A model generated the notes under the pieces. The model was not told where the DNA came from and ran no database searches. It saw nothing but the letters and a program-made list of their open reading frames with translations. A stretch of 58,648 nucleotides of DNA, filler included, from Sphacelaria rigidula (Eukaryota), in the NCBI GenBank assembly GCA_964200075.2. It is 9 parts of 9 records of this genome, joined end to end, with 100 filler letters (N's around TTAATTAATTAA, not from the genome) between each part and the next. Parts side by side here need not be neighbours in the genome. Positions count along the whole stretch, not along the records: positions 32,641 to 39,067 come from CAXNAA020020132.1; 8 more parts are not named here. One strand, given 5' to 3'. The position numbers and the translations under genes are program-made. Positions 1 to 58,648 of the stretch are shown piece by piece; the first letter of the stretch is position 1; every line of letters starts with the position of its first letter.

Positions 1-52
1 AACCGACGCCAACCCCATCGGGGGTCCGGGGGGGGGGGGGCGGGGGGGGGGA

Positions 53-120
53 AGCGTACTAATTTATTGCTTGACTTGGTCGTTTGACCATTGACCACGA
101 ATCCCTTTCGAGACGGAGCG
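53..120 (-). mobile_element. Short 3'-end fragment of a LINE (5'-truncated), abutting a G-tract
   Basis: Same sequence as the 3' end of the LINE at 14006-14863 (GTACTcATTTgTTGCTTG...TGACCAC..ATcCCTTTcGA.ACGG); preceded by the G-run at 28-51. Confidence 0.75.
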
Positions 121-1823
121 CGCGCGCGAGGGGCTTGGGGTATTCCGTGCTCGCACAGCGAGCGGACTTGCTGCGCTCGCCGAGGGTAGGCTTCGCCGAA
201 ATTTATGGAAAATTATCGTTATCGATCGCTGAAGAAGTCGATGTCGTATCGAAGTGCTAAGTGGTTCGATATCCAACACTACCTGACGTGCGTGTGCGAT
301 CACGACATTCCAACCGTCCTGGACCGCCGCAGCCACACAGGGTACCGGGGCACATGACGGCGTGTTGTTTGATACTGCGGTATTCCGATGACAGCAGACA
401 TGAATCCATCCGATGTACATGCGAAGAAGGGGTGACCATGGGAAACCGCACCAGCCGTGTGCGTATGCATGAGCTATTGTTCCACGGGAGATACTATGCT
501 GCTCGAAATGCAAAGGCTCACAAGTGTGGCGGCATAGCCAGTGAGCTACAAGATTACCAGTTTCAACAGTTTGTACGACATGAAAACATACTACAACTGT
601 TACCTGTAACGTACTGTACGGCACGAACAAGTGGCTGTGCTATACCGTGAGATACAGGAACGTTACGACTGCTACTGCTGTCTGTACAGGCCGTAAAACA
701 GACGATGGTGGTACTGTAGTAGTAGTGTCTACTACTGTACGTACTGTACAGTGCTATTGCTCTGCTGTTCTGTTGGTAAGTGGTACGATGCAACAACACC
801 ACTACTACTGTTTTTTCCGGATGATCTGTGCAGATAGCAGCGGCTGCACATACTACGAACTGTACTCTTGGTCTCTTGTAAAACGGGACCGGAGTATGAC
901 AGGGCAGTACCTCCCGAGAGCAAGCAGCTGCGAGATGAACCGTCATCAGCGTCTTTAGAGAGAGCATCCGTCAAATCGAGCGTGCGCAGTTCTAGGCCGC
1001 GAGCACAATGATTTTCAGGTTGCTCGCTGCGGCCAGCTCTGCAGTCATAACCAGTTTTCATCGGATGCATGTCAGCCTTTGGAACTGTTTCTGTGTATTT
1101 GTACTGAGGAGTGGGGTGAGTGTAAGACAGCTCATTTACGTGTGAGTGGTATCCTGCATATTATATCGATATAACTTTTGTCTGGACTTTTTGCTCAGGC
1201 GAAAGTCTACGGACTTTTGTCTGGTGTCGACGATTTTTCGTCTCTAGAAGACAAATAAGTATCGTCATGGACGCTTCGTACTCAATGAGAAGTGCTAATG
1301 AACAAACTCTGCACAAATGGTGCCGATTTGTTTGTTGTTCCGATGATTTTTGTTTTGCCGTAAGAAGCGGCCTTTGAACATGAAAGTTTCAAGAGGTGAT
1401 TCGCGAGGGACTCTCGCTGACGCATTCCATACTCGCCTTCTGTTGTCGACATATCACCAACCCAAATTCTTCTTTGGATTGGCAGTCGAACGATGATGGA
1501 TAAAATACAGTAGAAAGGTGAATCTGAAGCGTACCGGCGGGTTGCATGCGAACCACGCTAATTTTCACGTCCCAGCGCAAAACATTGAGCGGTGCGGGGC
1601 CTTATTGACGAATCATGGGTTTATTAGCCGGCCGAGCTTGTACCCCTGGGGAGCGGGAGTCAGCATATCAGCACCCCACATGTGGTTTTCGAAATTCCAA
1701 TTTTCAAATTGGTTGTTGTCTCAGGCTATTCCAGATTCGGCTATAGATTTCTGTGACAGAAAACACTCTCGTTTTTTTCGGAATCCTTTTAAAACACCAG
1801 CAGAACCTCTAAAAAAAACAGCA

Positions 1824-2068
1824 GAACCTTTCGGAAAACTGCTCGAAAGATGACCCCATTATCTTGACTACAGGGTGGTACACTCACAACCACAGAACTC
1901 TGCAGGGGTGTATGAACTGCAGAGTACTACTCTCAACACCAGACGGCGAACCTTTCGGAAAACTGCTCAAAAGATAACCCCATTATCTTGACTACAGGGT
2001 GGTACACTCAGAACCAGACAACTCTGCAGTGGTATTTGAACTGCAGAGTACTACTCTCAATACCAGAC
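1824..2068. repeat. Two-copy tandem duplication, ~124 bp unit
   Basis: GAACCTTTCGGAAAACTGCTC...CTCTCAAcACCAGAC starts at 1824 and again at 1948. Confidence 0.85.
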
Positions 2069-2239
2069 AAGGCAGTTATGCCGTGCTTTCGGGTCGCTCG
2101 TGACGGACTGTATTCAAATGCAAAAACTTGTGACCCAGATCTGCACGTTGAAGAGATGCGGCGGAGTAATACACTCAACAGAAAACAACACATATGTTCT
2201 GCAGCATCACGAGAAATCACGCGCCGTTCTAATCGCGTT

Positions 2240-2517
2240 CCGCACGAGAAGGAGAAAAAGCAACAGCAGCAGTATCAGCAGCATCTTTACTGCCAGTAAA
2301 TGTACGCGGCTGGGGGTGGGTCTAAATCAGCCGGTGCCGATTCGTGCGTGTGTCAGCGCTGTCCAGCACGGTGGCCATCACTCGTAAGGTGCCCGGGTGT
2401 TGTCGCCCGGTCGAAACGCGGACCGTCTACAATCAAGAGCAGCGGCAGCAGCATCAGCAGCATCGGCGCCGGTTGATTCAGACCCACCCCAAGCCACGTA
2501 CATTTACTGGCAACGAA

Positions 2518-2554
<37 letters not shown>

Positions 2555-2575
2555 ACTTGCTGCTTTTCGTGCAGA
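2240..2575. repeat. Imperfect inverted repeat (arms ~80-100 bp, loop ~120 bp)
   Basis: 2262-2341 is the reverse complement of ~2463-2545 (CGGCaCCGGcTGATTcAGACCCACCCC.AG...TACATTTACTGGCA...(GCT)n). Confidence 0.75.
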
Positions 2576-5469
2576 TGGTCCACGGCACTTGACAGCCCCC
2601 CGCATACAAACAAGATCCAGAGGACCTTTCTGCACTGGAGCCCTGACATGAAGTAGCCGCCAGCTTTGTCTTTCTTCTTTCAACTCTCCCTCTATAGTTC
2701 GACACTTTGAAGGATACTTGCCATGTGCATTCACTGTAGTTACGATGGTGTGTAGCGGCCACAACAGCCGCTGTTCGTGCTCTTGTCTTATTATCTTCGC
2801 AATGACGGTAAACGTGGGGTGGCAGCTCGGGGGCGTGTGCTTCCCGACTGGTACAAAGGGAGGAGACTCGCTAGTGCAACAAGATTGTCCATTTACTGAT
2901 GTGGAGCGAGCTTTCCGGAGGAACAAAATCACCTAAACACCGACCACTTCCAGACTTGGATAAATGCGCAAAGAGTATATCCACCTACCGGGACCCACAT
3001 TTTTTTATTCAGCTGCCCGTCACGCATGTTTTCAAACAAGGTGAAGCCTTCACGCGTAGTACGGGAGTGCAGGCAGTACACAGCAGTAACACACACACAG
3101 TAAACAAAGTGAAGCTTTCACGTGTAGTACCTGTCATATCCTCTGCATCTGCATCCACTGCCATGGACGTGCATCTGAATGTGACCTCGAACCCTACAGG
3201 GAAGACGGTATAGTACTGTACTGTATTGGCAAAGCACAGCTACCTACTGTGCTCGCAAGTACAGCCCGTGCTTGTAACCTGGCAGAGTACAGCCTTCACT
3301 CGGAAATGGAGTAGTACAAGATAACAGGTACAGGCTACAGCTGTGCCGTGTTTGCGAAGCATAGCCTATACTTGTAATGTCGCACTGTTCGCAAAATCCA
3401 CGGCCTGTATTGTGAATACTCTTGCCTGCTGCAACACCCTGGCACTTCATGTACTACCGTTTTACCGTAAAGTCTATATCGTACAGTATGTTTTGTGCCC
3501 ATCATCTCGAGAAAAACAATCTCATCCACGGCACCACCGGATGATGGAAGATCAAAGTGGGTGTTTTCCGTCGTGCTCAACATTGACTCGTGCTGGCTGG
3601 ACTTCGATACTCCGTCGGTCCTCTTTGTGCTTGCCTCTGCTGTATGCTGGTCGCCCCGGTGGCTCAGTTTGTAACCTCGAAACCTTCTAACCTTCTATGC
3701 GTGTAGCTGTGCTCATGTGAACTATGTGCGTGCTGTTCACCTGCCCGCTGAGCGGGTTTGTAAAGGTGGCGGGTTTGTAAAGGTGGCGCTCTCAAATTCA
3801 AAAACTTGGCTCTGGTTTTGCTCGTAACCAGAACACACTTTGTCTGAAAACATCCGTAATGGGCAGCTGATTAAGAGAATGTGGGCTCCCGAATTGGAAG
3901 AAAACAACGCGGGATCGGTCATGATAAAAGGTCACAGTGGAAATAAGGATCCAGCTACATAGGTGGATATGCTTTTTGCGTGAATAAATGTACTAAAAAT
4001 ATAGTTCATTTCCGGCCGGAGTGTATCTGCCTGTACCATAGAACCAGTTCCATACTACGTTTGAGCAGACCCGCCAGTCTGAAAACGAACACATTTTTGA
4101 ATTCATCTACCACCCCCAATAGTGACGAAGCATCATAATGCGAACAGACCACGACATATACACGCGCAGTACTACATGCACATGCCGTCGACGCAGTCGT
4201 TGGCGTTCCCCCCGACGCGTCCGACACTCTCTCTTGAGGCGTAGAGTACTCCTTGATCTCGGTTGTGTAACTCATCTGGGCGGGCGCCCACTACGTCACG
4301 CAGTTTCGAGTGCAGTGGAGATGGCTCAAGTACGATTGCACTACTGGGGGTGGCACTAGCGCGTTTGCCTCGTTCGATGCCCACTGGCATCCCGGGAGGT
4401 ACGTGTTATACGTGTACGTCAAGACGGATCTACAAGGAGTGGCCAGGGATAGATCGAGAGAACCTAGCGGGAACTTGCCGAGCGACAATTCTGGTCTCAG
4501 CTCCGCCTTTCTGCGCACCCTTGCACATGTGGAGGGACGTCACTCGGACAACAACGATAATGTCTGGAACTTGCGTGGTGCGATGCGCGAAAGAATTGTC
4601 ATCGTCAATCTATGGCCCCTGCTTTCTTTCCATCCCTTCTTCTGCTTGTATGCCGTTCTTGCTTTTCTTCATTGAGGGCGTCTGTCTCTTCTGTCCCTTT
4701 CCCATTCCATTCCAATGCGAGAAAAGATAGAAAAGTTGGAAGTGTGATGCGAAGCAGAGTTATCTATTTTTTATTCGTTGTGCCTTGAAATACGCGGTGT
4801 TTAGCCAACCAGAAGGCACTGTTGCGCTTTTTGTGCAGGCACCAGGGGGTGCAATATGCAATCCAGCAGTTGATGACGCGGGCTGTCGCGTTGATGTCTG
4901 AGACGGTACAAGCTAGGCCGGCCAAGAATTCCTATTGAGGGGGAAACAGTCTTACCCTGCTTAACCTTGGGAGTTGAGAGCTGATTTCCTAACTAGAGAT
5001 TCATGTCATCAGTATGCTGAAATTGAAAATAGCAATCGAGAACAAAAAATCAAAACGTGAGAGTCACGAGCCATGTGAACTCTCTGAAAAATAAAATGAA
5101 ATGCCATAACTCGATGAGGAAGAAGAACCCTGCTTGCTCCCATGAAACAACTCCAATTTTCAAATTGGTCGTTGTCTCAGGCCATTTCAGATTTGGCATT
5201 GGAATTTCTGTGACAGAAAACTGTTTCGCTTTTTTCAATAAATATTTAGAACCAATCAGATTTTTTTTTAAAACAAGCAGAACTTTTAAAAACGAATTCG
5301 GAACTTTTTAAACATCTGCCCAAAAATTCACCCCTCCCACATACTTTTCCGTAAAGTTGAAAAAACAGGAGTCCTACAATATATGTAGCACAGTACAGAG
5401 TAGATGCGCACAGCTATATCTCCCAGAACTTCGCCGAGTAAGCAAACATGGACCCATCTCGGGTAGCAC

Positions 5470-6198
5470 GTACCAGCGCTGTCCAGCACGGTGGCCATCA
5501 CTCGCAAGGTGCGTGGGTGTTGTCGCAAGGTCGAAATGCGGACCTGGTGCAGATTCAGGGCCACGCCCGGTGGACCGTCGACGATCAAGAGCAGCAGCAG
5601 CAGCAGGTTTGGCACCGGCTGATTCAGACCCACCCCCAGCCGCGTACATTCACTGGCAATAAATATGCTGCTGCTGCTGCTACTACTTCTCATCATACGG
5701 GAGGCGGTCTGCGTTTCGACGTGCGACAATACCCATGCACCTGTCGCGTTGTTGCCTCCCCCTATTTGAAAATGACTCTGATTTGTGTCCGTGTTGTTAC
5801 CCCCATATCATTTTCAGTACGACTACATATCACTTGTTTTCCCATGTACTGGACGCTGACTTTATTCCCATCAACAGCAGTAGCCACGCGTACGAGACAC
5901 ACCCAACGTGCACGGTTCGCACAGAGAGATGCCCACAGCTATATCTCCCAGCACTTAGCCTAGTGGGGAAGCATATAGACTCATCAGCGGGTAGTACGGA
6001 CTAGCGCCTTTCGGCACGGTGGCTATCACGCGCAAGGTGCGTGGGCGTTGTAGCACGATCGAAACGCGGACCGTCTCTCCCATGAGGAAAAACGGCAGCA
6101 GCAACAGCAGTAGCAGCAGGATCGGCACCGGCTGATTCAGACCCACCCCCAGTGGTGTACATCTACTGGCAGGAAAGATGCTGCTGATACTGCTGCCA
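5470..6198 (+). repeat. Two further direct copies of the repeat module seen at 2355-2550
   Basis: GCACGGTGGCcATCAC.CGcAAGGTGC...GGCACCGGCTGATTCAGACCCACCCCCAG at ~5470-5680 and ~6010-6198. Confidence 0.7.
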
Positions 6199-6428
6199 TC
6201 GGTTCTTCTCCTTGTTGGGTGTCGATGCAAGGCACATGAGACGTGCTAATCGCAGCACATTTCTAGTTTTTGAACACTGTCGGTACAATGGATACATGCC
6301 AATCACACTGCCTAAACCCTCAGTACATCGTGGAACAATGCGGGTAAACGTACTAAACAGTGTTTTCGTGAGATTGAGAGTAGATGATACGATTGAGAGT
6401 GGCTTTGATCATTCGCTTTAAGTGAGCC

Positions 6429-6528
6429 NNNNNNNNNNNNNNNNNNNNNNNNNNNNNNNNNNNNNNNNNNNNTTAATTAATTAANNNNNNNNNNNNNNNN
6501 NNNNNNNNNNNNNNNNNNNNNNNNNNNN
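6429..6528. other. Artificial assembly linker (N44-TTAATTAATTAA-N44)
   Basis: Identical 100-bp spacer with stops in all six frames. Confidence 0.98.
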
Positions 6529-6731
6529 CCCCACCCCCCCCCCCCCCCCCCCCCCCCCGAGCCCCCCCCCCCCCCCCCCCGAGCACTGGAAACACCCGGA
6601 TGTCTCGGGACTGTGCGCCTATACAACTGTTCCGAGGCGACCCTCGTCGTCTAAGGGTTATACAAATATGCGGCATATTTATCAATGTACAGTACAGTTT
6701 GCATTGATTTGTATATACTGGCTCACCATTA

Positions 6732-6969
6732 GAGTGATGCTGCGATAGGGTCTACGCTTTTGCGGCCTGAGAGGAAATCGGGATTTAGGCATGTCGAATC
6801 ACCTTTGACTCTCACCACAGTTCTTAGAGCCTCAGGGTGGGACATGCATCCATGACCCATGAGATATTTCCAGTCGGAGGTTCGGGCGGAGGTCACAATG
6901 TTCTCAGATATTGAATTTTCTCAGGCCGGTTTTGGCCCCAAAACTGCAGACCCTATCGCAGCATCACTC
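6732..6969. mobile_element. MITE, 238 bp, 22-bp TIR, 4-bp TSD ATTA (Sola-like termini)
   Basis: TIR GAGTGATGCTGCGATAGGGTCT at both ends; ATTA at 6728-6731 and 6970-6973. Confidence 0.9.
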
Positions 6970-9900
6970 ATTATCGCACAGCAAAACGGTTTCCAGCACA
7001 AGGGGTGATCAGTTCATCGCAGAAGAGCTCATCCTGAATCTCAGGGTGTCTTGTTTACAGCTTCAGGCGATGGTATTTCTCTTTTGTAGTGGTGGTTTTG
7101 ATAGCCTCATCAATACATTCACATAAGCTCTTAGCTCGTTTTTGCTCACGTAGAGAGAGAGTAAAACCAAGGGTCGCGCCGGGTCATCCAACCACGGCGC
7201 GCACGGAGGCGTGTCTGTAACCGTTACAAACGGACACCCTCCCTCTTCTCTAGTTGGGATACCCGTAGGTCACATCAACTAGCCCTCCGAGTCCGTCAGT
7301 CGAATAGCTGGGCTCATCCTCGTATTACCCCTCCACCAGTAAGCCGCGATCCACAACAGTACTGTAGTACCTCCGAAGACGTCACGCTGCGGTTGGTACG
7401 CAGTGTCGACACAGCAGCAATCATAATATTTTATGTACAGTAGTACCGTGCTTGTATATAGATATGTGCTCTGAAGACCTATGCGCACACACAAAGCAAC
7501 TACTATTGCCATTATCCATCGATCAAGGGGGTACCCTTCCCCCCCCCTCCTCAAATAGGGTACCCAGCCCCCCCCCCCTCCCCTCCTACGGCCCTAGAAT
7601 GAGGTTTGGGCGACCTGGGGCTTGCCTGGGGGGTGGTGGTCGGCCCAGCGTGCCGCTGCGTGGCGCTCGACGTTGTCTCCTGTCTGCCCGAGAAACAGTA
7701 GTTTGTCACTTAAACTTTATGGCATGCCGGGCAGCAAGTCCTGTACGTGTACTTGAAGACAGGAATGGTAGTAGCTGGAACTGGTGCGTTACGACCTAGC
7801 GGGAATTTGCCGGGAAACGGCTGGCGTTTCAGCACCGGCTTGCTTCGAGCCCTTGCGATTGTAGGGCGACGGCGATAACACGAACACGATTCATGCTTAA
7901 ATACAACTTTACGCTTCCGTGCAACGACACATCACCATACCCCGGGTGCGTGCGGCAGACAGTCGTTTAATAGAGTAGAAGGGCCCAGCCGAGACCACTC
8001 CGGTTCGACCGCCGAACTCCGAGCCGCAACGTCACAAGCACCTGAACCAATTGAAATTGGGAGCGCCCTGGACTCACGGCAATCTATTTCCCAAAGTGTT
8101 CGCAAAGTGAATTTGTTTTTTGCTGCGGGTAAAAATTCGAATAACCGGTTTTTTTAGACTTCATTTTTGCGACTCCATTTTCGCGACATATTTTTTCGTA
8201 GATTTTCCACTATATAACCCCTATTGATTACGTTTGGGGGGGGGAACCTTTGTCAAATAGACACCAAACGCATCCTGCTCCAAGGGGCACCTGGACACAC
8301 AGCAGTTAGTTGCTGCTGCCTACGTAGTATCATCCTCCAAATCGAAGTCTTGAGTGAAAATGCCCAGCGTGCAGCTGCTGGACGCGACCACTGCGTTCTG
8401 CCGCGGACCCTTCCGCACGTACCCGACAAGGGGGGCAACATCCCCGTACAGACAGTAGTAATGCTAGCGGATCCAAGGTCCTGACAGTCTGGCAGCCCGC
8501 GAGGTGTTTGGTTATGGTAGGGTCCTTCTAGCGATATCAACTTCCAGTGCACTCGAGGAGAGTTTGCAGGTGAATATTTCGGCGATTGCCTCACCTGCAG
8601 CTTGGATTTTGTTTATTCGCGGAAAATGAAAAGAAGTACAGATCGCTCGTGTGCTGCTATTGCACTCGGTAACAGCGCTTGGCAACAGCTTGTTGGCAGC
8701 ACGGGCGCTAGCTGAGCAAGGTGTTGCAGTCGGCAGCATGCTGTAGCTTCACATGATCGATGGTGCGTGGGTGTGTGCATCGCTGGGCGAGAAGGAGAAA
8801 CGATCCGCGGGCGAGAAAACGCGAGCGATGCTCTTTCCGTCTGGATTTGTTTTCGTCGCGTTTACGCGACATCGTGTGAGGAAGGCGTACCGCTAGAGTA
8901 GTCAGAGACCTATGAGGGGAGACTGCCGTCCTGATGCCGAAGGAACTCCGAGGCTGGCGATGATTTCCTCTCGTATATGTAGGGAAGAAGTGGAGTCAGA
9001 CTAGGAGTGGTCGCCAGGGGCGACCAGGACCTCGGGGGATGTTGGACCGTCCTAATATTAGGCTGTTCCTGGCATCTATAGACTTCTGTCACTCAAGATC
9101 AGATTGCCATGTGGACTCCTCCCATCACGGGCACATGGACTTCAGCAGCTTTAGTTATTCATATATTAACCCTCAGCATAGTACAGGAGAACAGAACCAT
9201 AGCCTCTCCCCATCAGAGTAGCAAAACCAAGCGTACTCGTCATAGAGGTCACCATCACAGAGTCCGGCAATGAGACCCGCAACTCCACCTATAATGTCCC
9301 TGACCTTAGGTAACAATGATGGCTAGGATCTACAGCACCCCCAAAGCTCTCAACTACCAACAAGTAGTTACATCAGAGCTTGACAAACTCAGACACCATT
9401 GGTGCCTGATAGTGCCGTCGGTTTCCGCACAGAATAGCAATTTCTTCCGCTGTTTTCTACAACAGCTCCATACAAGCTTGCCCTACTTCCGAACAACTGG
9501 CAAGAGATCCCAAGAAATATCGTCCGTCATGAACATACAATCACGCTACTTGCACCACTTCGAGTTACAAAGCGATAGCTAGCGCCAAATTTTCAAATCT
9601 TTGCCCAATACAAGTCTCTTGACTCTTCATCGGCACGAAACCGGAAATGTCAGCAAACGTCAAATTCCACTCATTCGTGACTCATCGTCCCTCTCATCCG
9701 AGACAAGGTACTTCTCAACATACAAAATGCACTTTTTGTACGTTCAACACCTGCGCGATGGAGTGCAACAGTCAGATGATACATCATCCTCACACTAGAA
9801 GGAAATAAGCACCCAACACGTCTAAAACGCACCTGGCATCTTGCTTCTGCAACACCGTGAAACGTATGTATCGCATGCCTCCCCGCCGCCAAAGCTTCAA

Positions 9901-11684
9901 TGCTTCAACTTGCCATCGTTTCATCAAGACAGTCGAAGGAAAGTCATGACTCAAACCGCTATTCAAGTCATGCATACTAATCCAAGGACGACGAACGGAC
10001 CTCGACCTCCGCCATTGTTGATCAACTCTCGTGATCTCGCTTTCGAACTCTTGTTTTCGAGCAAACCCTAAATATATCTATATCTCGTTTGGATCCTGAA
10101 CCGTCATATCCCATCCGTACATCAGTCAAAATGTAGAAATAATGAATTCCTCGACACTCTTGCAGTCCACCTGCACCAGTTTTTCGAACAAATGGACGCA
10201 TGATCTACATCCTCCTTCTGACATGAACCAAAAACCAACCACGTGCTCGGTCAAACACGTGACAATCCATACAAAAACGTGCCACGGTCAAAGATCATTG
10301 ATGCATGCGCGCATAATGTCTTTATCTTCAGCCACCGCAAGCACTTCGTCACACCTGCTCACATACGACGAGCCTACGCATTTCGTATTCTTCAGCTTAT
10401 TTTCACGCAAACAGCAGCAATCCATATATCCTGCAGTCAGTAGGTGCAAACCGCACAAATATGATTCGACTGTGTTCCTGCGCGAACAAGATTGTACGAG
10501 CTTCTCTTTATTTAGCATACAGCAGTATATTGAAAACTGCCCCACCCTAGGTCGTCACCAGATACCGTTCATATCAGTACCATTCGAGCAAAAATTCGCA
10601 CATGCCTGCCAAATTTCCACTCAGCATATGAAAATCCGCACGTGCATGCCAATATTGCACTTAGCACATGCAATGCCACTGTCCCCGCAGCAAACACCAT
10701 GCATCATCCGTGCCAACCAGATCAGTGCAACACACACATGCCAAATACCCCCGTGTACGCCAGAGTTTTACCCTGCACACGCGATACGATCATACTCGCT
10801 CAACAACCATGTTTCATGCGCAAGCATGACCACAAACCACACAGTAACAAGCTGAAATCATTCTCGAAACGATTCGCGAATACCAGTCATAATGCGTTTC
10901 CTCATTCTCAACAAGCACTCAATCGCCACAGCACTTGCTCCTCAACATCAGTACCCAACTCGGCGCTCACCACAACAGCAAACACCTCAGGTAATTCCTT
11001 CTTTGTAGTCCTCCAGCCCGCTTCTGAGAAACAGCAGCACTCGAACCACAACCCCGTGCTCAGCGTAGAGCAGCCTTTCCTCTCGGACACTCCCACCTTG
11101 CACCTTCGGTCTAGCTACACCTGGCACCCCCTTGGTGTAGCTCAACACGCCTCTAAACGGTATATTCGCACCGCCAAAACAATGCGACAGATCATCTGCC
11201 TCCACAGATACTTGGGCAGTCCTGAACACCTGTATTTCAGTCATTTTTACAGAGGAAATCAGAGGCGAAACGGGAACAGCTACACAGTCCCGAACAGCAA
11301 CCCCTCCTGATGGCACACTATCCTCCTCAAACATCCCGCGGCGAAACAGTGGAGACACCTCCGCCATCGCCGCCAAATACGCCAAAGCTGTCCATGTAAA
11401 GAGCAGTGCACACGACCATCCCAACACCACGCGACGCTCGTCGTCGCCGTCAGAATCGTGATCGCTAACAGCATCACGAGCTTGCAGCTCGCTCTGCGTA
11501 CCCGCTTTACGCGGGTCACACGCCCCTGTTGTTCCGATCATGTAAGGCGTGTCCACAGCTACGCGCTGTTCCGGCGGCAATTCCGCCAACCCAGCATCCA
11601 CCTGGACTTCAAGCAGATACCCCTGCGAATCATCTAACGATCTCCCGCCATGTCACTGGCGCAGATGGATTCACCCTGAGAATC

Positions 11685-12635
11685 TCAAGCCCCAAGCTTG
11701 CTTTGCTCACTCTCATGACGAAGATAATACCTCCTTGCAGCGGTGAGCATGCAAGGTGTGTCCCCAATCACGCTCTGGTCCGGCGGCCACAAGCAACCTG
11801 GACCTTTGTCGCTCAGCGCTAGCTCATCGCAGCAACTTGGCTTCGCGCTTCCAACAGCAGCGGCAGCAGCGGATGGATCAAGTATTCCCGCTTCAACCAC
11901 CACCTCCTGCCCAGCGCACTCCTGAACGGCCGCAGCGGCAGCTGAGCTGCCTGCAGTCCGCTCAAGCTGCGCGGCATGTTCGCCCTCTCGAACAGCAATA
12001 CGAGCAGCATCCGAACCAATGCTCACCGTGGTACTGTCGGCAGGCGCGCTCTCATGCCTACCCGTTTTCACAGACACGTGCTGCGTCTCCTTCCCGCTCT
12101 GCACAGGGCAAACAGCTGCCCTGTATCGTTGTTTCAAACGCGCAGCACCTACTGCACGTTCGGCGGGTGCACTGTCGGGCCTGTTCCCTCGGGCAGACAC
12201 ATGTTTCCCGGCTGTCACAGGGGAAACAGCTGCCCTGTATCGTTGCTTCAAACGCGCAGCACCTACTGCACGTTCCGCGGGTGCACTGTCGCGCCTGTCC
12301 CCTCGGGAAGACACATGCTTCTCGGGTGTCACAGGGCAAGCAGCTCCACCGGACGGCGCATTCTTGCGCAACGCGAAAAGCAACTGCTCGTCCTCAACAT
12401 CATACTCATGATTCAAGAACGTGTCACACAGACATATCACAAAATGTTTCGGCATGAGCTCAGAAACTGCTGCCACCTCGAAGAGGTTTGTCCACCGCGC
12501 GTTCACCTGCTCTACATATCGCAAATATTGCTCGTATTTGCGTAAAAACTCGGCCGATTTCTCGCTCGAAAACTTGCGGCCGTAGTACGGCATCTCCACC
12601 CAGTACAGGAACAACACGACCATCGACGATGGCAT
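11685..12635 (-). CDS. Gag-like ORF of the retroelement (316 aa) with internal 38-aa repeats
   Basis: N-terminus (AEFLRKYEQYLRYVEQVNA...VAAVSELMP...EQLLFALRKNA) resembles gypsy-type Gag N-termini as I recall them; intronless ORF in a TE context. Confidence 0.45.
   Translation of the reverse strand: MPSSMVVLFLYWVEMPYYGRKFSSEKSAEFLRKYEQYLRYVEQVNARWTNLFEVAAVSELMPKHFVICLCDTFLNHEYDVEDEQLLFALRKNAPSGGAACPVTPEKHVSSRGDRRDSAPAERAVGAARLKQRYRAAVSPVTAGKHVSARGNRPDSAPAERAVGAARLKQRYRAAVCPVQSGKETQHVSVKTGRHESAPADSTTVSIGSDAARIAVREGEHAAQLERTAGSSAAAAAVQECAGQEVVVEAGILDPSAAAAAVGSAKPSCCDELALSDKGPGCLWPPDQSVIGDTPCMLTAARRYYLRHESEQSKLGA
12030..12347 (-). repeat. In-frame 114-bp tandem repeat (~2.7 copies) inside the gag-like ORF
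   Basis: ACAGGG.AA.CAGCT.CC at ~12103, ~12217 and ~12331; encodes HVS.RG.R.DSAPAERAVGAARLKQRYRAAV.PV. Confidence 0.85.
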
Positions 12636-12956
12636 ATTCCTGCGCCTCGTACATTTCAGTCAGCAGTACAGTACTCCACACGCCTTTTTGAAAAACGAAG
12701 TCGCCTCCCACTCACAGGAACAACAACTCTCTCCTTACACCGAGACGCGCTGTACCACCTTACAAAGACAATGGCCACAGCACCTGTTCCTCACGCAGGA
12801 CTCACTACGTGTTTGAAGTCCTTAGACTCCTCTTCCTGGCCGTACCTGGCCAAGCGTGGAACAAGCAACTCTCGCTGGCTCCACTAGGCAGTACGTTAAT
12901 CGCGCACGTTTTTTTTTCAAGTTTTTTTTTAACGCGCACGGGCTCGCCAGCTGTCG

Positions 12957-13056
12957 NNNNNNNNNNNNNNNNNNNNNNNNNNNNNNNNNNNNNNNNNNNN
13001 TTAATTAATTAANNNNNNNNNNNNNNNNNNNNNNNNNNNNNNNNNNNNNNNNNNNN
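12957..13056. other. Artificial assembly linker
   Basis: N44-TTAATTAATTAA-N44. Confidence 0.98.
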
Positions 13057-13383
13057 GATGGTGAATCTCCAAACCTTCTGACGGTTGGGTCGTGGGTTCA
13101 AATCTCGGAGCGATATGGGATTTTTTCTCCCATCATGTCCAACAGTGGAGAGCGACTATGTCGTGGGTACACAAAATTCGACTTGACGGTCGACGAGGCG
13201 AGGGACTGCTGAACCCCTGTCGCGATAAAAAAAAAAGGCAAGCACCGCAGAAGGAAGGTGGGGTACTAAAAACAAAGAAGAAAGAAGAAAACTCCTGTGT
13301 TGATCCTCCTCTTGTGTGACCCCCGCTGGTGCGCCCACATATACCGAAAGGAGTAGACCGGCGTTCGGAATAGATGGGACGAC

Positions 13384-13422
<39 letters not shown>
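13057..13422 (+). mobile_element. SINE-like element (5' end cut by the contig start) with (CA)n tail
   Basis: Pol III B-box-like GGGTTCAAATC at ~13094-13104; body homologous to 28975-29202; ends in (CA)n at 13385-13422. Confidence 0.6.
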
Positions 13423-13425
<3 letters not shown>

Positions 13426-13616
13426 TATTTGTGCGGCTCGAAAGAAAAAAAAAAAGACAAGATCGTTGGCTGCATCGCACGCGGGCCACACGAGATCATG
13501 AAGCCAAAATTGGGTATCAGGCAATGTATGAATCCATCAACAGATCAACCAACCAACCAATCGATCGACCATTCAACGGTGTTAACGGTTATGTATCTGT
13601 GCCCTACACGTGGCAG

Positions 13617-13880
13617 GCACAGAGCACCTGTACGGAATTCCCGAGCACGCCTCGGCGATGTCCCTGAAGCCAACGGTCACCTCAGGCAAAGGAGACGACG
13701 GGTCGCCGTCGCGGTACTCTGAACCGTACCGCCTCTACACTCTGGACGTGTTCGAGTATGAACTTGACTCTCCCGCCGCGCTGTACGGCACCATTCCGGT
13801 GATGGTGGGTCATCGTGCCGGGAGGACTGCTGGCGTTTTCTGGTTCAATCCTACGGAGACTTTTGTGGACGTCGAGAAAG
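13617..13880 (+). CDS. GANAB: Glucosidase II alpha subunit (GH31), internal exon A
   Basis: HLYGIPEHA...EPYRLYTLDVFEYELDSPAALYG.IP...GVFWFNPTETFVDV; CAG acceptor at 13614-13616, GTGTGT donor at 13881; ends in phase 1. Confidence 0.9.
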
Positions 13881-14005
13881 GTGTGTTCAGTATTTCGTCT
13901 TTCTCCAACTTGTTTCGCATGATGTCATGTTCTAAACTTGATGTGTGCTACGTGGTAAATATATCTAGATGTGTATATATAGAGGGAGAAATGGATAAGG
14001 GGGAG

Positions 14006-14863
14006 GGTACTCATTTGTTGCTTGCCTTAGTCGTCTGACTGCTGACCACACATGCCTTTTGAAACGGTGCACCGTTCCTACTCCTAATAGAGACACCTTC
14101 AACATTTGGGTGTTCATTACGTTTTTTCCATACATTGCACAAAAGCCTTCCGCATATCTTATTCCCGTCCTGTTTCGCCGTCTCTGGCCACCATCTATCT
14201 CCTAGTATAGCCGTCGTTTTTCGCTAATGTCTAAAGCATCAAACAATTCCATGCCACTTTCGTTCACGTCCCGCACTTCCCCCTCTATTATAGCACGTCC
14301 CGTTTCTCCTTGTATAGTTGACATTCCGCAATAATAAGAGTTCTGCTCTCTATTGCTTTTCCACAGGGGCAGTTATGTGCATGTACTTCCTCCTCTCGAC
14401 TACTGGGATACCTCTTTCTTCTTTTTGGGAGGTCCAGGTCCCCCACCCGAAAGCGCAGTTTCAATTATTTCGCCGCGTCCATTGGGCCATGCAAACATGT
14501 TTTCATCTCTACCCCCTCTCCCAACCCGCCGTATATTTTCAGATGTTCTTCCTCGTCTACTTTGCGCCTGAGCGCTCCTTATCCCCTTAGTACTATCATG
14601 TCTCTTACTCTTGTTTTTTCCCCCGCGCCTTCACCTCTGGAAAATATTTCAACTTGGTTTCTTCCTACCTCTTTCCATACTTTGTCGACTTCTCCATCCC
14701 ACCTTATTCCACCCCGCTCTTTCGTACTTTTCTTCCATAAAGCCCTATCAACTAGAGCTGGCAATATCTTTCTCTGCATGTTCTTTATGCTACATTGCCA
14801 TGGCAATTTTCTCATGTGTCTGTTAGTTTTAAGTGAGTACATTCCCAACTCTGGATAACCTAC
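14006..14863 (-). mobile_element. 5'-truncated LINE (ORF2 C-terminal region, with stops) in a GH31 intron; ~14-bp TSD
   Basis: Minus-strand translation ELGMYSLKTNRHMRKLPW...LHGPMD..LKLRFRVGDLDLP...CPCGKAIESRT...AILGDRWWP...KASNK*; TSD TGGATAA(C)GGGGGAG at 13992-14005 and 14864-14878. Confidence 0.85.
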
Positions 14864-15558
14864 TGGATAACGGGGGAGAGACGGCTTGATGCCTTGATAC
14901 CACGGACTCGTTCCCAGGAAGCAGAGGGGTTGGAAGTGTGACAAATTTTTCTCTGAAGAACAAGAAAACAAGAATTACTCTCCTGGTGTGTGATGTACCT
15001 CGTGCAACGTGCACCACTTACACGGAGGTGGTAGACCATACTATCAATACACTGTACCACACCTCTGTGTAGACCCTCACACACCCATTCACGCACGTAC
15101 CCGTTCATCACAATCACTGATTTGAATCTTAGACCACATCAAAAAAACATTTTCGCGAGATGGAGAGTGTAGCTTCTGATTGAGAAGTCATCTTTTCAAT
15201 CGTTTGCGCGATCGGCATCGTTTTCACTTGAAGAGTTGCTGCTTGACCCTGATATACCAGAACCCCGGCGGTCAAAAGATTAGCATTCCGAACAGTTAGT
15301 CGTTGGATGTACATATGTAGACAGCGAAAGTAAACGAACGCCGTTATATATGCTTCTTTGAAATGGCAATGGGCTACTTCCCTACCCTCGCGTTGAACGT
15401 ATTAATCGCAAGAGTATTTTTTGTTTTATGTGGCATCATGTGCGACGTGTACTCAGCAACGGGCATAGACAGCAGTTTTGTGTGTCTTTTTTAATGATTT
15501 ACTCGTGGCCCAATAGCTTGATCAGAGCAAGAAAAAGTGTGTAGTCATTCCACTGTGA

Positions 15559-15673
15559 CACACTCTGGATAATGACAGTATGTGACCAATAGTTGAAATA
15601 CACAAGGAATGTACTGCGTCAAGTATGGGCACATTATAACTATTGACCGTATATTGTCATTACCCAGCGTGTG
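15559..15673. mobile_element. MITE, CACAC...GTGTG termini, 8-bp TSD (hAT/P-like)
   Basis: TIR CACACTCTGGATAATGACA / TGTCATTACCCAGCGTGTG; flanks CACTGTGA / CACTGCGA. Confidence 0.75.
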
Positions 15674-16351
15674 CACTGCGACACACAAGGCAGCATCGGG
15701 TACTCGGGCGCTCACTTCTCCTTGTGTGTCACTACATAAAGCAGAAATGAAATGCTATAAATAGGTGAAGCTGCACACCTTCATGCGGTTGCTCTACCGC
15801 AACACTTCCTTCCTGCACCTGCAATATGCGTATGCTGCGGCCAAAAGCCAGTAAAACACACCGAAGCAAGTTGGCTACTACTGCTGCAGTTACTCACTCA
15901 GAGGAACACATTGCTTTTTCTTGGGGGATTTCGGGCCGGGCTATGTCTTTGGCAAATATTTTTTCGATCGAATAGATGCGCCGGATAAGGAAAATCCCGA
16001 TATGACATAGGTCGTCGTGTCAACACAGGTGACGCCGACATAAACGAACGTTCATCATATCTATTTTTTTTAGATGACCTATTATTAGATTCAAATATTT
16101 GAAGTTACGGCTCATCAGATCGACATATTTTTTTCTACGGCACTTTCTTCATCGAAAAACATTTTGCTCAGACAGGGCTTTAGAGTCGCCCGAGTTCCAC
16201 GCGGCCTTGTGGCACCCATGTGGGAACACGTGGTTGTTGACCGACTCGGCCCCCAACCTGTTCCGCTTCTTAGTGACGGCCTTATGGCGGTGGGAAAATC
16301 GCGCTCCGGGCGTTTGTGTCTGTATATATGTTGTGAGAGTTGTGAATGGTG

Positions 16352-16524
16352 CACACCTTGGACGATATGTTCACGATAATACGTGCACTATACAAGAAAA
16401 GTACTGCATAAAGTAAAGGCCTATTGCGACTAACGTCGGCCGGCAATAGTTGCAATAGGCCTATACTTCATGCAGTACACTTCTCGTCTAATGCATCTGT
16501 TGACCACGTAGTGTCCAGGGTGTG
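16352..16524. mobile_element. Palindromic MITE, CACAC...GTGTG termini, 8-bp TSD (hAT/P-like)
   Basis: CACACCTTGGAC...GTCCAGGGTGTG; internal arms GTACTGCAT..AGGCCTATTGC / GCAATAGGCCT..ATGCAGTAC; flanks GAATGGTG / GAATCGTG. Confidence 0.8.
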
Positions 16525-16785
16525 GAATCGTGTGAGTTGAAATTTCATGACAGAGGTGTCCCAGGGGTAGTGTGAACTGACCACCCCGCAAACCTTGGAA
16601 AATGGGGCTCATGAATAAATTAAAAAAAAAAAGTGAGAATCGAAACTCGATACTCGATGTTGATTCAGATGAGAACATTCTCCACTTTTCAGCCGGTGAA
16701 TTTCGATTAGCAGAAGCGACGATTCAAATCGTGATCTTTTTTGGAACTCTTGATACGTACTTATCTTCAACACTGGTTTTAAATG

Positions 16786-16786
<1 letters not shown>

Positions 16787-16829
<43 letters not shown>
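16787..16829. repeat. (CA)n microsatellite
   Basis: Direct observation. Confidence 0.95.
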
Positions 16830-16831
<2 letters not shown>

Positions 16832-16944
16832 TCCGATCATTCATTTTCGATTTCGGTTTCGGTTTCAGTTTTACGCTTCCGTTTCCATTTCGCTCTTGTG
16901 TGTATCTGTTTGTTTGTTTCTTCTTTTTCCAAAAAAAAACTTAG

Positions 16945-17135
16945 GGGAAAACGAGGGAGAAGGCAAGTTCGCACGGTGGATCAGCGAAGGGGGAGCCCTT
17001 GACGTGGTTATGATGCCAGGACCTACGCCGGGGGCTGTGTTTCGCCAGTACGCCGACGTGACTGGAAAACCGGAACTGCCTCCGATGTTTAGCCTGGGCT
17101 TTCACCAGTGTCGATGGAACTACCGCGACGAGCAG
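16945..17135 (+). CDS. GANAB: Glucosidase II alpha subunit (GH31), internal exon B
   Basis: RWISEGGALDV...GPTP..VFRQYADVTGKPELPPMFSLGFHQCRWNYRDEQ; TAG acceptor in phase 1 matches exon A; GTACAC donor in phase 0. Confidence 0.92.
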
Positions 17136-17739
17136 GTACACAAAAAAAGAAGAATAATCAGTTATAGTGGGTGTACGTATATCGTACTGTAGGTTTTGAG
17201 AGCAATCGTTTTTTCAGGAGATATCGGGATATTGAGAGAGGGTGGTTGGCGTTGACACATCTGTGTACATGGTATTTGACACGTCTACAGTAAAAACTAT
17301 ATATTTTCATCTCCCAGCTGGACATGAGAGAAAGAACAAAAAATCATATATTTTGTGAAAATAAATATTCAGATATTTTCCGTGTGTGTGTGTGTGTGTG
17401 AGAGAGTGTGTTCATCGTCACCACCCCCTCTTAACCCTTTGACCGCCAGCATACTGTATGTTTAGGGTCGGAATATATTTTGAAAGAAAGGAAAGAGATC
17501 GACATTTACCCTTCGTAAATGTGTATCCGTCGAAATAGTACACGAGAGGGGTCAGGTAAAATTGATCTTCTTGACTGATTTCAATTATTCATGTGGAACA
17601 TACATATATACAGTATGTGTGTGTAAATAATATGTATCCTCATTTCACTCGTGTTGTTTGTATCAAATGCAATAGATTTTTTTTTCTATGATTTATTCAT
17701 TGATTTATTCTTTTGTCGTTTTTTTGTTTTTTTGCAAAG

Positions 17740-17883
17740 GATGTGTTGACCGTGGACGCTGGATTCGAGGACCTGGACATTCCCTACGACGTGATCTGGC
17801 TGGACATCGAACACACGGACGGCAAGCGCTATTTCACCTGGGACAAGGCGCTGTTTCCCGATCCCAAGCGGATGATTGACAAG
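17740..17883 (+). CDS. GANAB: Glucosidase II alpha subunit (GH31), internal exon C
   Basis: [43 protein letters not shown]-rich tract and AAG acceptor in phase 0; donor at 17884 (17887 also possible). Confidence 0.92.
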
Positions 17884-18036
17884 GTGGTAGATCATGGATA
17901 TACTTGGATGGCACCTTGGACAGTGACACGTACCGCCTTTCCATCCATCAATCAATCCATCCATCAATCGTTCATTTAATCAGCAATCCACCCATCCATT
18001 CATACATCAATCGTTCATTCAATCATCGAATCAATT

Positions 18037-18040
<4 letters not shown>

Positions 18041-18097
<57 letters not shown>
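18041..18097. repeat. (AATC)n microsatellite
   Basis: Direct observation. Confidence 0.95.
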
Positions 18098-18098
<1 letters not shown>

Positions 18099-19029
18099 CC
18101 AAATCCGTCTGTACTTTTCATTTTTCTTTCCTTCTTCACGCTTTCCCCGCTCTTGTCAAGTTATCTTCCGCAAGTGTGCCCGTTTTTATCCGTGCGTACT
18201 CCATACCGGATGCTGAGTTTAATGCGCGGACAATCTATAAATCAAATCGAATGAACCAATCCGCCTTGAGTTGAGTTTTAAGCACGATATTGCGCGAGTC
18301 AGGGGTTTGCAAACCCCGCAAAATACACGGTAGACGTGTTGTCGTTCGAGGGTGGTGGTGCTCTCAAGACAAAAATAGGCAGCTCAACGATAGCGTGTCG
18401 AGATTACGGACGTTTATCCCTTCAACTGCCAACCCCTAGCAGATGGACGCAGATGGACTATGCCACATTTGTGTTCAGAACAGCTGTTTTCTCACTACAC
18501 AAAACGCCTTTTTTCATGAACATGTGGACATTGGTCATTTGTATGGAAGAGAGTACCTGAGAACCCCTGACCGATTTTACCCTGCATTCAAGCACGTGCA
18601 GAGTCAGTATATGCGCTGTATGTCCTCGCTGGATACCGCGGGAAAGAACAGTCCGCGTACCGTCGCTCTCCACTGGACACAGTCTACTGCGTGCTGCTGA
18701 TGTCTCTGCATGGTGTTCCACAATTACACTCAAGACAGTGTGAAGCTGTGCTGGCAACACATGTAGGGTCAGGCAGGCGGCAAGACCACGAGCAGAGTAA
18801 AGAGCTCTGGCTTGGGATTTTCAGTGGGAAACTTTCAAACACAGACGGTTTAATTGGTGAGCGTTTCGGTTGCTCTGCGAACAGCCCCCCCCCACTGTCA
18901 ACCCCTCTACCTCGCCCCGGAACTCCCCGGATATCCATGGAATGTCAGCCGGTGGAAGTGTTCCGAGGCGACGCTCACGGTCTAAGGGTTATGGGTCAGA
19001 CGGTTTTGGACTGAACGATTGGAATGTTG

Positions 19030-19177
19030 CACATCCTGGATAATGACAATGGATTACACTTTTTATAAATGTACTGCGTACGGTGTAGAATATTGTGTAT
19101 ATTGCAATAGAAGTGGTAAATACTGCACGCCGTACGCTTCTTCACAATGTAATCTATTTGCCATTATCCAGGGTGTG
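19030..19177. mobile_element. MITE, CACA...TGTG termini, perfect 8-bp TSD GAATGTTG (hAT/P-like)
   Basis: CACATCCTGGATAATGACAA / TTGCCATTATCCAGGGTGTG; GAATGTTG at 19022-19029 and 19178-19185. Confidence 0.85.
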
Positions 19178-19484
19178 GAATGTTGTCATCGTTGATGCCC
19201 GTGAACAAAAATACAGGAGCTCAGAAGGTACCTGAATGTTGCCTGTTCATTTTCGCTGTACTGATCCGGACTCCAAAATAGCGGTATTTTGCTCCCTACA
19301 GCTCTTGACGCCGAGCACGCGGAGTAGCGCAAGGGTTGCACTTTGGCTTCTCTGACCCCGCGGTCACGTATTTTCGACTGTACTGTGCAGAAAACACGCT
19401 CAATGCTCCCCCCCCCCCCCGCCCCTCCACCTCCCCCCCCCTCCCTCTTCCTCTTTTTTTTCTTCCTGTTTACCTTTCTGTGGT

Positions 19485-19584
19485 NNNNNNNNNNNNNNNN
19501 NNNNNNNNNNNNNNNNNNNNNNNNNNNNTTAATTAATTAANNNNNNNNNNNNNNNNNNNNNNNNNNNNNNNNNNNNNNNNNNNN
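19485..19584. other. Artificial assembly linker
   Basis: N44-TTAATTAATTAA-N44. Confidence 0.98.
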
Positions 19585-19686
19585 CCCCCCCCCCTGCCTC
19601 GTCCCAGAAGGGGGGTGGGGTACGGGGGGAAGGACACAAGAGAAAAAAGAAAAAGGTCCCCCCCCCCCCCCCCCCCCCCCCGTCCG

Positions 19687-19725
19687 AATGGTCTGATGAC
19701 TATGGCATGCATGATCATGAGTACA
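19687..19725 (+). mobile_element. 39-bp LINE 3'-end insertion with 11-bp TSD CCCCCCGTCCG
   Basis: AATGGTCTGATGACT...ATGAGTACA is homologous to 30869-30920 and related to the other LINE ends; duplication at 19676-19686 and 19726-19736. Confidence 0.7.
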
Positions 19726-20879
19726 CCCCCCGTCCGCCCCCCTCTCTCCTCCCCGACAATTCAATCAAGCGGACCCAACTCCCACAAAAAATGGCTAACA
19801 TATATCCAGTCGTGCCCTTTATATTTTCGATTCGCAGTTGTCTTCAAATTTTCAGATCCTAACTTTTAGAGATCGAGCGAAATATCGCCCATGACACTGT
19901 TTGGTGTCACATGGTGGGACCACCCTGTACTACAGCGCCCTCAACTCTAGACTACACTTCACTCATCTTGCAAACGCGAATGGGCATCATGTACTTGTAT
20001 AGTATCCATCTGGCTATATCATACCGACCGTCTGAAAGCTGAGAACGAGATTGCTCACGCAGATTCGAATCAGTAACTTCCGAGCGTAACCCGGGTGTTA
20101 TTGCGGTCCACAGCGTACGTTGTTGTTAGAGGTAATGGACCGGTCAGGACACTAGTGTGTGCAGACAACCGTTTAGTACACTGAACCTACACTGCAAACA
20201 GCCAACATGGTTGGAGACTGCATTTACAGTGTTATTCCTCGTTTTACTGCGGGATAGCTCTCGTCCCTTCGAACCCACGTGTGCCAATACAAATTGTGTG
20301 ACTCGGTTTAATCAAAAACGAGCTATTGTTGCCGCTGTCCCTCAATAGTCTACCTAGTACACTAACAGCTGGATCGGGAGTAAAGTTGGGTGTTCGAATA
20401 TAGACAGATATGACTATTTTGATCAGAACATGTACAATATTACATCGTTGAAATCATTGAGACGCAAGTGGCGAAGGAAACTCAACGAGGGTCGACGGCG
20501 ATTGGGAATGCTGATCAAGCCCTCGACAACGTGAGGTCAGGTACGTACCATGGGAGAGATGTCATGATTTCATTGGACTGCCGATGTGCCCCAACGATCG
20601 GGGGGAGGAGAGGGCGGTGGGGGGTGGATTGTGACCAAAAAAGGGGGGCATTAATACCGGGCGCCTGAAGTGTGAAAACCTCAGTATGATTTGAGCCTAC
20701 ATGTTCGGCTCCATAGTACTATCCCTAGCCCAGATCCATGTCTCTCTAGCATGCTCACGATCTGCCAGCGCACAATTCACCGCCCTTCACCAGCTCACAC
20801 TAGCCATACGTACAGTTACTAGCTCACGGGTTGTCCACGGGTTTGGACTGGAGTGTGGCCATTGGCGAGGAGGAACATG

Positions 20880-21180
20880 GCCGACAATAGAAAACTGATT
20901 TCGGCAGATGAAATTTTCCAGGCGAACGTCCACATCCAACCGGATGTCCATCTAGGACATAGCAAGTCCAAAGACATGTCAGATGAGTGTTCACGTCCCA
21001 GATGGGTGTCCCGCATGGATATCCATATACCAGATGGAGATTCGCCTCCCAATTGGATATTTCCAGATGGACCTCAGATCCCATGCGGATACTTCAGATG
21101 TAAATCCAATCGGGATATCCCAGCATAGCAGATGAATGTAGATCCCAGATAGACGTCCCAGAAGGGTATCTATATCCTGA
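20880..21180. repeat. Degenerate short-unit repeat rich in (C)CAGATG(G)
   Basis: About ten CAGAT(G) cores interspersed with ATATCC/GTCCC motifs. Confidence 0.55.
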
Positions 21181-21399
21181 GTGAAACTGCCACGACAGTA
21201 GGAGGCTGCCGATTGTCATCCATCATGCTTCACACCTCTGTGGGATAATGTGACCGGCCGGCTGACCGTATCCCAGACGTTTTGTTTTAGCTCAAGTCCT
21301 TCTCCAACTGAGCGACTACAGTCTCCGTTAATAATGTCATGTTCCATGTCCTAACCGCTGTGTTATATTAGTGCTCAAGAAAACCAGTAGTTTCCGCAC

Positions 21400-24000
21400 T
21401 TTTCCAGTGGTCCACCTACGGACAATTTGTATCATGTGTCGATCGGAGGACAAACCCTTCGACCGTGGCACGCACTCCATTGACGATTTGTACCAAGCCA
21501 CCACCACCTTTTGTGTACTGATGTTTGCGTACGGCTACTCCTACAATGATGGTTTTAGACTCTCCATGGTCAATGGGCTAATCTGTGGGTGCTCTCCTGC
21601 AGACCCTCCCACAAGCTTAGTCGTCAACGACTCAACACTTTTGCTGTCCAGGTGTGCCCTTGTGTTGGATCAGCACCATTTTCGCTCGATAGTTGATCGA
21701 AATATATAATGACCCGCTTGCTAGCGCTCGAAGGGTTGAGATCCAACGATCACTTCCCTCGTGTGCATGATTCCCCTCGAAACGCGACGAAGGGGGAGAA
21801 ATGTGTGTAGCGAAATTGCGCCCAGCTATTATAGATGGAAAATCCGACAAAACTCGAAGATCTGCGGATGAGTGGGAATATCCTTCCCCAAACTAGAAAA
21901 GTAATGGTTTCGCCATCCTGCCGTTGTTTTAGGGTTTGCTGTGCCCGTCACGCGTACTCTCTCATAGAGCTATCCAGACTCACACTGCTGCAACTAAAAT
22001 GAATGACTTCGGTACTTTCTTGTTGGCCAACGACATGGAACGATTTGGGTCATATTATGTCTCGCGTAGATCGACACAGGAACCAAAATCGGGACGGAAG
22101 CGTCGTTCCTGGCCTCTAAGTTTACAACCGTATGCGCTGCTGCTTACTCCCCCGCGCCCTTATGAACCGCCGGTCGGCCAACTCTCCCCCCCCGCTGAGA
22201 ACAGGCGCGCTTCGTCGAAGTATATTAACAGGTAAGCTTACTGGAATGCTCGCCCTCCCTCGCGCCCTTCCCTTCCTTGCTCGTTGACCTGCATATATCC
22301 GTGTGAATTGACAACAGCATATCATCATCAACCCTGGGAATACGTCTACATTGGATCTCACCGTAGACGCAAACCATGCAAGGTGCAACGTGGTGTTCGT
22401 CGGCGTTGCTGTTTCGACCTCACAAATTAGCCAGCTGACTCTATTCTCCATGAGATTCCAGGTGCGTGCGTGGTCTCCTCACATCACCATAGCCTCACGT
22501 GTCATGTATGCGTGCCAAAACCAACTTTGAAAAGCAGATACCCGTAGCACCTTGCTATCCTCATCATGTCGCAGCGGGCGGGCGCGCCAGTAGGAAACAC
22601 GTTGGTAAGATTATAAGGCTGAACGTTCGGGGTTTTGGTAAGATCACCCTGGACGATAGACCACATCAGCAAAACGTGTACGGTGTATAGTATCGAGTAT
22701 TTCGCTATTGCAGTAGACAATGGATCCAACACGTACGCAGCTCCACTTTTTTGCCAATGTAATCTGTTGTCCAGAGTATGGTAACAAATAAGGCACAAGA
22801 AATCGGACTGGGCTCTTGCACTAATCCCTTAATATTTGATGAAAGATGTTTGTATATCGGGTGAGACGATAAAATAAGAGTTGAAGCGTTTTGCTTGGAC
22901 CCAACACAGTGTTTCTGACTGGCGGGCCGCTACTGTACCAGGGGTGGTACCTTGATACACCCAACATGTGTGGAAGGGGCGGACAGTGGGTGATATCAGC
23001 CTAAAGCGTGGAAGTCTTGCGCGACGTCTGGGCGGTGCCTAATGTGTCCAGCATATATGGCAGGGCGCGAAACGGCCGGATGACGATGTTTTGAAGCTTG
23101 ACCTTCTCCGGAAACAAGCTCATGCGCTTCATGCACGTCATGGGTCCCGTCTCGCGAAAGATCCCAGCGAGATCGTTCGGACGATCAATTCCTCGGGGGG
23201 TGGCCACGGAAGTGCAATGGGCTCGACAAGAATAAGCCCTAGCCAAACCGGGGTGAACGGTAATGTTCCGTCACGCTCGATATCTGGGTAAGTTATGAGT
23301 TATCAGCTATGAGCCGTGGAAGTTTTGTGAGTGAGCGAACGCGCGTGGCCGTGTTCCCGATGTGCGAAGGGTGCATGTCGGTTACATTATTGCCACGTTC
23401 TCGAGGCGGTCACCTCCTCCTGTGAGCATGATATTCACGTTTGGCTGCGAGTATCTGCGTCTGAGCGTCGTGCGACTGACACGATACGTCATGGTCTTGA
23501 CAACAGAATATCATTGGCTTTTTCGTTTTGAGTAGGAGGCGCCCATTCCTCCCCTCCATGTTGCTTCTCATGTCACGGTAGTTGTTCGATCGACAAAAGC
23601 TGCCGCCTCCTCATGGATCGAGCAGTGCCGTTGTAGATACCATGTGCGGTGAATGTCGCGGTTGCGTTGTTTCCTTCGGTGTCGGTTTGTCTTGGGGCAG
23701 ACAGCACTATCAGGGTATACACTCGACACATTGAGACCGCCAACAGCTACAGACTCTACCAACCTAACATTGGAGCACGGCGCTCTGAGCAACCACGGTA
23801 GGCCTGATGCATGGCCTATCAACCGGAATAAATGAGGTCGACTAGGTATTTTACAAAGGCAGACAGCCCAGATGACGCTCTGCCAGACTTTTTGGGTCTG
23901 CTGGTTACGATTAGGGTACAATGAGTTGCGATCAAGAGGCAGATGAGATACTTTATTCGTAAAAATCCCCAGAACCAGGTGCAAGGTTGGGGGAAAAGGA
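21400..24000 (-). mobile_element. Highly decayed Ty3/gypsy-like pol relic (boundaries approximate)
   Basis: Minus-strand fragments echo RT-RNaseH motifs in order (DFLCLICYH...DPLSTAIAK...DLTKTPNV...GFGTH...RTWNLME); many stops and frameshifts. Confidence 0.4.
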
Positions 24001-25509
24001 GTTTTGAAGAGGTACATACCATTGTCACCACAAGGAAATGGTCGGCTCGGCTGCTCTAGCCATGCAAGCGGCAGCGTAAGAGTGGCACATGCTGATTGTA
24101 ACTTGTGCCTTTTTCTCCCCTCAAAATACCTAGAAACGCCGGAGAATGTCCTTGACCATAATGGTTATTTATTTCGAAAATCATACCGCGCGAAACTTCG
24201 TTGAGTACAAAGACGACGGGTACGTGATGTTGTGTTGTTTCGGCGCACTCATCCCCATTTTGTCTGTGCTCAGGTTCGCATCGTGTATTTCGACGAGGCT
24301 CTGATTGCCAACAACATACCAGTCATGCAGGCGCTGGGAATTGAACAGTACTACGGTGAAGGGCTTACCGACATACAGGCTATTCAATTCACAGGTGGGT
24401 AAAACCAGCTCGCAGGTATCGAGCCGGAGGCGTGTACACGTTTCATATATATGGTGATCTGTCAAACCGCAGTGGTATCTATTTGCGTCGACCTGGAAGG
24501 TAGGCTCACCAATTGTGAAAATAAATACTACAAATTAACTCGGCATCTTCCCGCGATCAAGTACGCTTATCGCCATCACTGTGTCTCACTATCTCTCATA
24601 GCAAGCACTGCACGATTGACATGACTGCGCACTAATATGAAAATGCACGGCCCTCAGCATCGTGCACGAGCACCTTGAGGTGGTGATACTGGTAGCTTGT
24701 CCCACGTTGGTATTCGATGCGTTTTGTGCCGAAGCATGTGCCGAGTGATGCCCCACCCGCGCCCATAGTATACAAATGAACTGAAAATAACAGTAATTTG
24801 ACACGTCTAGTTTCGTCTAAAAATGTCTCGGTAGAACGCTTGAAAATTATTTTCAAAAATATACACAGCTTTCGACAACACGTATTACGCTTCAGACAAC
24901 AGTGAATAACCCCTGCCCTGTTCAACCACACGCCCCATGGCGCCCGCACGCACCCCGCGCCAACGCACGACCAATGCCGTTCGAACATTCACCAGACAAG
25001 GCGAAACCCCGCTACGTGGTCCCCAGCCTGCAAACGGACCCCAAGACGCTCAATATCTTCACAAGACCAGTACGGCAGTTGGTGCAAGCTTCTTCAAATC
25101 TAGGCGTGGTCGATGTCGTGGCACAGTGAGAGGAAACTTCGACTTGTTTTCATGACTTAGCAGGAGAATCGATATAATGTAGCAAATTGCCATCAGGGTC
25201 TTCCTTCGGGACAAACTGTTGACACACTGCATGTGGTGAGACAGTCCCTTTCCATCGCTTGTAAATGTTTCCATTATGAATCCCTTGCCAATGTCCATAC
25301 CCACTGAGCGTTGGTGCGCGACAAACATGTGTTCGTCAAATATTTATATACTATTTTTTTCTTCATAACCAATGTGTGTGTTACCTTCTTCTAAAGAAAA
25401 CACACCACGCATCACACGAAAACAATATGTCTATCCGATGGCACGATCACATGCTTTCCGCCAGCGGGCCCATGTTAACGACACGATATCCCTGCCGATC
25501 TGACGCCAG

Positions 25510-25705
25510 ATACGCCGACTCGGACGGCAACCCTCTGGTGGCCGTCGATGGATCCACCAGCTTCCCGTCGGTTGCGGCATGTACGCTCACCGGTGTCGGG
25601 GGCGACGAGTCCATGTTCGTCTTTTTCAGCCTGGCGTGGTTTGACATAGGATCATGGGCGTGGGCGCACTACATCGCGGAGTGGGGCACCAAGGGTGTAT
25701 TTGCG
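25510..25705 (+). CDS. Internal exon of a probable Agd3-like (galactosaminogalactan deacetylase family) protein
   Basis: CCAG acceptor and GTATGG donor; peptide SVAACTLTGVGGDESMFVFFSLAWFDIGSWAWAHYIAEWGTKGVFA fits the recalled Agd3 pattern (E.M.FF.......H..I.W.T.G.F) just before the deacetylase domain. Confidence 0.6.
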
Positions 25706-25932
25706 GTATGGTTTTTTCGCCGGAGCTTTGGGTGTCGCGCGGGGTTATCTTACTCTCTTCTGGTTTGCTACCTCGAAGTACGCCTTTCATGTGCTGACTT
25801 CACGTTTCATGAAAAGGAAGAGACCCCCCCCCACCCTCCCCCCTTCTTACCTCCCTTTATGCTCTGATCTAGGAGCAGCGCTCGAAGGGCTCCAATACTC
25901 TCGCTCATAAATAAGACACTCGGAACATTGCA

Positions 25933-25970
<38 letters not shown>

Positions 25971-26012
25971 ACCCCCCCCCGCACACCACAACCCCCCCCC
26001 CCACACACACCC

Positions 26013-26112
26013 NNNNNNNNNNNNNNNNNNNNNNNNNNNNNNNNNNNNNNNNNNNNTTAATTAATTAANNNNNNNNNNNNNNNNNNNNNNNNNNNNNNNN
26101 NNNNNNNNNNNN
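26013..26112. other. Artificial assembly linker
   Basis: N44-TTAATTAATTAA-N44. Confidence 0.98.
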
Positions 26113-28884
26113 GAGGTTTCGAGATTGGCCGCTAAACAAAGATTTGTGCGCAAAAATCTGTGCTTGCCAACCCCCGCCAGTTTTGGGCCATAACATCCGG
26201 CCTAAGTACACGAACGCATCGCTAGAACGTATGAAGTATTAAGTATTTATCCCCTGCCCCCCATGAATCCCTACCCGGGGATGAAATTGTTCTATCCCTT
26301 GCCTAGACACCGTGGGAGTGTCATCCACCATTTTCGCTAGTTTCAAAGGCATTTACACACGAATGACGATGCCCCCACACACATACTATTCCCTGATGAC
26401 CCCTTTCTCCCCCCATATCCTTTCCGTGGAAAGAAAAAAAATCCATGCATCCCCCCCCTGGACCTTTTCAGCGTAAATTCGGTGTTTTCCTACGTTTGAG
26501 TCATTTGAGGCCAGACAACAGCGAGTCTGAACACGTGACGGGTACCATTAGAAAGCGTACAATCTACACTAACTAGGGGTACATTTCGTTTTTTGACGGG
26601 GTTACAGACATCCCGGGAAAGATATTGTTGCTTCCCCTACTTGAACACGCGCAGTTGTCATAGTGCACCGTCAGAGCCTGTTACATACAAAAACCGACCC
26701 CCCTGAACATGCTGGAGGTATCGCTTGAGCGCACTCACCCTATATCATTGCTTCAGGACTACTTAACCCTCCGCCCCTCCTCCTGCAGAGAAAATCGACG
26801 AACCCCCTCCCCAAACAATCTCAGCATGCAGGGGGGGGTGTTATCGGACGTCTGAGTCATTTGCGGCCGGACAACAATGAGTCTGAACACGGGGCCAGTA
26901 CCTACAGGAAGCCTACAACGTCTCCTAAGACCGATTTGTATGGCAGCCAATCCCGAATCTGGCGGGACCCCAATCTGTGCCAAATCGGGGGGACCCAGAA
27001 CGTAAATCTTAGTTTGGTGTGTTCCCCTGTATGGCTTCGCCGATTTGTTGAAATTCTTCTGTACACGAACGGTCATTTTCTGGACGGGTGTGGTATCACA
27101 GACAGTGAAGTCGAAGAAAAGGCCGGCAGGGAATCATCCTTCAAGGCCAGGGTCTTCCCGTGGTACCCTGCAGTACAGTCCACAGTCACAGTACACGATA
27201 ATGCCGTGTGGCAAAACATGATGGTACAGTCGGTATTGCGAGAACAGTGCACAGTGTGCGGCAAGAGTTCACGAGTGCAGAGTCATTCGTCACCCTGCAA
27301 GTACAGCGACAACAGAGCGTAGGATAGTGCAGTACCGTTCGTTATGGTGATACATACAGCAGTACAGAGCAGCATTAAACATTGCCATCGCCGCAGGGTA
27401 CGGTGTCAACACTTCTTATCCGCTTGTGAAACCCCGTGCGGAGCTGCTCCAGCAGCCGGCGCTCGCAGGCACGGTCTGTGCTGTCACGAGACTGTTTGCT
27501 GCTGTTGTTGCAAAAATATCAAACGCCTGTTGCCCTATTACCGTACGTCAATATACGTACGTCACTTCCTACAGATGCGGGGCACCTCTATTGTCCACGG
27601 ATCGGCGCTCAGGTTCGTGTAAAACAGTTCTCGAATCGTGACAAACGAATCTGAGCTTCCTCGATTCGTGCCAAATTGGGATCCATACAAGGCGTTTCCG
27701 GATCTGAGGTCCCCCGATCTGCGTACAGATCCTTTTTTGTGACCGCCGTCCAATATGGTCTAAGTAGTATCGCTTTTGTTTTCCCTATCAAGACTGCAGA
27801 CACCCGGGGAAGATATTGTCCCATCCCCTCCCTCCCTACGTACGCACTGGAATCATAATCTACCGTCAGGGCTTGTTGAATACGTACGGCGATGTTCCTG
27901 AGAGTGCGAGTGGTCACTGGAGCATATACATCCTACTTGCTGATCCGAAACCACTCTTTCCCCCCTCTTCGACCATGAGATGAGCATATCTCCCTCCTAA
28001 ACACCCCCACATGGGGGTGTAATTTGACATACTGGCCGTTTGCGGGCGGACTCCATAATGCTTGTGAACGCACGCAAGAGATATCATCCAAACATCGACA
28101 CTCTCACCGTGTACCCCTCGGATAGTCAGGAGCACTAGCGTTCGTTTGCGAGAGGACAAAACGGCGGATACCACCCCCGGGGACGGCTACTTTCCCATCC
28201 CTGGGAAGACGGTGGGCCCAATCTCCACAGAAGATATCAGCGCCTTGAAGATCTTTTCTACACAGTCATACGTGCCGTGCAGCAATTTTTCTACTGTTGA
28301 TGAAGTCTTGAAAGTACTGAAACTGCGGAAACAAAAGCGGGGCGACAAAAGGCCGCAGGTTATTGGAAATTGAAATGAATCGGTCGCGATCCGTCAGTCG
28401 ATGTGCTATAACCTTCACTTGACGCTTGCCATGACCGACGTCGCCTGATTCGGCCGAACGTTTTTTCTACCCTCCCCAATTCGATACGTGGGGTAGATTA
28501 TATTTCCAGGTTGATTTCTTTATATTTTGTCGTTCGTACCCCTGAATGTCAATGCGGATTTTTCAATAGTCATTATCCATTAAAGGAAGGATAGATATCG
28601 AAAAGCAGCACCTCCGGTTCGGCGTCTCCACCCAGTTTACTGTCGGATATATACATATTATTCTTCGATTTAAGTTAGGAGTGGGCGGGCGAAACTTTCG
28701 CCTGAAATAGCGGGGACATACCCCAGGCTGGGTCATGTGAATCTTCAGTAGTTGTTCAAGCCTAGCTGATGCCGAGTCACGATATGATCCACCCTGGCTG
28801 CATCAAAGAGTACACAGGTGTTCGATCGTGTTGTGTAGGTCTTTTAGGGTCTTTCTTTCTTCCTGTTTCGTTTCGGGGTTCACC

Positions 28885-29202
28885 GGCCGGCGGCGTAAAA
28901 TGGTTGAGCGTGTGGCCGTCGGCGGTACAGTAGTGATTTCCTGTGGTGAACGGATTTTGCTCGTTTGGTATAAAGGGTGGCACAAAAACTCGACTTCATG
29001 GTCGACGAGGGAAAGGGACTGCCGAAACCCCTCTCGCGACAAAAAAATAAGGCAAGCACCGCAGAAGGAAGGTGGAGTTCTAAAACAGGATTAAAAACAA
29101 AAAGCTCCTGTGCTGGCCTTCCTCCTGTGTGACCCCGGCTGAATCGCCCACGTATACCGAAATGTATTGACTGGCGTACGAAATGGATGGGATAACAACA
29201 CA
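28885..29202 (+). mobile_element. Second SINE-like copy
   Basis: tRNA-like start GGCCGGCGGCGTAAAATGGTTGAGCG; body shares AGGCAAGCACCGCAGAAGGAAGGTGG and flanking sequence with 13160-13390; short ACAACACA tail. Confidence 0.55.
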
Positions 29203-29637
29203 GGGTTCAACCATATGCCGACTGTTGGTCCCGAATGAAGCCGAGGGTGGATAACATAGTGATCTCGCGCGCATTATAGATGGGAGAGAAGTACGCGTGA
29301 TTCATGAAATCAGAGGATTCAACCATGTGCCGACTCTTCGTCCCGCGTGTACTCGACGGTGGGAAACACATATACGGGCGCTCACCTCGCACGAATCACA
29401 CATGGTAAAGATGCACATGCCATTCACGCCCTCATGAAATCAAGAGTGGGTGATATGTACAATCGATTCATTCAACATTTATCCCGTATGAACGCAAGGT
29501 AGGAAACAGGTACCTTTTGACGGATGTACTGCACGAGTCCCGAGCTCAAATCCTGTGTAAATTACAAATGATGTACGAACCGTATGATCTATTCGTTGGA
29601 ATGAACATGAGCTGAATCAAGATTTTATTTGTCCTGA

Positions 29638-30111
29638 GGCCGCTCCTTATAACAAACAAGAATAAACATCTGGAAAAGTGCCTTTTTTGAGCTTCCACGT
29701 CATTTTACGCCCCAAAAGAGAGCTAGGCGGAGTTCGACAATTTGAAATGACTTGCTCTACTTGTTGAGGCGGTTCCAGGACATCTTCCCGTTTTCCGGTG
29801 GCCGCAATTTTCGTATTGGCCAATGAAGAATTTTTGTCCAAGACCGGTAAAAAAAGGTGAAGTTCAGAGAAAAGTGGCGATTTTTTCTAGATTTGACTGT
29901 TTCTTACCGTTCTTGGAATTCTTCTTTGGCAAAAACAAAAACCGCGGCCACCGGAAAATGGGAAGATATCCTGGAACCGCCTTAACCGCTAAAGCAAGTT
30001 ATTCCCAGGTGTCAAATTCCCCCTAGCTCTCTTTTGGGGCGTAAAACGACGTAAAAGCTCCAAAAAGGCACTCCTCCAGATTTTTATTTTTGTCTGCTAT
30101 ATGGAGCGACC
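29638..30111. mobile_element. Fold-back MITE (474 bp, almost entirely palindromic), PIF/Harbinger-like
   Basis: GGCCGCTCC...GGAGCGACC ends; arms pair nearly to the centre (~29875); flanks TGA / TAA. Confidence 0.8.
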
Positions 30112-30868
30112 TAACCGTGTAATATTACCACCGTTAATATTGGTCTCCTGTCATTCAACGGGTCTTTTACGGGTCTATCGAAGTGTAGGTATCTCTGTTT
30201 TCGTGTAGATGTTTGGTTTTCCCGCCTTCCTCTGTTGGCCGTTTGATTCACGGATATGGATGGTATGCTCCTTGCACTCTGTGACCACGGGTTCGAGAGA
30301 GGGAGCTGATGTGACGGAAGTAACCATGATAATTGAATCTTCCACGGTAACCCGTGCTTTTTTTTTTTTTGGCGGGGGGGGGAGATTGTACCCCAAATAT
30401 ATGTAATTAACCCGCTAGATGGACATGCTGTACGTTTGTCAAACCCGTGTAACTGAAGTTGGTTGCCGTGTTGAGAGTTTGTTACGGGACTCGGGAGCAA
30501 GAAGGTACAGCGTGTTGTTGAGAAACTGCTACAAGTTGGCCTGATGAGAGAAAGATCGAACGGATCTGATTGATGGCAGAAAAACAGTGGAGCGGCCGAG
30601 TCTTGCAGTTGAGACCATGGAAATCACAGCTGCAGCTACTACGATGTCGCTACTTGCCGAGGTCTTTGTGTGAATTCCTTAGTGGTTCCCGATCAACTAT
30701 TACTGCCGATCTTCTTCTGCTTCTTATAATTATTATTTCCGCACATTGGCCCCATCTTTCGAACCCTTGGTCAGAGACGTGGACTTGCCTTTCCAGTACC
30801 GTCAATGCTGTTCCGTACTTCAAGACGACCGATGTGTACCGCATTTCTACAAGGTCACGAGAGGGGGG

Positions 30869-30920
30869 TGTACTCATGATCATGCATGTTTTAGTCATAA
30901 GACCATTGACCTCGCATCCC
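30869..30920 (-). mobile_element. Short LINE 3'-end fragment next to a G-run
   Basis: Reverse complement GGGATGCGAGGTCAATGGTCTTATGACT...ATGAGTACACCCCCC. Confidence 0.65.
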
Positions 30921-31409
30921 TACAAAGCCTGGAAGGAGCACGCCGGGTTTTCGCCGGACCAGGCTCGCACTCGATCAGCCAGCGCGAAGCACCGTGGTGT
31001 GTTCGACAGGTCACAAGACGGGGCGAGGGGGAGGGGGCGTGCGTAGTTCGTGGTGATTTCACAAGCCCAACGGGACTTCAGCAGTAGCCAGCGCCTGAGA
31101 GACTTACCGGCAGCCGGAAGCTAGGCGCTGGGCTCTTACCCGCAATTACACCTAGTATATTCTTGGAACAGGGGGGGAAGGAGGGGGGGGGTTGATACTG
31201 AGATATGTTCAGCCATTGTTTGGTATACGGGAAATGATGATCTACCGCTTTTTATTTGGTGCCGGTGTGTGTCTGTGCAACGGTATGTGTTCGATTATTG
31301 CCCGGACCCTTGATTTTCACTCTGTATCGGCGGACATGGACATGGACACAAACTCTCGGTGCTCGTTTGCCTGTTTGCTTGTTTACGTGCGTTGCTTCGT
31401 CTTGAAAAG

Positions 31410-31502
31410 CCGTTTTCGCCGGAGGAGCACTCGGCGTTCCTCGATGCGATGGAGAGGTATGGGCAGGAGAGCACGGGAAATGAGTGGGAAAAGATTGCAC
31501 AG
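31410..31502 (+). CDS. Exon encoding the first half of a Myb/SANT domain
   Basis: PFSPEEHSAFLDAMERYG...WEKIAQ fits (W/F)T.EEH..FL.A...YG...W.KIA; AAG acceptor, GTGAAT donor. Confidence 0.75.
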
Positions 31503-31769
31503 GTGAATGCATGTCCAAGCCAAGCTATCAAGCACCTCAAGTGTGGCACACACCCAAGTCGTCGGGCGTACCTTGTCGCAGCGTGCTCCTGGCCTATTCG
31601 CGTCTTCCTTTCTTGGGCATGCTTTTGGCCCTGAGATTCCCGCCCCTCCTCCCCCCCCCCACGCTTTGAGGGTTTGCGTCTGTTGTCAACGACGCTGTTT
31701 TACGCGCCACTCACTGCTTAGCCTAGTCTTTCGTTGGCGTCGAGTGGCAACGGCGCTGTATAACAGGCC

Positions 31770-32460
31770 ATCATAACCTAGACATGAAATGTACAGACAG
31801 AGCTAACCATGCCTTGTTTTTAACCTACCATAACACAGCCCGGACATGGGCATGTACGGAGCTAACCATCTTTTTTATTTGACCTACCGTAGCACAGCCC
31901 GGACATGGACATGGAATAACGAACATCACCATCCTTTTTCTTCAACCTACTACCATAACACAGCCCGGACATAGACATGAAATGAGGAAGCCAACCACTA
32001 CTTTTTCGTTAACCTACCATGACACAGCTAGGACATGGAGATGGAATAGCGAAGCTAACAACTTTCCTCCTCGAACCTACCATAACGCAGCCCGGACATG
32101 AAGATGAAGTGACGAGGCTCGTCACTTCTTTCTTCAATCTACCATAACATCGCTCAGACATGGATATGGAGTAATGGAGCTAGCCATCCTTTTCCTTTGA
32201 CCTACCATAACACAGCCTGGAGATGGACATGAAACACAGAAGCTAACCACTTTTTTCTTCAACTTACCATATAACACATCCCGGGCATAGACGTGGAATA
32301 AATAAGCTAACCATCCTTTTCTTTTACCCTCCATAACGCAGTCCGGACAAAGACATGGAATGACCAAGTCAACCGCTCGTTTTTCAACTTACCATAACAC
32401 AGCCCGGACATGGACATGAAAAACGAAGCCAACCGTAATTTTTGCGTTCACCTGAACACA
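31770..32460. repeat. Minisatellite, ~62-bp unit, ~10-11 copies
   Basis: Core AACCTACCATAACACAGCCCGGACATGGACATG recurs every ~59-65 bp. Confidence 0.9.
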
Positions 32461-32466
32461 TACCGG

Positions 32467-32520
<54 letters not shown>

Positions 32521-32540
32521 GTTATTATTATTATTATTAT
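32467..32540. repeat. (ATT)n microsatellite at the contig end
   Basis: Direct observation. Confidence 0.95.
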
Positions 32541-32640
32541 NNNNNNNNNNNNNNNNNNNNNNNNNNNNNNNNNNNNNNNNNNNNTTAATTAATTAANNNN
32601 NNNNNNNNNNNNNNNNNNNNNNNNNNNNNNNNNNNNNNNN
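32541..32640. other. Artificial assembly linker
   Basis: N44-TTAATTAATTAA-N44. Confidence 0.98.
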
Positions 32641-33644
32641 GTGGGGAAAGCCCTGTTTTAGGCTTGAACTTCATCTCGGAGTTAAACCTCAATTCGCACA
32701 ATTTGTTCGTAAATATTTCGCACAATCCTCTTCCAGCTGAGGCTGGCAAGAGTGAGGAACTGCACCCCAAGTCGACGTCGTGTACCCGCCAAGCATTTGA
32801 ATTTCACGCAACACAACCAGGCGAATGCTGATACCATGGCGGCGTCAGAGAGGTCCTCTGATTGCGATGCCGAGCGTTGTTACTTCGTGAATGGTCCAAT
32901 GCGATGAGCATGGCACTTATGATCGATGTCCCACTTTGCTTGTTAGGGTATATTGATTGTGTGCTGGCTGTGGCCGTGGTGGCGAAGCTGGGGGTGGCTG
33001 CCTTTCGTTCCGCTATGAAATTTGAAGAGACACGTCGGTTTTCAGAGTGGAGAGTTCCAAATGAGACTCACTCTCGAAACTTCGCTGTGAAAAACTTTTG
33101 ATAGTGGTACGTGCGCCGTAACTGGCTATTTTTTGCTTTCACTCTGACTCTAAGATGCGAAGAAACATTTTTCGGAACTCTCCATTGTCGTCGTAGGTTA
33201 AGATAATCGTGTGAGCACAAACACACATACATGCGACCTGAGCCCGACAATTGTAAGGAAAACTGTGAGGACCTTCAGAGTCAAGCACTGATGTCATTGT
33301 ACACTCGCCCCGCCGTGATGCAGTCACGGTAGCAGCTCTCGGCTTCTCACAAGACATGAGGCCGGTTCCCCTCTGCTTCTTGAAGCGCGTTTAGGTTGTG
33401 AGATAAACGCATCACGAACCTGTTTGTCACCAAGAACCTGTGATAGTGGTCCCTTCACTTTTCCTTTTGACACGAATTTTCGTCGCATTTGCTTGTTAAA
33501 TACTCCAGACGTTTGCTGCACGGGTCAGCTGATACATGCGCTCGGGTGTGTGGCGGTGTGGATTGTAGCAGCATCGAGGCTCCCACGCCCTATGTCGTGC
33601 TCTTAGTACAGTCGTGGAGAGATGCCTACTCTATGTTCCCGCAG

Positions 33645-36003
33645 GGATTTTCCGACAAGGGCACAGTGTGGCGGGTAGCTAGAAGGTGGATTTTTACTCC
33701 ACACACGCGCGGGCTGTCATGGTCCATGTGAAAAACAAGAGGTGCGGTGAGGAGGGCTGCTCCACAAGGCCGTCATTCTGTGTAGCGGGTAGAGGGAAGG
33801 CGGAGTTTTGTCCCACGCACGCTCGGGCTGGCATGGTCACTGCGAGAAACAAGAGGTGCAGCGAGGAGGTCTGCTTCACATGGCCGTCATTCGGTGTGGC
33901 GGGTATCGGAAAGGCGGAGTTCTGCGCCACACACGCGCGGGCTGGCATGGTTCATGTGAAGAACAAAAGGTACGGCAAGGATGGCTGCTCCACGAAGCCG
34001 TCATTCGGTGTAGTGGATAGTGGAAAGGCGGAGCTCTGCGTCAAATACGCTCGGGCTGGCATGGTCAATGTGAAACGCAAGAGGAGCGGCGGAGAAAGCT
34101 GCTCCACGAGGTCGTCGTTTGGTGTGGCGGGTAGCGGAAGGGCGGAGGTCTGCGCCACACAAGCTCGGGCTGGCATGGTTAGTCTGAAAAACAGGAGGTG
34201 CAGCGAGGCGGGTTGCTTCACATGCCCGTCAGTCGGTGTAGCGGGTAGCGGGAAGGCGGAGTTCTGCGCTACGCACGCTCGGGCTGGCATGGTCAGTGTG
34301 AACAGCAAGAAGTGCAGCGAGGAGGGCTGCTCCACAAGGCCGTCATTCGGTGTAGCGAGTAGTGGAAAGGCGGAGCTCTGCGCCAAACACGCTCGGGCTG
34401 GCATGGTCGATGTGAAACACAATAGGTGCGGCGAGGATGGCTGTTCCACAAGGCCATCAGTCGGTGTAGCGGGTAGCGGGAAGGCGGAGTTCTGCGCTAC
34501 GCACGCTCGGGCTGGCATGGTCAATGTGAAAAGCAAGAAGTGCAGCAAGGAGGCTGCTCCACATGCCCGTCATTCGGTGTAGCGGGTAGCGGGAAGGCGG
34601 AGTTCTGCGCCTAACACGCTCGGGCTGGCATGGTCGATGTGAAACACAATAGGTGCGGCGAGGAGGGCTGTTCCACAAGGCCGTCATTCGGTGTAGCGGG
34701 TAGCGGGAAGGCGGAGTTCTGCGCCAAACACGCTCGGGCTGGCATGATCAGTGTGAACAGCAAGAGATGCGGCGAGGAGGGCTGCTTCACGTGGCCGTCA
34801 GTCGGTGTAGCGGGTAGCGGGAAGGCGGAGTTCTGCGCCACACACGTGCGGGCTGGCATGGTCAATGTAAAAAGCAAGAGATGCGGCGAGGAGGGCTGCT
34901 TCACGTGGCCGTCATTCGGTGTAGCGGATAGCGGGAAGGCGGAGGTCTGCGCCACGCATTTTCGGGCTGACATGGTCTACATGAACAGCAAGAGGTGCGA
35001 TGAGGTTGGCTGCTCCACATGCCCGTCATTCGGTGTAGCGGATAGCGAGAAGGCGGAGTTTTGCGCCAAACACGCTCGGGCTGGCATGGTCGATGTGAAA
35101 CACAACAGGTGGGGCGGAGAGGGCTGCTTCACTAGGCCGTCATACGGTGTGGCCGGTAGCAGGAAGGGGGAGTTCTGCGCCACGCATGCTCGGGCTGGCA
35201 TGGTCTACGTGAGCAGCAAGAGGTGCGATGGGGTTGGCTGCTCCACAATTCCGTCATTCGGTGTAGCAGGTAGCGGGAAATCGAAGTTCTGCATCACGCA
35301 CGCTCGGGCTGGCATGGTCGATGTGAAAAACAAGAGGTGCGGCGAAAAGGGCTGCTCCACGAGGCCATCATTCGGTGTAGCTGGTAGCGGGGAGGCGGAG
35401 TTCTGCGCCAAACACGCTCGGGTTGGCATGGTGGAGGCAAGAACAACCACGCACGGAAGGGGGGGTAGTAGAAAGCCCAGTCATTCGTCGGGTGCCGGTC
35501 GCAACGCAAGCAACGGTGGTCGCAGGGTTGAGATCCGCCGTAGCTCGTGCGCCAGTCGTACTAGGCGAGGCGGTATAGACTCGACGACCTCGCCGCCGGC
35601 CGCCTCGAGACAGCCCGCCAGCGCTATGGCAGCAGATGGGACTTCGCGGGATAGGGTAGCGAGGCGCATGAAAGTGGAAATGGAGATGACTCTCCCCGCC
35701 GCGCGTGTTTCTGAAGGGATAACGAGCAGCGAGCTAGCTGCTGCACGATCGAGCCTTAGTTGTAGCGTGGCCAACGGCAACTCTATCAGCATCGAAGACC
35801 CGAGCTGCGGTAGCAGCATCGCCAGTGGGAGGAGAAGCGTCAAGCGGCTACGTGGAGTAGCGCCGGTGGAAGTGGCATTTGGTGTGGCAACGGCGGCTCA
35901 TGTGAGGTCTGTAGAGGAGGGCGACGATGTGAAGTTTGAGTTAGGGGTGTCTGCGCCTTCTGGCCACGTTTCCGCGGTGATATCCAGCGGGCGAAAGAAG
36001 TAG
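33645..36003 (+). pseudogene. EsV-1-7 cysteine-rich repeat protein gene, disrupted (ORFs 33686-34582 and 34630-36003)
   Basis: 15 repeats of KRCxxxGCxTxPSFGVAGSGKAEFCAxHARAGMVxVxx (C-x4-C-x16-C-x2-H); 1-nt deletion at ~34552, in-frame TAA at 34612-34614, lost Cys/His in units 3, 4 and 13; possible CAG acceptor at 33642-33644. Confidence 0.88.
33737..35445 (+). repeat. Coding tandem array, 15 x 114 bp (EsV-1-7 repeats)
   Basis: GCTCGGGCTGGCATGGTC and CCGTCATTCGGTGTAGCGGG recur with a 114-bp period. Confidence 0.95.
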
Positions 36004-36424
36004 CTTTATGAGTCCATCTGTACATGTGGGTATTGCCAGCTGACGTTGGCGTGGTGCTGTTAGGCGACGATTTGCCGTATTTGTGCGGGTTTATACGACT
36101 ACGATACATCAAGTTTTGGGTTAGTATGGGCTGTGTGGTGCTGCTCCGTTGGGTGATGAGTGGGGAAGACGAGGACGACGAATAATCGCTCACGCATCGT
36201 TGTGTAGCGGGATATTTTGATGTGCCTGGCAGCAAGACGACGAGCGGAGTGACATTGAATATGTCTAGCGCTGGATAACGTCGACGTGGACAACACAATG
36301 TTTTCATGAAATTGAGAGTTACAGATGAGATTGAGAGTCAACAGTTTATTCGAAAGACGATCACATGCACATATCAAACTGTTTCACGACACGTTGACGT
36401 ATAGCATAATAAGAGGCTAGTTAA

Positions 36425-36526
36425 CCCTTAGACCGCGAGGGTAGGTCACCTGCTGAATCGACATCAATTTTCACTTGAAAAAAGTATGCGTGATCCAGAT
36501 GGACTACTTGCACTGCGGGCAAAGGG
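36425..36526. mobile_element. 102-bp piggyBac-like miniature element
   Basis: TTAA-CCCTTAGACCGC...GCGGGCAAAGGG-TTAA; TTAA at 36421-36424 and 36527-36530. Confidence 0.65.
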
Positions 36527-36579
36527 TTAACCGTCGTTAGGCTTCGTTTTATAATGGCAGGCACAATTTTACAAGTATC

Positions 36580-36763
36580 GCTACCCCTAATCCCAACCCA
36601 AGGCATACCGAGAACCCTCGCGTGCACAGAACGCATTTTTTGTTGAAATCGGCGCAACAGGCGCCGATTTGGGGTCTACCAAGGCTGCACTTCGTCTAGG
36701 GAATGTATGTTCCGCCCTTGCCCGAGGGTTCTTGGTATGCGTTGGGTTGGGGTTAGGGGTAGC
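36580..36763. repeat. Inverted repeat with ~41-bp arms (MITE-like; no TSD seen)
   Basis: GCTACCCCTAATCCCAACCCAAGGCATACCGAGAACCCTCG (36580-36620) pairs with 36723-36763. Confidence 0.75.
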
Positions 36764-38844
36764 ACAGCGAGCTGGAACGGAGGAACCAAAGATAGACTGC
36801 AGCCATCGACGTTTACGAGTAGCTATTGTGTGATGTGGTATATGATGTCATCGCGAGACGAATGCGGTGATGGAATAAGTAAAGAAATAGCTATATATCG
36901 CTCGTACCGTACGTTTCAGTCGTGATTTTCGGGCGTTCCTCTCTTTTTCTTTTATTGCTTTGTTATTTATTGCTCCCCATCTTGTAACGTACGGGAACAT
37001 GTGTGAGCCAAGGCGCGTGGGCTCTGTTCCCAGTAGAGTAGGCATCAGTAGTTGTGGAAGAGCATCCCTCACAGAGGCTGCACTTCTGTAACCAATGATC
37101 AGTTCGTGAGAAGGTTGTTTTTAGCGAATCCAACCGACGTTGGATGTGGTTCAAGCCCCGCACCACCCCGGAATCCAGTACAACTGATCCGGGGTGTCGA
37201 CGCGCGATTAAGGTAACTAGGCAATCGTTCTCCAGTCTAACTGCGATCCCGGGAAAACGACAGCGACCGTACTTGTCTGCTGCTTCTGTAATTCGAAAGG
37301 GCACTACAGATCCTTTTTCCTTTCCGAATGGATAGAGTTTTCCCCTGCTTATCAGGGTTACTTATCCACTAGATCTGTAACGCGTTTTCTCCTGGACTGC
37401 AATTTTGCAGCTTTTCCTCGTTCCACCTTCAGGCGGATGATGCAGAGGCTTTATTTCTGTTCCGGCCCGTCCAGCCTCCAAACCTCAAATGAATCTTGTT
37501 TAGCCTCATAAATATGGCTAGGGGGGTATTACAGATTTATTGGTCGTTTTCCAGTCGACTAAGTTCCATGTGTCATACTTTGTCATGCTCGGTATCCGAT
37601 GGGTCATACTATATTGTGTGATACAATATGGCTGTCTGCCCTCAACGGTGTTTTCGTGAGATCAAGAGTCTACGATACGATTGAGAGTAGGCTTTTCATG
37701 GCTTTCAGCGGCCGGTTGTGCCTGCATCATTGATGAACAAAACGCTTACCTCGCACATTGAAACAATGTTTCCGTGAAATTGAGCGTTGAAAGTACGATT
37801 GAGAGTAAGGTCTTATATTCACAACATGACTCGCTTTGCCGGTTCCGATAATAAGACGAAAAGTTTACTTGTGTCGCATGTTGAACATTTCTGCCACCTG
37901 TTGCCTGAATGGAATGGCAGAATAATGTTGGAAATGTTGCGCGCTGGCCCACAGGTCGCATTTGTGGAAAATGCACCGTTCAAGATGTCTACAAAGTAGT
38001 GTGAGTCGTGCGCTTCGAGTAAAAGATACGATTAAACCAGGTTGTACCCGAATTCATTCGCAAATGCAGCTGATGCCACCATTCGTCGTGTGGACTTGGG
38101 ACTCGTGGATATCTGAGAATCACTTTTCTGTTCAAACATTTTGCCGCAGATCCCGCCGTTGTTTCTGAAAGCGCAAGTCATCGCGTGTGATATGCTTGCT
38201 GATATCCCGCCTTTTCATGCCGAGAAAAGTCGCAAAACGTGGTGGAACCCGGGATTCTGTTCCATGACCTCACCCTCGATGGCAGCGGATCATAACAAAT
38301 TCTCTTGCACGAAGCCGATTGAGCGCCTCCCGTCTATGAGCTGCAGCAAATCGATTTTGTCAGGGACTCTCGCCAACCGCATCAGATTTCCGAACATGCA
38401 CTCGAAACATGTGCCGACGGACCCATCAAGAATAGCTCATAAACCATCAACACGGGAAAACAAATACTACCCCATCCGTGCCCTCCTCCTTGAGGGACAG
38501 TACGTGGCCTACACAAATCGCTGACTCTGCTCAATTTGATGTCACGCCGAGCGTCGACACTTGAAAAAGATCCGTCTTGCACGTCTCCTGCATAATCCTG
38601 CGGAAATGATTGATCGGGGGCAGCGGCGAAGGTATAGGTGATCGCAAAAGTTAATGGGGCAGGTTAAAGTCGATAAATCGCGCGCTTCAGTACAGCTGGG
38701 CGGATTTCAACAACTTCAACTTAGAAACTAGCGCAAACAGGACGTCCTTCTGTCCCGTGTGAGGATGATGCTTCCAAACGTATCCATTTACTTGGCACCA
38801 CGCGAGGACGATACCGACACATTCAACACTAGGCGGGTACTCAC

Positions 38845-38965
38845 GATCGAAAAGACTTGGACTCATCATGCCGAGCAGCTGGGCACTCTCGACTCCGGCG
38901 ACATTAGACACGACATCCTCCAAGGCCTTGTCGAGCTCGATCGTGTCTCCGTCGGGGAGGTTCGT
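38845..38965 (-). CDS. Probable internal exon of an unidentified gene
   Basis: Pyrimidine tract and CCAG acceptor, GTGAGT donor, only one open frame: TNLPDGDTIELDKALEDVVSNVAGVESAQLLGMMSPSLFD. Confidence 0.5.
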
Positions 38966-39067
38966 CTGGTTCGTGGAAAAGGTGCCAGCGACAGCGGGGG
39001 GAAAGAGACGGTGCGCATCAGGTAGGGGTGCGAGTCAAGAGTAATGATGCATATACATGGGTAGTGC

Positions 39068-39167
39068 NNNNNNNNNNNNNNNNNNNNNNNNNNNNNNNNN
39101 NNNNNNNNNNNTTAATTAATTAANNNNNNNNNNNNNNNNNNNNNNNNNNNNNNNNNNNNNNNNNNNN
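39068..39167. other. Artificial assembly linker
   Basis: N44-TTAATTAATTAA-N44. Confidence 0.98.
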
Positions 39168-39234
39168 GCGGTACTCATTTGTTGCTTGACTCAGTCGTTT
39201 GACCATTGACCACGCATCCCTTTCGAGACGGAGC
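39168..39234 (-). mobile_element. Short LINE 3'-end fragment
   Basis: GTACTCATTTGTTGCTTGACTCAGTCGTTTGACCATTGACCACGCATCCCTTTCGAGACGGAGC followed by G-rich sequence. Confidence 0.75.
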
Positions 39235-39550
39235 ATCGGGGAGGGGTGGGGGATTTGGGGCAAGAGTTATAGCGTCAAGTTACAGATAGATAGCGGACGT
39301 TTTTGCTGTGAGATGTAAATAACAATCTCATAGTTGTAGCTGGTATTGGGCCCGACACCATTCTTCGGTTGTGGGGCTTATTATCATGCCCAAAATCTCA
39401 CTACCGACTTGCGATCAATCTTCTGAAGCCCATTCCTGCGCTGCTTCCTACCGCTTCTTTACCGTTTTGGAGGCAAATTTCATGAAATTGAGCGTGTTCA
39501 AGAAAGGGTTGCAGTCTCTCAATACTTGACTGGAGACGCAAGTCAATTGA

Positions 39551-41218
39551 GAGTCATGCGACGATAGGGGTGGGTATTTTGGGCCATTTTCTTTTCCACT
39601 AGCTTCTACTTGCGATAATCGTCGCTGATAAGCAGCAACGGTAGTTCGAACGCGCTTGCTTCCGATTTGTGACGCTCATTCAGGCCGTGTCTTATAGTTT
39701 TTTTTCCGACTCGAAAACATGCGGTCGAATCGAACTGGCCGTTGCGAGACCGAATCTGATACGCCCACGGCATTTATGTTCCTAGATGACTTCAAGTCCA
39801 TTTTATAATTAGTTGCGCGCGACGGGCAGGGTCAAAAACAGAAATGCTTAGCTTTTTCGAGCGAAACGAGCGGCGGAATGAACGAAGCGGCACGTGACTC
39901 CTATGTTGCAGACAGCCGTGCCAGATACTACCCTTTCACAGAGGTACGCAAAGCACAAATGGTTCATTCGCAGCTATTGAATACTTACTCAACCTTGCGG
40001 CACAGTAGATCACTCACCGAGCGCAGGGATACAGGGATACACCCACTCCAGTGATAAAAAACCGACATCACCACTGTTCTGGCATGATGTGTTCCTTTTT
40101 GTTCGCGAAAACTTAGACACCAAATTTTGCGGTAGGATCCACCGACGGTGTTGCGTGTTGGGGTGGGCGATCGAATTGCCAACGCGCTCATGGACATTCG
40201 AGGAGGTGCAAAACTACACATGGTTTAAATCTGCTTCGCATCCTCTTGTATGCAGAGAGTCAGAAAGCTGTGCTATCTGTCAAATCAGCTGTATGTCGCG
40301 TTGCCCGCTTCTTTTCCACATCGCGGCTGCATGCTGAGCGAAACACACGCACCTTTTACACAACACAGTAGTACAGGCCGCCACTGTTGTACAGTCTGTA
40401 CTGGATTGATTGACTGATATATAGGTTAAAAAGTATCTATGTTGCAGACAACCCTGCCAGATACCACCCTTTCACAGAATTACGCAAAACCCAAATAATG
40501 GTTCATTCGCAGCTACGCACCCAACCCTGCGGCATAGATCACGAACTAAGCACAGGGATTTATCCTGCAGCAGTGATGGAAACCGACACCACCACACTTT
40601 TAGCATGATGTGTTTCTTCGTGTTGGCAAAAACTTGGGCATCTAATTTTGTGGCAGGGTCCACCGACGGAGTTGCGTGTCGGGGTGGGCGATCGAACTGC
40701 CAACGCGCTCATGGACAACAGTAGAGTTGGTGAAAAACTGCACGTAGTTCAAAATCTGCTTCGCATCCTCCTGTATCCAGAGAGTCAGGAAGCTGTGCTG
40801 CCTGTCAAATCTACTGTGTGCCGCGTTACCCGCGTTACCAGCTTCTTTTCCACATCGCGCCCGCATGCCGTGCGAAACACACACCATCTGGACAGTACAG
40901 GCCGCCACTGTCGTACAGTCTGTACTGTCTGTGCTATCCTGTACTGTGTGTTGAATTGAATATGAGTAAAGAAGTACCGCTTCACGAATTTCGCTTAGCC
41001 TTTTCGATTCAAAGCGTGCAAATTCGCTCGGACCCAACCCTAACCCTAGCAAAGCGAACTGAATCAATTCCGCCGCACGAACTCGTTCGAGCCGGAATCT
41101 TTTTGATAAGACACCGCCTCATACTGCTGTTTGACATCGCTTTTACCCAAATGCAAGCGCACCGCGATTGTGTTGGATGTTCTGACGCAGCTATGAGCCC
41201 ATTTTTGTCGTGTAATCG

Positions 41219-41255
<37 letters not shown>

Positions 41256-41271
41256 TATCGTAGCATGACTC
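39551..41271. mobile_element. 1.72-kb non-autonomous TIR element, 4-bp TSD TTGA (Sola-like termini), with an internal ~535-bp tandem duplication
   Basis: GAGTCATGCGACGATAGGGG...CCCCTATCGTAGCATGACTC; TTGA at 39547-39550 and 41272-41275; GTTGCAGACA.CC.TGCCAGATAC starts at ~39905 and 40441. Confidence 0.75.
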
Positions 41272-41799
41272 TTGAACTATTTACAGCTGCGGCGCTGCGG
41301 CGAAAGGGGGAGTCTCAGCTGAGGCACTCGAGACGCGGCGAGATTTTAACCGTCCTTGAAACCGCCAAAAACGCGGCGAGATTCTCGTTATCCCGACATC
41401 TCGTGTGCAGTGGACAGCGCGAGCACATAAAAGACCCATGGCCTCTACCGAGGCAGCGGGTGCGAAAGCCCCACCCTTCAATCAATAGGCATGTCTAGGT
41501 GACGATTGTGGGGCCCCCCAAGGTCTCATGTGCTGCACTCATAATTGATTTCTGATGGTATTTGGAACTGGGTGTTGTTACGCTAAAGGCACAAATGAAG
41601 GAACTGTTGGTGGTGGATGTTTCGATTCGGTGTTCGATTGATTGCACTTCTGGAAGGCACCTTCGAGAGAGGTGGAGGCTGCCACATGATAGTATTTGGG
41701 CCTCAAGTTCTCTGTGCGGTGCCCCTGAGGAGTATCACTCCCCACAAAGAATCGAAGAAGCAAGAAGGTACCTCGAAGTCGCCTTTGTGGGGTATCACC

Positions 41800-42010
41800 T
41801 GTAATGCGTGAGAGGACCGTGTGCTTAGAGGACCGCATCGGAGTTTGAATATCCCTGTGGTGGGGGTTAGGGTTAGGGTTAGTGTTAGGGTTTTGGTCAG
41901 GGGCATGGTACCTCCAGGTACTGACCCGATTGGTTTTGCAAAACGTTGATCCTGCGGTGTTTTGAACTACGGCGCGGTCCTCTAAGCACGCGGTCCTCTC
42001 ACGCATTACA
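41800..42010. mobile_element. 211-bp MITE, 37-bp TIR (TGT...ACA), 5-bp TSD TCACC, internal (TTAGGG)n
   Basis: TIR TGTAATGCGTGAGAGGACCG(T/C)GTGCTTAGAGGACCGC; TCACC at 41795-41799 and 42011-42015. Confidence 0.92.
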
Positions 42011-42534
42011 TCACCTCCCAGAATTACAACAGCATAAAAAAATTCGTTGCCATGAAAAAAACACTTCTTTCCTTGTCAGTTTGGAATATCTCTTGGTTTT
42101 TCAAGTGCAATTGAAGCAGATTCAACAGACCACATGTATGTTCGCCGTTAGCGCACGTACTCGATTGAGCATGAAATGGGTACTCAGCCGAATAGCGGCC
42201 CTGTACACGGTTCGGCGCTGCACCATGCATCTAGAGTATTGCAATATATGTGCATAACCGCCAAATACGAGGACTCGGACACGTGCATCAACGGAGAAGA
42301 CAACTGTTTGGACAGGGGCCAATCAACGATGGAATACACACCGTAGATAGCCCTGACAGCGGAGATCCGGAGAACCTTTCGTTTATATTTGCAAGTGCAT
42401 ACTCGACAGATGGGAAAGCTATTTATAGGTTCCACATACATCTGAAAGTGAACATCGGGTCTGGAGAGTAATCTATACAACTCACCCTGTACACATATAG
42501 TACATTCATTGCTCTTTATGTACATGATACGTAT

Positions 42535-42718
42535 TGTAATGCGTGAGAGGCCCGCGTGCTTAGAGGACCGCGCCGTAGTTCAAAATACCTCAGGATCGAC
42601 GTATTTCAAAACCAATCGGGTCACTCTCTGCAGGCACCANNNNNNNNNNAATCCTAACCACAGGGGTGCTCAAATTCCGATGCGGTCCTCTAAGCACGCG
42701 GTCCTCTCACGCATTACA
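42535..42718. mobile_element. Second copy of the TGT...ACA MITE, opposite orientation, 5-bp TSD CGTAT
   Basis: Same TIRs; CGTAT at 42530-42534 and 42719-42723; a 10-N gap falls where the CCCTAA tract is expected. Confidence 0.9.
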
Positions 42719-43245
42719 CGTATGTTCAACTCGTGTATCCATATCCGGTAGGAGAGATATATCCCCACATGCGTACAGGTATACGTGTATAGTAATACAA
42801 TGCTGTATGCATGGTACATGTCTACAACTTATGTATTCGTGTTCGGTAGGGGAGATATATTCCCACCCACATGCGTACAGTGAATGAATCCTCTGACCGC
42901 CGGGGTGATCATCTGTGGGAGTGGCATCATCATCACTCGAAAAACGACATCATTTTTTTTGCGTTACCATGGAAGCAATAAATCCCATTGTTCAGAACCT
43001 GTGTTCGATGAGTGATCGATCTCCAATCTCACTGTATGTGAGATAGATATCTCTTTTCCGTTTCACTGTTCAGTGTCGATCGTCACCGGAACGCACAGCA
43101 CGCCCCCTCTCCTGACACTTTACCTTCCTCCTACCTACATCACAACTACACAGTACCGGCTTCAGCTTATTATCTATAATATACAGCTTTGCGACAATAC
43201 TATACGAATCAAGGGTAAATACACCTCAACACAAAAGACATCAAG

Positions 43246-43595
43246 ATGAAGTGCTGGGTTTCAGTGGCAGTGTTTCTCGCCTTGTCTGGCACAACAACTC
43301 ACGTGCAGGGGGCAAAAGACGTGAACAGAAGGTTGACCATGGCCACCGACTCCCGCCTGCTCACAAAGACTAGCGAGATCTACGCTTCTACTAAGAGGGA
43401 GCGGGAGGACAGGAGGGAGGCCAAAAGGGAGGTCAAGAGGGAGGCCAAGAGGGCCTTGAGGAGAGGCAAGAGGAGGACTGCGAGGAGGTCTGCAAAGAGG
43501 AAGAGAAGGAAGGCCGCTAGAAAGAATCAACATCATGGCAACGGAAACACGCCTGTAGGGCCGTCGTGTGGGTGGACTCCCAAGATTGGGCAAAC
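43246..43595 (+). CDS. Exon 1 of a secreted GH114 (endo-alpha-1,4-polygalactosaminidase, Ega3-like) protein: signal peptide, K/R-rich region, start of the catalytic domain
   Basis: MKCWVSVAVFLALSGTTTHVQG signal-like start; GTGAGA donor at 43596 in phase 2; joins exon 2 in frame. Confidence 0.8.
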
Positions 43596-43791
43596 GTGAG
43601 ATTTAGAAACGATCTTGACTGAGTCGTTCGCGTGAATAATAGACACCATGCTCGATGAAATACAACTAGACCGATTACTTTTATTTTTGTAGTCAACACC
43701 GATGCCTGTGGTCTTTTCTTCTTTCAGCCATCTTCCAATACCACCCCAAGGTTGACTTTATTCCCTTTCTAACCGTCTTACTTGCATGCAG

Positions 43792-43859
43792 ATGGAACTA
43801 CAACCTGGATACACCCGTCTCAACTGACGCCGGTGTGGACGTCATGGTCGTCGATCTGG
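43792..43859 (+). CDS. Exon 2 of the GH114-like gene
   Basis: GCAG acceptor, GTGAGT donor; spliced peptide WTPKIGQTWNYNLDTPVSTDAGVDVMVVDL matches the GH114 N-terminal pattern W.P..G.TW.Y.L....T....DV..IDL. Confidence 0.8.
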
Positions 43860-43994
43860 GTGAGTGTTATGCTTGGGGATGTAAATGTCGGGCCGTTTTT
43901 CCGTCGGGTAACAACAACCATTATATTGTATCCCCTTTCTATCATCTTCGGCCCACCAAGGGGGCATACTAACTGCTGTATGGGACCTTTTCTA

Positions 43995-44246
43995 GAGTGA
44001 TGCCGCGATAGCCCCCCCTCCTGAATAGCTGGTTTGAGAACGAAGAATCTGCATGGAAACCAAAATGACGAGAGTCGAGCACACTGAGTAGTTGGGGACT
44101 CCCACGCTTGGGTTCGTTTTCGCCCATGTCGCCTATATATAGGGGGCTTCATAAACTCTGAAACCAGCTGTCATGCTCTGAACATCTATTCTCTTCGCGA
44201 CACTTTTGGGCTGCTTTTTCGGGGGGGGTATCGCGGCATCACTTTC
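43995..44246. mobile_element. ~250-bp MITE, Sola-like termini, 4-bp TSD TCTA
   Basis: GAGTGATGCCGCGATAGCCCCCCC...GGGGGGGGTATCGCGGCATCACTT(TC); TCTA at 43991-43994 and 44247-44250. Confidence 0.75.
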
Positions 44247-44270
44247 TCTACACCACTTCCAGTCATGAAA

Positions 44271-44634
44271 CGGGTCAATTGATCCAAAGTGTAGGACGCG
44301 AGTTACTTAAACTGAGTGTATATGAACCGAATAACTTGATTTCCATTGATCAGCTGAGGTACGTTGCTTGAACTGAGTATCGGGAAATCAAGGCACTTGG
44401 TATTCGATTAGCTAAGGCAAGTTACTTGATCTAAATGTAGGGTAGGTGGACGTGGCCACTTGATCATAAAACTATTACGAATTACCTGATGTAAGATTGG
44501 GGACCGCAAGTTGCTTGAACTGAGTGCAGGTGAACCAAGTCACCTGATCTGAGAGAAGTTGAGGTAAGTTACTTGAACCAAGTATTGGAGGATCAAGTCA
44601 CTTGATCTTAGAGTAGCTCAGGCAAGTTGCTTTG
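44271..44634. repeat. Array of 13 degenerate palindromic cores (CAAGTnACTTG), ~29-bp period
   Basis: Cores at about 44271, 44299, 44328, 44360, 44389, 44418, 44452, 44478, 44507, 44536, 44565, 44594 and 44623. Confidence 0.75.
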
Positions 44635-44956
44635 GGCTGTCAGACAGCTGTACTTTTCGGAGCCAGTCCGCCGAGTTTGTTGATATCCAGAGTCCACACA
44701 ATACAGCAGAGACGAGAGGTGGTTGTTGTGGAGGTGTTATTTGGTGTTACTGGCATCATGGTTGACCGATTTCAGGATCTAATGAATATAGACTGTTGTA
44801 CCGTTCGAGTGGTTAAAAACTACACTTCTGATTGTTATGATCAGACACATGAACTAAAAACAAAAAGACGGCGATAGCAACCGAGCAATACTGCACAGGC
44901 ACCGGAGGGAAGGTAGGTACCCAGTACCGGTATTTTGGACATCTCATACCCTACCG

Positions 44957-45207
44957 GAGCCATGCTACGATGGGGGGGGGGATGCAATTCCACGAAAAAA
45001 TGTCCTCATGGATGCGCCAAACGACCGAAAATACTCGCGGTGCGCTTGTATTCGGATAAAAGCGGTGTAAATCAGCATGAATGAGCTTTATTCATCGGCA
45101 GCGAGCGCGTTTGAACAACTGTTGGCTGCTTTCAACGGCGATTGAAGTGGAATTTCGTGGAAGAAAACGGCCCAAAATCCCCCCCCCCCTCTATCGTAGC
45201 ATGACTC
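44957..45207. mobile_element. 251-bp MITE, Sola-like termini, imperfect 4-bp TSD (ACCG/ACCA)
   Basis: GAGCCATGCTACGATGGGGGGG...CCCCCCTCTATCGTAGCATGACTC. Confidence 0.75.
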
Positions 45208-45594
45208 ACCAATACCGGTCCAATCGGGTATTATCTAATGTCATACCCACGATACCCACGATACCCACGATGGCACGGTATCTCTAGATTTCACTACCTA
45301 CCGTACCCGCTCGATCGGGTGTTTTTTAATGTCATACCTATGGTACCTACGATACCACGGTATTTCGAGATTTTAATTTCTACCGTACCCGCCCAATCGA
45401 GAGTGCCCCAAAATCCTCCGAGGCCCTATGTACCCCCCCCCCCTCCGACGGTCGTAGGATTTTTTTCAAATTAAGAAGCACTCAATAAATGGCCATTTTA
45501 GGGCGACTTGGGTGAGAGGTAGCGCCCATGACTGTTGGGCCTATCTGCCACCACAACATTGGACGCAAATTGGCGGTGCAGATAGATGCGTTTA

Positions 45595-45694
45595 NNNNNN
45601 NNNNNNNNNNNNNNNNNNNNNNNNNNNNNNNNNNNNNNTTAATTAATTAANNNNNNNNNNNNNNNNNNNNNNNNNNNNNNNNNNNNNNNNNNNN
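45595..45694. other. Artificial assembly linker
   Basis: N44-TTAATTAATTAA-N44. Confidence 0.98.
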
Positions 45695-45842
45695 CATAGA
45701 GACACCTCCAACATTCTGGCGCTCATTACGTTTTTTCCGCAGCTCATTACGTTCCTTCCATACATTGCACAACAACCTTTTACATATCTTATTCCTGTCC
45801 TGTTTCGCCGTCTGTGGCCACGATGTATCTCCTAGTATAGCC
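45695..45842 (-). mobile_element. LINE 3' fragment (same family as 14006-14863)
   Basis: Encodes AILGDTSWPQTAKQDRNKICKRLLCNVWK...NVGGVS; nucleotide match to ~14087-14212. Confidence 0.8.
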
Positions 45843-46065
45843 ATATATGGGGGGGATGGCATCCTGGTTACCTACCCCCTGTCCGAGAGATCAAAGTTGA
45901 AAAAGTTGGAGTGTTGGTTGAGATTTTTCTTCGGACCTCCTTGGTTAAACCCTGAGATGTTGGACGAATGTGATATTAATCATTAGGCAAGTTTCGAAGG
46001 TCGAGGTTTTCTACTTTTTTACTTCTCTCACCGTTTTTGGAGGGTCCATTTTCTTTCGAGGAAAA

Positions 46066-46603
46066 TTGAATCACGTCGGACCCCCGAAAAACGGTAAAAG
46101 AAGAAATAACGAACCTTGTTCATCCAGAGTGGCGTAATGACCCATAGCACATTTGTGCAAAATTTCAGGATGTAACTCCTAAGAACGGCGTGAGCTTTCG
46201 CAAGTTTGTGCCATAAACGTTTCCGTGCCACGGGGAAACCACAAACTACTCGTTTAAATTTAAATGGCGTTTTTGGACCTTCTTCAACTTGGACATGAAA
46301 ATTCAAGCATCAATTCACCGACTTCGGCCACGAAACTTTGTGGGGCTCTTCCTTGGGTTATGCGGCGATGGGTCGTTTGCGAAGAAAATGAAAAAAAAAG
46401 ACGCTGTGCCGGTTTTGGCGGGGACTCAGAATGAAGACTATTTCGAAAAATGACTTGAATCCCGTCGGACCCCCGAAAACGGTAGAAAAATCAAGAAATA
46501 TGAAAAATATCGTCCATTTGAAGTTGCGAAATGACCCATGGCACTTGCGCCAAGTTTCAGGGTCCAACTCCTAATACCGGCGTGAAGGTTTGCGCGTTTG
46601 TGC
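46066..46603. repeat. Diverged direct repeat (~145 bp, ~390-bp spacing), probably inside a non-coding TE
   Basis: TTGAATC.CGTCGGACCCCCGAAAA...AATGACCCAT.GCAC...AACTCCTAA...CGGCGTGA at ~46066 and ~46455. Confidence 0.6.
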
Positions 46604-48449
46604 GAGGACGTGAGCTTGAAACGTGCATACTCCCAACTACTTGGTTTCAGTATAAAAACGTCCTTTCGGGCGAAAATTACGTCAAGGTAAAAAAAGGGTA
46701 TGAGGTTCTCGAGATTCTCGACAAAACCTTGTATATGTGTTCCTTGGACTACCCCGGGACGCATCATTTCGTTATTCTTTTGAGGCCTGCTGTACCGGCT
46801 TCCGGGGGTCTCATTCTGGGACCACCGGAAGCCGTTCGGGAACGGAGAAACTTTGATATTTTGTCCAGAATACAACTGTTCTATCTAGAGCATCAATACC
46901 TACGAAACTGCCAAGTTTAAGGGCGATCTGAGCTTTTCTACAAAAGATATAAAGGAAACCGTCTCGAGTCTCCCTGAGTCTTCCGTGCGCATGAGTGGAA
47001 ATTAGACGACGCCAAACCCCATGTCACCGTAACATCACGGTTTCGGGTATAAATCGTAATCCCCGCGCTAACAGCTTTTCATTTTTTTTTATTTCCGTTA
47101 GATTCCCGAGCTGATAGCGGTTACTACGATTTGAAGCATGTGGAGATTGAATGAAAATTGCGCTCAGAGTTCGTTATTTCGATCTCAGAACAATTTGAAG
47201 GGTGCTGGTTGGTGAAGGTACATTTTCGCCCCTAGCGCCACCTCATAGTCTTGAACACAAATGCGGCTATTCACGCTCTTCAGCTGTCCATGGCGGTCAG
47301 TATGATATCATACATGCGACTATTGGGTAGGTATTGCGAAAAGCATTTCTGATGACACAATATTGGGTGATGAGCGTGAACCAGCCAGTATTTTGTCTCG
47401 AAAAGGGGCGAAAATTTCGAGAGCACAGGTGAGCACTTATATCCACTAGCTTCTTCTCCAGCATAACTTTTACGTGAACCCGCCCCCCAAAATCCAGGGT
47501 TGACCCGAACTAGGTTCGAGGGTGGACGCCGACATTCCACGCTCGACCCTCTGAGCGCGAGGGCCGGTAGCCTGTTGAATCGGCATCGTTTCCACCTGAA
47601 AAATGAGTGTGAGACCGGAATGACCCACCGTGGCGGTCAAAGCTTTAGAGTGGCATGACAGTACCGAATACTTGCCAGCTTGCGCATGACGCGGTTTTGC
47701 TTAATGGGCACCTGAGGCGGCTATTTGCACTTTGTCAGCGCGCACCTGTCTTGGGGCAAAGTCTTTATCCCTCTCGCCCGAGGGTTCTCGGTCTGCCTCG
47801 GTTGGAGTTCGGATTACGGTCAGGATTGGGATTACAGTAGTGGGCGGTCTAACTATTCAGGGGTGTTTCGGGGTTTCACTCGCGTACTGCTCTTCGATAT
47901 AACTCGAAATTGCTGTTGTCGGTAGATTTCGGTACGATAAACAGATCATCTTCGAAACGCAGTGCTCAAGTCAGGGCCATTTGGTGTTATCGGGCGATTC
48001 GGGTACCTACCCCGTTTATCAGGAGGGTGTTATTGACCGTGAAACACAGTTCTTCGGCTCTAGTGCGATGAGCAGGTAGAGTTGAAAAAAAAAAGTACAT
48101 TTCTTTGAAAATACTATCGGGACAGGCTCGATCGGCCGAAAATACCGAATAGTACGAATCTGGGCTGAAACGTGGCAGGGCCCCCGATGATCGGTCAGCC
48201 CGTAAGTCACTCAATATTGAGTACAGATGCTTATTTTTTTCTTGGAACGTGGAGCGGATACAAACATCTTCAGATCCTCAATGTAATGAGCGGTGGCAAG
48301 CGAAAAGAGTCCAACAAAATCGCCAATTACGGAAAAATCACACCATACCACCAAATGGTTAGTTAGATCGCTCACTACTGTAGATGGGATCAAGCATTGA
48401 TCAATCTTGGACTGTTGGAGGCGAGTAAACGCCGCCCCCACCTTTATTT

Positions 48450-51050
48450 CCTACAAACGTTCACAACCCAGACTGCTGGAGGTGGCCGTTAGCTCCAGAC
48501 CGGCGGATGATTTGGTGGTAGATCAAAGCAAATAATAAAACAAAAACTTTCCGTGGAAAAGTTCAGATCACAATTGTTTTGGTGCGAGTATTACCGATAT
48601 GTTGCGAAAACGTGATGGTTGTTTCTCAGGCTTGAGTCGGACACGATGTTTCCATCTCACAGAGTTCTTCCGTTGTACCTTTTTTTCAAGACATGATGGC
48701 GGTGAACATTCCTACTGTGAGGGGCAAAAAGCGCTGCGAAATACCCCCAGGACACAAGCCCAACCGCAGTAGCCTTCCTATTGATGAATCATCTGATGAA
48801 TGGGATTTCTCCCGACATCTGACGTGAGGCAGGATCGGAGTGTGTTGAACCACGTGATATTAGTTTTTACACATGGTGCTTAAAGGCGTCCTTCGTTAAC
48901 GATTGGTACTGAGCGCACATTATGACCAGGGTGTTCATGACTATCAAAACGGCACATGGAAGAAAACCAAGTAACATGTGAATCCATAGTTGTTTATCGA
49001 GTGCGACAAAAACAAGGAAAATCATCTTCATGCGATTCCCAGTCAACATTTTTCCTGCGCTGCAAGTTTCATACAAACACCCGTTTTTAGTTCCCTCTCG
49101 AGAACTTCCACTGAGGGCTCTTGAGGAGTTTCTCACACGTTATAGAGTGGTACCGTCTAGATATTCAGAAACGATTATACATCACACAACACGGGCATCA
49201 AATACTTGCCACACGTAACATACAACTAACTCGTCACCTGGTATGCAGGTTTGAGTGGAGTGATACCAGCTGCAAGGCAGATGGATAATGAGAAACTACG
49301 CCGACCCACCCGCCCTTTCAGGAACCTCTTGGAGGTTTTGCAGGGAAAACATTTTACGCCGGTTATCGGTTGGAATCTTGCCTTTCGATTCACATATCGT
49401 CTACATGTGTTGGGTCGTCCAACCAACAATCGCCGCAGGAGATTTTCCGTTTTCCGTGAGTGTTTGAACTCCGCTTCAGAGGGTATTCACATTTTTTCTG
49501 GCTCCCACCATTCTGGTGGGACCCGGGATTTGAACGCAGGACCTTCTGCTCGTGAAGCGTTCGAGCTATCTCATGATGTCGCCAATGTGGAAAGGTGATT
49601 CTTTCACACTCATCGGAATTCGTCCCGTTTCTGTGGTGGTTCCCACACCATCACCATATGTTTTCTCTGGCCAAGTACTGGTCGGAAGCTTCACTCGCAG
49701 GCTTCCCGTCGATGACCTTTTCTATCCGCCACTTCGTGGTCTAAAACAAAACATCTCGTCAATTTTCATCGACAGATATTCAATCACGAGTTTTGGAGAC
49801 TAGGAACCAAAAACCATCAGATAGAGACGTGTGCGTTGGAACGAGTCCTGGCGAGAGCTTCCATTCGGAGCAGGTTTTGGACATGAGAGGCGTGATCAAA
49901 CGAAAAAGTGGACCGGAACGTTGCTCACTCGTGCTCTGGGTTCCTTGCACGTAAGAGTGATACATGTACATTTCCATGTCCTCGCTGTCCGTACATACGC
50001 AAAGATATTTCTTCAGTCGGCGACCTATGGGCTTTGTTGTGGATTTTCACACGCAGCATGACGTCAAGCGAGCTGAATTTGAGACCGACCACCCCCAAGT
50101 TAGGCACTCCTGATTATATCACGCTCATGGCACATCATCGAAGAAAAACTAAAACACTCACAAGTCGTGAACTTGGGCTATCCGTCATGTAAACGATGTT
50201 CCCCGCCAGAAGGTACTCGTAGTGACGGAAGCCATCTGGACCTGTCAAGCACGGTGCGACATGGAGCAGCAGTTGTTAACTGTCAGTACCTGGTCCGAAG
50301 CAGCATGGAATAAGCCCCAGTCTTTGTTGTTGCGCATGGAACGCTACATATCTCAGAGTGACGATAAAAACTGCAGATATCAGAGGGAGGCACCGGTTAT
50401 GGTCAGTACTTAGTTCACCGGAGACGTAGTGTAGGGTGACCTGCTTGTGTACCCGTTAGGATGATGTGGGGGTCTTCAATCATGTTATGTAAGTACTCTC
50501 GATGCCGTCACGCGATACCTTTACACGGGTGAGGGTCACATCACCTGACAGCAACTTATTGAGCTCCTGAAGAGCCCAACCGACGTTTGTATCTGTCGCG
50601 TATATCAAGTGTGACGCTGAGCCTTGTAATTGCAACGCTATGAACACTCACCCATCAACCACTCGCTATCAAAGTTGCAAGATTTACTACGGGACCTTCG
50701 GCTGTCGCTAATACGACCACTACTACGACGGGCAGAGCTTAGTTGGGCCAGTCGATATGAAGGGCAGCATGATATGGAACGTACGGGTGCCAGCTGGGCT
50801 GACGGCGAAGATCCCTTCCGTGCTGGCTTCCACAGTCGCAGCTGGTTCCATGGGATATCGGTTCTCAGGCACCACTTTATCGACTGCCATGAACGAGCGA
50901 CAATTGCCAAAGGGACAGTGGAGGGCAAGTGAAGGGGTGCTAAAACAAAACAATCAATGCCACAGAAGCTTGAGCAGTGAATGGGGGAAAATGAATTATC
51001 GCCTGCGCTACCGACGCGATAGCTCAATCACGTGCAAGGTGTCGTTCGCA
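48450..51050 (-). mobile_element. Decayed Ty3/gypsy-like pol relic in RT-RNaseH-integrase order (boundaries approximate)
   Basis: Minus-strand remnants: RT start (~50900), RNaseH-like SGPLFRLIT (~49900), integrase Zn-finger-like TCRRYVNRK (~49400), IVS(E) (~49170), GNRMKMIFL...LW (~49020); no intact ORF. Confidence 0.5.
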
Positions 51051-51072
51051 ATTACTTGTGACGAATGATGCA

Positions 51073-51190
51073 TCAACAGCAACAACGACGACTGGGTGCT
51101 ACTACATCTACCCCTACCCCTACCCCTACCCCTACCACCACTACTACTACTGCTACTACTACTACTACTACCAACTCTACCATCACAACC
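51073..51190. repeat. Compound microsatellite (CAA/CCCCTA/CTA)n
   Basis: Direct observation. Confidence 0.9.
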
Positions 51191-52064
51191 AGAGTACACA
51201 CGATCGAGTGCACGGTAACAGTTACACAAGTAATTCCTGAAAGACGGAGGCCTGCCCAATATCTAGTGACTGTGTACGTGTGCATGAAAATGACTGAACG
51301 ATGTCGTTAGCAAGGGTAGCACTTGCGTCTCGTTATCTACCGGGTGGTCGTCACCTGAGCGTCAGCTACATCACACGATGCACGCAGCATTTCCCGCACA
51401 AGATCATGGGCTATGGTGAGCTCGTCCGCAACGGGAAACTCGAAGGGCACGTTCAATAGGATTGTTCGACATGCAGCTGCTCCCCACAGGGGCATCAGTA
51501 CATTGTACGTCACAGTCTACTCATAGCGCACACTTCGCGAGCACAGCACACAAACGTAGGCCGCCTCTTCCAGGACTCAAGATGAGTCCGCGAGTCCATG
51601 GTATATGTTCAGATACATGTAGGTTCCTCGAGTGTCCACCACATGCACATGAGACGCCAAGTACCGTTTGTTGCAAGATGGGCTGAGCTAGACAGGGGCA
51701 AACCTTGCTTCCCCGGCTCGTGCAACGCCGCGTTGATCCGTGGTCGAGGGGTGTTCGGGCTGGCGTTGTTGCACATGAAGAGGAGATCGAGCCTGCGGTG
51801 GCCATGCGTAAATAGGCAGCGGACCGCGTATTTGTTTCGGTGCAAGGTGCACCTTACACGTTGAACGACGAACGTGAAAGCAGTGTCGAAATCTGCCGTA
51901 CAGTCGTGGTGTAGGTGATGGAATTTTTCCAAGAATGGCAACAACAGTAAACCCGCCTCGACGAGTGATCCCCCGTGTACGGTCATAGGCAAGAGCGCAT
52001 GTTTGCGCCATAAGTGCATTTGCAGCGCCAGGAAAAAGATCAGACGCTTAAGGGGGGGGGGGGG

Positions 52065-52121
52065 CTATTCATTTGTTGCTTGCCCGAGTCGTGTGACCAT
52101 TGACCACGCATCCCTTTCGAG
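52065..52121 (-). mobile_element. LINE 3'-end fragment abutting a G12 tract at the contig end
   Basis: CATTTGTTGCTTGCC.GAGTCGT.TGACCATTGACCACGCATCCCTTTCGAG. Confidence 0.75.
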
Positions 52122-52221
52122 NNNNNNNNNNNNNNNNNNNNNNNNNNNNNNNNNNNNNNNNNNNNTTAATTAATTAANNNNNNNNNNNNNNNNNNNNNNN
52201 NNNNNNNNNNNNNNNNNNNNN
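52122..52221. other. Artificial assembly linker
   Basis: N44-TTAATTAATTAA-N44. Confidence 0.98.
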
Positions 52222-52540
52222 TGCTTATGTAGGAATACTCTTTGTGGATACTGCATTAGTCCGAGAATGGTATTTGTGGTGTGGGGAACAACCCGAAGTT
52301 TTGTGGTACGTCAGGAGGTGCGTTGGTACGAGTCCCGTTGCTGGAACCATGTAGAACGTTGCTGACGTTCCGGAACGTTTCCGGAACTTGTCTTTGGTTT
52401 TTTGGTTTCCAGAGTTTCTTGGTGGAAGATTACATGAGCTCGCCTACCTTGCTCACTCCACTTTCCCTATCCGTCTCTCAGGACCAAGGTCTCAATAATA
52501 CAGTACATCGTTTTCTCCAGAAGTCAAGAGTTTACCAACA
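52222..52540 (+). repeat. 5' LTR (truncated by the contig start)
   Basis: Matches 57891-58209 with 7 substitutions in 319 bp by my count; ends ...TTACCAACA. Confidence 0.95.
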
Positions 52541-52626
52541 CGCTATAGCGCATTAGTCGACTGCTGCTTCGTCCCCCTGGATTGTGCACGAGACTACTGA
52601 GGGAGGCTTGATCAACCTGCCTCATC

Positions 52627-55600
52627 ATGGCTGAACTGGGGAACAAGGATCCTGCGGTTGACCCAGCTGAGGGTGGATCGCAGGAAGTTGGTGAGAGGAT
52701 TTGTTCCATACAGACGCAGTTGTCTCAACTTATGACTCTTGTATCGACGCTAGTTGAGCAACAGGGAGGGAACGTCAAGTCCTCTGGTTTTGTAGCTGCC
52801 GCGCCGGGAGGCGGAGAGCAAGACTAGTATGCATATTTCTGCTGATGCTACTGGTAGGACCGCGGGAGGTATGGGTTGCGATGCCCAAGGCTTAGGCGTG
52901 TCCAGCATGTGGGTTGGGAATAGCAGTCTTGCAGACTCAGGCTTGAATCCTCATGTATCTTCTTTAAATCGTTCCTCTGTAGTTGCAGTAAACTTTGGTT
53001 CGATCGGGACTGTAGGTGGGGCTGTGGGCCAGTCCTCTGTTCCGCCCGCTCCTTCTCTGTCGAGTAAGTGGTGGAAAAAGATCTCCAGTGGAAACACACT
53101 GATTCCTGGGGCTGACATTTCTGACACAGGAGAGAAGTTGGGTAGGGGTCCTTTGAAAGTTCCCAAAGCTCCTATTTTTGACGGTAACGACGTGTCGTAT
53201 CCCTCATGGTCGCAAAACTTCCTGTTGAGTGCTCGATACAACAATCTGTATGAGGCGTTTGTTTCCGAGGCTGAGATTCCGATTGCAGACATTGATTTCG
53301 ACTTACCAACATGATACTGTTGTTGAAAATTTATACAGCCAGTAATCTAGCCGCTTGTTTTGTTCTAGGTTTTGACTGTAGCAGATTAGCGGCGCAATAG
53401 GTTCCGGTTTATAAGGGGCCCCAGCAATAACCCTGGGTTCAGTATCGTTTCATGTGGATCCTTGATGGTAGATATCTTCCAAGCTGAGCCGCATAAGCTC
53501 GGAGGTTACGACAGTGTGCTCTCATTGTTTGTGAGTAGCGTGCTGTACTCTCGTAGGTGGAAGAGAAACTGAAGTCGCTACGCATGCGAGAATCCCACAA
53601 CCTTCTTTGCATCCATGAGGGAGACGCTTGGTGTTCTACAAATGCTTGAAGTCAAGAAAGATGACAGAGAGGTGTGCAACCTGATGCTTGAGGGACTGTC
53701 GCTCGAGTACAAGGCTTTGCGTGAAACTCTTGTGGTGTTCTGTCCGAATGACCCACCGTTCATAGAGAGGAGGGTCACTTGAGGAAGGACTGCCTGACTC
53801 GCGTGATCGCTAATCCTACCCCGACCGGAAAGTCCGAGGGTGCCGAGGATGAGAACGATGAGAGGTCTAGTTTGGTGTTGCTCTCTCAAACCAGCTCGAA
53901 CACCTCGAGTGATCTGACGTGTCTGGTAGCATTTTACGATGCCATGCTGCGTGAGTGCTTGTTCGGTGATGATGCTGTTCGTGAATTTCTTCTCTTGTAA
54001 GGAAGGACAGGTGTGTCGAAGATTGGTATGCAGACACGGGTACTGCTTTTCACATGACCGATTCTCTCTCTTATATGAAGGATGTAAAGCCTTTCCACAA
54101 GAACGTAAACGGGATTGGTGGCGTGACTTATGAGGTAGCTCTCTCTGGAACACTGGAGTTGGTGTTTGTGACTGCTGACAGCGAATTTTCCGTAGAGTTG
54201 GAGAACGTGTTGTACTCTCCCAACTTAGGGTATAACCTCTTTTCCCCCAGCGCAGAGTTTGATGGCAAGTCATGGAATGGTCTTGGTAGTCCTGATGGTG
54301 TAATGACTGCTTACGACGGACATGTTACTTTTCAGAACTCGGATGGCATGCTAATTGCGACTGCGTAGAGTGTGGGAGATGACTCTGCTGGTTCGGTGTT
54401 GGCTGCCCTCACTCCTTTAAACCCCAAGCATGAAAATAAGATGGATATGAACGAGTTCCATAACATTTATGCTCATTCACACGAGGGATTACTTCGTACT
54501 ACTGCAAAACGACTAGGTACCGAGTTGACCGATGACATGCATCCTTGTACGGGATGTTCGATGTCGAAGGCTATTAGGAAAAGAATTGCGCATGGAACTA
54601 AAAGTAGATCGGATAAAACGTTGGGCAGAGTTTTTGTTGACCTGAGAGGGAGGAAGAACGTTGCGTCCGTAGGGGGTAAACACTACCCCATGATTGTGAA
54701 GGATGATTTCACAAGGCGTGCATGGATGTATTTCATGAGAAGTATATCAGACGCTGGGAGTGTTTTCCGAAGTTTTCTTGCTAGTGTGCGTGCTGATGGG
54801 ATCCCATCATTGGTTGAGATTGCTAGATCTGACAATGGAGGGGAGTTTTTCGGGGGGGAATTTGCATCCTTGTGAAACGAGCTTTTGATCGAACAAGAGT
54901 TCACTCCGGCTTACAGTCCCCAATATAACAGTGTTGCAGAGCGTGGATTAGGATTGATTGGGGAGGCCGCTATGGCGGCTCGTATTCAGGCGAAAGTTCT
55001 GTTTGGGCATGTGCAGTTACGTAAGACTGACAGACTCTGGGCTGAGGCGATGCATTACGCTTGCGAGGCACTTAACCACACAGCGTGCTCTGCTAACCCT
55101 GACTCTAAGTCGCTGTATGAGATGTGGTATGGAGAACCTTGTCCTGCTAGACCGTATCCGTTTTTGAAATAGGCTTACTGCAGGTGGCAGCGACCGTTTA
55201 AGCTGCTACCGAAAGGTGAGAGTTGCTTTCACGTCGGTCCTTCAAGAGACCACCCGCGTGATTGTCATAGAGTACTTACGAGGGCTGGTACTATTCAGGA
55301 AACGAGAAATGTGACGTGGAGGCGTTGCCGTCACATCTCCCTCCACCGCAACCTCCTCTGCCGATTGAGATTGCGGAAGAGGGAGGGGAGGAAAGTGACG
55401 ACGATGTAGAAGCTGAAGTATGGCCGCTTGCAGGAAGCGGAGTTAAAGACATTCGTATTCGTGTGAATCGTGATGCAGTGTTGCCCTATGGTGCAGGAAT
55501 CAACAAGGTTGGCAGTGTTGATGCAGGCAGTGTAGGCCAGTCCCCTTCTGTTCCATCTTCCCCCTCTGTACCGTCTTCGCCCGTGAACAACTCCTCTAGT

Positions 55601-57693
55601 ATAACGGCTCACTCTGTGTCCTCTCCAGCACTTGAGATAGACGGAGGGGGGGCAGGGAGGGCTGGAGACAGGGGAAGTAGAGACGGCGGATCCGGGAGGG
55701 GATGATGAGGTAAAGACGATTGGGCCGGGAGAGCAGGAAGTAGAGGCGAGGGCACCTCCTCCAGCCGCTCGTCGTCCGCGGCATGTCGCTTGCTAATTCT
55801 AATACTAATGCGTGTGAGAATGATGAAGTAAGAGAAGGTAGAACTCGTGCGCAAACTCGTTCAGAATGTTGAGTCAGAGCCTGGTAGCTATCAAGAAGCC
55901 CGGCAATCGAAGCACGCAAAGATTTGGGATGGAGCCATGTCTGCAGAAGTTGAAGGCTTGATAAGAGCAGGAACGTTCACGTTAGCAGTAAAGATCCCAG
56001 TAGGCTATAATGTGATTGATGCTAGATATGTTTTCAAATAGAAAGCAGACGAAACACGGAAGATGGTGAAGGCCAAGGCTAGGCTTGTAGCGAAGGGCTT
56101 CAAGCAGAAGTATGGTGTGGACTATCTTGAAACTTTCTCGCCTACTGCAAATGCTGCATCGATGCGATTGCTAGTAGCGTTGGCATGCAAGTACAACTTG
56201 AAATTACTCCACTGGGGTATCGAGCAAGCGTTTGTTCAGTCGGAATTGAATCACGAGGTGTTCATGAAGTTGCCTCCTGGCTGCGGTTCGATGTCAGGAA
56301 AGGTTGTCCGTTTGAACAAGAATTTGTACGGATTGAAACAGGCATCTAGAACATTTTACAAGAGGCTAGTGTCGGACCCGAAAAGGGTTGGTTTCTAGCA
56401 GTCTCTGTCTGACCCCTGTGTCCTGCGTTTCATGATGGGAGACGAGGTGGTGGGTATGGTCGTGATTCACGTGACTAATGCCGAGATAGCCCCCCCACAC
56501 AAAGTGCACGGGAGACCGTGCGACAAACCGGCTGCGATCCCACTCTTGGGCTCGGTTGCAGCAATTCCGCCCACATGAAAGGCTCGTAGCAGTCCGAAAT
56601 AAGCTATAACGCCCAATTAAGTCGTGTCGTGGAACACGAAACCAGCTCTAACGGCATTTATGATCATCGCCTCCGTGCACATTTTTGGCCGATTCGGGGG
56701 GGGGCTATCTCGGCAGCAGTCACGTGGAACATTCTGTATGCAGGAACTAAGAGTCTTGCCAAGGTGGTAGTAAAATCGCAAGGCGACTCTCTTCCTACGA
56801 AGAATTTGGGTGAGGTCAAGTTCTTTCTTGGTTGCGCATTTATTCGCGACCGCGAGGCTGGTACGATTGAGATTTCTCAAGAAAGTTACATCAGGAGTGT
56901 TCTCGAGAGATTTAATATTTGTCGCACCAGCTCGATTCCTGCTTCCCTTGCCAACGATAACAGGTCCTTGATGGAGGATAAGGGAGCAGGAGATGTACCG
57001 TTTCGAGAGGTGGTGGGGAGCCTGATGTGGATCACCAACCAGACAAGGCCCGGCATCTCGAATGCTGTGCGGGCGGTGGCGAGGCACTCTCATGAGCAAA
57101 AGAAGAGCCACTGGAAGGCAGCCCAGAACATTCTGAATTATCTTCTGGAAACGCCATATCGAACTTTGAAGTTCAAGCAGGACAGTACGGTAGACGTAGG
57201 CACGCTGGTGTACGTAGATGCCGATTTTGCAAGCAAGGTCACTGACCGTAGATCAGTTTCGGGAGCGTTGTTTTTTGTGGCTGCCATGCTTGTAGTTTGG
57301 ATTTCTAGGACGCAGAAATGAATTTCACAGTCGACTTCTAAAGCAGAGTATCTTGCGATTGGTGATGGTGTGAAAGAGGCTCTGTTTGTGAACGGAATGC
57401 TTCAGCTCTTGAGGCCTAGTGTGAAGCCTTGTAAGATTGAGGTACTTGAGGACAACGAGGGTGCGATTGCGCTTGCAGAGAATCCACTCAGCTCGTGCAG
57501 GAGTAAGCACATTGACGTGAGACACCACTTTCTTAGGAATTTGACCGAGGAGGGTGTGATTGAGATCACGCATGTTGCCAGCGAAGAACAGCATGCGGAC
57601 ATCCTCACGAAGGCTCTGCCGAGAAATCTTTTTGAAGTTCACCGTGACTTTTACCTTGGCATGAGAAATGAGAAGCAGAAGTCTGAGTCGTAA
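52627..57693 (+). pseudogene. Copia gag-pol polyprotein, with multiple stops, frameshifts and insertions
   Basis: GHLRKDC knuckle remnant; protease WYADTGTAFHMT (~54024); FHNIYAH...CTGC; RSDNGGEF, SPQYNSVAER; KARLVAKGFKQKYGVDYLETFSP, LYGLKQAS; YVDADFA, RSKHIDVRHHF, ADILTKAL. Confidence 0.93.
56473..56721. mobile_element. 249-bp MITE with 4-bp TSD ACGT nested in the copia RT
   Basis: GACTAATGCCGAGATAGCCCCCCC...GGGGGGGGCTATCTCGGCAGCAGTC; ACGT at 56469-56472 and 56722-56725. Confidence 0.9.
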
Positions 57694-57749
57694 TTTGGTT
57701 TCGTGATATATGTATTTGGTCTGGTAGATACAACAGCCCCAAGGGAGGG

Positions 57750-58209
57750 TGTTCGTGATAGCTGCGGTAGTATCGACTGATTTGCGTAGAACATCTGGTT
57801 GGACGATTTGAATAACGGAACCGTCGATCTATAAGTTTCTGAGCTACCACATATTTGAGAATTGCGAAGAACGTTCGCGATCCTTTCTGTTGCTCATGTA
57901 GGAATACTCTTTGTGGATACTGCATTAGTCCGAGAATGGTATTTGTGGTGTGGGGAACAACCCGAAGTTTTGTGGTACGTAAGGAAGTGCGTTGGTACGA
58001 GTCCCATTGCTGGAACCATGTAGAACGTTGCTGACGTTCCGGAACGTTTCCGGAACTTGTCTTTGGTTTTTTGGTTTCCAGAGTTTCTTGGTGGAGAATT
58101 ACATGAGCTCGCCTACCTTGCTCACTCCACTTTCCCTATCCGTCTCTCAGGACCAAGGTCTCAATAATACAGTACATCTTTTTCTCCAGAAGTCAAGAGT
58201 TTACCAACA
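57750..58209 (+). repeat. 3' LTR (460 bp, TG...CA)
   Basis: Starts TGTTCG right after the PPT and ends ACCAACA. Confidence 0.95.
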
Positions 58210-58648
58210 TGTCGTAACCCGGTAGGGTTGGACTTTTGCATGTATGTGTTCTAGCGATATCCCTCTTTGATGTTTTCACGGGCATCGACAGTGAATGGTG
58301 CCGGGAAACGATGTCACAGGTTTGAATTGTTGGGAGCCCTGTATAACCTCACCCAAAAAGTGATAGTACAGCACGTCAGCCACGATTATGATAATTAGCA
58401 GTCTAATCAAGGGGCTGAGGATGTCGAAAACGAACTTCAAAATAGGGATGTCCGGCCCAACATTCTTGTCCAGCTTTTAAGTTGAGGAGCCCCTCAACGA
58501 GAAGTATCGGGGCCCAGATAGATGTGCAACCCCTAACGGGGCATGACTCCAGTGGAATTGAAATAACAGCCGATTTTCAATTTTGGGGTTCATACAAAAT
58601 ATGGGGTTGAAGTGGCATTTTTCTCTTGCACGGAAGACCCGAAACACT

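Follow-up and report, generated by a model that had tools for sequence, protein, structure and literature searches.

Organization of the locus

The DNA analysed here (hereafter the window; 58,648 nt from the Sphacelaria rigidula assembly GCA_964200075.2, filler included) is made of unrelated contigs, about 6.4-6.5 kb each, joined by N spacers. Contig CAXNAA020020132.1, delimited by the spacer pattern at 32641..39067 (unstranded; window position 34615 is contig position 1975), is the only true neighbourhood of the gene described below, all features of which lie on the plus strand. Tandem-repeat, ORF and Pfam analyses locate at 33737..35445 an array of 15 units of 38 aa with the signature C-x4-C-x16-C-x2-H. 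The first unit starts at 33737, and units follow each other at 114 nt, with a single spacing of 113; the tandem repeat score is 2204. Pfam PF19114 (EsV-1-7) matched 7 + 7 stretches in the two ORFs of the region, at 284.9 and 308.4 bits versus a cut-off of 25. The 15 repeats of 38 aa announced in the original prediction are therefore borne out by unit mapping and by PF19114, and its residue lists hold exactly, with R,W,K,R,C,R,R,C,R,W,W,C,R,I,R at position 11 and T,H,N,S,S,D,N,D,S,N,Y,D,Y,D,E at position 35. Other Pfam domains gave only sub-cut-off matches in the two ORFs. Neither ORF matches a C2H2 domain, the unit being a 38-aa C-x4-C-x16-C-x2-H module, or a KRAB domain, the search having covered the exon from 33509 onwards. 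The window copy thus belongs to EsV-1-7 (PF19114), a host gene family of the brown alga.

The array had been described as intronless, and no intron interrupts it; an upstream splice acceptor exists, though. The AG at 33507..33508, kept in 13 of the 13 aligned paralogues, opens the array exon at 33509. A contig of run X7, which we guess to be RNA, is placed from 33507 and carries 45 different letters before that point, as a spliced transcript would. At 32962-33485 cover is absent from runs X5 and X7, which share a study and are both guessed to be RNA, and present in X1 and X2, a weak hint of transcription; the window copy is probably still transcribed. A Myb-like exon at 31401-31502 (PF00249, 25.8 bits) was considered as upstream exon and discarded: it sits on C20131, a different contig of the joined window, its splice phase does not lead into the array frame, and manual reading placed 0 of 55 Myb matches on array contigs.

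The array is preceded at 33622..33736 by a degenerate first unit, delineated by alignment to paralogues, which hosts the ancestral start codon out of the array frame and an in-frame TAG at 33680-33682. In the alignment, the matching ATG of the paralogues opens an intact first unit. A short deletion in the degenerate unit is common to the window and to paralogues L031-L037. Flanks upstream and downstream are also common to paralogues, hence the family expanded by DNA duplication. Spread as a transposon was rejected, since the sharp 5' homology edge at 32712 is specific to the window copy, and six paralogues align beyond it.

The array is followed by a low-complexity tail of 185 aa (35446..36003), delimited by translation and by a tail search that yielded 76 or more matches across the genome. 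A motif scan identified two psi-K-x-E motifs (35668-35679 and 35929-35940), which we take to be SUMO-type sites, and a KRLR stretch (35842-35853) of the KRxR kind, presumably a nuclear-import-type signal. The psi-K-x-E motif occurs in 82 of 85 complete tails versus 7.4 in shuffled sequences, two copies in 66 versus 0.3, and KRxR in 67 of 85 versus 5.9, the 85 tails being related by descent and hence not independent. In named proteins of other brown algae a basic K(K/R)x(K/R) motif was found in 12 of 16, and psi-K-x-E in 6 of 16. The EAR repressor motif LxLxL was set aside, as it occurs in 2 of 85 tails, at chance level. The nuclease motif described below is absent from the low-complexity tail of the window gene.

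The array does not form a single reading frame, and a working protein is not supported for the window copy. ORF 1 (33719..34582, starting at the first ATG in frame; 287 aa), located by ORF scan and Pfam in an open frame spanning 33683-34582, covers units 1-7, loses the frame within unit 8, where it stops, and is without tail. ORF 2 (34615..36003, first ATG at 34630; 457 aa), located by the same means, includes units 9-15 and the tail. The two are separated by a frameshift, a 1-nt gap at 34552..34553 in unit 8 revealed by the anchor spacing of 113, and by a TAA stop at 34612..34614, also in unit 8, which the ORF scan places in the frame of units 9-15. Units 3, 4 and 13 have in addition lost five putative zinc ligands, 5 of the 52 ligand places of internal units versus about 2.3% family-wide (binomial p = 0.006). 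With frameshift, stop and lost ligands, the copy is very probably decaying. The co-occurrence of three kinds of damage makes it improbable that the copy is in truth intact, the breaks being errors in the assembly of a tandem array, or that ORF 2 works alone as a protein of 7 units plus tail. Such a reading may appeal to an assembly of short contigs (27,214 contigs), to the fact that among the contigs listed none fully bridges either break under a 31-letter rule, nor covers the TAA stop, and to ORF 2 itself, which has its own ATG and retains every tail motif. Yet a 73-nt contig of run X7 is identical to the window across the frameshift gap, its short side of 28 letters being below the 31-letter rule, and an inserted letter at the gap is listed in none of the four runs. 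Both breaks are likely real, the contig support at the gap being short of the 31-letter rule.

The gene family in the Sphacelaria genome

Being a broken copy, the window locus is of value only as an entry point to the family, which resides on about 130 contigs by manual count from DNA and Pfam searches. The DNA search, in which 40 of 296 candidates were scored, identified arrays on 40 contigs. The Pfam search, in which 150 of 4575 candidates were scored, gave 150 matches located on 93 contigs, one contig being common to both searches. All 40 arrays from the DNA search and those of 60 of the other 92 contigs were taken for analysis. The 100 arrays include 1520 units, 6-36 per locus. Breaks after unit 1 affect seven arrays, four of them from the set of 40 taken for DNA likeness; 93 of 100 are unbroken, a count in which arrays ending at a contig end were scored as unbroken, and 60 of the 100 were selected for the highest Pfam scores, a choice that favours intact copies. 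Intact members are made of 6-36 tandem, putatively zinc-binding C2CH units, followed by a disordered tail, and the net charge per unit is +2.9. The best named homologues are brown algal, topped by Sphacelaria rigidula proteins, and the window gene looks like a host gene by appearance. A narrow search with two single-protein queries found no nuclease domain in this genome.

Site-restricted variation and selection

Position 11 has the highest entropy of the unit (3.4 bits; R 23, Q 21, H 12, K 9, L 6 and Y 5% of 1520 units), R, Q, H and K making together 65% of residues. Hydrophobic L, Y, I, W and V are frequent at position 11, and V at position 37. When variability is measured within genes, the ranking is 11, 38, 37 and 35 (0.75, 0.70, 0.61 and 0.53; 92 genes). 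Position 11 ranks first also in other brown algae (8 genes and 29 units from Pylaiella, Ectocarpus, Scytosiphon, Ascophyllum and Laminaria).

Selection was assessed in 98 paralogues, the window gene being dropped, on 1152 clean internal units of the 1520, a set that leaves out first, last, broken and off-register units. Each unit was paired with the nearest unit of the same gene, the tested codon being excluded from the choice, and mismatches at bases 1-2 were compared to those at four-fold sites. This is a counting test, which uses no likelihood model and ignores gene conversion, and intervals on the ratios derive from a gene bootstrap. Ratios to four-fold sites are 2.44 [2.11-2.77] at codon 11, 2.40 [2.00-2.77] at codon 38, 2.10 [1.65-2.63] at codon 37, 1.81 [1.42-2.25] at codon 35 (2.86 at base 1 alone), and 1.39 [1.09-1.74] at codon 30. 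The putative zinc-ligand codons are at 0.00-0.04, thus C3, C8, C25 and H28 are under strong purifying selection; zinc binding itself is predicted. In a register control using four unit boundaries (1007 units, 97 genes) the ranks stay in 4 of 4, with 11 and 38 on top, and codon 37 drops to about 1.6. In the six closest intact paralogues codon 11 is at 2.70, and ligand codons at 0.00-0.11. Codons 11, 35, 37 and 38 are under diversifying selection, and the restriction of variation to few positions, noticed at first in a single array, is family-wide and faster than change at silent sites. Scattered or neutral variable sites, which would have spoken against the original prediction, are not what is observed, the four codons changing at 1.8-2.4 times the four-fold rate.

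The window array taken alone departs from the family in part. Codons 35, 38 and 11 are hot, as had been claimed (2.78, 2.48 and 1.88 times four-fold sites); codon 37, included in the same claim, is at 0.84, with K in 9 of 15 units, and is hot only family-wide. Codons 4, 5 and 27 are at 1.4-1.6 times four-fold sites. W or C are frequent at position 11 in the window gene and its closest paralogues. A literature search, with most subscription papers beyond its coverage, found no report of site-specific selection in EsV-1-7 repeats.

The four D35 units of the window each directly precede an R11 unit, true as originally counted (4 of 4; p = 0.015 taken alone). Block duplication had been named as the explanation that would undo the original prediction, and block duplication is what the coupling is. 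The four D35-R11 junctions are one another's nearest copies, with 2-9 differences in 69 nt versus mostly 10-20 for other pairs, and among 1282 algal unit pairs the combination is observed 94 times versus 98.0 +/- 5.9 expected, ranking 1803 of 2147 column pairs. In 272 viral pairs the excess is small, 50 versus 41.1 +/- 3.3 (p 0.004; rank 112 of 2147), the relatives not being independent. Positions 35 and 38 of the same unit do covary, ranking 5 in algal and 1 in viral arrays, a covariation which may be structural.

Giant-virus relatives with a nuclease-type domain

A conserved C-terminal domain missed by Pfam was found in 58 of the 120 homologues listed. Over both searches, a nuclease-type C-terminal motif occurs in 91 of 138 unnamed homologues, and in 0 of 48 named eukaryote homologues. 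The domain is present in 553 or more stretches on viral contigs, of which many derive from giant-virus genomes; 80 of these were kept, corresponding to 71 distinct loci. Some of the giant-virus genes joining EsV-1-7 arrays to this domain are named 'Endonuclease' in UniProt. ESM Atlas returned EsV-1-7 clusters only, mostly from Nucleocytoviricota, with low recognition.

The structure of one viral protein was modelled with pLDDT 88, and residues 292-429 were compared to known folds. The domain model matches Vsr (1cw0; Z 9.4, rmsd 2.9, 114 residues aligned), I-Bth0305I (3r3p; Z 8.7, rmsd 3.4, 95 aligned) and NGO0050 (3hrl; Z 8.2), the three scores being close to each other and above the remaining rows. 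Foldseek on PDB gave weak rows of nuclease fold only (best E 0.02), and on a viral library matches named Endonuclease, EsV-1-7 and C2H2-type proteins. Searches of PDB by sequence gave no match, nucleases included. Acidic and His residues, putatively catalytic, are invariant in 70 of 70 viral domains; the comparison with I-Bth0305I is one of fold. According to the model the C-terminal domain of the viral relatives has a Vsr-like fold, and DNA cleavage is predicted. A similar layout is found in I-Bth0305I, an EDxHD homing endonuclease (PDB 3r3p), in which the accessible text of PMC3239194 places N-terminal DNA-binding repeat motifs ahead of a Vsr-like domain. The same portion of that source reports that specificity resides mostly near the cut, with little contribution from distal positions. 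I-Bth0305I differs in that its repeats are NUMOD and not zinc repeats, and in being intron-encoded in a phage; the window gene, in turn, is without nuclease. In our literature search, which had most subscription papers beyond its coverage, no report linking EsV-1-7 repeats to viral nucleases was found.

The repeats of algae and viruses are the same 38-aa unit, since their profiles align in register (E 8.7e-74), and share hot codons 11 and 38, D or N at position 35, and the 35-38 covariation; the nuclease domain is absent from the algal proteins. Across 45 viral genes variability is greatest at position 11, which ranks first, and at 13 and 38, and D or N makes up 98% of position 35. In 18 homogenised arrays of AT-rich viral genes, 13 of them from one clade, codons 11, 13 and 38 are at 2.61, 2.57 and 2.20 times four-fold sites; codons 35 and 37 do not clearly exceed 1. 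Algal and viral sets of hot sites thus differ, position 13 being hot in viruses only and 88% Ser in Sphacelaria arrays. Duplication of whole units is seen in viral arrays, as in the comparison of loci L132 and L133.

Next to the 71 viral loci lies a gene for the major capsid protein in 14 cases, with smaller counts for RNA polymerase subunit 2 (4), a helicase (3) and topoisomerase II (2) (118 of 123 neighbours scanned). Adjacency to capsid genes spans several clades and orientations, a count given with no background computed and drawn from viral catalogues that favour capsid-bearing contigs. Close viral relatives adjoin different genes. Capsid adjacency combined with mobility is the pattern expected of free-standing homing nucleases, and the data suggest that viral array-nuclease genes are mobile in like manner, with putative cleavage and homing activities. 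Evidence from orthologues is mixed. In five nucleases located downstream of a capsid gene, four consecutive units retain Q, K, R and V as their residue 11; in 8 viral orthologue groups, identity at position 11 is only 59%, ninth by contrast, positions 37, 38, 10, 12 and 13 ranking high.

Discussion

The Sphacelaria genes resemble the known EsV-1-7 family (PF19114), which includes IMMEDIATE UPRIGHT, in the repeat itself, in forming a large host family and in carrying no other Pfam domain, the last trait also stated in the available portion of 10.64898/2026.04.27.720984. Figures of 234 family genes for Saccharina latissima and of 335 for Ascophyllum nodosum, and of five repeats in IMM, are given in the accessible part of 10.1101/2024.02.19.579948; EsV-1-7 genes are described as the largest brown-algal orthogroup, including a developmental regulator, in the accessible parts of 10.64898/2026.04.27.720984 and PMC7457493, and their products had been guessed to be zinc-finger transcription factors in that of PMC12629598. 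Family and transcription-factor guess are thus already published; what is new here are the long homogenised arrays, the selected sites and the tail. Sphacelaria arrays differ from IMM in their length and homogeneity and in the double psi-K-x-E tail, and the window copy, besides being broken, numbers 15 units, and its array exon shows no long N-terminal region, IMM orthologues being marked by five repeats and an N-terminal domain of their own. No report of a SUMO-type tail in EsV-1-7 proteins was found in the literature searched, most subscription papers lying beyond its coverage.

KRAB zinc-finger and PRDM9 genes are known for hundreds of paralogues, single-exon arrays, unit shuffling, few fast codons, dead copies and a separate effector. 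KRAB zinc-finger proteins also bind transposon DNA by its sequence and repress it. The likeness with the algal genes concerns this family genetics, including a single-exon array and diversifying selection at few fixed codons; the two differ in the unit, which is a 38-aa C2CH in the alga versus a 28-aa C2H2, and KRAB and SET domains are absent. It is rather probable that intact EsV-1-7 arrays are sequence-reading DNA binders, in a family evolving like KRAB zinc-finger genes, although target, code and geometry are conjectural. The basic array would wind along double-stranded DNA, each unit being held by four putative zinc ligands and a fixed core, and residue 11 together with linker residues 35, 37 and 38 would set the binding preference of the unit. 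Duplication, loss and conversion of units, combined with selected codon changes, could then retarget the protein. The tail would ensure nuclear entry and, if SUMOylated, may recruit chromatin factors and repress the target, resembling the co-repressor route of KRAB zinc-finger proteins. The nucleic-acid target foreseen in the original prediction is favoured because the same repeat is fused to a Vsr-like nuclease in viruses, each unit is positively charged and the tail has nuclear-type motifs; it stays a predicted target.

Fast evolution fits a protein or an RNA ligand equally well, and selection at positions 11, 35, 37 and 38 leaves the ligand unnamed. The array could be a variable receptor for proteins, for example from viruses or oomycetes, or for RNA, the hot sites forming the binding surface. 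The hydrophobic residues frequent at 11, V at 37, and the W or C often found at 11 in the window gene and its closest paralogues would suit such a surface. A receptor of this kind is nonetheless unlikely, as the repeat is fused to a nuclease in viruses and, according to the accessible text of PMC12477816, stands as an N-terminal domain in an Ectocarpus Mariner transposase, and as basic charge, nuclear-type motifs and the prevalence of R, Q, H and K at position 11 point to nucleic acids. It is less plausible still that units clamp or space DNA without reading it, the variable codons being tolerant sites at the surface and the apparent excess of changes being produced by gene conversion over short tracts, by biased mutation or by constraint on four-fold sites. 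Four-fold sites vary indeed from about 0.4 to 1.8 times their own mean, and single ones at codons 9 and 37, beside hot codons, reach 1.6-1.8; differences at codon 35 are 71% transitions at base 1, largely D/N, and conservation of position 11 among viral orthologues is unremarkable. The second base of codon 11, at which any change replaces the residue, differs at 2.5-3.0 times the mean whichever of the four registers is used, more than the silent site that changes fastest (1.7-1.8). At base 1 of the same codon, 75% of differences are transversions versus 43% at four-fold sites, and codons 11 and 38 are hot in the AT-rich viral genes too, all of which speaks against a clamp of this kind. DNA reading by intact arrays is the interpretation that we favour. 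One face shared by positions 35, 37 and 38 and the 11 of the following unit stays a prediction, the structure model of the window array (pLDDT 52) being of too low confidence for use; a fold search of the repeat from it gave a best Z of 2.5.

The accessible portion of PMC12477816 describes transposon silencing in brown algae as 'largely unknown', and Ectocarpus as having no H3K9 or H3K27 methylation and negligible 5mC. Four selected codons, and the tie to viral nucleases with a likely neighbouring target, make both the EsV-1-7 ligand and brown-algal silencing testable with few proteins. A modular reader, if true, would provide a new DNA-targeting scaffold. It is possible, if rather doubtful, that EsV-1-7 units join C2H2 fingers, TALEs and PPRs as a fourth modular and re-programmable reader of DNA, used by viruses to aim selfish nucleases and by algae to silence transposons and endogenous viruses in a SUMO-dependent manner. 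According to this view, residue 11 (plus 13 in viruses) and the 35/37/38 linker would confer a near-independent base preference to each unit. Giant viruses would direct selfish nucleases at conserved genes through their arrays, and brown algae, a lineage without the usual repressive marks, would hold hundreds of silencers, convergent with KRAB zinc-finger genes. TAL effectors and PPR proteins are made of near-identical units which vary at fixed positions and fold as helical hairpins, each TAL unit reading a single base through a fixed code. The algal array, too, has near-identical units with fixed variable positions; TAL effectors, however, feature repeats of 33-35 aa with one adjacent variable pair, versus a 38-aa unit with zinc ligands that varies at codons 11, 35, 37 and 38.

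Start and upstream limit of the array genes

The first unit of the array is frameshifted in the window copy (33622-33736), downstream of the ancestral ATG, and the same frameshift is found in the paralogous loci of the alga (L031-L037); it is common to the entire subfamily. The codons for the zinc ligands (C3, C8, C25 and H28) are conserved in this subfamily despite the frameshifted first unit. Since the damaged unit lies behind the ancestral ATG, the genes of the subfamily must start either at a later ATG within the array, or in an exon not seen. Upstream, the members of the subfamily share a dispersed repeat (32712-33190; 1626 candidates), and the homology of the window copy to its paralogues ends at 32712.

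A single-copy exon on the plus strand (31401-31502), which encodes the first half of a Myb-like domain and is followed by a GT donor, was considered as a piece of the array gene and rejected; it is located on contig C20131, the array on contig C20132. Contigs without relation to one another, each some 6.4 kb long, make up the window; they are joined by eight spacers (6429-52221), in which runs of N flank a 12-base linker, and adjacency across spacers is meaningless.

Variation in unit number and form

Codon 30 of the algal unit exhibits a milder excess of mismatches over silent sites (1.4-1.6), found in all four registers of the unit boundaries. The giant-virus nuclease gene at L132 is nearly identical to those at L133-L135, and differs from them by the exact duplication of one unit. 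L181, L183 and L200 encode the same nuclease domain on variant repeats, which either contain four cysteines or have a first loop that is short, and in which the equivalent of position 11 is still variable. Units of 37, 38 and 39 aa are mixed in the viral arrays of a capsid-adjacent clade (L149-L164), and at L140, L145 and L160. The extra residue sits directly after position 11, and is possibly a second means of tuning. P0122, an EsV-1-7 homologue of 1244 aa, is an array protein with a different, putative nuclease-like domain at its end.

Other repeats and weak matches

A 114-nt sequence repeated 2.2 times within overlapping ORFs (12090-12345) has the same period as the array, but matched no Pfam family and is not EsV-1-7. 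At 31800-32434, a degenerate tandem repeat with a 63-nt unit is present in ten copies, followed by an ATT microsatellite where the contig ends. Matches below the cut-off correspond to pieces of a glycoside hydrolase 31 (16581-17189) and of a copia-type reverse transcriptase (56590-57318). A short, MITE-like element (36420-36507) occurs in very many copies; its summed depth in DNA runs is about 500,000, with many loose ends.
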